DNA of 64,000 bases from Utricularia gibba (lineage: Eukaryota > Plantae > Magnoliophyta), in contig NEEC01000015.1 in assembly GCA_002189035.1 (NCBI GenBank), forward strand, positions 2,294,001 to 2,358,000, read 5' to 3'. Made by a program: the position numbers and the translations under genes. This document shows positions 1-64,000 of the stretch, one piece after another; within the stretch, counting starts at the first letter, position 1, and each line of letters begins with the position of its first letter. Below the pieces are notes generated by a model that saw only the letters and a program-made list of their open reading frames with translations, made no database searches and had not been told where the DNA came from.

Positions 1-133
1 TTTCATAGCACCAAAAGAAGGCACTGGATATGCAGTCACCAACTTCACGCATACATTTCACTTGGTTAACAATAGATTCAATGCGGCCAATAGCTATGTT
101 ATTGTGCTGAAGAGTTTCAGTCATTCCTTGCAG

Positions 134-274
134 GCCTGTAACAACAAAGAACTCAGAGGAGAACATGAGTGGGAGCAACACAAACAAGGGAGCAGGCATC
201 GGAAACGAATTTCTAGTCTAAGAAAGTCGGGCATGCTTCCGAGTCAGACCTTGGCTGATCACTCAAGTTCATAG
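134..274 (+). CDS. IPT2: tRNA dimethylallyltransferase (IPT2-type), last coding exon; gene starts upstream of the window
   Basis: After acceptor ttgcag the frame reads ACNNKELRGEHEWEQHKQGSRHRKR, the C-terminal zinc finger typical of eukaryotic tRNA-IPTs. Stop TAG at 272-274. Confidence 0.85.
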   Translation, partial: ACNNKELRGEHEWEQHKQGSRHRKRISSLRKSGMLPSQTLADHSSS

Positions 275-888
275 ACAAGCCTTATCAGTTCTCCCATGTA
301 TCAGGGTACATTTTCATCAGGAATCAAAGTGAAAACAAGCAAGTAAATGGTGTTTTTTGATGACATATCAGTATCCTTGATAAACCTTTATTTTGCCTGC
401 ATGAAGCAGGTTGTTGTGAGTTACATAACAAAAGATGCGATTGAAATGAAAGAATGAAATTATTCCAACTTGAATTCAAAGGGAGAATGTGGTCCAAGCA
501 TATATGCAAATGGGGAAGAATAAATGAATGAATCTGATATCCTCTACCCACTTCTGCCTGGCTCATTAGCTCCACCATTTGAACTTCATGTTGCAAGGAT
601 AGAACTCTGGAGCCCTTTTCTTCAATGCTGCTGCTGCCTCCCCTGACTGTGCGCTTTTACGCATCAAATGTTGTAGAAACATCTGATAGCAAGGGCTGCG
701 CTCTGAAAAGAACAGAGTCGTTATGGATTCCCTGCTGCTGTTTAGTGCTACAGAGTACAGACATCCTTATTCCTTTACCTGGTTTATGTTTTTACTTTAT
801 TGATTGTATGCGCAAAAAGGAATTATTTGAATTTCCACTTTACAATTCGATTAATAGGTTTCTGGGAATGTAGAAAATAATGCAAACT

Positions 889-1769
889 CTAAATGCTGTT
901 ACAGGCGTGGGCGTAGATCATCAACGAGAACTCCAGTTTGTCTTCGTCCTTGGGAAGGAGCTTCTCCTCCAACCAGAGGCGGCTGTCGAACCCAGCTCTG
1001 GTTCTGAACAAGAACCGCCCGCAACCGGGGCCGGAACTGTGGAACCAATCGTGAACATCCCACAGCAAATCCACGAGCAGTCCATCTAGAAAAATGGTTT
1101 GATTCCCGCGAAAATTCCACTGCAATCGCTTCACGCGAATCACGGGTTTCTTGTCAATGCTAACGGACAGGACTGGACTCTTCGCCGTCTTGCTTTCGAC
1201 GCCGCATCGGATCAGAATGTTGTGGGAGTTTCCGGCCTCGGAGAATCTTGCCCTGGTGGAATAACACAGGGCATGCCCTGAGAAATGCTCCTGCCGTGAA
1301 ATTAAAGAACATCCCCCACCGAAGAAGACGGTTTCATCTTCTTGTCGCCGAGGGAGAGGATGGGCTCCGAATCGGCAGTCATCAGGATGAAAAACCCGTC
1401 AATGGGTTTCGGGCCGGATCCGTAGCGGGCGGTGGTGAGATCCCAGGTGAGTTCAACACTGACGCCGTGAAAATCAACCGTCTTTGCGCCTTTGCCCTTC
1501 CGGAAGAATCTGGAAGCTGTGCTGAGCTTCACCGCCGCCGCCACGTCGTCATTCAGGGCGATGCTGAGGCCATGGTGCTGAGAAGAAGTGGAGCTCCTGC
1601 ACCAGGTGAGAGTTACAAAAATCCTCTTCTGGGAAGAAGGCACCACTGCCCTGTACAAACATGTGACGGAGGTCTGAAGGGACGGCGCCAATTCCTGCGC
1701 CGGAGAAACGCAGGCACCGGCGGAAACTTGAACCGCGTACTCACCGAAACAGGATCCCAAATCTCTCAT
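889..1769 (-). CDS. DUF868 family protein, single exon, broken by a 1-nt homopolymer frameshift
   Basis: ORF 1769-1302 (MRDLGSCFGEYAVQVS...WDLTTARYGSGPKPIDGFF) and ORF 1143-889 (IRVKRLQWNFRGNQTIFLDGLLVDLLWDVHDWF...EFSLMIYA) are the two halves of DUF868. One extra base in the C5 run at 1313-1317 joins them via GCSLISRQEHFSG. Confidence 0.9.
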
Positions 1770-3403
1770 TCTTGCCTAGAATTGAACACCAGGGAAGAAG
1801 AAGAAGAAAGCAAGCATGAAAGCAAAAAAAGTTGCAAGATTTTCAGACACAGAGTTGGAAAGTTTGTCCCGATTATCCAATGACAGTTCATGTGGGACGC
1901 CAAGGACTAGAAATAAAAAACCCCGAGCCTGAATAAGTGTGCGCAGTTACCGCCTTCCAAATCATCCTTCTTTTATGATAATACTTAAATTAAATTAAAT
2001 TAAAATCGTTTTAAATTACAAATTAAAAATTAGGATTAATCACAATTCAATTATAAATAACTATAATTTAATCACATTTTATATTTTTTCATAATAATAT
2101 TTAATTTTTTAAATAAAATATCTTCCTTTTTTTATATACGATTGAATCGTTCCATTTAAAACAATACTTGAGATGAGAATGACACCTATTTTTTATAATA
2201 TGTCCCAATATTATAAAAATAAATGACCTCCATATTCACTCCATTGCCCAATTTGCATTATAATATATGAATTAAAATATTTCATTAATTACACACAACG
2301 TAAATTCAAATTTCTTATAAACCCACAAAACGGTGGATTGGTCTATCCCACTTCCTAACAAAAAGCCGATTCCACAAAACCAATATCACATGCATAATGT
2401 TTTATATGATATTATCCATTTAGGATACTTAATAAATTACAGTTTTACATTATTCGCTTATGAATAAATGATCTCGTACAATAATAATATTATTTTTTTA
2501 CTATATTGAGGAAGGTTTAAATTTGGACCCAATTTTGACTTATTCCAAAATAAAACAATTTAGATTGAAATTTGAGGTTTTTGAATGTATTAAATCAATA
2601 TTTGTGAGTGCCATAGGCCAAGATTTTTGGAATTTTGGTGAATATTTGTAATCGCACACATCTGCACATGTGTGTGCGTGTGGGGTGGGTGATTTTCCTT
2701 GGATTTTGTTGCTCCCGCGCACGCTTCATGAATCAGGCAGGGGCGGGCTAGTGTCGTGTCCCATGGGGTCCACGTGACCAATCAGAAGACCCTATTTTTA
2801 AACCACCGAGATTTAATTTCCAGGTAATAAAATAGGCATTATTGTTTCATAATCGGCCCCAACATTTAAGGTTTATTAATGTGGCGCCCCCAATTCCCAT
2901 TATGCATGCTCCTCGCTCTTATTCATCTCCTCCCCGCGCTTGCCCATTATAATCGGATTTCTCTAAACTAAAAAAAAAAAAAAAAAAAAAGGAAATTGGG
3001 CCAAACGTGTGAGACCGGACCGGACGGGACCGGCCCGGCCCATATTCTGAGTTAGGGTATGCTAGCTGTTGGGATTTCGGTGGGTTTGTAAGATTCGGTC
3101 CTTTGCGTGGCTCCGCTTCTGAAGATCTGTGTTTCGGAATCGGTATGCGTGGTTGGATGCGGGAGTGCGTTTAGCTCTTGATTCGTGAGTGTTTCTATTG
3201 TCATTGATTAATCAGGTCCGCATTTTGAATTTCTGTGTTTGTGATTTGTATTTCTTCTGGTCTTCTCAGATCGATGGGCGTCGTGACTTGCCTACCGTGA
3301 TTTGTGGCAGAAACCAAGAAGGGTTGCTGTAATTTTGAACAAGAATTTGGTGGAGAGGGGGGATTTCCTCATCCTGATTTGGAGCTGCAGCCGGTTATTA
3401 TAC

Positions 3404-4365
3404 ATGGGTTTCGGAGCCTTAAGACCAACTGCCAGATTGGTTTCCCGGATTCTCTTGCCCACCTCCCGTTTCTGCGGTGCAACGAAACCGTTCTATCCAG
3501 TCTTACCACAGGAGCACCTCGGTTTGTTTGCCCGTGTTCGTCCCAACCTTCCATGGTTTACTCCATGCAGCGCATTCAATAGCCTCACGGACACTAGATA
3601 TCCAAAGCGCCGACCTGGCGACAAGCCTCGTCGCAAGAGGGCCAGTATGAAACCCCCAGGTAATCTTTCACGGGTAGTATGACCTGTTTGGCATCATCTT
3701 TGTGGAACTGCCTTAATTTTGTGTGATCTATAAAAACACCAGGTCCATATGCCTGGGTGAAATGTGTTCCTGGAGAGCCTATACGTGCTAACCAACCAAA
3801 TGAGGGAGCTTGAAACGTAGGAATGAGAAGAAGAGGATCAAACAACACCGTGCTTTTATCATGGTATGCTGGTTTCTCTTTTAGTTTGTGCTGAATATGA
3901 AGATTTTAGAAAATATTAGATGGTGTTCTTTGGAATTTCTACCCGATAATTTAGTGCTGCAATGCCTTCTAAAACTTGTATTCGATGTGGTTCTCCATGT
4001 AATCCCCCGACGGACTTTGTCACTGTGCGTTAACAAATTTGCATCGAGTGGTGTATTCAACTTCTGTTGTTAAACTACGGAACTTAGAGATCCTATCCGT
4101 AGGCCTTACTCCACTCTAGGTGTCTGTTTTTGCTGAAACTTATCACCATCATTTACTTAAGCTTCAATTGATTGTCTGGTACACATTTTTGTAGTCTGAG
4201 AAAAGAAAGCGGAAAGCTGAGACGCAAGAAGCCAACAGGAAAAAGCTCATGAAACGGGTGGAGAGAAAAATGGCTGCAGTTGCAAGGGAAAAAGCCTGGG
4301 CAGAAAGGTTGGTCGAGCTCAAGCGAATAGAGGAGGAGAAAAAGCGGCAAGCATCCATGGCTTAA
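3404..4365 (+). CDS. At3g51010-like basic mitochondrial protein (probable plant mitoribosomal subunit), 3 exons
   Basis: Exons 3404-3659, 3743-3863 and 4195-4365 give MGFGALR...SLTDTRYPKRRP...KPPGPYAWV...NEG(S)LKRRNEKKR...ERKMAAVAREKAWAERLVELKRIEEEKK. Exon 2 needs one extra G at 3804-3806. The mitoribosome role is recalled, not checked. Confidence 0.8.
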
Positions 4366-4654
4366 ATTCTTTTGTATGGAGACAACTGGATGCCTCTCGT
4401 GACACACCAAATGACTTTAGGGTCAGGTTTCTATATTTCATGTCTTTTTGCCTCACTGTCATTCATTAACTTTCGTATGCCTGTCATAGATCATGCAACT
4501 TAGATGATTTCATCAATCATGAAATAAAATACAATTATCATGGAAAGCTCATATCTTTACTCGAGAACAAACAGTATAAATACAATTAGGGAGCCGAAAC
4601 TTCATTTCCTTCTATGATACAAGAATCTGCACGGAGTGCATTACCTTGTAGAAA

Positions 4655-7069
4655 TCAGAAGTTTTCATCATCGATGGTGGACCTTGTGATGGGGATGGAC
4701 CATCTGCCAAGATGAGCCGTGTAGTTGATGCAACGGGCCACCGCCCGTCCATTGGGACCATCTGGGAAATCGAGGATGGAGATGCTGCCGGGATCAAGGT
4801 GGAAACATCCCAACCATTCCTTGGTGAGGTTCAAGGATTGTCCCAGCATGGCGATGTGAAGATACGGATGTGCAACTGCTGCAACCACTACATCGTCTTG
4901 CTGTGATTCACTGGAAATGTGATCCTTCAGGCACTTCCAGGCCACCCCAGATTGATCCCATATCGCCCCTGTTGTTTCTTCATCATATCCACGCAACCAG
5001 CCGGAGCAAAGAGGCTGCGACTGTAGAAAACATGGAGGATCATCAAGTGCTGAAGGTTGTCATGTATGTGGCTCCTTGGCCGTCACATAACATTGAGTCA
5101 CAAGCTTATCTTACGCTTTGTGGGATGTTGAAAACGTCGAGTTGTGATAAATGCTTTGTCTCCACATACCGTGGCACATAGTCTGCTCCCAAGCAATCAG
5201 CTGCTTCTTGAACCTAACAACTGCATTTCTTTAACAATCAAAGTTGCATGCAAGACTTAATTTGAAAGATGTCTGATTTACTTTGGAGATGATATTTGCT
5301 GTCTCCACAGATGCTGCTGTGGTGCTGCTGATAACAGTTTTCACCTTCTCGTCAAGAAGCAGCTCCGCATTCTTCTGTGCCTGAATCATCTCAAAAATTG
5401 AGCTTCATCAACTAAACACATCAAGAGAGGACATGTTACGGATGCTGAGGTTGATAATAAGTAAACAACATGTCTAAGTACCTGTATAACTCCAAGCACA
5501 TTCAGCTGACTATCCTGTGCAAAACTAGTGGTGCTCTGTCATGAGGAAGGAAAGCTCTATCAGAGACAGCAGGAAAGCAATGTGCAGTCTACATTTCTGG
5601 AATTTCACTTTGAGATGTGTGCACAAGGAGTGGAGTCCTATCACATGAACGGGAAATACATACATCAATGTTTTTCGAAGAAAATCCATGAGAAACCAGT
5701 ATGATGCGTAAGCTGTTCTTCCTTCCTCCTGAACCACCAGCTAGAGGGGAACTTGGGGTCTGCATTACATTCTAATCAAACATTTGAATGGCTGTTGAAA
5801 TTCAAATGCTTTCTATCTATTGCAGTTTTAGCAGCTATAGTCGGTGCTCATCATAAGGAAAATCTGGTTACAGCTATAAGGGAGAGTTTTTCGCTTTAAA
5901 CAACCTAAATCTACAAAAATGAACTTTGTGGTGATCACCTGATTGAGTCGATTGAGACATATCTGAGGAGCGGCGCCATCAGGGCTTGGGGTGAAGTCCA
6001 GCACACTTAGACCACAATTGCTCTGAAGCAGAATTCTGAAATACTCGGTGCCCAATCCTAGATTCCCATGTGGAAGAAAACATTGACGTTCCCATTGAAC
6101 CCCATTCAAAACAAACAAGATAAAACGCTTGTGTACCAATAGCAGTAGCAACAAGAGCTTGATTCACGGCATTGTGAGCAACTACAAGAACTGACTGGCT
6201 TTCATGAGTAAGAATTCTGTTCCAGCAAAATCTAGCTCTGGTCCATAATTCCCTCACCGGGTAGTGACCATCAATGCAAAAATTCGGTGCATCGACTTGC
6301 CATTGCCGATAAGCTGCACCATATCTTGCTTTCCCTTCATTCTTCAGGAGACCCTAAAAGATGATGATCACAGCTATCATCATCCGAGATCGAGCTTACA
6401 GCAGAACATGCATTATTATCAATGAAAACTCTGAGATTCTGTAACATTCTGACTTGGAAGGAGTAGAGATCAATCTCCCTCAAGTTGAATTCTGTTATGA
6501 TGTCCTCTTCGCGGGCACCCCATATGATTTCTGCAGTTCTTTTAGATCTACTCAGCGGACTGCAACATTGAGACAACACGGACACTAAGACAGGTAGGCA
6601 TGAAGATAAGATTTCTCGATTTCACACTGACACACTTCTCCAGAAACTAAATCAGCTATTCAAATTTCGAATCAGAAAAAGGGAGAAAAAAGAAACCTGG
6701 AGAAGCAGACATCAAACGAATCATCTAGAAGCATCTGACGAGATGTCTCTGCCTGAGACTCTCCCTTATCAGTGAGCACCGAGAAATCGGAACTACCCTG
6801 AATCCGACCCTCCGCATTCCACGTACTCTGCCCGTGCCTAACCAGAACCACCCTCTTGGCCGACTTCACCGGCGGCAGAGACACGCTTTCCCAATTCGTT
6901 ACCAAACCCACACCCCGTGGGGGCTCCCTGAAGACGTTTTCTCCGTTTCCAGAATGCTTGAAGAACACAGTACAATACCAGCCTTAATATCTCCCGATTC
7001 ACGAAAACGGGAGGCACGGCGGTAAAAGGGATTGGAAACCGGAGCCGGCGTCGGCGCGGATGACAACAT
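4655..7069 (-). CDS. CA1Pase: 2-carboxy-D-arabinitol-1-phosphatase (chloroplast phosphoglycerate-mutase family, At5g22620-like)
   Basis: Histidine-phosphatase motif RVVLVRHGQSTWNAEGRIQGSSDFSVLT, plus VLVVAHNAVNQAL, LLQSNCGLSVLDF and C-terminal NYTAHLGRWSIPIT. A transit-peptide ORF from ATG 7069 joins only if the G5 run at 6919-6923 gains one base. Confidence 0.9.
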
Positions 7070-7890
7070 AATTCTGACTGCATTATCCTTTCCTGAAAAT
7101 GGCGGTTTTTCTCTTTGGGTGGCTGCCGTTGGTTAACGCCGTTATCTGGGCTGATATGACCACCCCTCATGGGCCTGAGTTTGAAAGTGGGCTCAACAAA
7201 GGCCGTCACTCTCATGGGCTCTATTTCGAATATTTTTGGCGTAGCGGATTCGGGTCAGGGTCGGCCACTATCTTGGGCCGGGTCCTGCCCCATTTCCGGG
7301 GCAAGGCGCATCTAGCTGGCGCGACCAAATGCCCCAATCATTCTGCTTGTCTCGTTCCAGCTGCCCCTGCTCCCATGTGGCCCCTTTCGGATAACTCCTT
7401 TCTATTTCCATTTTTATTCATTTTATAATTATTTAATATAAAATATAAAGTCATTAATGGAATTTCAAATAAATTTTTTAATGCGAAAAAATTAATTATT
7501 AAATACTGTTGCTACCCCATAAAACTTGTGTTTTTATTTGGTAAAATAATAAAAAAATGCGTTAAAAAAAGAATGAAAAATAATAATATCCATTTTTTGT
7601 TTCAAGTAATAATCCACATGAATTATGGAGCTATGCGTCTAATCTTAAAACGGCGACAGAAATCTTAAACGCGGTCCCGCGGCTCTCAAACAGTTGTCTC
7701 TCTTTTCTGGAGCTTTCTCTCACTCGCACCTCTTGGCTCACCGCTACCGGATCTCTCTCTCCAAATTCCTCTCTATCTGCAGTCAGGCTTCCTTCCTTAG
7801 ATCTGTTCCACGATACCCTTCTTCTTTCGGGTGTCCATTTCCTACGCAATTCTTGCTGTTATGTGTACTCACTGCCGGAGCTTCTAGTTA

Positions 7891-10845
7891 ATGGCGAAAT
7901 CCGACCCTAGCGGGAAGTCATGGCCGACGAATCCGGAATCCCCTGCGATGCCGCCGTCTTCATGGGCAAAGCGGACTGGGTTTCGCCCAAAATTTTCTGG
8001 GGAGACCAATGCAAGCGATTCAGGGCAGAATATTTCAGCGGCTGGGACGCCGCCGCCAGCGCAGGTTCAGGGGAAGCCTAAGCAGCCAGATAATGGCGTG
8101 GACCTTGAAGCCGGGAGGCCGAGGCCATCACCGACTACTAACGGGGAAGCGATGGGTGTCAAGGATAGAGCTAAAGAGAAGGAGAAGGAGAAGGAGCAAG
8201 AGCCGCCGGCGATTAAACGGAGGGAATCCGATGTTGTAAAGAATGCAGGAGCAAATGGGCCGATGCGAAATCGCCGGGCTGTGAATACCGAGGAGAGTGG
8301 GAGCGGTGATGTATTGGCCCAGTCGGGCATTGATGATGATGGGTTTATGGCGAGAAACTATCATATGAAATATGAGCTTAGAGATTCTCCAGGGCTTGGT
8401 GAGCCTCTAATTTCTTCTTAGATCGTGTTGGTGCAACTTTTATATCCTCTTGAGTTTAGATTATGTTTACTCAAGCTTCATAGATTGAAGTTGGATTTTA
8501 ACTTTAAAAGTTTTTCCCTTCAATCCTTTTTCAGTTCCAATCAGTTTCTATGGCGTTCAACATTTCCTTTCCATTTTGGGTTCGCTGATACTTACTCCAC
8601 TCGTGATCGTTCCTGCTATGGGAGGCACCTATGTGAGCACTTGTAATTCATTTCATTTTAAGCTTTCAACGTCCTCCCCTTTCTGATATTTTTCAACGGT
8701 AAGCTAACACTCTTAGGTCCTATTGTAGGACGATACAGCAAAGGTGGCTTCAACCGTGTTATTTATTTCAGGTGTTACGACACTACTACACATGTTTTTT
8801 GGTTCGAGACTACCCTTGATACAGGGTCCTTCATTTGTTTATCTTGCTCCAGTCCTTGCTCTCATCAACTCACCAGAATTCTTAGGCCTCACTGGAAATG
8901 TAACTAATCGCAGCTGTGGTTTTGTGTAATAACCGTTTATCAGCCTTTTGAAATGTGTACATATCATTTCAGAATTTCAAGCACATAATGAAAGAGTTAC
9001 AGGGGGCTATAATAGCTGCTTCAGCTTTCCAGGCCTTGCTTGGATACAGCGGTTTGATGAAAATACTACTCAGGTATAATGAATTATATAACTCTGGTCC
9101 TTTCAACTCAAGTACTTGTTTTTGCGTATAAATATCTTATCTTTCTACCCTTTTAGGTTAATAAATCCAGTCATTGTTGCACCAACTATAGCTGCAGTCG
9201 GACTTTCTTTCTACAGCTATGGTTTCCCACGCGTTGGCAGCTGCATTGAGATTGGTGTAGTGCAGATAGTTTTAGTTGTAATTTTTTCCCTTGTAAGTTC
9301 CATATCTTACCTTTCATTACCACATTTTGAATTGCGCTATACTTTATCGGCATTAGCAGCCTTGGAACAGAGCAGTTTGCTTTCTTTCTGTGAATGAAAA
9401 ATTGCCATTATGAAGCTTTAACACGATAAATGCTTATTTTGCAGTACCTTCGTAAAATATCCATTTTAGGTCATCGTGTCTTTCTAATCTATGCGGTGAG
9501 CTCATTTACTGTGAGAACTATTCTGATTTCTTGTCTATTCTTCATTGCTGATTTTTCCTTGTTTAAACTAGGTTCCACTTGGTCTGTTGATCACTTGGGC
9601 TATTGCCTTCCTTCTCACAGAAGCTGGACTATATGGCTACGATGGGTGTGATCCTAACATACCACCTTCAAATACAATATCTGACCACTGTAGAAATCAT
9701 GTAGCACGAGTTCGGGGTTGTCGGGTCGACGCATCTCATGCACTGAGATCATCGCCATGGTTTCGGTTTCCTTACCCTTTGCAGTGGGGTATCCCTGTTT
9801 TTAACTGGAAGATGGTCCTTGTAATGTGCTTTGTTTCAATCATTTCAACAGTAGATTCGGTAAGTCCAAAGAATGCAACTTTACCTATCTTCAATTATCA
9901 GTACATTCGTTTTTGTGTCAAGTTGTAATTTTTTTTCGTAATCTCAGGTGGGTTCATATCATGCATCATCATTGCTGGTGGCATCTAAGCCTCCGACTCC
10001 CGGTGTTGTTAGCCGTGGGATCGGATTAGAAGGGATCTCAAGTATTCTGGCTGGCCTTTGGGGCACTGGAACAGGGTCTGCAACCTTGACAGAGAATGTC
10101 CACACCATCGCCATCACCAAAATGGGAAGCCGGGGAGCTGTTGGACTGGGTGCAGTCGTCATGATCGTGTTATCATGTATAGGTATGGTAACTGGACAGT
10201 AAACTCATGAAGGGGGGTTCTTTTAACTATAATCGAAACTGTCTTCGTTCTTCACCAGGTAAAGTGGGAGGCTTCATTGCATCAATACCGGAAGTGATCG
10301 TTGCAGCCCTCCTGTGCTTCATGTGGGGGATGCTCACAGCTTTAGGCTTGTCCAACCTCCGGTACAGCGAGGCCGGCAGCTCAAGAAACATCATCATCAT
10401 TGGCTTGTCGCTCTTCTTTTCGCTCTCGGTGCCTGCTTACTTTCAGCAGTATGGTGTCTCACCCAACTCCTACTCATCCGTTCCCAGATATCTCCAGCCC
10501 TACACAGTCACCTCCCACGGCCCTGTTCGCACCAAGTCCGGCGGGGTATGCTTCACTATTATCTCTTTCTTTACGGTCTTTTGTGAGGCTGTGAAGTGTT
10601 GAAACCGTGTGTCATTTGGGCAGCTCAACTATGTGCTCAACACACTGTTTTCGCTTCACATGGTAGTGGCTTTCCTGGTAGGCATCATCCTCGACAACAC
10701 CGTACCAGGTAGCCCACAGGAACGAGGAGTGTACACCTGGTCGGAAGCGGAGGCTGCGAGAAGGGAGCCGGCTGTCTACGAAGACTATAAGCTCCCTTTT
10801 GGCGCCGGAAAGGTATTCCGGTGGGTAAAATGGGTCGGAATCTAG
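7891..10845 (+). CDS. NAT12: Nucleobase-ascorbate transporter 12 (NAT/NCS2 family), multi-exon
   Basis: N-terminus MPPSSWAKRTGFRPKFSGET, GSRLPLIQGPSF, NAT signature TENVHTIAITKMGSR and C-terminal LDNTVPGSPQERGVY. The introns I traced are canonical GT-AG. Confidence 0.95.
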
Positions 10846-11456
10846 AAATGTAATCCGTTTATCACTCTCCAGCGGGAACGACGAGGGCCGCCGGCCGCTT
10901 CCAGCTCCAGGTTAAGCTCCTCTGTGGTTGTATATTGCAGATTCTTCTTCTCTTCACGCTTCTCTTCCTCTTCTTGGCTTGGGACCGAACCTATTTACTT
11001 ACGTGGAAATTGTATAATTTTTTTAACTGCAAAAATTGCCTGATGAAATTGAATTCTTTTATTATTGAAATTGCTAAAATCGATATCTAATTAATTAAGG
11101 TTATATGAAAAAGTGAAGAAGGGTGTTTTGGTCAACGGGAATTGGTCCGCATCCGATTGAGTGATCCGGAACCTCTGCTTTGAGGTGGGTGTACTGGGTG
11201 AGTGAGTGAGGCGTGAGAATCCGGTGTGTTTCTTCTTGTTTCTGTCTCGTTGCTTCATCTGTCGTTTTTCATCCATTTCTTTTTCTCTGTTTTTCTTCGA
11301 GATCAGAGAATTGATCTCTTCGCATTTACTCACCCATCTGAATCCCCCAGTTGCCACGATTGACGACGGGTGTACTTGAGCAGAAACAACCCCACATCCA
11401 AAACCCACGCCAAGATCAACCTGTAGGTAGGTAAGTTTTCTTTGTCTGCCGTTTCA

Positions 11457-12073
11457 ATGGCGTCCATCGGGAACTGCAGTGTCACGCAGCAGATGTTGAG
11501 TCGACACGGCGCCGTTTCTGAACTCGGAATTGGGATGGGGGTTGCTGCTTCCGGCTACAAGAGGGGTTTGTTGGGTATCGATTTGAATGTTACCCCACCT
11601 GAGGAAGAATTAGACGAAGATGGAGGAGGAGAGGAGCCCCTCTTCGAGACGACGCATTGCTGCGATGGGGGGAAACCGGTGGTTGATTCAGGTGAGGAAA
11701 TGGGGGAACACGAGAAGAGACTTAGGCGTTGGAACGCGATTCTCGGGTCGCTGAGGATGCTTCAGCGGAGTACGAGAAGTCCCAAAATCGGAAACGGAAG
11801 ATGACCCCGATTCAGGAACTGCAGCCGAAGAAGAAGAATCCCACCCCACCCAGCCAGTGTTTCACTTCAGAGGAATCAAACAGCGGTTACCATTACCCGG
11901 TGCCCCCGCCTCCGCTCGTGAGTCGATCGACAAGGGGGAGGACGGTAGCGATGCCTACCAAGTATCGCGACTCCGTTCTCGACGTTCCATCGGAGGGGCC
12001 GTTCTTCGGAAGCCACACAACCGCGACACCCGCCACCGCCGCCGTCATCCCCAGCAAACGGAGGCCCAGGTGA
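11457..12073 (+). CDS. Uncharacterised nuclear protein A with EAR motif DLNVTP, RSTRGR..MPTKYRDSVL motif and basic C-terminus
   Basis: Two overlapping GC-rich ORFs (11442-11804 and 11729-12073) join either by one extra G at 11725-11726 (EKRLRALERD) or by a 74-nt intron 11692-11765 (GTGAGG...TTCAG). Three motifs are shared with the neighbouring gene. Confidence 0.65.
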
Positions 12074-12789
12074 TTAGAGCGTTGGTGGACCAGAGGCCAT
12101 CCACAGTAAAAATAAAAAAATGTAAAATCCCATCATTAGCAAGCAGCGGCAGCGGCAGCGGAAGATGCCGTTTTCACTGCACCATTTACCTTGTAATTCT
12201 GAAAGCATGGCCACTGATGTTCGATTCCTCCGCCATAACCAACCAACATCCACGGCTCCTGATGGGCGACATCTTGATCCATCAACGGCCCTGATTTCGT
12301 CATGGCGTTTATTTTGTTTTTATGGTGGGGACCACTCCTCTGTACTTGCATTATCTCCAACAGAATGCTAGACTTTGTAGGATAATTTTGTACAATTTTT
12401 CTTTCCCTTTCCTTCATTCACTTAATATCTGTTTTATTCATTATTAATCAGTCCAATTTAGTTCATTAAATCGGGACCCTGGTGGTCCCATCCTGCCACG
12501 TGGCAACATAACCAGTCATGAACGAACTGGTTGGGACGAAAGACGAAACCACCCCTCGCGCGATTCGGGGGATCGTGTGTGGACGCGTCTACGGAAATTG
12601 AATTGAATTGAGGGTTTGGGTTTGGGTTTAGGGTTTGATTAATTAATATTTAAAAAAACGTTTTACTAAAAAAAGGGTTCTGATATAAAAAAAAACTGAC
12701 TTGAAAGGGGAGTATTGACTATCGAGAGAGAAAAGTTTCAGAGCTTCAACTTGTGTTGTGTCGCCTCGGCCGGCCCCCTTTTCTTCCCC

Positions 12790-13373
12790 ATGTCTTCATT
12801 CCGTCACTGTCCCTCCCTCCTCCGCCGCGGATCCGCCTCGCAAATCTCCCTCCACAAGATTTTACACACGATCGTCACCTTACCACCGCCGCCGCAGTCC
12901 TCGGTTTCCAAATTCAGCGAATCCTTGGAACACAATTATGGCTTTTCCGCAGGGAACATCAGTAGACCGCGTCTCGCCTTCGACCTCAACGATTACTCCC
13001 CGGAAGGCGATAGTCACAGCCCCCAGATGAGTTCAAGCACCGTCACCGTCTCCGTCTCTCTCCCCGCCGGGATCCAGAAAACGGTGGACCAGAATGCAGT
13101 GTATGGGGGGATTCCGGCGCTGCGGAGGGAAGTTTGGCGCTCCTTATTGAAGCAGCGGAGCTGATTCTCGGTGAACCCGATGAATCGAGAGGATCCAATC
13201 CCAGGGGAAGAATAGTCCAGTCGCACCGCGAGGAAGCGGCGCCAGAAATCGGACGCGAGTATCCGGATTCTGCAGCGACGCGGATGACACGGCGGCGCTC
13301 GAGGGTTCTTCCCAGCAAGTACAAGGACTCGGTTCTGGAACCTCTGACTCCATCGAAGCGCAGCCGGAGGTGA
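12790..13373 (+). CDS. Uncharacterised nuclear protein B with EAR-like FDLNDYSP, LALLIEAAELI, RRRSRVLPSKYKDSVLEP and basic C-terminus
   Basis: ORFs 12715-13164 and 13134-13373 join if the G6 run at 13105-13110 is G7 (YGGDSGAAEGSLALLIEAAELI). Paralogous in motifs to gene A. Confidence 0.65.
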
Positions 13374-13832
13374 AGCAGATTTTCAGCTTTTTTTAATATT
13401 ATTTTTCTTTTAATATTTACATTTTCGTCGTGCCATTTAATTGCTCGATAGCAATCGGATTTATTGAAATGTCAATTTCGTGTAACACGGTGGACATAAA
13501 AAAGTGTGCTCTCAAATTGCTGCGGTTATAAAATAATAGAAAATAAATTAATCGTGAACCAGATAATCTGTGGTTTCGACACGTGGCAAGGAGAATCCGC
13601 TGTGGCCAGTGCCTTGGTCTACATTGGGCCAGAATATATTCATCCAATGAGGCAGGCCCGCTAACTTGTGTTGATCCACAGTCCAGCCCATGTTTTTTTT
13701 CACATACTGTCCACGTTCAGGTCCAGAGAACAACTACTTGAAGGCGCCTCACTCGGTGGCATTTCAACCTTATCTGCTTCGCCTCTCCTGGCGATTTCCG
13801 GTGTTTGCAGTTTGCAGTGAGAGCAACTGGCA

Positions 13833-16800
13833 ATGTCGAGCGAGAAAATTGATGATAATGGTGAGGAGGAGGTGAAGGAGTCGGGAAATGAACCTGAGAA
13901 ATCTGCGTCCGAGGCGGAGGAGGACACGGATTCTGAGTCAGACTCTGAGTCCGAGTCTGAGTCCGAAACGGAGAAAGCGTCGGAGCAACTTCCGTTAGCA
14001 TACACCAGACGCGATGGGACGACCAGAGATCTTCGGACTGAATTAGAAGTCGATGAAAATTCGCCGGAAATGAATGTGCGGCGGTTCATGAGTGTTCTGA
14101 ACTCCAAGGGATTGCGCAGGGCGCAGGACGAGGAGGATAAGAAGGAAAAGTACCTGGAAGACCTGTTCGATTTTCCGCCTGACCCAGAGAGGTGGCGGGA
14201 GGAGGATTTGAAGGAGTATTGGGCGGATGCTCCGATAGGGATGACGAAGCCCGGCTGGGACCCACACGACGTTGACGAGGAGGAGGTTGATATAATCAGT
14301 GATGAGATACTTGACGGCCGGGATCCTCCGATTGCGCCGTTCTATGTGCCGTATCGGAAGCCGTATCCGGCGATTCCTGACAATAATTATGATATTTCCA
14401 ATGCCAAGGCAGCAATTGAGGAGCTGGATAGGATTGAAGAATTTTTGACTTGGGTCAGCTACATTTTCCCCGATGGAAGCTCGTGAGTGAAGAATTCTGT
14501 TTTTGTGTTTTTTTTTTTTTTTGGTTTTGGATTCATGGAATTATGGTTATAAGTATGGGTGCATTGTTAATGTAGGTATGAAGGAACTGTTTGGGATGAT
14601 AGAGCTCATGGGAAAGGTGTCTTTGTTGCGGAGAATGGACTAGTGAGGTGATTCATTTAAACTATTCCACATATTTTCATTCGAATGCAGTCATAGACGG
14701 GTTCTTCTTGATTTCCTGTTTGATCACTGTGATGACTCTTATGTGCTTCATGTAAACTATGAGCTATGATTTCTAGGTATGAGGGAGAATGGCTGCAAAA
14801 TGATATGGATGGTCATGGAATTGTTGAAGTAGATATCCCTGTTCCTGAACCCATTCCAGGTTCAAAGTATGTAAATGTCTCACTTCGTGAATATTACAAT
14901 TCAGTGTGCACTGGTGGCGAATGGGTAGTCTCATAGGTTTTGATTTCTGCCTTCTCTAGGCTTGAGGCAAAGATGCGAGCTGAAGGAGGGGTTTTCTCGT
15001 ATGACTTCATGTCACCTGAAGACAGAAAGTGGCTTGACATGGATATTGAAGACAGTTTGCGTTTATCCAATGGAGAATACGAAATTCCTTTCTATGAGAA
15101 TGAAGAGTGGATCAAACATTTTGGGCAGAAACCGTAAGTTTATCTGGCTTTCATCTATAACGCATATTCCTTGTTTGAAGAGAGCCTTTCTAGCATACTG
15201 TTATGCTTTTGAGTATGATTTCCAGCTAGCTCCATCTGAAACACTTCTGGATGCTGTACGTTTTATTGTGAATTTGTGGCAGTGAGAAAGGTCGATATCG
15301 ATATGCTGGTCAATGGAAACTTGGGCGAATGCATGGCTGTGGTATATACCAAGTCAATGAACGAACAACTTGGGTGAGAATGCATCTTAAGACCTCCTGG
15401 AACTCGAGTATTAACCCTGTGTTATGTATGATAGTCGTCCTATGCTGTATTCTCATCTTTTGCGAGACAGGCAATACATACAATCAGTTCCTACTAGATC
15501 TGTTGGTGTTACTGATAACTTGTAATTGGCAAGTGGAAATAATATCCCTTTCTACCAATGTGAACAGGGCCGATTTTACTTTGGGGAGCTTTTGGAGGAT
15601 ACAACTGGTTGTGGTATTGACATATGCTCGGTAATTAGATTTTCTTTTTTTTTTCGCATCGACATTCTATATTTTCTAAAATGCCTCACTGATTTTGACT
15701 GAGAAACAATAGTACCTCAGATGCATGCAGGAATCGCTGAGGTTGCAGCAGCAAAGGCACGTATGTTTGTGAACAAGCCTGATGGAAGTGAGTTGACTTG
15801 CACCTCAACTTTGTATCCTATTTGTTTTTAATTTCTGGACTTTATTAGTGCTCCTTTTGTGCCTGAGGGTTATCCACTGAACACAACTCTGCTCATTCAT
15901 ACAGTGGTTAGAGAATATTATGGGCCATTTGGGGATCCTCAGCATGCTTATTTCTATGAGGAAGATGATGTTTGGATGGCTCCGGGGTTCATCAATCAGT
16001 TCTATGAAGTAATTTTTTTGCAAGTTCGAAAATTTGCTGTTAATCATGCTTATACAATATATAAACAATTTGCAGGTCCCAGATTTCTGGAAAACATATG
16101 TTCAAGAGGTGGACAAAGAGAGGCAGCTTTGGCTCAACTCCTTTTACAAAGCTCCACTTAGGCTCCCCATGCCTTCTGAACTTGAACATTGGTGGTCTAA
16201 CTGTAAGAATTCCGAACTCAATCAAATCACCCATCATCATTCTTCCATAAGTGTTAATGCTGTGTCTTTTCTTTTACACAGATGAGAAACCAGAATTTGT
16301 GCTTATTAATACGGATCCGGTGCCTGATCCTCAGGATCCATCCAAACTTATCTATAAAGAAGATCCATACATTCTGCACACCCCAACTGGAAGGCTAATA
16401 GATTTCGTGGAAGATGAGGAACATGGGATCCGTTTATTTTGGCTACCAGATCTCAAGGATGGGGAGGCTGTTGATCTTGACAAGGTCAGCTTCCTTCCCC
16501 TTGGATTTGATGAGTTTTATGGGAAGGGTGTGAGTGAACCCGATACGGCTTGGGTACGGTTTCTAAAAAATGCGCAAAACGCATTTAAAAGCCTTGGCGA
16601 ACGTCTAGAAAAGATAAAGGAGGAAACTAAGGCAGCCAGTGAAAAGAAGATGGCAGATTATAAGAAAGAACAGCAACTAATGGAAGAGGAGTCATCAGCC
16701 GAGAAAAAGCAGATTGCTGCTTTGGATGAGAGACTGAAGCAGATGCAGGAAGAGGCGGAAAAGAAAGTGGCACAAGAGGTCCCCAAGGAGGAAGGTATTC

Positions 16801-17353
16801 CGGTTCCTGAGCCTACGGCGGAGCAGGAGCAGGAAGAGGAGGAAGAAGAAGAAGAAGAAGAAAATGTTCCATCCAGTTTTGGGTTCACCGATGAGCCAAA
16901 AGGAAATAACTCCAGAAGATCCCCTTTTGCTTCGGCCTCCCTAGTGCTAGCCAGCTCCCATCTCTTCTCATCAGTGAGTTTCAGCTCTTCCGGCTTCAGT
17001 GCATACTCACTCATTTTCCCACGTTCACCTTACCGTCAACTGTGCAGGTTCCCACATTGCTGCAGGATTCTTTCTCAAAGTGGAAAAACAGGCGATCTCC
17101 AATGCCAACAACCCTCACCCCTGCTCCTGCAGGATGCAGCCGGTTCAACGGCGTCAGCTTCCCTCTTCCGGCTCACAAGACCTGGAACCTAAGGTGTTCA
17201 CCACGAACTCAAGCTTCCGCAAGGCAGTCAACAAGTCTGAGAAGGCGGTGCAGGAAGGAAACTTCCCCGGAACCCGTATGGGTTCCATCTCCATCGCAGC
17301 CTTTTGGCATATTGTCTCTTCATACTCCTCTCAACGAATTGCCTCATTTGTAG
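13833..17353 (+). CDS. TIC100: Protein TIC 100 (EMB1211), MORN-repeat chloroplast import component
   Basis: Acidic N-terminus, DFPPDPERWREEDLKEYWAD, MORN repeats YEGTVWDDRAHGKG / YEGEWLQNDMDGHG / YAGQWKLGRMHGCG, and YEEDDVWMAPGFINQFY. Last exon 17048-17353 ends GILSLHTPLNELPHL. Confidence 0.93.
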
Positions 17354-17823
17354 TCCCATTTGAAGCCACCCCGTCTCTACATGGGCTGCTACATTTTTGC
17401 AGATTGAAGCCATGCTTAACAATTTCCTGATGCTACAGTAGTTTATGTCGGAGTGGGGCTGCGGCGGGTTGGGTTTCTCGGCTGTTTCGGCGGCTCGTGG
17501 GCCTGGGAAGATGCATGCATGCCAAGATAAGATTGAGAGAACTGAGTCGAGTTTTGATTGGCTCCCGGCAGCTGGCCGATGGTCGCTCCATCACAACACG
17601 CAACTGAGAGGCAATTTCTTTTTTGCTATTACATCACGTGGCGCGCCGCGCCCCCTTCGGCATCATCCGCCTCTTCACTGTGGTCAAGTCAAGCCCGCAG
17701 CAGCCCTGATGTGCAAGTACGTATATATTTCCTCCCTCCATCACAATTCCATACTTGTAAGTCTAATCTTCTCCATCGGGTGAACTCTGAACCACAGCCT
17801 TAGTATTGGAGTTCTGGACAGAG

Positions 17824-18491
17824 ATGCCGTCGCCTAAGAGCCAACGGAGAGCGACGACGGGGCATGAAAAGAACAGGAAAGGGAGGTTATCCGATCGAGC
17901 ATCTTCTTTTACCGTCGAACGCACCGCGGAGGCGGCGGAGGTGCCCCCGAGGCCGAGAACTGTGCCGAATCTGTTTTCTGGAATTAGGATCGAGGAGACG
18001 ACGCAGGTGGTTTACAGTCGGCCGAAGCTTACGAAGCTGCTCGTGAATGTGACGATCCAGAGGAGTCTTGGTGCGGTGAAGGTGATCGTACCGTTGGAGG
18101 CGACGGTCGAGGAGTTGGTCGGGGCGGCGTTGAAACAGTACGTGAAGGAGATGCGGCTGCCGGTACTCCCCTCCGTCGATTCATCGAAATTCGATCTCCA
18201 TTACTCGCAGTTCGCGTTGGAGAGTAAGCCTCGATCTCGATTGCTATGCGCTCAACAATTTCTATATCCCTACGATTCGAGTTGTAAACTCAAGATTCCT
18301 CGATCGATCGTTAAACAGGTTTGGGTAGAGAGGAGAAACTGATGAATTTGGAGTCACGGAACTTCTTTCTCTGCCTGAACGCAACGGCGGCCGCTGTAGA
18401 AACCGTCGAGAATTCAACCTCCAGATGCTCCAAAGAAGCCACCATCAGGAGGGGAATCTCGTGGTTGAAGTTCAAGGATTTTTCAGTCTGA
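17824..18491 (+). CDS. DUF7054 / At2g27830-At4g22758-like protein, 2 exons
   Basis: TKLLVNVTIQRSLGAVKVIVPLEATVEELVGAALKQYVKEMRLP...FDLHYSQFALES, spliced to LGREEKLMNLESRNFFLC. Confidence 0.8.
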
Positions 18492-18937
18492 TTAAAAGAC
18501 AATCATACATTTTGGGTGAATTAATCATAGCCGCAGCACGCACATCTCCCCGACGTTAATCCAACCGTCGGAAATCAATCAATCATTCAATCACATGATT
18601 GTTTCGGTTGCTGGAGGCGCAAGGATGCCTCTGTCTTGTCTGTGCCTCATTCTTGTATCCGTCGTCTTTGGTTCTTTATTGTGAGTGTTCACAAATACAA
18701 ATGCGAAAATTACGCACATGGATTTTGGATCCTTCACGCCAATCCTACTGAACTCCGAGGTGATCGACAGTGTCTGGTTCTGGAAATGGTGGGCGAGCAA
18801 TCGAGACACTGGGGCCATATTCAAGCAACTCACAGAATGTAAAGTTCTACAGAAACAGAGAGAAGAGGGCAGCTCAAGGCATCAAGCACCCATTTGTTGT
18901 AACCAGAACACAAGCAAACCTGCAGAATGAGGTGGAG

Positions 18938-19762
18938 TCACCGACCCTTTTCTTCCCTTTCCTTGTTCCATTGCTCAATTCTAGCTCTCCTTTCCTCGCT
19001 TCCTTCCCTCGCCGGGCTTCGGCTCCTCCGCGGACTCCCACCGTGCCTTCTCCTGTCGCCTTCGTGCCTATGACTACCACCCCTTCGCCCGCCACCGCGA
19101 TAATCCCGCCGCTCATGATCCCTCTCCCTATCCCGCCTATTAGCGTGAGAGGGGCTAGCACTTCGGCTACGGCTCCTACGGCCCCAAAACCTAGTCTGCC
19201 TTCTTCCGAATAGTTTCTTCCTCAAATCCCGACCAATCATCTTAACGTGCATAAAATTGCAATACCCACCGCGAGCGCAGCTATCCTCCTCGTATTGTCT
19301 GCATGTGGCTTCACGGAAGTCCGTGACGGGGGAAAAATCGGCGATGATTGGACGCCCTGAGTAGAATCTTCCGGTCAAGGCGTTCAGAGCGGCGGCGGCA
19401 TGATCCTCCTCCTTGAAATGGACATACACGTTTCCGATCATGTGGTCAGCGAGATTGTCGCAGACGTTGAGGCTCTCGATCTCGCCGAATTTGTTGAGCT
19501 CCTCATAAATATCCTCGTAAAAGTCCTCGAAATGCTCCTGAATCTTGCGAGCCTCAATTGGCTGACCCTGAGCGTCCACACCGGGGGTTATCATATCAGG
19601 ACGCTGGTACATATTCGCCAGAAGAAGCGTCGGAGATATCGTCGGCCGGTTGTGAAGCCGTGAGCAGCGGTCACCGTGCCGACAAGCTCCGATCTTGAAA
19701 TAGAACGGGCAGTTCACCCGATCCTTCTCTGTTCCGAAGATCGAAGCCAAATGCTCTGCCAT
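18938..19762 (-). CDS. U2AF35: Splicing factor U2AF small subunit (U2AF35), intronless CDS
   Basis: [43 protein letters not shown], second CCCH zinc finger and RS-rich tail. Confidence 0.97.
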
Positions 19763-19841
19763 TGATCTCCAACCACTTCCACAAGATCCAAACGGCAAAA
19801 TCAATCGGAACGTCCGCACCCGACCGACGGACTGGAAACGC

Positions 19842-19982
19842 AAACCCTAGTATTTTGGGAAATTGTACTGCTTCCCCAATGTGCAACTGCGGGAAAACAT
19901 AAGAGCCCCGGCTTGCTTGATGGGCCGGCTCATAAGCAATAAGGATCACGGGGATGGTGTCGAGTCAACCCAGGCCGGCCCA
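19842..19982. promoter_or_regulatory. Bidirectional housekeeping promoter (telo-box plus site II elements) between U2AF35 and HD2
   Basis: AAACCCTA at 19842-19849, TGGGCC at 19921-19926 and GGCCCA at 19977-19982, between divergent ATGs at 19762 and 20171. Confidence 0.5.
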
Positions 19983-20170
19983 TCTGTGGGAAGAATTTAT
20001 TAAAATAAAAAACTAATTAAAATGATACTCTTTAATCCAATTCAAATATTTCCTTACCACTAGAGCGAGCCCTTGGTTTCTTTTCGCGCTTCTCACAATC
20101 CTGTCGCCGTGGTGGCGGCTGTGTCGAAATCTAATCTTCATTTCCGGGTGACTTCGTCTGGGAAAAGCTG

Positions 20171-20920
20171 ATGGAGTTTTGGGGTGAGTTCTCCTTCTTA
20201 TGTGTATAGGCGATGAGTTAGTTCCTTGGAATTGGTGAAGATTCAAGATTCGTGCTCTTCTTTTCTTGTTTGGGGCTTGCTGATTCTCGTTTTGTGTTTC
20301 TAATTGCTTTCGATTTTCATCGCTGTTTCTCTAAATGTATCAGGAGTTAATGTCAGCGCCGGGAAACCTTTAGTTGTAGAACCACAATACGGAAAATTGG
20401 TTCATGTCTCACAGGTTACTTACTTTCTACTGGTTTCTCTCTGTGTTACATGGGACTACGCTGTTTATAAATTTGTTTTGTATTGTTTTCAGGTTGCATT
20501 GTGTGAGTTGGGTAGTAAGCAGATGGACAGAAAAGTTCATCTCAAGGTCAAGATCAATGGTGAGAACTTCACAATTGGATTCCTTTCAGGAGAAGACCAA
20601 CCTCAGATGATTTTGGATCTGGTGTTTCAGAAGGAGTTTGAACTATCTCATGATTGGGACGATGGGATTGTTTCCTTCATTGGCTACACCGCCGACAATG
20701 ACTCCTCAGGTTGCTATGATGCTATGCTCTGCCTTGTATTATTAACCCATCTTGTTGGATGAAAATCGGAATATTTCAACTGTGTTACTGCTTCCTTTGT
20801 AGTTGGGTGATGATTCCTCATGTGACTCAGATCATACTGAGTCCAGTGATGAGCTTGGGCATCCCTAAAAATGACTCCTCTGATTGTAGCAGCCCCAGCG
20901 ATTCCTCCTAAACCTGGCAG
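20171..20920 (+). CDS. HDT: HD2-type (HDT) nucleoplasmin-like protein, short or possibly degenerate; 3' end uncertain
   Basis: Diagnostic MEFWG micro-exon at 20171, then VNVSAGKPLVVEPQYGKLVHVSQ and VALCE...QMILDLVFQKEFELSHDWDDGIVSFIGY. The downstream acidic exon is short and out of phase. Confidence 0.8.
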
Positions 20921-21459
20921 GTATTTGTTTCGATGAAGAAGTCATGCATGCCTTCACAGTTTCACGAGTTTGCTGGTGGGTGTGCACGGAATCAGATGCT
21001 CATGTAGTCTGAATCCAATCCCCTCTCCTAGTCTGCTCCTTGTTGTACCTTACTGTATTAGTTGTTTTTTTTCCAGTCTTTGTGAACAAATCTATTTCGA
21101 AAATCGTCAACATATTTCTGAACATAATCCAAGTAATCAACAGGTGAAGAAACACCCCGGGAGCAGCACACACTAAATACATCCTACTTTATGATGAAGG
21201 CAAAGTTTTTGTGTATCACTTGGATGAGTCTGTTCAAACACATACCAACTTGGAAACTCAATAGACACCAAAAAACAGGTTTCACACTATATGAACAAAA
21301 CAATTATTCGTCTGATTGCAATCACCATCTGCCTTTTACCAGCCATTATTTTTGGGGTACCTTGTTTCTTTTCTGTGAGCGGCTCGAGTCACCTTTTTCT
21401 TTGTTGACTGGTTTTCTGTTTCTGCACTGTATGGATCACTCTCGCTTCTATTGGAGCTG

Positions 21460-24254
21460 CTAAGACGAGGGGACAATCGTTCCCATGTAGCCAAAGCCGG
21501 CAATGGTGAAGGTGATGACTTGAAGGAAGAGATATATGAAATAGTTGTTCTTGCCATAGAGGAAGTCGTAGCATCCACAGAAGAAGAGGAAGAGAGCGAA
21601 GCCCAGTTCTTGGGGGAGAACCCTGTCAAGTAAAAAAAAATTTAAATAATGTGATCAGAAACTTGGATGTAAAATTTGCTAGTTTTCCTCACCTGTCCCC
21701 AAGGAGCTTGGACAAAGACTTCTTGGGCGCAGCTGATTTGCTCTTGTTCTTTAGAGCATCTCCAAGTTTCTCTGTAACCACCCATTCGTTGGCTCGCTTG
21801 GCCTCTAACAGGCCTATGAACGTAGCCTTTGTCCGGTGGAATGACATCACATTTTCAAATAGAACCCAGAAGAACAATAGATGGAATGACCTGAATAGCA
21901 TGTCAAAGTTCATTCCTTTGACTGATCTTTTTACAAATACAGTATTACGATGGATGATGGGTTCGGCTTACCTTGGAGTTCCGACAGAGTTGAGGGTGGT
22001 TATGATGCAAGGGATGTAAATAGCTCCCCATTTCGGAACATCGACTTCAGGGACGAGAACTGTGAGGGGGAGCACCACGCAGTAGAAGATGAAGGTGAAC
22101 ATGTGAGCAATGAGCTTCCGGACAAAGAAGAAACTGTAGATGACATAGAACTTCTTGTACAGTGTAACTTTCTGCACACACAGAGTTACGGTTATCTTGG
22201 TCACAGCTTCACTATGTGCACTTGAAAAGTCCTTGAAATAGTAACAGAAACAAACCTTATTCGTTGCGATATCGAACACCATCTTCCTAAACAAGTTTGC
22301 TGGTCCACAGGACCACCTGTGCTGCTGGAAACGGAAGGCTTTGAATGTGCTAGGAAGTTCACTTTTCACCTATATACATACACATCAAATCGCATTCACA
22401 TTACATCACAATTGGAATATCATCACGTCGTATATCAAAAGCAACATCGCTACATCGAGATAAACCATCTTATTTTGAGCAAAAGAAGGCGTGTATGTAC
22501 CTGGAGGTCTCCCAAGTAGAGAAACTTCCAACCTTTGAGCCCAGCACGAACAGCAAGATCCATATCCTCAACAGTTGTCCGATCCTTCCAGCCTCCGGCC
22601 TCTTCGATCGCAGCAAGTCTCCATATTCCACCAGTTCCTGAGAAACATGATAGTTTCAGCACTATGACACAATGCATGCGAGTTCATATCACAGGCCAAG
22701 TTGCGTATAACTCACCATTGAAGCCAAAGAAGGCATGCGTGGAAGATCCCACCTCTTGCTCCACCTTGAAGTGGTAATCAAGAGACATTTCTTGCATTCT
22801 TGTCAACAGGCATTCGTTCGAATTCACTGCAACATCAGCCAATCAGACGCCCAACAAAAAAAATACCCCACAAATAAGTATCTTTTCGAACCAAACACGC
22901 CCTTAAGGCATAAAGTGTTCAACCGACAAATCAGGGCCACAACCGAAGAAAACAACCAGGAGGAAAGGAATCAACCGCTCACGGGAATCCGCCAGCCAGC
23001 CACGGAGAAAGTAACCGCCGTTACCTTTTGACGGACACCACGTGACATAACACTGCTACAATCACCCTACAACCCGGGTCCCACATAGCATTATTTTACA
23101 TATTTGCCCTTGGCTGCCAATAATTAACTATAGTAGTTGACTGGGGTGACGCCTAGCAGTAATTGAAAGGAGAACAGTTCAGACAAACAATACTAACGAA
23201 TTTACCTTTTTGTCCTACGACACATTTAATTAAATTGCTAAAAACGTGATTCGTTGAGGATTAAGGGGGCGTGATATACGGAGAGCAAATTGAAGGAAGT
23301 GAAAATTTCAGTGTGGGCCCCGCTCCCCGCCACCGACGCCGAAATATGCAATTTAAAAAAAGAAAAAGAAAAAAAAAGGACGACGACGGCTAATGCGGCG
23401 GGGATGCTTACCGAACCTCCATCGCGCCTGTACGAGCGCGATGTCGGGGTTGTGGATGAGGAAGGGGATCGCGCGGCGGAGAAAATCAGGCTCCGGCCGG
23501 AAATCGGCGTCGAAGATGACGACGTATTCACAGGCCTTGGCGTAGTCGTGTGTCAGTCCTTCTTTTAGGGCTCCGGCCTTGTACCCGCCGCGAGTTTCAC
23601 GGATCTGGTACCGGATGTCCACTCCCTTGCTCGCCCACCGCAAACATTCCTTCTCCACCAAATCCTGCACCCGGTTCAAAATTCAATCCTCCTCTCCATT
23701 AATTTCACATTCATCCAAAACAATGGAACGTTTTCGGTGACAGAGAAGGATTTGGCGAGATTTAGATTGAAGCGGTTACCTTAATGTGGAGGTCTGTGGA
23801 ATCGTCTAGAACCTGAATGACTAATTTATCCGCCGGCCAAGAGAGGTTGCAGGCGGCGCCGATGGAGATCTTGTAAACCTGGAAGAAGCGTCGGGGCGGC
23901 GGAGTGAGGCTGCAGACATTTTTTTAATTAAAAAAAAATAGAATGTACCTCCTTCTCGTTGAACATGGGGATCTGAACGAGGACGGCCGGGAAATCGGCG
24001 TTGCCGGACTCCACGTCCTCCTCCATGGGCTCCCATCTATATCGTTTCTCCGGCTTCTTCCAAAATAGCTTAACGAGAACGATAACGACTCCCATGTACA
24101 ATCTCTCGAGGAACACCATTATCGACATTGCCAAACACATGTATACACAGAGATTGAGCACCGGCACGATGAGCGGAGTCCTCACCGTTTCCCAGAGCAG
24201 CCCAATTTGTCGACCCGCACCCGCCGCGTAACCCAATTCAGGGAACTCAGCCAT
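21460..24254 (-). CDS. CSLA: Cellulose synthase-like A glucomannan 4-beta-mannosyltransferase (CSLA2-like), 9 exons
   Basis: [54 protein letters not shown] and C-terminal [16 protein letters not shown]. The exons I traced are in frame. Confidence 0.95.
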
Positions 24255-25400
24255 CTTCACCGAAAAAACCAAACCGACAACTGAAACAGGGGGGCTCTTT
24301 CTGGCTCAAGTGCAGTAGCTCTAGACAGATCTGCTGATTATTCCAGAGATTTTAGAACATGGGAACAGGGAATGTGGTCCTGTGTTTTCTCCTCCCTCAG
24401 CTGCTTCAGCAAAGCAACCTGTTCTTGCTCCTTTTTCTCTTGCTCCGTCTCAGAATAGAAGAGAGGCGCAGGAGCTCTGCCCTCCCAGTGTCTGTCTCTG
24501 AGAGAGAAAGAAAAAGAAGGCCCCAAGAACGTGAGCGATCCCCAAACAAATGAAAATGTCGTCTTTTGTACACGGTGAGACAGCTCCTTACTTTTCACAC
24601 TAATCACCTCATTACCTATTTAAATAATTATAAATTCCATTTTATTATATATACTAATTTAAAAATATTCCAAACTGGAATTAGTCAATTTGACGAATTA
24701 AAAAAGGCAACTAATTATAAATAACCTGCACTAGCACATTTTTATTTTTAGCAAGATACAGAAATTCCGTGTAAGATTCTTCATTTCCATTTAAATATAT
24801 GATCATGTTCGTTATGTTTATTCACGCCATTGATAACGACATTTTTTTTTTATTTCAACCATATAATATAAATATACTAATTAATTAAATTATCGTATAA
24901 AAATATATTTGGCTAGGGAAAAAAAAAAAAGATGTGTTGTGCATTATGATGTCCACTAATTGTCTGCCATTTTTCCGTGAATTATTCGGCGAATAATAGG
25001 GTAGATAATAAGGGTGTCAGAGGAGCCAGCGACGGCTGCCCTGTACACCCTGGACATGCATTTCATATCATATCAGCGAATTGAATTTGATTGGTTAGGG
25101 GAGGTTTAGGTTATTTATTTCTTTTCAGAAAATACAATATATATCATTTATCGTGTAATTTCGAATTGCTTCATTTAAAACTGATATCCACATGTTGGCA
25201 CGAGAGGGGCTGCCGACAGGTGCATTATGTGCGACTTCATTTACCATGTTACACCTTTCAATCGTCTGGGGGCCCACGTAATGTGACACGTCACCTTTTC
25301 GGAAAAGACCTTCAAATAACAATACTACTAACTGTGTTATATTAATAATGAGTAACGATGGGGGTGGATGGATGTTCATGTTGTGCTGATGATGGTAATT

Positions 25401-25424
25401 ACATACATACATACATACATACAT
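25401..25424. repeat. (ACAT)6 microsatellite
   Basis: acatacatacatacatacatacat is directly visible. Confidence 0.9.
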
Positions 25425-25917
25425 GCTAACTATCCCAATTATTATCGCCCAAAACACACATACGTACATGCATCCATGATGCATTCATGGGCAGCTTACC
25501 AAATATGTCGGCAACCCACCCATCCCCGAGTCATTTATTAGTGATGCAAATTTACTGCCCTTGACCCACCAAATTAGGCAGTACATCATCGCTAAAAATA
25601 ACAACCATCTCTTTAATAAAAAATAATTGTATTTTTTAATGATATTTATAGTACGTTTTGATATTCGGAGGCGTACCTAATGGGGTGCTGTATAGGCCTG
25701 CGTCCACACGTGTATTCCAGTAGGTACGCAGGGTACATTCGAGAATCCGTTCGCGGGTCAACCCGGTTCGTTCAACCAATGGAATTGATTGACTAACGTA
25801 CGCTTATGTCCAAACCAGAGTGTACAGTGGTTGCGCCTACCCATCACCTTTGAATCCCTACGTTCCAACGGCAACCATTCTCCAGAAGTGAATCGCATAT
25901 CTACTGACTGATTGCCT

Positions 25918-25944
25918 CCGACCCGACCCGACCCGACCCGACCC
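25918..25944. repeat. (CCGAC)5 pentanucleotide tandem repeat
   Basis: ccgacccgacccgacccgacccgaccc is directly visible. Confidence 0.9.
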
Positions 25945-27137
25945 ATGTGCGGGTGCTTTCATCTGATGGCACGTCTTTCTCGTTGTGCCGTTAGCAAATC
26001 GCAATACCAACTGGAAAGCCTACTACGCCCACCGTTTTGGATTCGTTCCTATTATGAAATAAATATTTTATTATAATACTGATAAATAATAACTTGCACG
26101 GTGAAACCAGAAACCAGAAAGCGCTATCATTTTCCGATGATAAATTAATCACTCCCCAATAGGAATAATGACGTAATGATTGCTATTCTTTTCTTTTTCT
26201 AATTGATATATTTTTTTATCGGAATTAAATACTTATTTAATAATTTCCATTGCATTTGCAGCCATGTTTGTTTTATTATTTTTTATTTGAATGAAATAAT
26301 GGGGGCGTGATTGCCGGGGCGTCGAGAAATCTATTTTCATATCTTGTATTCATTCATTATTGTCGGTTATGTCGGGAGCTTTCTTTAGGGCAATGGGCAT
26401 ACACACACCCACCAATTAATGTAAATATTTCATAATTTCAAGATTGCAATCCTTGTGTATGTCTTATATTTGAATGAATTAATTAATGTTTTTGAAATGG
26501 GGGGCGGGGGGCACGTGCGGAAGCATATGAAATGGGTATGGGGCTAGGGAGAGATGGGATATGATATCACGTGCCTTCTACTAAAGGATGGGCAACAAAT
26601 ATATGTTGATGATTCATTATTGAGTTTGTGGCCCGTTCAGTCCTATGTAAGTAATATTCCTCGAATATTCCACCATTTTTTCTTTTACAATTTTTTAACC
26701 GCCATAGTATGAGAATTTCTTTTCTTTTTACCGAAATATATATGTATTTTTTTTATTTTTTTTAAATTAAATCTTCAAGCATTACTGAATTAAAAACACA
26801 TTTTGAAAAGTGTTTTTTTTAAAGTAGAATTATAGGGGTTAAGTTGAGGAGGGAGGGTCTTTTTGTGCTTGTTTGTTTTTTGATGGGACAATAATTTCAC
26901 TGGTGGGTGTTGCCGGTGTAGCCCTACAGAATTATTGCCCTTCTGAAGAGTCGTCTTGCCACGTGTCTCGCTGAATAATGACACTGGGTTTTTTTAATAA
27001 TAAAGATATTAAATGAAAAACACGCTCACTGTTGTGTTTATGAATAGAATGATCCAATTGTTTGTTACTAACAAGTTAGGTCTTCAGCTTTCCTCGAAAT
27101 GTGAATTGGGGCCCAGATTGGGAGCGTGATCTACCGA

Positions 27138-29467
27138 TCACACTGCGCCGGCGCCGGTCGGAGACTGAGGCGGAACCACCGTCCCGTATAATCCGAACCC
27201 CGCGATCGCAAAGAAGGCGGCTTGGGGGAAAAGGTATATGTAGTAGTTGTCAGCTCCGTAAATACGCCGTAGCAGCCGCATCCGAAGAGCAGCACAGACA
27301 TCGCCAGCTCCTGAAGCAGCAGGCTGGAAGTAGCCAACCCAGCAAAACGACGCTCACCAACTTGATGAGAAAAAGAGAATCGAGTGGCGGTGAGTTCACC
27401 TTTCGATAAAGCGTTTGAACGATGCAGATTTCTCTATTGCACGTGACTCGACACATTGCTTGTTCTTCAGGGCGTCGCCGAGTTTCCCAGTCACGATCCA
27501 CTCGTTTGCGCCTCTGGCACCCGTCAAGCCGACGATCAAGGCTTTAGTGCGGTGGAATGACATGATGTTTTCGAAGAGGACCCAAGGAACAGCAAGGTGC
27601 AGTGATCTGAACTTGGCGAGTAGGCAAATGCTGTACATGTCTTTTGAATGATTAGTGTGTCCTAACCTCGGGGTCGTGACCAGGGTGTTTATCGTTGCGA
27701 TGACGAACGTCGCGAGGATGGCTCCTCATTTGGGAACATCGACTTCAGGCACCATGCTGACCAAAGGAAGCACCACACAGTAAAAGAGGAAGGTGAAGGT
27801 TGTGCCAACAATCTTCCGGATAAAGAAGAAGTTATATATCATGTAGAACTTTTTCCAAAACGACACCTCCTGCAAAGGAGTAGATCATCGTCCCAGCTAA
27901 TGTATATATATTTCCAGAGATTGCTTATGCTAAAGATGAGTTCTTGACAAACCTGGTTCTTTGCGATCTCGGTCACAGTCTTCCTGAACAGATTCGATGG
28001 CCCTGAAGACCATCGGTGCTGCTGAGACCGGAAGGCTTTGAATGTACTGGGAAGCTCACTCTTGACCTGAACTTAGCTAAGCAAGTGTTGCCGATTTTAC
28101 TACTTGACAAAAGAATGCAGAAGCAGAATCTCACCTCAATTTCGCCGAGGTAGAGAAACTTCCAGCCTTTTAATCCGGCTCGAATGGCGAGATCCATGTC
28201 TTCCACTGTTGTTCTGTCATTCCAGCCCCCAGCTGATTCAATGGCTGCAAGTCTCCAAATTCCACCACTTCCTGAGATTATGAAGACACTTTCCAGTGTG
28301 GATTACTATAGAAAAAGGAATGAAAGAATTTCGGGATGCATCTACCATTGAAGCTAAAGAAGGAATGAACTGATGATCCGCCCTCCTGCTCGATCACGAA
28401 CTGGTAGTCCAAGGAGACCTCTTGCATTCTCGTCAAGAAGCACTCATCAGCATTTACTGCGGATTCACATTGCGGTCAGATTCTTTCAACGGCAAACTAA
28501 CTACAAAGTACGCCTCATTTCCGTCTGCTTCATTTTGATATGATCAAACACCTCACCGAATCTCCAGCGTGCCTGAACGAGCCCAATTTCCGGGTTGTGC
28601 ACCAGAAAGGGCATGGCTTGCATCAAAAAGTCGGGTTCCGGTTGGAAATCAGCATCGAAGATTGCAACAAATTCACAATCTTTTGTGTACTCGTGGTTCA
28701 AGCCTTGCTTAAGGGCTCCAGCCTTGAATCCTACCCTTGATTCTCTGATTTGATATCTGATGTCAATTCCTACACTAGCCCACCTCATGCATTCTTTCCA
28801 TATCAAATCCTGTTCATCAGCAACTTCCCAGATTCACATATTCCATTCAGAAACCAAATACACTACGGAATAATTTGACTGCATCTAAAGTTGACATACT
28901 TTGATGACAGGATCAGTGGAATCATCAAGTACTTGAATTATTAACTTCTCAGGCGGCCATGAAAGGTTGCATGCTGCGCCAATGGAAACCTTGTAAACCT
29001 GGAAAAAAAAGGGGGCACCATTACCGAGAAAACTCATGCTTGAAAATGGACAAAACCAGCTGCCCTGTAAGCATGATTCTAACCTCTATTTCATTATAAA
29101 TTGGAATCTGAACCAGAACCATGGGGAAATTCTCCAAGTCACCATCCATTGTTTCCCATTTGTATCTCTCAGCAGGCTTCGTGCGAACTAGTTTAGCAAG
29201 AGCAGCAAGGAGCATCATATGGACCCACTCCACGAACAACAGGAAAGAACAGGTTAAGCAAATGTAAAGAGCAACTCTTAGCACTGGAACTACAAACCGA
29301 GTTTTCGCCAACTTCCAGAAAGGAGCAATTCTAACTTCTAGTGCATCTGGGGTACGAAGAAATTCTAGCAGAGCACTCATTGAAGAAGACAAACCCCATT
29401 TTCCTTCATACAAATGCAAGAAAGAGAGGCTGCTCAAGTTCCCACTTTGCATCTCAAGTGATCTCAT
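27138..29467 (-). pseudogene. CSLA: Second tandem CSLA copy, divergent, with in-frame TGA at a conserved Trp; pseudogene or assembly error
   Basis: Same exon structure and GT2 motifs ([40 protein letters not shown]). Exon 7 reads VPK*GAI (TGA at 27726-27728) where the paralog has VPKWGAI. The last exon also needs one extra base at 27260-27262. Confidence 0.75.
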
Positions 29468-30693
29468 GGATCTAAACCTACTTTTCAACTCATATCACTA
29501 CCCCTTCGTCATAAAATGGACAATTTGTATCACAGAGGGGAAAAGTCTGCAACTTCAGTAGAAATTGAAGGATTCCCTCCGCTCAACTTACAACCCTTCC
29601 ACATAAATACACTGTCCCAGATGCAGAAGGACATTCAAGAACGAAAAAACAAAACAAATCATTGGGCCCTCTTAAGAGTTAAAATCTTTCCGGGGGTGTG
29701 AGTGAATTCAACTCACAACAGCTAGCTCTTCCAGAGAGGAATGACAAACAAGTTCTCATCACATTCGTTGTAAATGCATATGAGTTGTTGTGGAGCGTGA
29801 ATAAAAGCATCAACTACCCACGCCCATGGCCCTCCCCTCCCAAACGAGGAACAACCTAAATGCTTTCAAAATCTTGTGGGGCTCTCACTAAAATTTGATA
29901 GGTACTTTTTGTTGGGAATGGGCTCCCTTTTACTTTGTGGGTGCTTTTTCAGGGAATTCATGTTCGTTACATTTCATCTGGATTTGAATTCCTCTGGACT
30001 CAAGAATAGACAACATCGGAAATCTGCAAAAACTCGAGATACTGAACTGGGAAGTTCCTTAACCATGCACTAAAGAAGACAATTTTACGGGTCGAAATTC
30101 GGATCCGATTATCAATGATTGTATTTAGGGAAGAATGATTCCTTAAACTACTTACTATACACGTGTTTTCATTAGCAATTTATCATAGGTAATTTTTGAC
30201 AATATTAAATGGATTATTCATCTATTTATACTAAATTAAACCATTAAATACATTGATTACTCAATAATAAATTATATATTTTATAATAATTTCAATAAAA
30301 AATATTTAAAATATTTTTAATTTTTTTATTTCAAATAATTGACATACAAACATTGTCTTTATAGTTCAATTTAATTTTAGATGGCATATATTATTTGTAA
30401 TTTACTTTATATTTATAATTTTTTTATTTTACTATTTTTTAAAAAGCTTTAATATGTTTCAATTATACTTAAACAAGAGAACCTTGTAGTAAACTTCATT
30501 TGAATTTTGGGGGTCGAATATGCGAATATAGAGAAGATGGGGGGTGGGAGGGTGTGTGTCTTAAACGAGGAGGGATGTGGTTGTCCGTAATTAAGGTTAG
30601 TTGAGGGGGGATTGAGTATTTTATTAGAAGTTCTCTGTGCACCTACACCAACTCAGCCGCCAATGCTGGCCGGAGAAACCTACGCTTATATGT

Positions 30694-32809
30694 ATGTCCG
30701 GCGGCGCAGTAACCTTCTGTAGCTTGGAAAAAATGTCGTCTCTCTTCATCGGCGTCGGGGTACCAATGAAGACGGAGCTTTTTCAGCTGCCCACGAGCAG
30801 GAGCTGCGTTCAGGAGAATGGTGCTCATTTCGTGTTTTCGCAGTGGAATCGGCCGATTGATCAACTCCCGCGAGGGGATTTTCGGCTACTGTGCACGCAT
30901 CCGGGGAGTTGGAGAGACACAGTTCAGTTTCCGGCTGGTAGTTTGGAGAAAAAAGATGATGAATTTGATTCAGGAGGAGACGGAGGGAGTGGTCGGCCTT
31001 TTGTTGGTGGGGGTGGCAATGCTGGCGGGGACGACGATGACGACTATGAGGAAAAGAATTTTGGGCCATTAATGAAGTTCGACGAGGTATTAGCTGTGAC
31101 GGAGGCTAGAGGTGCTGTTCTTCCAGCTGACATGCTTGAATCTGCGAAATCCTCGGGGCTTCGGCAGATATTTCTTGACAGATATTTGGATTTGCAGGTG
31201 GGATTCTAGTCACGTGGATTAGGGTTTAAGTCAAAAACTTAATTTGTTGGTATATGTATGATTACAGTGGAAGCATTGTTCTTTTTCCGTAATATTGCAG
31301 GATTCAGTATGGCCCTTGAGATTTTTGATGAGACATTGGTCAGTTCTTCGAAACCGAATGCTGGCGGATCCCTCTTTCTTGTTCAAAGTTGGAACGGAGG
31401 TGCGTTTGTTTCTTAGGAAGATGGAAGTTTTTAAAATTTAATTATCAAATGAATGGATCATCAGCTTTGCGATTTCTCCATGCTCGATTTTCCATCTATA
31501 TATGTTTTGTGTGCAGGTGGCCATCGATTCATGCTGTGCCACGTTTGCAGAAGTCCAGAAAAGGGGGAAGGATTTTTGGACTGAGTTTGAATTGTATGCA
31601 GCCGATCTGTTGGTAGGCATTGTTGTTGATGTTGCTCTGGTTGGTATGCTGGCTCCTTATGTGCGTTTTGGGAAGCAGTCAACATCTAGTGGTTTTATTG
31701 GCCGGCTACAGCATAATTTTGCTGCTCTACCAAGCAGGTCAACCTTTTTTTTTTTTCATTCTCTTTGAGCTTAACGCATCACACTCTGTATGTGGCTACA
31801 TATTTTAAGCACGTTGGCCTGCAGTGTGTTTGAAGCCGAAAAACCAGGAGTTCGGTTTTCAATCCAGCAGAGAATAGCCACTTTTTTCTACAAGGTACGA
31901 GTACCTGTATGTTTATCCGATCCTTCCTTTTCGAAAAAATGTTGACACCTCATCTGGATCCAGGCTATATTATATGGCTCAGTGGGATTTGGTTGTGGTA
32001 TTATCGGCCAAGGCATAGCTAACACGATAATGAATGCTAAAAGGTTAACCAACTTTTTCATAGATTTTGGTTCTTTTCCATCAGAGTATACTCTTGTTAC
32101 CGTGAATTCAAATGAGGCTAATATCCACTATGGAACTTCATTAATATTAACTCGCAGGAACTTCAAAAAGACTGAAGAAGATGTTCCTGTACCTCCTTTG
32201 GTCAAAAGTGCATTGCTTTGGGGTATGTTCTTTTTTTTTTTTTGGAAATTCCGCTGCTGTTGAGGCTAAGTTCAACTCTTATGTATTATCATCAGATGGT
32301 ATTTCTCACGAGAGAGACGTAGCTTCTATTAGACCTTGTGGTCAATATCTTGAATCAAATATAACTATGTGGATGGTCCCAATTTCACCTAGCCACTGCA
32401 TGTGGGATAGATAATTTGGACAAAAGCCTGTTAAATCTCAAGCTCTAATTTTTATCTGTTACTTTATGGGAATCCTCGAATCTTGTCAGCAATGTTTGCT
32501 ACATAGACTGTTTTTGCTGGTGTAGTTGATTACATAGCCTTTTCCAGGACCTATGATTCATGGTTTGAAACATACACTCTCAGCTGCTTGGTGGTTAATT
32601 TTTCAATTGTTTCAGGTGTCTTCCTTGGGGTATCTTCTAACGCTCGCTACCAAATCATAAATGGTTTGGAACAACTGGTAGAAGCCTCACCAGTCGTCAA
32701 GCGCACCCCGTTTGTTGCCAAGGCTTTCACAGTTGGTATTCGAACTGCCAACAACATCTATGGGGGGATGCAGTTCGTAGATTGGGCCAGATGGAGCGGG
32801 GTTCAGTAG
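30694..32809 (+). CDS. RER1: RETICULATA / RETICULATA-RELATED 1 chloroplast envelope protein (DUF3411)
   Basis: Gly/Asp-rich linker, RNRMLADPSFLFKVGTE, IDSCCATFAEVQKRGKDFWTEFELY and C-terminal YGGMQFVDWARWSGVQ. Start codon and RE versus RER1 orthology are uncertain. Confidence 0.9.
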
Positions 32810-33169
32810 AGCATATCCTCTTGACTTCAATGGCGTACATGGCCGCCACCCCGGAAGTCTCCAAATCTCTCACCTTCCCTTTCAACTTGATTGTGTACCC
32901 AAGGTTGAGCCTATTTTTGAAGTGGAATTAGAACCCTGTGTTGTTTATCAGTTCAATGGTAATCTTCATCAGATGTGGGCATTTTGCTTGCTTCATATGT
33001 TCTCTGGTCTCAGAAAATGGAAAATGTAACACAAATTGGCAACAACTTCAACATTATATGGTAGCGACTGAGAGGAAAATCTAATGGAATTAGCAATGAA
33101 TGTAATGAAGAAATGGAGAAAGAACTGGAGGGCGGGGGCACTCCAAACGGTTGGTTAGAGCATTCGACT

Positions 33170-35666
<2,497 letters not shown>

Positions 35667-36179
35667 TTATCGATGCCAGCAACACCTCCCCTGGCCAATC
35701 AACTGTAAGAAAAAACCCACACAATATTGTACCTAAACAAAAAAAACTATAAGGGGCAAAACAAAACTGTTTTTATAGTATCAGCAGCGGGCTAATGCTA
35801 TTCGTGGGCTCCTTTTAAGACACTGGGCTGAGTCTTTTTAATGTCCAGTTGGATAAATAGGCCTGTTATTACAGCCCACATTAATTGCTTGAAATAAATT
35901 TAGATGTTTTTTTTTTTAACGGAAAATGACAGAGAAGATTTTTCTCCAACTCCGGCGAATGAAGCTCGAGAAAAACAAGGGTTGAAGATGTTCCCTTGCA
36001 CGCAAGGTCTTCTTCTACACTGCAGCAAGGCCTTCCACAGTCAGCCCTTGAGACGCACACGGTTTTTTTCCTTCCCAAAACAATGGTCCTGTTACTCCTA
36101 GGATTCTAAATTGATAACAAGGAGAGGTTTTTATAAGTATGCCGCTCTCTCTATTTTTTCCATGCAACCACAGACTGGT

Positions 36180-38436
36180 ATGGCTGCAGATACGCTGTCT
36201 ATATTCACTTCTTGCGCGGTCACGCCATGTGTTCCTCGCTTTTGTCTTCGCCCTCGCGTCGTTTGCAGTTTTCCCTCAAGAAGAAACAGTAGATTTTCCA
36301 AGAATTTGCTGCGTGTAGCTGTACCGCAATCCTCCCCTGCCTCCACGGTTTCTGAAGAAAATCAACAATGCACAGACCCTATAATCGAATCAGACGAGAC
36401 CCCACCAACGGTTTTTTCATGGAGAGATCATTGGTACCCTGTTTCGCTTGTGGAAGACCTGGACCCCCGCTATCCCACTCCGTTTCAGCTGTTGAACCGG
36501 GATCTTGTTCTCTGGTTTGATCAATCTTCTTCACAGTGGGTTGCTTTTGATGATAAATGTCCTCACAGGCTCGCTCCTTTATCGGTAATTCGCCTAAAGA
36601 ACTTTCTTTCTAAAGTTTTCCCCTTTTTTGCTGCGATCAGTGAATCTTATTCCAAATCGGATTGTATCCCAAATCAAGCCAAATATTCTTACGTTCAAAC
36701 TGAAACCTGGTTTTAAGTGATCACTTAAGAAGGTTCTAACTTTATAGGAAGGTAGACTCGATGAAAATGGGCACTTGCAGTGTTCATATCATGGATGGTC
36801 CTTTGATGGAAGTGGTTCATGTACCGTGATCCCTCAAGCAGCATCAGAAGGTCCGGAGGCTCGTGCATTCAAGTCACCGAAGGCGTGTGCTACTAGGTTT
36901 CCTACGTTAGTTTCTCAAGGGCTTCTCTTTGTTTGGCCAGATGAGAATGGTTGGGAGAAGGCTAAGGCCACAGAACCTCTCAAGTAATTTATCCTGCAAA
37001 TTTCATTCGCTAGTTGGTACAAGGATGATCCCTTTAATTCTTGTGCGTGTTCCTTTCATTCTCAGGTTGCCTGATGATTTCAATAATCCGGAATTCTCTA
37101 CAGTTACAATTCAGCGTGATTTGTTCTATGGCTATGACACTCTTATGGAGAATGTTTCTGATCCTTCCCACATCGACTTTGCTCACCACAAGGTTAGTTG
37201 TGTAGAACATCGTATGCTTACCATCCTATATGCTTGTTGGTTTTTCGGTCTGAGTGTTTATTTCTGCCTTTATTTTTATGGCATGTATTGTCCACCTCTG
37301 GCATGCCAAAACTAACAGGTCACTGGTAGAAGGGATAGAGCAAAGCCTTTGCCATTTAGGATGGAGTCAAGTGGACCGTGGGGTTTTTCTGGTTCCAATG
37401 ACGACAACCCAAAAATCATTTCCAAATTTATTGCTCCATGCTATGCCAGGAACAAGTAAGTGCTAGCAATTTTTGAATGATGAATACAGGTGCCATATCT
37501 GTTATTTTTACTCCTGGCTCTTTCAGCTCATCATTTTGGTTGTTTCTTCTTGTGATTGAAAGGATTGAAATTGATACAAAGCTTCCGTTTTTCGGTGAGC
37601 AAAAGTGGGTTATATGGATTTGCTCCTTCAACATTCCGATGGCACCCGGAAAGACACGCTCAATAGTTTGCAGTGCTAGAAACTTTTTCCAGTTCGCTAT
37701 GCCAGGACCTGCTTGGTGGCAAGTAAGAATTTCTACTGCTCTATAGTGTTCAATGAAGGAACTTTCCAATCTCCTGATATCTGAGTTCTGGTTTCGATGT
37801 CATTTTGTTGATTCCGAAACAGGTGGTTCCCCGTTGGTACGAGCACTGGACATCAAACAAGGTGTACGATGGAGACATGATAGTACTTCAGGGACAAGAA
37901 AAGATCTTTCTTGCACAGTCGGGTGAAGATTTCAGGGATGTAAACGAGGAGTACACAAAAATAACATTCACTCCCACACAAGCAGATCGTTTCGTTCTGG
38001 CATTCAGGAACTGGCTTAGACGACATGGTAACAGCCAACCTCAGTGGTTTGGAAGTACTTCCCAGCAGCCATTACCATCCACCGTCTTGTCCAAACGCCA
38101 GGTACTGATTCCATTCGAATTTCATCAATATGTGTACATCCCCATCGTTTACTCCATCTATGCATTTGCATATCACAGATGCTGGATAGATTCGAGCAGC
38201 ACACACTGAAATGTGCGTCGTGTAAGAGAGGATACGATGCATTCAAGGCATTGCAGAAAGTGTTGATTGGTGCAACCATTGTTTTAATGGCAACTGCGGG
38301 GATTCCTGCAGACATGACATGGCGGGTAACTCTAGCTGGTGCAGCTATTCTTAGTGCTGCATTGGGTTATGCTGTGAATAGGCTGCAGAACAATTTTTTG
38401 TTTGTGGATTATGTGCATGCTGACATTGATGATTAA
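36180..38436 (+). CDS. PAO: Pheophorbide a oxygenase, chloroplast (Rieske oxygenase)
   Basis: Rieske motifs DKCPHRLAPLSEG and LQCSYHGWSF, mononuclear Fe site ENVSDPSHIDFAHH, C-terminal CASC and DYVHADID. The exons I traced are intact. Confidence 0.97.
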
Positions 38437-38880
38437 TTCAATGCTCTTGTACAATGATATATTGCATGTCCAGAAACACTGAATGAATACAAAGAGAAAT
38501 TACAGGATGGCAGAGTGTGCCATTTCTCATCATACACCATATAAAGAAAAAAAAAGCAGTAGTAAGCATTGAGCCTTGAATACTCTTGCCTGTGTTCTAC
38601 TATATTCTCATTGATTTCGTGATGAATTACACATCTAAGAAGGAATTCACAAATTTTGGTTGTTCTGAGGACTTCTAAACTACGAGTCTTTTTCATATGA
38701 ATTGAATACTCATTGAGAGGAAGAAGCTAAGATGCACCTTGATCCTTGTAACATACCCTGCGAAAGCCTGCCATTTTTTTTTTCTGTTATATAGACTTGG
38801 CAGTTTGTATCACAACACGGGCACCAGAACCAAGTCTGCAAAGAGAGGACCAGGTTCAAATTTTCAAAGTCGTGCTCATT

Positions 38881-40621
38881 TCAGTAAAGCCTGAGAGGTA
38901 TACAAGAAAAAGCTATAGTAATTTTTCTTACCTTTCTTCAATCTTTTTTAGATTTCCCTCTTGGCTTGTAGAGAGTGCTTCTCTGATGATCATTCGCCCG
39001 CTTCCATGCGTTGATGCATCCTCGTGTGCAAATCGTGAACTTCCTATTCCCCAGGGAGATAAAGTTTGGTCACTTGTTTTCTCACTTGATTTGTCTAAAC
39101 CGGTGTGAAGTGCTCGTCTGCAAAGCGATCAGTTTCAGAAGATTGAGATGATTCCCATGCTAATAAACTCTTCAAGAAAGTTTCCTCACCTTTCACCATC
39201 GGAAGAGGAGTGGTGATGATCCCTGAGGATCATGGTTTGAGCTAAGCTTTCACTGAAGTACTCCCTAGTTTCATCTTTCAAGCCGCTGATTCTGGGATTC
39301 TCTGTCTGCAGATCGGCCATGAATGAAGAGAACGCGGGGAAGACAACTTCGAATGTGCAAAGGAATGATTGTACGATGGAATCATATCGAGATTATGATC
39401 CTTCACATAAATGGAGCCACAGGAGATCAGCTGCATGATCAGATTTGCAGGCTTCAGCTTCATTCCATGCTGTGCTCTAGGCCCCTCTCTTTCTGTGAAT
39501 CTTCTGATGGTCTTAAGCTTATGAATATCGTCTCGAATGAGAGATTCCAAGGTACCAGTCATGTATCCAGGGAGGAAATCACTGGATGCCGAGAGAGGAG
39601 TCGACCCCAGCTCCCTGCACATCTCTGAATTCCCTTTGATTTCAAAACTCTGTTTCTCATTACAACCTTCAATCAAAGAGCGTTCTTTCGCGCAAGCCTC
39701 TTCTGCAACTCTCAGAGCTTCGACATCGGTCTGTGTCGATGCATCCACAAAGCGGGAATCACAGTTCACTGAGGACTCCTTCATGATGATGGGAGGAGAA
39801 TCAGGAGATGCTACAGATGAGCTATACCGGTACCGGAGATGTGTAGGGGAATGATACTCAGTGTGACTGTTTCTTCTTCTTCTTCTGCCGTTCAAGTATG
39901 ATGACGATGAAGATTCGTCCCGGATTCGAGTCTCCGGCCGTTCTTTCAGCTTGTTCAAAGCAGCGGTTCCAGCAGGACTAAACCCATCTAGCAAAGAAAC
40001 ACAACACAGGTTCAGAAGGAAATAGCTAGCTTGCTTAGCCATGGTAGCACTGAAGAAGTACCTGAATATGGTTCTTCAATCAGCTCTGAGCCTTTGAGAA
40101 CATATTCATCGCCATGGGCGGGAAGAATCAGATCATCTTCAGAGATATCATGCCATACATATCCATTCCTGTAACTCCTGCATCGACAGAAAACACCGAA
40201 TCAATCTTGGAGACATGCCACTGAAATTACAGTGTGAACAGAGACAGGTTACCTCTTGCAGGACCAAGAGTACCTTGCGGCCATTCCTCTGCCTCTAAGA
40301 ACATTCAGCCTCTCGATCACATCTACAAAAGAAACACAGAGAACCAAAATTTAAACAGCTGGTTTTGAATCAAAGGTACAAGCTTTGAGGGTAGATACCT
40401 CTTAAGTGAAGGCCATCAGGAGAAGATATCTGAACTTCCATGAAATGTGGATGCTCGAGCTGTCTGTTGCTCGATAGATAGTAAACTACAGGAACTTTAT
40501 TATTGCAATGTTGCTGTGCCTGCTGCAACTGCAAGTTATACTTGTAATTAGGAGATTTCTCAGTCCATAAATTTGCTCCTCCAGCACTAAGCTTTCCATA
40601 GTCGTGCTTCCTCCCTTCCAT
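38881..40621 (-). CDS. SOK: SOSEKI (DUF966, DIX-like) polarity protein, SOK3-like
   Basis: KVPVVYYLSSNRQLEHPHFMEV, RLNVLRGRGMAARYSWSCKRSYRNGYVWHD, EYVLKGSEL, DASTQTD and LMQLISCGS. One extra base at 39336-39339 recovers ENPRISG...EYFSESL. The C-terminal exons are less certain. Confidence 0.9.
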
Positions 40622-42077
40622 TTCTCTGATATAATCACAATTTCTCCCAGAAAACTAAATCTGGTTTCCCTTTCAACAGCAAGAGAGAAAACCCAGTTCC
40701 AGATTAGCCAGAAAAAAAAAAGGCAGAAGTAAGAGAAGGAGAATGCAGAGAGAAGAAGAGATGAGCAAGACAGAAATTTGAGAGGTGGGGGCGGAAGAAA
40801 AAGACTGAAGAAACAAAGATGAATAGCGAAAGGGGAAACAGTTATTTTGGAATATATGAAATCAAGGAAGATTCACTCTGATCCTCTGCAACTTTTGGTT
40901 CACTTTAAGAAACACCCAGAATTTTTACTTGGTTCACTCCGTGTGTCCAGCGCTCATTGCTGCCTTGCTCCATGATTACACCACAAATCACTCTACACTT
41001 TTAATCATCCGAAAACTTATTATTCTTCTCCTCCATTCCTGCCCAGCCACTGGACCATCCTCCAGTTGGACCAAAGAATCTTTCTTTTCCGTATCATGCT
41101 TAGCAGTACAAATTACAGAAGGTCGAAACTTTCGAATCACCCAGAAGGATTACTGGTCCAAATCATTATCAAAAACTGATGAGACGGAACGCAGCATTTT
41201 TATTACAAAGTTGGGTTGGATGATTGATATGGAAAGCACGACATGATGACAAATTGATGACAATGGCGCAATAGAATTCGATAGCGCATGTCGTGTGGTC
41301 CCCACATGCATACAACCAAACCATTACAGCCCCATCTAACTTCTTTTATTATTATTATTAAATATATTTTTTCTTCATAGCTTGTGACCGAACCCTCCGA
41401 TCATCAATTTTCATCATATTTTTAATGAATATATTTTAAATTAAATTTATATGATATTGACATCTACTCAATTCCAATCTTACATATTGATCCTTGATTG
41501 GTTTGTGACTTTTATATTATTTTTTATTTTTTAAAAAATTAATGTCACATTTAACGTCCCATCCGTGAAGAATGTGTAGGCAGAATGTGCAGGCGGTTGG
41601 GAGGATGATGGGGGCGACCGTTGAACTTGCAAAAGGAGATTTTTAAATATTATTAATAATATTGTGTTTTTTTGTAATTACAAAAGGAGATTTTTAAATT
41701 TTTAATTAACCACTAGGGGCGTGGTAAGTAACGAGCGTGGGGAATGGAATATTTGTACATATCTATAAGATATATATTATAAATAAAGAAATAAAATCCG
41801 ACCGGGAAAATGCGTGTAGGGCTGTAATAAATAGACAAAAAATATTATAAAATAGTGGACAGGTACTAAACTGCATTCAATGCATATCAGCGTCATTCAC
41901 GTGATTGATTAGTGGTTAGGGTTGTGTTTTGGGGTCGGCGGAACGACGTCGTTCGGATGCCCATCTTCATTAACTACACGAATATTTCGGAAGGCTGAAA
42001 ACCCGAATCAAACACCAGCATCGTACAACATGGGCATCATCCGCCCGCCTTGAAGCAGCAAAGGACGGCATCCGGCC

Positions 42078-44671
42078 TCACTGGTTTGTGGGGCTCTGGA
42101 GAAGAAACGAGGCTTTGCTCCGTACCTGCGTCGGGGTCGAAGTTGAATTTACCAACAAGCTGCAGAAATGAATGAACAGGGAGATGCGCTGCTCACGTTT
42201 GATGCGTAGAATCTCAGGTCGGTAACAGCTATCCCACAGGAGCAGTTGCGGAGACAGGTTCCCCAAAGCTGTTTGGCAGAGGCTTCGTTTCGCGCTGCTG
42301 GGTCGAAGAGCAACCAGTTTTCTGCGAGGCTCAGGTGAATGTAGAGTCTGAAAAGATCACAGTTCTTGTCCTTCACGTCTACTGAGGTAAAAGAGCCTAA
42401 GACGTCCTCTGGGCTGCGGGACTGCACAACAGAATGGTGATATGTATTAGGTAGAGCAAGGTATTAAGAGGGACGTGGGGATTTGGAGCGCATTTACCGG
42501 TGCATGTAGATATTCCATGAGGCATTCGAGTGCAAGCGAGCTGCGCAGGTGCTTGCTCCGTGTATCGACTCCGGTGATGCTCTCCACTGCTCTCAGGCAG
42601 TTTAAGTTGCATGGCAATCTTCATTAAAGGTGGTACATGTTGAGCAATATGAGGGTATGACAAGTCTTGAAATTCATGCCATATTCTAAACAAGGGGAAC
42701 CTGTTGGAAAGGGAGTTCACTGCTCTCTGGCAGGTTTCTGGCCATTCCTCATCTTTGAAGAAATGTATCACTGAGCAAAAGGCTTCGTGCAGCAACGAAG
42801 AAAGACCAACAAATTGTCGATCCAGAAAGAGGGAAACGAAAACAACAAGCAACTCTTCTGCTTCTTGAGAAGAGAATACTGAACCACTGCCCCTGTGTAC
42901 AGCACATACAGGATGACTGTCAACATACAAACGGGTGGAGGAGTTCATGTATTACCAAGATATAAAATATATTACGGCTTGTTGCAGGAATCGGCAAAGC
43001 CGCATCCAAAACATATTTTTTTCGGAGAAGTGCATAGCACATTAGAAATATATAATGGCATGCAAAGCATGTGCAGGATGGCGAATTGCCCACATTCCAA
43101 GTGTATGAAAAAACCACATTAAAGCGGTTAATGTTACTTTGAAAGTGAAAATTTTACCTTATTTTGCAGCAGGCATTGATGCATCTTAGGCAGGAATTTA
43201 CGTTCAATGGTGGTCCTTTAATGACAGAATCTGAAACGCAAGGCATGGCATAACAACCACACCAATGACTGATTCAGAGGGAAAATATGCATTTGAATGC
43301 TTACCAGACGGAGCTCCATGGTTGTCTGATGAAGCATTCGAGAATGAATCAAGACGAAAACCATAAATCCGAAAAGCTGTTTTTATGTCTGAATATCTAG
43401 GCAACCAATCCACTTTAAGTCGACAATAACCGGCCTGATTTTATAATGCAAGCACGAGTAGAAGCTTAGAGCTTTGGGAGTATATCCATTTCCTTTAAAA
43501 TACAGCATATAAGAAAAAAAACCTTATCCCCGAGAATAGCACACCAAAAATCACAAGCAGCTTCCATCAACCTTATGTCTGATGAATACAACACTGAAAT
43601 CAAAGAACGAATTAAAAATCAATAAACAGTCTATCACAGTTGTTTGATATGAAAATCACTCACATAAGTTAAATGCCCACTTTGCAACGGAAGTCTCAAC
43701 ATGCTCTACAGTACGTACGAGATGCAGTAACCAGCCATTCACCAAAACTCTTTCAAGGAAATTCTCCCCTAAAAAGGTTGATGAATACTTATGAAAAAAA
43801 ATAAAGAAAAAGATAACCAGAAGGTTGAGATAAATGCACAATAATTCTCACAAAGAATACATAAAAATACCATCCTCAACATTCAGCTCAACAATTGAAT
43901 TGATCTCATGTTCCCGGAAAGACCGCAGGACACTAGAAGTTCTTAAATCAAAATACTCTTGCTGCGGCAACTTCTCCTTGAAAACAAAAATCCCAAATAT
44001 ATACATAGCATAAGGCAATCAACTCATAGCATCGCATAGAAAGAAACAAAATGAGAATGAGACCTGATTCCAAAACGCTGCAATGCCCCAGGGTGACACC
44101 TCCTCTTCACTGCCGATCTTGTTTATCTATAAAGGGCTATTGCATGAGTAAGCAAATGGCCCATGAAACTCAAGGCAGATAGAAACAATAAGCATGCCTC
44201 GTTTCGGCACTTTTCTACGCACTCAGACAATTTAACTTCTGCTGCTTCATCAAAGACATCCTCCACTTCACAGGCTTTACGAATCTCTCTGACTTTTGAG
44301 TTTCTAGCCTTAAGCCTCTTCTTTTCCTTCTCGCAATCCTCCAACAGATCATCCAAACCAATGAGGGCCTTTCTGTGATGAAAGAAGAAAAGACAGTCTG
44401 ATTCATCAAAAACCATCAAAACGCTGCAAAATCGACTTGACTTAAAAAATAAATCTTCGCATGAAAAAATGAAATTCTACACCCAAACAAACAAAAAATG
44501 ACTCATCATACCGAAAAAAGAAAAGGAAACTTTGACATCAGCATGATGAAAACTGACAAGCGAAAAGAAGGAACACAAAAACAGGGAATACCTTCTCTTG
44601 TTGGGAGGCTGAGAAATCCCAACTGGGTTTTCAAGCTCAAAGTCCTCCAGGAGACTAAAATCGTCCCCCAT
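42078..44671 (-). CDS. ASAP1: SMC5/6 subunit ASAP1/NSE5-like (At2g28130-like), multi-exon
   Basis: KALIGLDDLLED, ACDFWCAIL, KVDWLPRYSDIK, LFLDRQFVGL, NCLRAVESITGVDTRSKHLRSS and DLRFYASNVRSKASFLLQ match the recalled At2g28130 family. The exons assemble in frame. Confidence 0.8.
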
Positions 44672-45713
44672 CCCTTCCCTTCACTCCGCAGCGCAAGGAA
44701 ACAGAATTCTGCTTGAAAATTATGGGCGCCAACGCCGAAGAGAGCATACCTAACGTGGGCAGGGAACGGGCCGCCCCTAAATCAGACATCAGGCCCAGTT
44801 GTCTTATTTCGCCCGCACGCTTTTATAATAAATATTTAATATATTATTACAGTGCAAGTGTTACTTTAATAATATAAAACGCATCTCTTCTGTTGGTCTT
44901 CCTCCTCCCAAGTAAAATCCCCGTTTCACCCCTACAACTGGCCCCACTCAGTTCCCGATTAAATTCGCTATTAATAGACTGCCGCTGACCAGAAATGTAG
45001 CACCCACAAGGCCTACTAAATATCTGTATCATAAAAGCCCGGCCTCATTGGCTTGCATCATTGAGGTGTTTGTCGTCTTTTTACCGAATTAATTTTGACA
45101 TTTTATAGAAAATTAGAAAATCCCAAACTAATGGCAAGGTCAATGCTTAAATTAATATTTTTATTAAAAATATAATAAACGGTACTCAATTATTTTGTAT
45201 TTTAATTTTCCACCCCCCAAGATCTTCAACATTGAAAACTAAATGAATTCTTCTCCCTTCTTGTCTTGGATCTCTCTGTTAGGACAATTTTGTGTAAAAA
45301 GGAGGTGTGTTGTTGGGGAGCTCAAGAACAACGGTAATAGCGATTTTGCCCCCTTGAGGTGTTTTTGAAATTAATTTTCCACATTTGGGACAGCGGTGTA
45401 AAACGGGGGACAGAGGGATGTGTCTTCCCCTCCGTCACCACATCTTGATCGTCTCTATCTGGAGCAGGTGCGGTGTGTTCACTGTTCAGGAAAAAAAAGG
45501 AGCAACCTGGGAAATGTAAAGATTCTTTTTTTTTTTTAATATCTGAAGTTCGAAGCAACAACGAAACTCTACCAAATCTATCGTCATTGTGTTCAGTCAA
45601 ATCTATGTCTGTTTCTGTGTTTTGCTTAATCTCCACTTCTGCAACTACCAAACGCAGATAGCTCCACGCAGATGTGCTCTTTTTTAAGGGGGGAGGGAAT
45701 TGGAAGTTCGGAG

Positions 45714-47309
45714 ATGATTGATGTCAGAAAGGTGCGAAGGTTTTACGTGCTCAAGGGCGGAATGAGGAGCCGTTGGAGACCTGAACGAAGCTTTTGGTTC
45801 AGAAACTTGAGATGGGCTCTCGGGTGTTTTCTTACTTTTTGTTTCTTCTGTTCCTTTGTCAAGAAACCAGCAGTTTCTATCTCCAGAACCGTTGTTGCGA
45901 CGTCTAAACCGTCGCGTGCGCTTTTTGAAGATGAGCCTTTTTTCAATTCCTCCGGCTTACGTCTTCCCCAGAGCCGCCGTGGTAGCGCTTTCGGTTTCTT
46001 ATTGTTGATTTGATGGTTCTTGTTCGTGTATGCGCGCGCTATAGCTTTCGTTTTCTAATTTTCTCGTTTTGCTTGTTGCAGAGTCTTCTTTGTTTGGGGG
46101 TATGAAGGTGTACGTCTATGAATTGCCGGCGAAGTACAACATCGCCTGGCTCTCCAATGAGCGCTGCGGTCGTCATTTGTTCGCGGCTGAGGTAGCTATT
46201 CACCGTGCGTTAATGACAAGCGATGTGAGGACATTGGACCCACGGAAGGCCGATTTCTTCTTCGTCCCCGTTTACGTTTCATGCAATTTCAGCAAAGTCA
46301 ACGGATTTCCGGCGATTGGCCACGCCCGGTCTCTTGTAGCGGAGGCCGTCCGGGATATCTCCGACCGACTCCCGTTTTGGAACCGCAGCGGCGGCGCTGA
46401 CCATGTGTTCGTCGCCTCCCATGATTTTGGGGCTTGCTTTCACACGATGGTAAGAACAAACATGCCCTCGTCGCATTTGTGAGGAGCTTCGATTTGATAT
46501 TCAAATTCGTGTATTTGCAGGAGGATGAGGCTATGGCGGATGGGATACCGGAGTTTCTCAGAAACTCGATAATTTTGCAGACATTCGGTGTGAAAAACGA
46601 ACACCCGTGTCAGGCGGCTGAGCATATCGTGATTCCTCCTTACGTCTCGCCCGAAACCGTTAACGCCACCATGGAGAAATTTTCGATCCCCAGAACCCGC
46701 GATATCTTCGCCTTCTTCCGAGGAAAAATGGAAGTCCACCCGAAGAACATCAGCGGTGGATTCTATGGAAGGTATATAGATTTTATCTCCCGGTCTCCGC
46801 TGGTATCATAAAGTTAATTCTTTTTTTTTTTTTTACTTTTCTCCGGCAGGAAAGTACGGACCATGATATGGCGGAGACACCGCGGTGACCGGCGGTTTTA
46901 TCTCCGTCGACACAAATTCCCGGGATATCATTCGGAGATCGCACGCTCGATTTTCTGTTTGTGCCCGTTGGGTTGGGCGCCGTGGAGCCCGAGGCTTGTA
47001 GAATCAGTGGTATTAGGCTGCGTGCCTGTGATAATCGCCGACGGGATCCAGCTGCCCTACCCCTTCGCCGTACCGTGGCCGGAAATCTCCCTAACGTTGG
47101 CGGAGCGCGATGTCGCGAAATTGGGCGACATCCTGCAACACGTGGCGGCGACGAATCTCACGGCCATCCAACGCAACCTTCGAAACCCGACGGCGGGAAC
47201 CGCTCTGCTCTTCAACGTTCCCATGGTGAAAGGCGACGCCACGTGGCAAGTCCTGGTGGGCCTCCAGGAGAGGCTAGATCGGTCCCATAGAGCAATATCC
47301 ACCCAATGA
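45714..47309 (+). CDS. IRX7: GT47 exostosin-family xylan glycosyltransferase IRX7/FRA8/F8H-like
   Basis: MKVYVYELP, HLFAAEVAIH, FFVPVYVSCNFS, FRGKMEVHPKN, FCLCPLGWAPWSPRLVES and GDATWQVL. Confidence 0.93.
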
Positions 47310-49375
47310 GAATCATCCACGTGTAGATCAAAGGGATGAGATCCACGCTCCAGGTGTGGTCCACGTGTTAGGTGTACTAGGGAGTGCGCCCAGGTGCTTT
47401 CGATGTGGACGGTCGGATTATAGCGACGTGCATCGGACGGTGCAGGATGGAGGAATGATTTGAGGCACGACTTTACAGCGAGGCACAGCCTGGAAAGGGC
47501 CGTATCAGTACGTGCTTAAATACGCGTGGTCACGGGCGCGTGGATTAATAGATCTGCCCCAAATTTAACCGTTACCACCCACCGCTGACTCACGCCCACG
47601 CGGCACTTACTTAATGGCAGTTAAAGCAGAACCCCCCATGCCCTTTTACCGCGGTAAACCGCTGAAGGGTAAATCTAGAGTTGGCCGGCACGGGTAGCCG
47701 TTGAAATGATCCGATATTTTTTTTTTTTTACTTTTTGTTTTAAAAAATTAAAAATATACATTGCGCTGACAGAAATGGTGTTATTTATTTAAAAATGATA
47801 ATCAGTGACTATATTTTAGGGAAAGAAATTAAGGATTATAACATACAGTCAAATTGTGTTAACTAGTTTGAGCATGTTTGGATATGTAATAAATGGGTAG
47901 GAATTATTTCAATAAAAAGTAAATAATTATTTGTTTAAAAGGGCCTGTAATTAAATCCTTGAACCAATCATATCACTTTACAAATTCTTCATAATCTTAA
48001 ATTCACGCATAATGGCTAATAAAAAGGGAGTCATCAGAGGGTGGGGTTGGATCTAATACTAATCACAACCAAACTTAATTAAAGATTTGTGTAATGGATT
48101 CCTAATCATAACAATCCTAAACTGATTAGGAATCAAAATCGATTACTGCATAAATGATATGATTTTTATACTTTTCTATTCATATCCAAACTATTTATTA
48201 TTGATTTTGAATTTAAGGATTCTGAAGGAGTTCTCATTTTGATTGATTTATAGGTAATGTATGAACATCCCTTGAACAAAACTAAACTACCACATTCCCT
48301 TTAGTTGACCTAAAGATATCGGAATTGGGCTGGCGATCAGCCCACTACTAAGAAATTGGGCCCATTCATGATTGCTGGCAATTCAAAACATCCGTAACGG
48401 GCTTCCCGTCTCAGCCCAAACGTTATGTGGGCCGCTACCGACTAGCGCTAACTGACGACAGACATCTCGGCGCCAAGCCGAGCCGAACCAGAAATTTTTT
48501 TTTTTAATTTTGATGGAAGGATATTGGATTTGAAATTTGATAGACGTGATCTGTCCCAGAAATTTGGCAGGAGAAGAAAAGTCGTTTTATTAAATAAAAT
48601 AAAAAAATAAAAAAGGCATGTGGGAGATTGGGCAAAGACCATCCCACTAAAACAAAAACAGTATATACTTTAAGCCACTGGAGGAGAGCCGAGCTGTCAC
48701 AGTGACAACGCCACTCAATAGTGAATTATAATATTTTTAATGTTCGAATTTCAAAATGATTTTTTTTTTCATAGAAAAAAATTCAAAATTTTATGGAATT
48801 TTTTTTAAAATGAATAACAATAGTAATATAATTAAAGAAATCTCATGTTACAGTTACTTGAGGAGGAGGATCAGGTGACCGGCCCGCCCAATAAGAGCGT
48901 GCCACGTTTCGACCACTCAATGCATTATGGTGCATGGGTTTTTGCTTCGTTGCTTGGCTTTAACCGCATTTCTAATCATTGTAGGTGACCTTTTTACTCC
49001 CCCAAATGCTCAAAAAGTTATCTTTTCCAACTCCAAATTTTAACCCTGGTTACATTATATATTAATTTTTTACTTTAATGTAGATGATAAAATGCAGGAT
49101 GATGGAAGGACAATTAGTATTATTGTACGGAAATGACACGCAAGGCAAGGTTAAGTGTGATAAGCAACGGCAAGGCTATTCGAGTTGGTGCTGGATAGCT
49201 CATAGCTGTAATGAATACGAGCAAAGCGATAACTTACCTTTTTTTCTGGTTGTAGCCCTTTGACTTGGAAATGTAATGATGGTTGCTGCCCCCTTAAAAG
49301 GCCTAACCAGACAACTTAACACACCAATCATAGGCTGCTGTTGCTCCCGCTCCATACACTGCGACACGCTCGGGG

Positions 49376-50288
49376 ATGGGGAGGGCTCCTTGCTGCGATA
49401 AGTCCGCCGTCAAGAAGGGCCCCTGGTCGCCGGAGGAAGACGCTAAACTCAAAGACTTCATCCACAAATTCGGCACCGGCGGGAATTGGATCGCACTCCC
49501 CCAGAAAGCCGGTAAGGGAGTCACCGTTTCCCACTATGGAAATAGTCAGCATTTTTTTAGTAGATTTTGGATTTCCTGTGTGTTTTTTTGACAAGGGTTG
49601 AAGAGGTGTGGGAAGAGTTGCAGACTGAGATGGCTGAATTACCTCAGGCCGAATATAAAGCACGGGGAATTCTCTGATGAAGAAGATCGCGTGATCTGTT
49701 CCCTTTATTCCACCATTGGAAGCAGGTTTTTTTTTTCTACCCTTGGATTTTGGGTTTTCTTGACAAATTAAAACAAGATTCATCTTTTTTTGGTCAGATG
49801 GTCGATTATAGCAGGGCAGTTGCCGGGAAGAACGGATAACGATATCAAGAACTACTGGAACACTAAGTTGAAGAAGAAGCTCCTCTCTGCTGGGTCAAAC
49901 AAGGGGCTACCTGCTCCACCACCGCCCTTGGCGGCGGCCGCGCAACCCCATTTCCCTCCAGCGGCCTTTTACGGCGAGCCCAGTTCTCTATCAACCCCGC
50001 AAAGCAGTTTCTTCTTCAACAACAGTAATCCCACTTCTTTTCAATCGGATTTCCAGAGCCTGCTGAGCTACTGCTCCAACTCCCCTCCGGTTACCAAATC
50101 ACCTTCGGGAGGTAAAAAACGAGTACCTTATTCCGGATCGAACGCTCACGGGAGGGCCGGTGGATCAGAAACAACCTCTCGATAACGTAACTCAACAACA
50201 GCAGATGCAGCTCGAGGAAGTGAAGCAGCTGATTGATTCTTCTCCCGGGATTCATGGGATTGATGATAGTTTTCTGTACTATTATTGA
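49376..50288 (+). CDS. RAX: R2R3-MYB, subgroup 14 (RAX/MYB36-37-like)
   Basis: [22 protein letters not shown]...[32 protein letters not shown]...[13 protein letters not shown]. As assembled the ORF stops at 50185, but a shifted frame ending LEEVKQLI...LYYY* at 50288 resembles RAX C-termini. Confidence 0.9.
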
Positions 50289-50652
50289 CTCCCGGAAACA
50301 AAAATCCCCATTTTGTAATTAAAAAAACCCAGTGTTTGTTCTGATTAAATTTCAACTCAATATTTTCCTATTCTATTACAACGATCTTGCAATAATTGCA
50401 TTTTCTTTAATTTTTTTAATCCAAATCGAATCGCGCATGCAGTTTCCCTAATGACTGAAACGTGAGTGAAGCAGTGAGACGACGTCGTATGGCATAGGGG
50501 ACGCCTATCACGCACGGGAGCCCTCCCCTGATAGGGGCGGGGGAGTGGGGGCTCAGCGGCAAATGATTGACCGCGAAAGGGCCCCACGGTCCAGTTGACC
50601 ATCCCTGCGCCCTCACCTAAATTCACATACACACGCCTCACCCAACCAAAAC

Positions 50653-50714
50653 CCATCCATCCAATCCATCCAATCCATCCATCCATCCATCCATCCGTCC
50701 GTCCATCCATCCAT
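50653..50714. repeat. Imperfect (ATCC)n microsatellite
   Basis: ccatccatccaatccatccaatccatccatcc...gtccgtccatccatccat is directly visible. Confidence 0.9.
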
Positions 50715-51581
50715 TCTTGATGTGCATGCTCGGGGCTTTTTTAAAATTTTAATACCATTTTTTTCTTTTTATTTTTCTTGCACGACACAACAAGGTAGGC
50801 GGCGTTGACCATGGGCTGCATGAGGGTGACGTGTTCAGCATGCAGGGTCCTCCTCCCTGCATTACGTTGTTAGGTCTTTTTAGGCAATTCATTTTTTTAA
50901 TAAAAAGGTTGTGTAGGAGGGGTGTGTTCCACTGTGGTACAGTAAGAGGGGTGCACAGGAAAAACCTAAAAGAAGGATAATTTAGGGCACACGTCAACAG
51001 TGACATGATGTCATGCCTGCGGCATTTAGTTTACATGTGAAATTGCACATAAATATATAATATGGTCCATTTATGAATATATTATTGTTCTTTTTTTGGA
51101 AATTGGGTGGGAGACATGATAGGTATTATTGGGCGGTGATTCAACACAAAGCTGTGGGTGATCAACGGACAGATCGGACGGTGGAGGGGGAGAGTGAGCA
51201 AACCTACTTTTTGGGCCGGGTTGTCTAATGAGCTTGGGCTGGATCTTCGTGTTATCTGGCCCATTTCATTGAGTCCACCGACTAATCCGTGACGAATCTC
51301 TGAAATGCCAAGGTTTCATCGTACGGCTAATACGTCATCTCAGGTTGTATGTATATATATGGGGCTTCGCTTTGGAGTGAAAATTTAGAACCCTTGTTTG
51401 GGGTGCTGCTGCAGATCGGTGTCCCTGGTGCTGGAAATCTGGATCTCTGTTATCTCGGGGATAACTGTTAATCGTAAGGATGGGGAATTCGTCGTTTTTT
51501 GCTTTGAATTCTAGACATTGTGGAATATGATTCAGATGTAGCTTTCTGAGTTACGGAGTTGTGTTTTTTTCTTTCTTTCAG

Positions 51582-53924
51582 ATGGTTTCCGACGCCAGCA
51601 AGAAGAAGGCGGCACAGAAGAAGGCCGCGGCCGCCGCAAAGAGAGGAGGCAAGGCTTCGTCCTCAGCTTCGGTAGTTTCATCGGCTGAGAACGGAAGCAA
51701 AGTTGATAGTTTGGTCACCAGTGTTGCCGAGCTTCAGTTGTCTGATCGGACCTGTACTGGTGTTCTCTGCTCGCATCCATTGTCCAGAGATATTCGAGTG
51801 AGCTCCTAGATCATTTTACCCGTTAATGAAATCATTACTTATTTTCAGTGAACCTAGTTTTCGTCGAGGTTTATTTTTCTGGTGAATGAATGTGTGATTG
51901 ATTTTAAAATTTGTATTTTTAATCGTTTTTTGTTCTCCCGTACCGCGAATTTTCCTGTTGCATGCAAGAGAATTAGAAGTGATTGCCAAACTTTTTTTTT
52001 TTTTTTCTGTTCTCTTGCACTCGGATTTATAAGGAATTGTGTCTTTTGGTTTTTGTAGATAGAATCCCTTTCCCTGACTTTCCATGGCCATGACCTAATT
52101 GTTGACTCAGAGCTGGAACTCAATTACGGAAGGTATGGGGTTATTTTCTTTGAACTTGGAATTGCCAAGATCAAAACCTTAAATATATATTTAATTTTGC
52201 AGGCGTTATGGTCTGCTTGGGCTGAACGGCTGTGGGAAATCTACTCTTCTTGCGGCAATTGGTTGCAGAGAGCTCCCGATTCCAGAACATATGGACATCT
52301 ATCACCTTAGCAGGGAGATTGAAGCCTCTGACATGTCATCTCTTCAGGCTGTTATTAGCTGCGATGAGGAGAGACTGAGATTAGAAAAAGAAGCTGAAGC
52401 CTTGGCTGCACAGGTGCTTTTACACATACGTGGTTCAGTTGAGGCCTTTGTTTTCTTTTTATAGTATAGTAGCTTATTGCGAGATTCTATTCTTAGGACG
52501 ATGGTGGTGGAGAGCAACTTGAACGGATTTATGAGCGCTTGGAAGCAATGGATGCATCGACAGCTGAGAAGAGAGCTGCTGAAATACTGTTTGGCCTTGG
52601 ATTTACCAAGAAGATGCAAGAAAAGAAAACAAAGGATTTCTCTGGTGGTTGGAGGATGAGAATAGCTTTAGCAAGAGCTCTTTTCATGAACCCGACCATA
52701 TTGTTGCTAGATGAACCGACAAATCATCTAGGTATACATACTATGGATATAAGCACATATTCAGCTGCATTTCTCATTATTTGCTTCATCTTCAATCAGT
52801 TTCATGAGCAATTGTTTTTTCCTATGTGTGACGCTGCGTAATGTAGTTCACTTTATCCAATTGCAGATTTGGAAGCTTGTGTCTGGTTGGAGGAAACATT
52901 GAAGAAGTTCGACAGAATTTTAGTTGTCGTTTCTCATTCCCAGGACTTCCTGAATGGAGTCTGCACCAACATTATCCACATGCAAAGCAAGAAGCTAAAG
53001 CTTTATACCGGTAACTATGACCAGTATGTCCAGACTCGGTCTGAGCTTGAGGAGAACCAAATGAAACAGTACAAGTGGGAGCAGGACCAAATAGCTTCAA
53101 TGAAGGAGTACATTGCACGTTTTGGTCATGGTTCTGCAAAGCTTGCTCGTCAGGCTCAAAGCAAGGAGAAAACTCTGGCAAAGATGGAGAGGGGTGGCCT
53201 CACAGAGAAGGTTGTCAGGGATAAGGTCTTGGTTTTCCGATTTCAGGATGTGGGAAAACTCCCACCCCCTGTCCTTCAGTTTGTGGAAGTTTCCTTCGGC
53301 TACACTCCAGAGAATCTGATCTACAAGAACCTTGATTTTGGGGTGGACCTCGACTCCAGAGTAGCCCTCGTCGGACCCAATGGTGCTGGAAAAAGTACTC
53401 TGCTGAAGCTGATGTCAGGGGAACTAGTCCCTTCCGATGGAATGGTTCGTCGCCACAACCACTTGAGAATCGCACAGTTCCATCAGCATTTGGCCGAGAA
53501 ACTCGACATGGAAGTATCAGCTCTGCAATACATGTTGAATGAGTACCCTGGAAACGAGGAGGAGCGCATGAGAGCTGCTGTAGGAAAATTTGGCCTGAGT
53601 GGAAAAGCTCAAGTGATGCCGATGAAGAACCTGTCAGATGGACAAAGAAGCCGTGTCATTTTTGCATGGCTTGCTTACAGGCAGCCGCACCTGCTCCTCC
53701 TGGATGAGCCAACCAACCACCTGGACATCGAGACGATCGACTCCCTCGCCCAGGCCCTGAACGAGTGGGACGGCGGCATGGTCCTTGTGAGCCACGACTT
53801 CAGGCTCATAAACCAGGTAGCCCACGATATCTACGTGTGTGAAAACCAGAGCGTAACGCGATGGGAAGGCGACATCATGGACTTCAAGGAGCACTTGAAG
53901 AGCAAAACCGGGGTACCCAACTGA
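51582..53924 (+). CDS. ABCF1: ABC transporter F family member 1 (ABCF1, soluble ABC ATPase)
   Basis: [24 protein letters not shown], Walker [10 protein letters not shown] and GPNGAGKST, signatures FSGGW and LSDGQ, and [10 protein letters not shown] twice. Confidence 0.97.
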
Positions 53925-54941
53925 GCCACAGCCCTCGGTAACATCGCCAGCACCTGCAGGTAACGAATCAGAAGGGAAAAGGCGTGTATGAATGGATATC
54001 TTCCCGCGTCGCGAGGTGTCCGCGTGTCTTTGTTTTAACAAGGGAATGAGGTTTTTGTCTCGAGATACTGATACGTACTGTTGATTGTATTTTTGTCACA
54101 TTATTTATAGTCAGGTAACGATTTTGGGGAAAAAAAAAGAAAAACAATATGAATTTGATGAAATGAACGTAACAACATCCATGCGGTTGGCGAAAAAGAA
54201 AGAAACACTTTCTTTTTCAAGGTTTCAAGCATTTGGCGCGAAAAATCTGAAGGTGAAGGCGAGGACAGGGAAGGAGAACCCAACGACGACTGTCTGAAAC
54301 ACGCACATAATACCAATTATCTTCTGCACACAAACACATTTCCTTTGTTTTTTTCTCCCCAGTTCCCAAGCCTTTACAGTTTAGGTGACCTTGTCCTAAA
54401 ACTTACATGTCTCTCTGGGCGCGTCTTACGTAAGCATCCATCACATCAGATACTCGATCTCCAGCATGGCCACCAGCTCGAGTCTTACAAGTCCACACAA
54501 GTCGATAGCTGGGAAGCGCAGGGTGATGGCATGCCTTGGACCAGTAGATGGGGGAGTAGCATCAAGTACAGTTGAAAGCAGGATAAAAGCTTCATGCCCC
54601 TGGCCCATCCTATGAGTACACAATTTACAACGAAGAAACATGTAAATACCATCACTTTTCTTCTGTAAATTCGAATCAGTTGTGTTAATTGTGTAGCCCT
54701 ACGGGGATTTCATATCACATGCTGAGTTACGTAGCAGACTCTTTCTCCCTCTCTATCTGGTGTCCACACACAAAGAGACCCTTTCTAAACCCCCACTCTC
54801 TCTGTGTGTATATATATATTGCTTCTCTTCCCTTGAGTTATCAGTCTTTGTTTGTCTGAAAGTTTGTGTGCTTTCTTTCTAGGGTTGAGTCGTCCTCTCT
54901 TTTTTCTGCATTCATGGAATGAATGCCTAGGAGAAGAGGCC

Positions 54942-55045
54942 GTAGTTTTCTGGTGCGGCATCTTCAAGATTCACACGAGCATGGGCTGATGAGACGGTGC
55001 CGAAGAATCGATGCGAATCTTGATGATGCTGCATCTGCAATCCAC
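54942..55045 (+). ncRNA. MIR172: MIR172 precursor hairpin; mature 55014-55034, star about 54955-54975
   Basis: The 3' arm CGAATCTTGATGATGCTGCAT matches miR172 positions 2-21. The 5' arm GCGGCATCTTCAAGATTCACA pairs with it (two G:U pairs, mismatches at mature positions 1 and 11). A TATA-like run lies at 54809-54818. Confidence 0.93.
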
Positions 55046-56042
55046 GGCTCAGGATGGGGAACGCAACACATAACTGTGCCTCTCGGAACGAAGATGAGAA
55101 AAAAAAAAGTTATGATTTCTGGGGTTTTCTTTTTCCTTCCTGCGGTTAATTTTCTGAAAGTTTCATTTCTGAAAATTTGCAGATGAAGACAGTGGCAGAT
55201 CTGCGGCGAAGTGGTCGTCTTCTTCATTTATTTGCATTGCAGAGATGGAATGGCAGGGAATCACAAGAATTTACTGCTTCTGTAGCCATATAACTGATAA
55301 GGGATAAACAATTCCAAAATATGGAGCGATAACTGGTAAGGGAGGACATGAAACGAAACTTAATGATACTAATACTTAATTATACATAACCAGCAACAAC
55401 ATGAGGAATCAGCAGCAAATTTGACTATGGATGCATGAATGAAAAACCAAGGCTTAAGCTCATGCGAAGTTGGCTAGAATTTCTGGTATTATGGGGACAA
55501 TTTTACAGTGGAATCACAGTTGAACCGTGTACTTGACTTTCATCATAGGGAATGAGAACGATGCTCAATTTGAAGTCTTTTTTGGAGTCTGCAACCTTTC
55601 CCATGATGACTGCATTTCACCTTTGGATCATCTTGTGCACAAGAGCACCTCAGGTGATAAAGAAGCCCTTTTTGGTTACAGAAACAAGCGACTTCGACCC
55701 TCTTACAGACGGAGGAGTTGAGGAAGTGAAAGTGAGTGAGATTAAGCCTCCTGTATCCTCTTCCCTTCCTTCGATGGGTGATGATGCTCTGAAGTCTGAA
55801 CCACGACCAGAAGAAGAACAGGAAAGCAAAGATTATAATTAGGCTGGAGAAAGGAAGACCGACCGACTCAATGAAACAGTACACAAAGGCAGCCCATTAA
55901 CTGCGCGAGGGCGGTGGTAGGGTGGAGCCACACTGCCTGCAAGCACAATAATGACTTCCTTTCAAAATTCCATGGACACAAACTCACTAGGGCTCCATCC
56001 CCTCTCAATCTCTTAATTACAAAATATCATAAAAATGCACGC

Positions 56043-56093
56043 ATCCCACATCGGATTTGGAAAGAAAAATACTCCTACGAGTTTATTATAAAA
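56043..56093 (+). promoter_or_regulatory. Plant snRNA-type promoter: USE plus TATA
   Basis: Exact USE consensus ATCCCACATCG at 56043-56053 and TATAAAA at 56087-56093, 33 nt apart, in intergenic DNA. Confidence 0.75.
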
Positions 56094-56110
56094 ACAATCT
56101 ATTTACGCGA

Positions 56111-56340
56111 ATCTTATCTAAATGATTACTAGTGATTGCAATTTGTGGCCAAAGATCTCCTCTCCTAGCCCTGGAGTGACGTCTTCTCCTGGTGGAGGCA
56201 TGACTGAGTGCTGTCATCTCCGTTGCTGCAAGCCTGGCGCCACTTTACATTCTTGCCCTTTAACTTTCGTTCCTTTCCTCCCCGCGACAATAACAAGATT
56301 CGATTCATGTCTCCTCGTATCCAGATGGGAGGGAAAGAAA
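56111..56340 (+). ncRNA. Candidate snRNA-like non-coding RNA of unrecognised family; boundaries approximate
   Basis: Lies directly downstream of USE+TATA. Contains the U1-type Sm site AATTTGTGG (56140-56148) and stem-loops such as GGAG..ATGAC/GTCATCTCC (56194-56221). No expression evidence is available. Confidence 0.45.
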
Positions 56341-56859
56341 ATTAAATATTGACAACTTCAGGGGTGCAATATGGTAAATACCCCCACTAGCACTTCGATT
56401 ATTAAATTATTCAAGGCCTAGTCGCATCAATTTGAAATTCGAGGTGTAACCACCCTTTGACTTTACCCTCGCAGCTCCTGCGTTTGTTGACATAAGCATC
56501 GTCCGTTCCTTTTCCCGAGCGGGCGGCCGCCGGGGGGAGGACAAATGTAAGGGGATTATAGGGTTTTATTTCAGGGTATTTTGGGATGTGTAAAAAAAGG
56601 ATTTAAAAATGAATTTGATTTAGTGTTTGACGGGAATTTTTGTGAAAGGGGTTGCCGTGTCCGCGTGTCATGATCTCCCCGAGGGGCAGAACTCGATGCG
56701 GTGCGATGCGACGCGACTCCCACTCCCGATTCCTCGCGCTCGTCTTCCGGAAGCGCGGGTCTTCAAAGTCGTCTTTCAATTGGCCTTCTCTTCTATTATG
56801 ATCCGTGATTCTCGACAGATCCAGTGCGATTCTATTGATTTTTTATTTGCTCTGCTCTT

Positions 56860-58080
56860 ATGTGCAGATCGGGAGTGGCGACCGAGGCTGCGGAACCTTC
56901 CAGAACGGCTCGCCGCGATAATCTCGCGTCGTCGAGGATGGAGGTGGAGAATCGACCGTCGCCGTCGAATAGCGGTGGTTTTACTCCTTCCGGGGGTGTG
57001 TCTGCCGCCGCTTCGGGATCCTATCTCCTCGACAGCTCCGTCGCGACCGGCTCCCTGTCTGGCGGATGCTCCCTGAGAATCTTGCAGGATATGTTGCCGG
57101 AGAATACGAAAATCTACGAATTTGCGGAGATTAGAGCCGCGACGAACAGTTTTCTCGGCACAAGACTATCTACATCCTCGGGGTCGTCGCAATCGTGGCG
57201 TTGCACAATTGGCGGCAAGGATGTGGTTGTTTTTCAGAGGAAATTAAGGAAATCGGTCTCGGAGCCGGATGTCCGGCGGAAACTGGCGTTGATTAGTCGA
57301 AGCCACTACACGAGCATCGTTAAGCTTCTCGGATGCTCCATCTCCGGGGAGCATATCTTCCTAGTCTACGAATTTGAGCGGGGGACCAACTTAGGGTTGT
57401 GTTTGAGGAACAAATTGAACCCTGAGTTCACAGTGCTTTCATCTTGGATGTCTCGGATGCAGATCGCCACAGACGTGGCGCACGGCCTCGATTACATCCA
57501 CAACACCGCTGGCCTCAGCATCGATATGGTCCACAAGCACGTCAAGAGCAGCGGTATCATCGTCACGGAGCCGTCCTTCAACGCAAAGATCTGCCATTTC
57601 GGCGCGTCGGAGCTCTGCGGTGACACCGATTCCACACGGGGCCCCATAGAGGGAGTACGAGGATACATGTCGCCGGAGTTCATGGCCACCGGAGTTCCCA
57701 CTCAGAAGTCCGACGTGTACGCATTCGGTGTTGTAATTCTCGAGCTGATGTCCGGACAGGAGCCTATGAAATTGAAATTCGATCGGATTTCGGGGGAGTG
57801 CATGTCAATTTCGTTGGTTGACACGGCGAGATCCGCCGTAGGCGGTGGTGCGGGATCTATCCGAACGTGGATAGACAAGCGGTTAAAGGATTCTTTTCCG
57901 GTTGAGGTCGCGGAGAAACTTCTGCGTGTGGCGCTGCAATGTGTTGAGGAGGATCCGGATAAGAGACCCGATATGAGATGGGTTGCGGGTAAGATCTCCA
58001 AGCTCTATTTAACTTCCAAAATTTGGTCGGATCGTGTTAAGCTCCCCTCTGAAATATCGGTTTCTTTAGGTCCCAGATAG
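56860..58080 (+). CDS. Receptor-like cytoplasmic (pseudo)kinase, At3g57120-like / LYK-related kinase domain, intronless
   Basis: LPENTKIYEFAEIRAATNSF, WMSRMQIATDVAHGLDYIH, VHKHVKSS, KICHFG, GVRGYMSPE, QKSDVYAFGV and C-terminal ISVSLGPR. No ectodomain or transmembrane segment. Confidence 0.9.
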   Translation: MCRSGVATEAAEPSRTARRDNLASSRMEVENRPSPSNSGGFTPSGGVSAAASGSYLLDSSVATGSLSGGCSLRILQDMLPENTKIYEFAEIRAATNSFLGTRLSTSSGSSQSWRCTIGGKDVVVFQRKLRKSVSEPDVRRKLALISRSHYTSIVKLLGCSISGEHIFLVYEFERGTNLGLCLRNKLNPEFTVLSSWMSRMQIATDVAHGLDYIHNTAGLSIDMVHKHVKSSGIIVTEPSFNAKICHFGASELCGDTDSTRGPIEGVRGYMSPEFMATGVPTQKSDVYAFGVVILELMSGQEPMKLKFDRISGECMSISLVDTARSAVGGGAGSIRTWIDKRLKDSFPVEVAEKLLRVALQCVEEDPDKRPDMRWVAGKISKLYLTSKIWSDRVKLPSEISVSLGPR

Positions 58081-58468
58081 TCAATGAAGTTTTACCGACC
58101 ATTTTCTTATTATTTCTCAAATTTATACGAGTTTGTATGTCAAGGAAAAAAGCATTTTTTTTATTGAAAAAATGCATTTCTAGCCCAGAAAATGATTACT
58201 AATTGTTCTGTTGTATCCAATTTTATTGGCAAGAAACTTCTCGATCACAATTGCCGTGTCAAAATGGCAACTTTGACGATATGGTCGTAATCAATTAGAC
58301 TCGTCGCCGCAGCCACCAGCATCAATTTGCACAGCTCCTACATTCCATCAACTACAGCTCGAAAGAAAAAGTACACAACTACTCTGCTGTTGCAGGGGGC
58401 ATTTGCATACAAAAAAGTTAAAAACCCGCAAGTCAAGAGACCATTAAATCAACTGAACCTGAGGATGG

Positions 58469-61400
58469 CTAAACCATCTGCAGGTGAAGATCGGCGGCCT
58501 GCTGCGCGAGCTCCACCACCATGGCCTCGTCGAAGAACTTGTTGATGCTCACATCTTCAGACATTCCCTGGAAAAGCAACCCACCAATGTTTTTTGAGCT
58601 CGTGAAGTACGTGTCTGCAGAAGAAGGGAATGATTTTGAGGGGATGTAAAAAGTAGCACACCTTGCGTCGCCTAGTTTTCACCATGAACTCGCGTGCCAG
58701 ATGCTGGACTGGAGCCGGCTCCAGGGGGCGTAAAACAATGCTCTTGTCGAGCGGGTCTCCGGGTACAATGGCCCAGTGATCAAAGACAGACAAGCAAAAT
58801 GCCTGGCCTTGGGTGTGGTACCTCAGGTCTGTTTCGAAACCGAAGGATTCTATAACCGGCAAAAATGCCTGCAAGGATGATTATGGATATGTTATATCAT
58901 GACAGTGATACCATTCATAACAGATGTGATCGTACCTTCACGATGTAGGCGGGTGTTCCAGGCTGAGGAACATCAGCAGTGACATGGCCACGCCTACGAG
59001 ATAGCACCGTGTATATGGCAGAAACACAGTCCATTGGTGTTTGTATCTGACAATTTTCATTTGGCCGCAAAAAAAAACATCAGTCTTGCCCATTTTTTAA
59101 TGCAACGCTCCAGGAAGTAAATACGCATAACGAGAGACTGACCTCTACATAGTAAACCGGCTCCATTAGCCTGGGTGTAGCCATGAGAAAAGCTGAATAG
59201 GCCACACGACGTGCAGTTGGAATTATCTGACCAGTGCCGCGATGAAGTGGCTCAGGGGCAATTTTAGCATCAACTATCTTGAATTTGACATTTCGTATTG
59301 GTTCGTCACACAGAGGACCTTCTCGAGCACCCCACTGGAAACTGTCAACAGCATCGAACTTAAATATCCTACTAAGAAAGAAATGAGGTCACTAAAGGAG
59401 ACGGTTGAATCCCCAAAATTACCCTTGAACGATAGAATCCTTGACCGCATTGAGCAAACCCTTATCAACTTCACTTGATAATGTGTCATCGAGCAAGATG
59501 TTGGGTCCCTGAAAGTACATAAATCATGTCACAACCAAACATTTGAAAGGAATCGTAAGAACAACAACAGTGTATAATTTTCATTGACTGAAGGATATTA
59601 TACAAAGAACTCACCTGCTTATCAGGTCCAAATGCCCAAATTGACCTCGCCGCAAGCAAATCCCAGTCGTACTTGGTCTGGAAAAAATCACCAAGCTTTT
59701 TCCTTGGCCAATCAATGCTTACCACTCCATTCTCAATATCTTCAGCAAGCCCCCTTTCCAGTGGTTCCGCAATCTAAAACAGATTTTATTCAGAATATGA
59801 CTAAAAAGATCTATAATGTACTAATTTCTCACCATAGTAACTTTATTCTTCTTGTTTGGAGTTTCAGCAAAGCATTTCATGGATGAAGACTCCACAACTG
59901 TTTCACAGAATGAAACAACAGGATCCGCTACCTAAACACACACACACATAAACAAAAGATCATCAGTATAGGAAACATGTACCAAATATATGATTCAGCG
60001 GTGGAAACAGGAATAAAGCCAATCAGCACCTTGACCTCCACTTCTGAATAAAGCTCCCTGAGATCCTTCATTATGGAGTCCAGGTACAGTTCCCCAGTGC
60101 CTAAAATAGTGTGCTCACCGGATTCCTCGACTTTTGTAATTGCTAATGGGTAGCTCTTGCTTATTTTCCTGAGACCCTCAACCATTTTTGGCAGCTCACT
60201 AGGATTCAGAGGCTCGGTGGCAGTTTTCACAACTGGAAGGGTGTTGAACTGGAGTGGCCGGAATATATACACATCATCATCGTACTCTACATTACAAATT
60301 GTTGCTGTCTTCATGATAGAAGCATCCACGCCTTCAATGAGTACCCACGAACCAGGAGGAGCTTTGGTGATGGGAATCCTATAGCGAGCCTGATATACCC
60401 ATAACCTTGACACTTCTTTCAGTGTCATATCCTCCTCATCATCCGGTGAATAGCCTTCTCCCAAAACACGAACAGCTTGGCCCATCATAATTTCACCACT
60501 GTAGACCCTACCGAAGGCATCAAAGACACTACAATCAGATTTAGGGTATAACTTGGTTATGTTGACCATCAGGGGACCAGATGCATCACACTCCTCCATT
60601 GCCTGGTAGATTGTTGAATCCTTCGGGCCAGTATATATGTGCTCAACCTTCTGGGGGCAGCTTCTTTAGCCGATGGAACATGCTGAACGAGCATGTCTGT
60701 AAACCCTGTAGCACTACCGAAAACTGAGCTGCATGCTACTCTTAAAAGAGGCCTCACATTTAATCGATAGGCTGCATTACTCAATGTCACACCAAGTTCA
60801 GCAAGCTTAGCTTCCACACTTTTTTTGTGTTCTCCGATCACTTGGCTGTAAATCTTATAAAGTGGTTCAAGGATGAATTGAACGAATGAACGTTCTGTTC
60901 CACTAGAAGGTTGTTTCTTCTTGAAACTCCTGGTATCAGCATCATAGTAGAAATCCCCCAAAGTCGAGAAGCAAATTTATTAACATCAAACGAAATGCCA
61001 TGCAACTTCACATATAGCTTGGCAAACGATTGTAAGGTGAAGGACCATCCAGCAGTAGCACTAGCAAAACAAACATTTCCAATCGTGGGATCAACAAGCT
61101 GAACACCACCAGCAGTTGATGATGCAGCTGTTATATGATTGTTGATGACTTCAATGGTGTGCTTTAGCTTATGGTATGCTTCCTTGGGAGGCAACTTGAG
61201 CTCAGTTATTAACCTGTCAACCTATTGCATGATAATTTTATAAATAAATCAGTCTCTATAGACCCAAAAAAAAGCTGCAAATATGAACTCATTTGATGTC
61301 TTAACCTTATTTATCACCAAAACAATGGGGATGCGCTCTTGTATTGCATGGCGTATTGCTCTTTCTGTGTTCACCTATAAAAGACGCAAGCCTTAATTTC

Positions 61401-62273
61401 AAAGTATAACTTGTAACGAAAGAAATTCCAAAACGCCCGTTTCAAAACAAAGTTGGACAAGTGAATAGGGAAACCAATGGTCGCCAAATTAACAGCCAGC
61501 CCAACGAAAATAGAGATCCTAAGATTTACCATGAATCCTTCTGCTGCATCTACAACCAAAACGGCACCATCTGCGAGCCTCAATGCAGCACTCATCTCAT
61601 CAGAAAAGTTAACATGACCGGGTGTATCCATAATGTTGCAAAGGTATGACTTGGAATTGCTATCCTCAAGGACAAGCGACATAGGAATTGATTTTATAGA
61701 TATCCTTCTCTCCTGCTCATCAATCCTAGTGTCAGTGTACCTCATATGCTTCTCACTTTTCTGATCAAAGGTCGAAATATGATGAGTCTGCTCAACCAAC
61801 ATGTCCATGAAAGTTGTCTTTCCATGATGCAAATGCCCCACCAGAGCAACGTTCCTGACCAAGGTAGGGTTCGACATCAGACCCAAAAGGAACTCCGTTG
61901 AGACATAAGTGGACGAATCCTTGACCCCAAGTTCAAACTTGAGATTTCTCACTGGTTTAATTATGGGCTGTTCCAATGGCTGCTCATCTTCATCCATAAC
62001 TAAAGTTTCAACTTCTTCTCCATAGACCTCCTCAGCTGTTGGATAGTATTTCTTATCCTCAGCCAAGACAATTTGGTTATCGATATCTACATCCTCTGAA
62101 GTAGCCAGCCAGTTACTTGGCTTCCCAGCTCCATTCTCATAATCAGACATATTGTCCTCATCCTCTATCCTGTCATGGCGCTCTTCCTCTTCTTCCTCCC
62201 TGTCACTCTCTTGGTCCGATTCAATCTCCGGCCCAATGTAATTCCCGAACTCGTCATACAGATTATCATCCAT
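58469..62273 (-). CDS. SNU114: U5 snRNP 110/116-kDa GTPase Snu114/EFTUD2 (MEE5/GFA1/CLO)
   Basis: [73 protein letters not shown] and C-terminal [10 protein letters not shown]. Single-base homopolymer deletions at 60653-60657 and 60955-60959 break the frame. Confidence 0.97.
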
Positions 62274-64000
62274 CGCTTGAAACCTGAATAAACACACGAG
62301 TTGCATCATTAAAAAAAACACTCCTACTTAAGAACTAGTGACATAAAAGCAAATACCTAATTAAGAAAAATGCAGCAACAATATAAAACAAAATAGACCA
62401 AATTTCTCCGCGCACAGAGTCCCCGCGGAGAACGACGACCAAAAATGAAAGCTTACAGAAGCGCCGGGAATGCTAGGTTTTCGGCGGGGGAGAAAGGAGA
62501 GAAAGATCGACGAAGAGGAATTTACTTTTTTGCCTACCGAGGATGGAATCACCATGTTGGCGGGCCGCGTATAAAGCCCAACAACTCAACAGGGTCGCCA
62601 CGTACTCTCCAGAGCCCATTTTAATGACACCGACGGGCCACCTGCGATCCCCGGTTTCCCCACCGCGCAGACCGCCGCACATCTCCCCATAAATAAATAA
62701 AAAAAGTATTTTCCATGCCAAAATGATTACGTCACCTGAGGGAGGTGGTGACACCAGCATCGGGGTTATAAACGTAATCTTTAGGTTACTTGAAGTTGCC
62801 ATACTACCAATTTCCCGTAAATAAAGCTGACCGTACGGCGCTCCCCAATAAATCCCACTTCGCTTTTCCTTTCTTTTTTTTTTTTTCAATTTACTTACAA
62901 TTACAAAATTCCTTTCAGAATTTGGGGTTTAGGGTTTTGATAATTAGCAAAAAAAAAAATAATTAACGAAAGAAAACCCTAATACCAGAAACCCCACAGC
63001 GAGGTGGGCTACGGTTCCCAAGAGGATAAATATATCCAATAAAAAGAATAATTAAATTTTTATTCAGTAATCTACCAGTACAAACTGACAACCTCTATAC
63101 CTGCTGTGCCGCTGCCACCAAAACACCACCCCCCGCCTCTCCAGCTGCCCCCTTTCCTGCCTTCTTCACATATAATATACCATTTTATTTCCTTTTTTTT
63201 AATTACCAATTCCATTTATTGGAAATTATTAATGAACTATATATTTTTTTAATTTCAATGATGCATCACATCAGTTGGAGATTACTTGTTCTCAAATATC
63301 CCCATGGATTCATTGTTTCACGTGATTTGTTTCATGATTAAATTAATTTTTTTTATCAAATATATATAATTAAATAGAATTTTAAAATAATTTTTATTTT
63401 TAAAAAATTCAGATCCTCGGCTTCTATTTTACATTAAAAATGCGTCATTAATGTTGAATTAAATAGAATCCGAGTGGCGTGGGTGTGGGCTGTGCCCCTG
63501 GGGAGACCACTTGTGGCTACTGTGGTTGGGCTCGGTGGCACGACTCTGGCATTTGGTGGTGTTGCGCACAAAAGTGATGTGGTTAGAGTGACGGGCGTCA
63601 ACTTTTGACCATTCAGCGTTCTCCACGTCTGCTTACCGTCAACGGTTAGGTGACGGCGTTAGTGCTTATGGAAAATATCCATTTTTAATTTTTTTTTTCG
63701 AATTTTAGTAGCTCGTAATTAATATTCGTTCCCGTAGATGTGCGTCGAATAATCAGGTGAGAAGCAATCATTGTCCTACACTCTTCTCCACCCTTTCAGC
63801 AGCTCCTTCCTCCTGCCCAGCGGCAAAACTCGCCGGAGAAATTCTCCGATGGGGATCGCGCTCTTCTCCGTCGCGCTCAGGTGGTAAAGAAAAGAAGTCT
63901 CTTCTTTTCTATTTTCCGTTATGCGTGGTATGTGGTCACCACGTCCAAGAACTGGAGTTGCAGATTTGTAAGAGCTGCTGCACTTGTAAAATACATGGGG

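Follow-up and report, generated by a model that had tools for sequence, protein, structure and literature searches.

A tandem pair of transcribed genes, each split by one base in the window

The window, the whole 64,000-nucleotide stretch of Utricularia gibba DNA that was analysed, carries two adjacent genes on the + strand. Gene 1 extends from an ATG at 11457 to a stop at 12073, and gene 2 from an ATG at 12790 to a stop at 13373. The sequence-only reading overlooked that in the window each is split by a one-base frameshift; each becomes a single ORF once a G present in transcript contigs is added. For gene 1, the N part (11457-11747) and the C part (11747-12070, then the stop) lie in two frames, the first of which ends at a stop at 11804, while the motif frame is open only from 11729. 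For gene 2, the parts are 12790-13110 and 13110-13370, again followed by the stop, with the first frame ending at 13164 and the motif frame open from 13014.

Both genes are indeed transcribed, as cDNA-like contigs aligned to the window fall on the genes only. The 3' UTR of gene 1 (12074-12377, + strand) has poly(A) added after 12242 in run X3 and reaches 12377 in a longer X1 contig. Many GT..AG pairs would be able to join the frames of each gene, but introns were rejected because no contig over either gene contains a joint and the contigs carry a one-base insertion instead. The extra G therefore makes both genes intronless single ORFs, of ~205 aa (gene 1) and ~194 aa (gene 2). All corrected proteins below are read with one extra G, in the GGG run at 11745-11747 (gene 1) or in the G6 run at 13105-13110 (gene 2).

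The two frameshifts differ in their likely origin. In gene 2, the extra G behind 13104 is found in both the X2 and X1 contigs, and because the X1 contig is otherwise identical to the window, we attribute this frameshift to a homopolymer error that left the assembly one G short. In gene 1, the extra G behind 11744 is found in the X2 contig, that is, in a second strain only, so it is possible that the window's own strain genuinely carries the frameshift. The gene 1 break falls within a conserved island that reads RRWNAILG before it and VAEDA after it, and the corrected reading, WNAILGVAEDAS, agrees with the orthologues' WNAVLEVAENAL and WIGLLEIAENAL. One-base homopolymer deletions in this assembly thus disrupt real genes.

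Both genes belong to a flowering-plant family of disordered proteins

Both genes are members of an unnamed, unannotated family of disordered proteins that occurs across the flowering plants. A profile made from the two C-terminal parts matched 18 plant proteins at E<=1e-3 among 1.84 billion representatives, a result beyond chance, and a search with the family profile gave 81 matches across magnoliids, monocots and eudicots. The members are ~170-370 aa long, have no Pfam domain and carry only "hypothetical" names; neither the proteins nor the literature searched gives the family a functional annotation, and its motif strings were not found in that literature. No member from Brassicaceae or grasses was seen in the searches made here, which is not proof of absence, and this apparent lack could explain why the family has no name. 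A word-based protein search with the 114-aa C-terminal ORF of gene 1 gave no match (length 63-200 aa, 5 candidates scored).

The lack of a recognisable folded domain, noted from the sequence alone, stands: Pfam finds nothing, and an AlphaFold2 model of a family member (pLDDT 55, pTM 0.22) contains two isolated helices only, with the remainder predicted to be disordered. In the family member P0016, the confident helices are residues 31-45 (pLDDT ~86) and 141-160, equivalent to islands 1 and 3 of gene 2.

Alignment A3 resolves five ordered islands in the family. Island 1 is an N-terminal helix, SKAQMCL.KIL.IIS, with the pattern R.(G)S[KT][AS]Q[MI]CL.KIL.II[ST]..PP. Island 2 is an EAR-like box. 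Island 3 is a second helix, LLIEAA.LI.G, with the pattern (G)[YF]L.LL[IV]EAA.LI.G and acidic residues after it. Island 4, near the C-terminus, is the motif that the sequence-only reading had likened to ATX3/4/5; its pattern is [ED]D.SPVVRSKRGR.QVLP.[KR][YF]RDSVLEP, and the family motif reads PVVRSKRGR.QVLP.KYRDSVLEPW (consensus PVVRSKRGR.QVLP.[KR][YF]RDSVLEP[WL]). Island 5 is a basic tail, [ST]KRR.[RK], at the extreme C-terminus.

The motifs are conserved in orthologues. Island 4 is the best conserved, with R..R...P...DSV invariant in 23 aligned members. An EAR-like box (DLN or LxLxL), most often IDLNLRLG, lies upstream of the motif in 63/73 members; the other 10 of the 73, mostly Lamiales relatives of gene 2, have lost this island and kept the motif. 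The basic tail is present in 49/73. Corrected gene 1 scores 53.7 bits against the family HMM and corrected gene 2 scores 80.5 bits in two stretches, and both match the family profile on either side of the correction site.

The six motif strings quoted in the sequence-only reading all lie where it had placed them in the + strand translation. It had also called the rest of the two proteins divergent, which is only partly right, since gene 2 retains the N-terminal island RRGSASQISLHKILHTIVTLPPPP and both genes retain an LLIEAA..ILG island (LALLIEAAELILGE in gene 2, RRWNAILGVAED in gene 1). By BLASTP, the C-terminal parts of the two proteins share 12/26 identities (E 1e-5) and the N-terminal parts 9/24 (E 0.011).

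The two helices are better preserved in gene 2 than in gene 1. In gene 2, HMM alignment places island 1 (LLRRGSASQISLHKILHTIVTLPPP) at 12817-12891 on the + strand, with RRGSASQISLHKILHTIVTLPPPP scoring 29.9 bits, and island 3 (SLALLIEAAELILGEPD) at 13131-13181 on the + strand, in the form SLALLIEAAELILGEPDE. Gene 1 has a faint remnant of island 1, MLSRHGAVSELGI, whereas its orthologues P0011 and P0015 keep SKAQMS.GKILDTIS. Its island 3 has the clade-specific form RRWNAILGVAEDAS, matching Paulownia WNAVLEVAENAL. In both genes, island 3 is visible only after correction.

The EAR-like island shows the reverse pattern. EAR motifs are defined, in a passage of PMC6283911, as LxLxL or DLNxxP. The box of gene 1, IDLNVTP (11574-11594, + strand), is a canonical DLNxxP; it follows KRGLLG, which the orthologues also have at this place (KRGLLNIDLNVAP), and two of these, P0011 and P0015, have IDLNVAP. 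The box of gene 2, FDLNDYSP (12979-13002, + strand), aligns to the family EAR island but is neither DLNxxP nor LxLxL, as DLNDYSP has the spacing DLNxxxP. The assignment of an EAR motif to both genes therefore holds for gene 1 and not for gene 2.

Translation, BLASTP and HMM all recover the motif in both genes. In gene 1 it is LVSRSTRGRTVAMPTKYRDSVLD (11915-11983, + strand), and in gene 2 it is RMTRRRSRVLPSKYKDSVLEPL (13281-13346, + strand), with island 4 read as ATRMTRRRSRVLPSKYKDSVLEPL; against the HMM these stretches reach 47.7 and 46.5 bits, and the strings quoted earlier, RSTRGRTVAMPTKYRDSVLD for gene 1 and RMTRRRSRVLPSKYKDSVLE for gene 2, are present in the translations. Some residues that are invariant in the family have been lost here: RGR is replaced by RRR in gene 2, and VLP by AMP in gene 1. 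Both proteins end in the basic tail, PSKRRPR in gene 1 (12050-12070, + strand) and PSKRSRR in gene 2 (13350-13370, + strand), and these tails are putative nuclear localisation signals.

The pair is conserved in the Lamiales

The two genes are a tandem pair conserved in the Lamiales, as Paulownia and Perilla also have gene 1 followed by gene 2, in this order and on one strand. In the tree, gene 1 clusters with Paulownia Pfo_007339 and a 268-aa Perilla protein (SH-aLRT 99), and the two window copies diverge most of all members, with end branches of 0.95 and 1.49. Differences between strains amount to 10 non-synonymous to 6 synonymous changes, which indicates weak constraint. Within the gene 1 motif, strain polymorphisms fall on variable positions only, one of which, T70N, restores the orthologues' MPNKY; the gene 2 motif has none.

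The interrupted ORFs, the long branches, the lost invariant residues and the 10 to 6 ratio of strain changes could also mean that both genes are degenerating in this genome, as pseudogenes or near-neutral remnants whose frameshifts are real. We regard this as very unlikely. The gene 2 frameshift is missing from a contig that otherwise equals the window, and the second strain lacks the gene 1 frameshift. Transcripts of both genes are made and polyadenylated, the strains differ by a 12-base indel that keeps the frame, polymorphism spares the conserved positions of the motif, and all islands are still recognisable.

The motif is shared with the N-termini of ATX3/4/5

The sequence-only reading had placed a similar motif in the N-termini of ATX3/4/5. 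This is correct, and the similarity is significant. A degenerate DNA scan found 43 loci encoding RPPLVRTSRGRVQVLPSRFNDSV, with the pattern RPP[LV]VRTSRGR[VIT]QVLPSRFNDSV, upstream of PWWP. In the pattern scan, 43/45 matches were ATX3/4/5-type N-termini, and the motif occurred in only two protein classes, the small family and ATX3/4/5, apart from one chance bacterial match. PWWP lay downstream in all six ATX3/4/5-type ORFs tested, and one locus (L012:543-3572) contains a 1010-aa ORF with the full PWWP-PHD-ePHD-SET series and no FYRN/FYRC match, which is the architecture of ATX3/4/5 (PMC3457860). The conserved N-terminal motif, RPPLVRTSRGRVQVLPSRFNDSV[LI].NW[RK]K, is positioned ~85-170 residues ahead of PWWP.

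An hhalign comparison of the family with the ATX N-termini gave a probability of 96.9% and an E of 2e-10, and by this sequence comparison the family motif is homologous to the ATX3/4/5 N-terminal motif. In the other direction, an ATX N-terminus HMM run on the six-frame translation of the window picked out just these ORFs, gene 1 first (E 1.1e-3) and gene 2 second (E 2.7e-3). What the family has in common with ATX3, ATX4 and ATX5 (SDG14/16/29-type) is a ~30-residue motif, P-[VL]-V-R-[ST]-x-RGR-x-QVLP-x-[KR]-[YF]-x-DSV-[LI]-[ED]-x-W, and in each the sequence around it is predicted to be disordered. Two more colinear blocks are weakly similar, KSQM..LKR/SKAQMCLKK and LNLLGEVAAGVIP/LGLLIEAAKLISG.

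The differences are equally clear. PWWP, PHD, ePHD and SET domains are all absent from the small proteins, their motif sits near the C-terminus and is followed by the basic tail alone, and they carry an EAR-type box whereas the ATX N-termini do not. Because they lack the PWWP-PHD-ePHD-SET series, the window genes are not ATX3/4/5 members and share only the N-terminal motif with them.

Upstream of the motif, unguided hhalign did no better than column shuffles, 21/150 of which reached the score, and guided island-by-island tests of the family against ATX were weakly positive, with islands picked post hoc. AlphaFold2 placed helices in the family islands but none in the ATX blocks. Homology of the family to the whole pre-PWWP region is conceivable. 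A search with region 232-281 of P0002 returned family members only (21 candidates), its length limit of 999 aa making it uninformative for ATX.

Could the motif instead be a general tether that contacts DNA, the nucleosome or an importin? The two families would then have chromatin or nuclear anchoring in common but no particular partner, and the small family would be unrelated to H3K4 methylation. The motif is basic (R..RGR), has an aromatic residue and is embedded in disorder in both families, and no specific partner was found for it in the literature searched, nor is it mentioned in the ATX3/4/5 targeting literature searched. However, its 30 conserved columns include the non-basic QVLP, [YF].DSV[LI] and W and give it much greater specificity than a basic patch would have, the pattern scan confined it to two protein classes and a single chance match, and its core lacks the proline of the AT-hook consensus, RGRP. 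We therefore consider a generic role unlikely. Resemblances to the H4 tail, the PIP-box, WDR5 Win/WBM and the AT-hook, which were judged by eye, were dropped because key consensus positions mismatch. When the sequences of solved structures were searched, the motif region and the ATX N-terminal profile matched ribosomal proteins alone, at chance level (E 0.56 and 1.3).

A possible brake on ATX3/4/5

Taken together, these observations lead us to favour, tentatively and with somewhat less than even confidence, a model in which this Lamiales tandem pair, from a disordered and probably nuclear family, uses its motif to dock as ATX3/4/5 do and thereby opposes H3K4 methylation. Proteins of this family carry two amphipathic helices with an EAR-type box between them, then the ~30-residue linear motif, which is basic and aromatic, and at the end a basic tail. 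The motif may bind the same partner or chromatin surface as the ATX3/4/5 N-terminus. Once there, the EAR box could recruit TOPLESS-type co-repressors, and/or the small protein could simply compete with ATX3/4/5 for the site. By either route, H3K4 methylation would be opposed at shared targets, and the gene pair could possibly serve as a brake on the ATX3/4/5 enzymes. Several observations speak against the model: the divergence of the window copies and their lost invariant residues, the weak constraint between strains, the atypical box of gene 2, the loss of the EAR island in some members and the possibly genuine frameshift in gene 1.

The second route, taken on its own, would make the proteins pure decoys, microprotein-like, which occupy the partner of the ATX3/4/5 motif or bind ATX3/4/5 itself and which could do without the EAR-like box. 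Of all the islands the motif is the most strongly conserved, its homology with ATX3/4/5 is significant, and it is retained where the EAR island has been lost. Because this loss affects 10/73 members, EAR repression is not the family's sole function. Yet 170-370 aa and four other conserved islands exceed what a decoy needs, and a strong IDLNLRLG box is kept in most members. Complex prediction between an ATX3-like N-terminus (170 aa) and P0016, run without alignments, gave an ipSAE of 0.00, which lends the decoy no support but is not evidence against binding. On balance, a pure decoy seems improbable to us.

Under the favoured docking model, function seems to be split between the two genes in the Lamiales, as gene 1 has a canonical DLNxxP with degenerate helices and gene 2 has the helices with a decaying EAR box. 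A bolder form of the model would make the family a dedicated ATX3/4/5 antagonist, in which the enzymes' own targeting motif is joined to a TOPLESS-recruiting EAR box so that the docking site is switched from H3K4 methylation to co-repression. The family or its motif might then descend from exon 1 of an ATX3/4/5 gene, and the motif would be the long-sought targeting interface. We think this bolder form doubtful. The 30-residue N-terminal motif of ATX3/4/5, found also beside an EAR box in an independent and widespread family, is in any case a concrete element for mutation or for use as bait, and were the small proteins to compete for that docking site, they would add a new layer of negative control on H3K4 methylation.

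Comparison with known systems

Plant microProteins such as LITTLE ZIPPER and MIF are small, single-domain proteins that inactivate a larger relative by heterodimerising with it through an interaction domain present in both. The family resembles them in that a small protein has one interaction element in common with a large, multidomain regulator, whose action it could disturb. The strict sense of the term does not fit, however, as the family proteins, at ~170-370 aa (194-205 aa for the window genes), have several islands of their own. Moreover, what the family shares with ATX is a linear motif rather than a dimerisation domain, and a heterodimer with ATX is unsupported by the complex prediction above.

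Domain I of Aux/IAA proteins is an LxLxLP EAR motif. The commonest family box, IDLNLRLGPP, resembles a DLN-type box fused to an LRLGLP box of this kind, and a long form of the family (L033) contains LALRLGLPL. The family differs from Aux/IAA in having no domains II-IV, and the boxes of the window copies are reduced (IDLNVTP, FDLNDYSP).

NINJA, TIE/SPEAR and ECAP are EAR adaptors that do not bind DNA and that bridge to TOPLESS. Like them, the family proteins are disordered, have no DNA-binding domain and combine an LxLxL/DLNxxP box with a separate short module, here a putative docking module. No sequence relationship to these adaptors was found (no Pfam match), and the modules differ in kind: where NINJA, TIE/SPEAR and ECAP have a JAZ-, TCP- or MYB-binding region, the family described here has an ATX3/4/5-type motif.

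Gene Structure and Transcription

The two genes lie 0.7 kb apart on the + strand, gene 1 running from an ATG at 11457 to a stop at 12073 and gene 2 from 12790 to 13373. They are preceded by the terminal exon of a Xan_ur_permease-type gene of the nucleobase-ascorbate transporter type (10207-10599, +; Pfam E 1.9e-10), whose transcript contigs run out near 11040, and followed by an acidic-protein gene starting at 13833. Gene spacing in the window is very compact; Pfam also identifies a CCCH zinc finger plus RRM protein (18938-19840, -), two protein kinases (33816-34823, -, and 52869-53921, +), an ABC-F type ATPase (56860-58077, +) and an EFTUD2/Snu114-like GTPase (61371-62318, -).

All motif strings quoted in the sequence-only reading are found in the window translation of both genes. 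The C-terminal parts share 12 of 26 residues across the motif (E 1e-5) and the DLN regions 9 of 24 (E 0.011). In both genes, the window sequence has the DLN part in one frame and the KY.DSVL part in another, with an overlap of a few dozen bases. We placed contigs of four public sequencing runs, from three studies, on positions 10900-13900. An extra G behind 13104 (a G6 run, 13105-13110) is present in runs X1 and X2, and one behind 11744 (a GGG run, 11745-11747) in the X2 contig only; each shifts translation out of the first frame and into that of the motif. X2 is a different strain, with 7-8 other single-base changes per gene; X1 is otherwise identical to the window, so the gene 2 frame break is a homopolymer error of the assembly. 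The gene 1 break is of the same error type in the same type of sequence; it is restored in the second strain only, and a strain-specific frameshift is still conceivable.

The corrected proteins have 205 aa (gene 1) and 194 aa (gene 2), and the family profile matches them on both flanks of the corrected sites. The gene 1 junction lies inside a conserved island, where the corrected WNAILGVAEDAS compares with WNAVLEVAENAL in Paulownia and WIGLLEIAENAL in Perilla. Databases were queried with the uncorrected pieces (11457-11747, 11747-12070, 12790-13110 and 13110-13370), and the corrected, joined proteins were compared locally. The two G-runs, each short by one G and each breaking a transcribed gene, are within 1.4 kb of each other; other apparent frameshifts or 'pseudogenes' of this genome may reflect the same type of error.

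The contigs behave as cDNA, although the run records say merely 'RNA?': they span the genes and not the spacers, one carries a poly(A) tail of 22 A after 12242 that is missing from the genome, and several start with adapter-like loose ends. They are without joints, so neither gene has an intron. Transcription is borne out for both genes. X1 and X3 contigs start at 11766, 11815 and 12792 with identical foreign letters, AGTGCAGTGCTCCGATATACGGG, which look like a 5' library adapter. The three starts are cDNA 5' ends, possibly truncated; 12792 is 2 bases inside the gene 2 ATG, and an X2 contig starts at 12739.

An Unnamed Angiosperm Family

A profile of both C-terminal pieces, run against 1.84 billion representatives, gave 18 matches at E<=1e-3, all of them plant proteins of 140-571 aa. 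The profile of the family alignment (23 members) matched 81 proteins from magnoliids (Persea, Aristolochia, Tasmannia), monocots (Musa, palms, Dioscorea, Spirodela, Ananas, an orchid, gingers) and many eudicots; the family is conserved across angiosperms, and its motifs in orthologues. No Brassicaceae or Poaceae member was among 8000 candidates picked by shared words, a scope that leaves absence unproven. Database names are 'hypothetical', 'uncharacterized' or evidently spurious (CCDC96-like, HhH-GPD, SRRM3-like and, for one 262-aa Dioscorea alata protein, 'Histone-lysine N-methyltransferase protein'), and the ESM Atlas clusters hold unnamed Streptophyta proteins. In the databases and literature searched, neither the family nor the motif has a name, a Pfam entry or a paper.

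Hibiscus members are called 'HhH-GPD base excision DNA repair family protein', probably a label inherited from a fused or adjacent gene model. A motif-carrying cluster member from Ilex paraguariensis (CAK9161868.1, 411 aa), named RING-CH-type domain-containing protein, may be a fusion model with a neighbouring gene. In Papaver somniferum, the RZC76823.1 model (571 aa) consists of two full family units in head-to-tail order, both with islands 1-4; it is a genuine two-unit protein or else the merged annotation of an independent tandem duplicate.

Five conserved islands follow one another in the alignment: R.GSKAQMCL.KIL.IIS..PP (island 1); an EAR-type box, most commonly RG.(D)IDLNLRLGPP (island 2); EGYLGLLIEAA.LISG[ED]F.D (island 3); the motif, ED.SPVVRSKRGR.QVLP.[KR][YF]RDSVLEP[WL] (island 4); and a basic tail (island 5). 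Longer members have two additional small blocks, SSEGECDPK and SEITN.Q. Pfam matches no domain in any of the 81 proteins or in any part of gene 1 or gene 2. AlphaFold2 on the family alignment gives a mean pLDDT of 55 and a pTM of 0.22, with only two confident helices. These coincide exactly with the first and third islands, and the motif (island 4) is unfolded. The members, gene 1 and gene 2 products included, are thus predicted to be disordered chains carrying short functional islands, in line with the lack of a folded domain noted in the sequence-only reading.

The Motif Is Shared with ATX3/4/5

A degenerate DNA pattern for RGR..VLP.[KR][FY].DSV, scanned over JGI metagenome contigs that include some plant DNA and cDNA, matched 45 loci. 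L037 is a bacterial sequence matched by chance, L033 encodes a long family-type protein, and the other 43, counting the divergent L029, encode RPP[LV]V[RK]TSRGR[VIT]QVLPSRFNDSV[LI]..W[RK]K. These 43 represent at least ten different versions of the gene, some AT-rich and dicot-like, others GC-rich and monocot-like. The motif lies ~90-140 residues past an MII[KF]KR start, and Pfam places PWWP downstream of it in each of six ATX-type ORFs examined. The complete 1010-aa ORF at L012:543-3572 has PWWP (208-301), PHD, PHD_2, ePHD (648-760) and SET (896-999), with no Pfam match to FYRN/FYRC; this set is the architecture of ATX3/4/5, not ATX1/2 (PMC3457860).

Profile-profile comparison of the family with eight ATX-type N-termini gives a probability of 96.9% (E 2e-10, 30 columns), aligning SPVV-RSKRGRnQVLP.kYRDSVLEP with PPlV-rTSRGRvqVLPSRFNDSVid.W. 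The ATX3/4/5 motif given in the sequence-only reading is therefore real and homologous with that of the family. An HMM of the ATX N-termini, run over every six-frame ORF of the 64-kb window, has the two motif ORFs as its top hits (E 1.1e-3 for the first, 2.7e-3 for the second). The family consensus is much nearer the ATX motif than is either diverged window copy. The 505-530 aa family-type proteins L033:727-2241 (-), P0054 and P0055 have an Aux/IAA-like box (LALRLGLPL), no basic KRR tail, and a motif, PLVRSKRGRNQVLP[LV]RFRDSVLEPWKR, intermediate between KY.DSVLEP of the family and RF.DSV..W[RK]K of ATX.

By eye, the ATX N-terminus has two other conserved blocks, placed in the same order as islands 1 and 3 and pairing MIIKRNLKSQMPSLKRC with SKAQMCLKKIL and YYPLNLLGEVAAGVIP with GYLGLLIEAAKLISG. 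Relaxed hhalign runs on through the island 3 pairing, and its next alignment begins at the island 1 pairing. Guided slices score 12.4 against 7.1±1.8 and 9.9 against 5.4±1.3 for shuffles, an only modest excess, and the pairings were picked post hoc. Unguided comparison of the upstream parts gives an ordinary score, reached by 21 of 150 column shuffles, and the AlphaFold2 prediction for the ATX N-terminus is free of helices. For these reasons, descent of the whole family from an ATX3/4/5 first exon, or the reverse, is no more than a possibility.

Evolution of the Tandem Pair

In a quick maximum-likelihood tree of 44 rows hand-picked from the matches, excluding cluster duplicates and fragments, gene 1 clusters with Paulownia Pfo_007339 and Perilla 268-aa proteins (SH-aLRT 99), and gene 2 falls within the main Lamiales clade (support 88). 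By this tree, the window comes from a Lamiales plant, one whose genome is very compact. A gene 1-type followed by a gene 2-type gene, single-exon and on the same strand, also occurs in Paulownia (L047: 1015-1986 and 10001-10957) and Perilla (L048: 2509-3315 and 10001-10531); because order and strand are common to both, the duplication is older than the split of these Lamiales lineages. In Paulownia fortunei (CM033109.1), a DEMETER-type gene (L047:15651-20957, -; >1093 aa, RRM_DME) adjoins the gene 2-type member, possibly a conserved neighbourhood.

The divergence of the two genes is complementary. In the gene 1 clade DLNxxP persists and the VLP of the motif has become AMP; window gene 1 has in addition nearly lost island 1, which is retained by its orthologues (SKAQMS.GKIL). 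In the gene 2 clade islands 1, 3, 4 and 5 persist, but the EAR box is eroding. The window strain and X2 are separated by 10 non-synonymous and 6 synonymous changes, those inside the motif all being in gene 1 at variable positions, and X2 lacks 12 bases at 12955, an in-frame loss of 4 codons just upstream of the gene 2 DLN box. Branches of the window genes are long (0.95 and 1.49, versus a median of 0.34). Such branches could be taken to mean that the transcribed window copies are decaying, which we regard as very improbable.

The EAR Box and a Possible Adaptor Role

Most family members have an EAR-type box: of the 73 members that are 170 aa or longer, 63 have DLN or LxLxL ahead of island 4. 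The other ten, nearly all asterids and chiefly Lamiales relatives of gene 2, have FELK, LELN, FDSK and similar replacements. The sequence-only reading had assigned an EAR motif to both genes. Under the published definition (LxLxL or DLNxxP; PMC6283911), DLNVTP of gene 1 qualifies, whereas DLNDYSP of gene 2 fits neither pattern.

The literature searched assigns no function to the ATX motif, and the factors linking ATX3 to chromatin are described as still unclear in a 2026 study (PMC13084085). We infer that the motif may be a docking element for a partner common to the small proteins and ATX3/4/5. Our best estimate, held at somewhat less than even chances, is that the small proteins would bring TOPLESS-type co-repressors to the ATX3/4/5 docking site. 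They might instead merely occupy that site as decoys, a role that would suit members without the box; with the box present in most, we find this unlikely. It is similarly doubtful that the motif has a generic role in chromatin or import. A single complex prediction of the ATX N-terminus with one family member points neither for nor against binding. The family offers a concrete handle on ATX3/4/5 targeting.

Gene 1 and gene 2 are not trithorax proteins, as they have none of the defining domains, and family proteins are too big and composite to count as microProteins, strictly defined. NINJA, TIE/SPEAR and ECAP are non-DNA-binding EAR adaptors of similar design, although their sequences are unrelated. 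In our view, the family may represent an EAR adaptor whose docking module is new.
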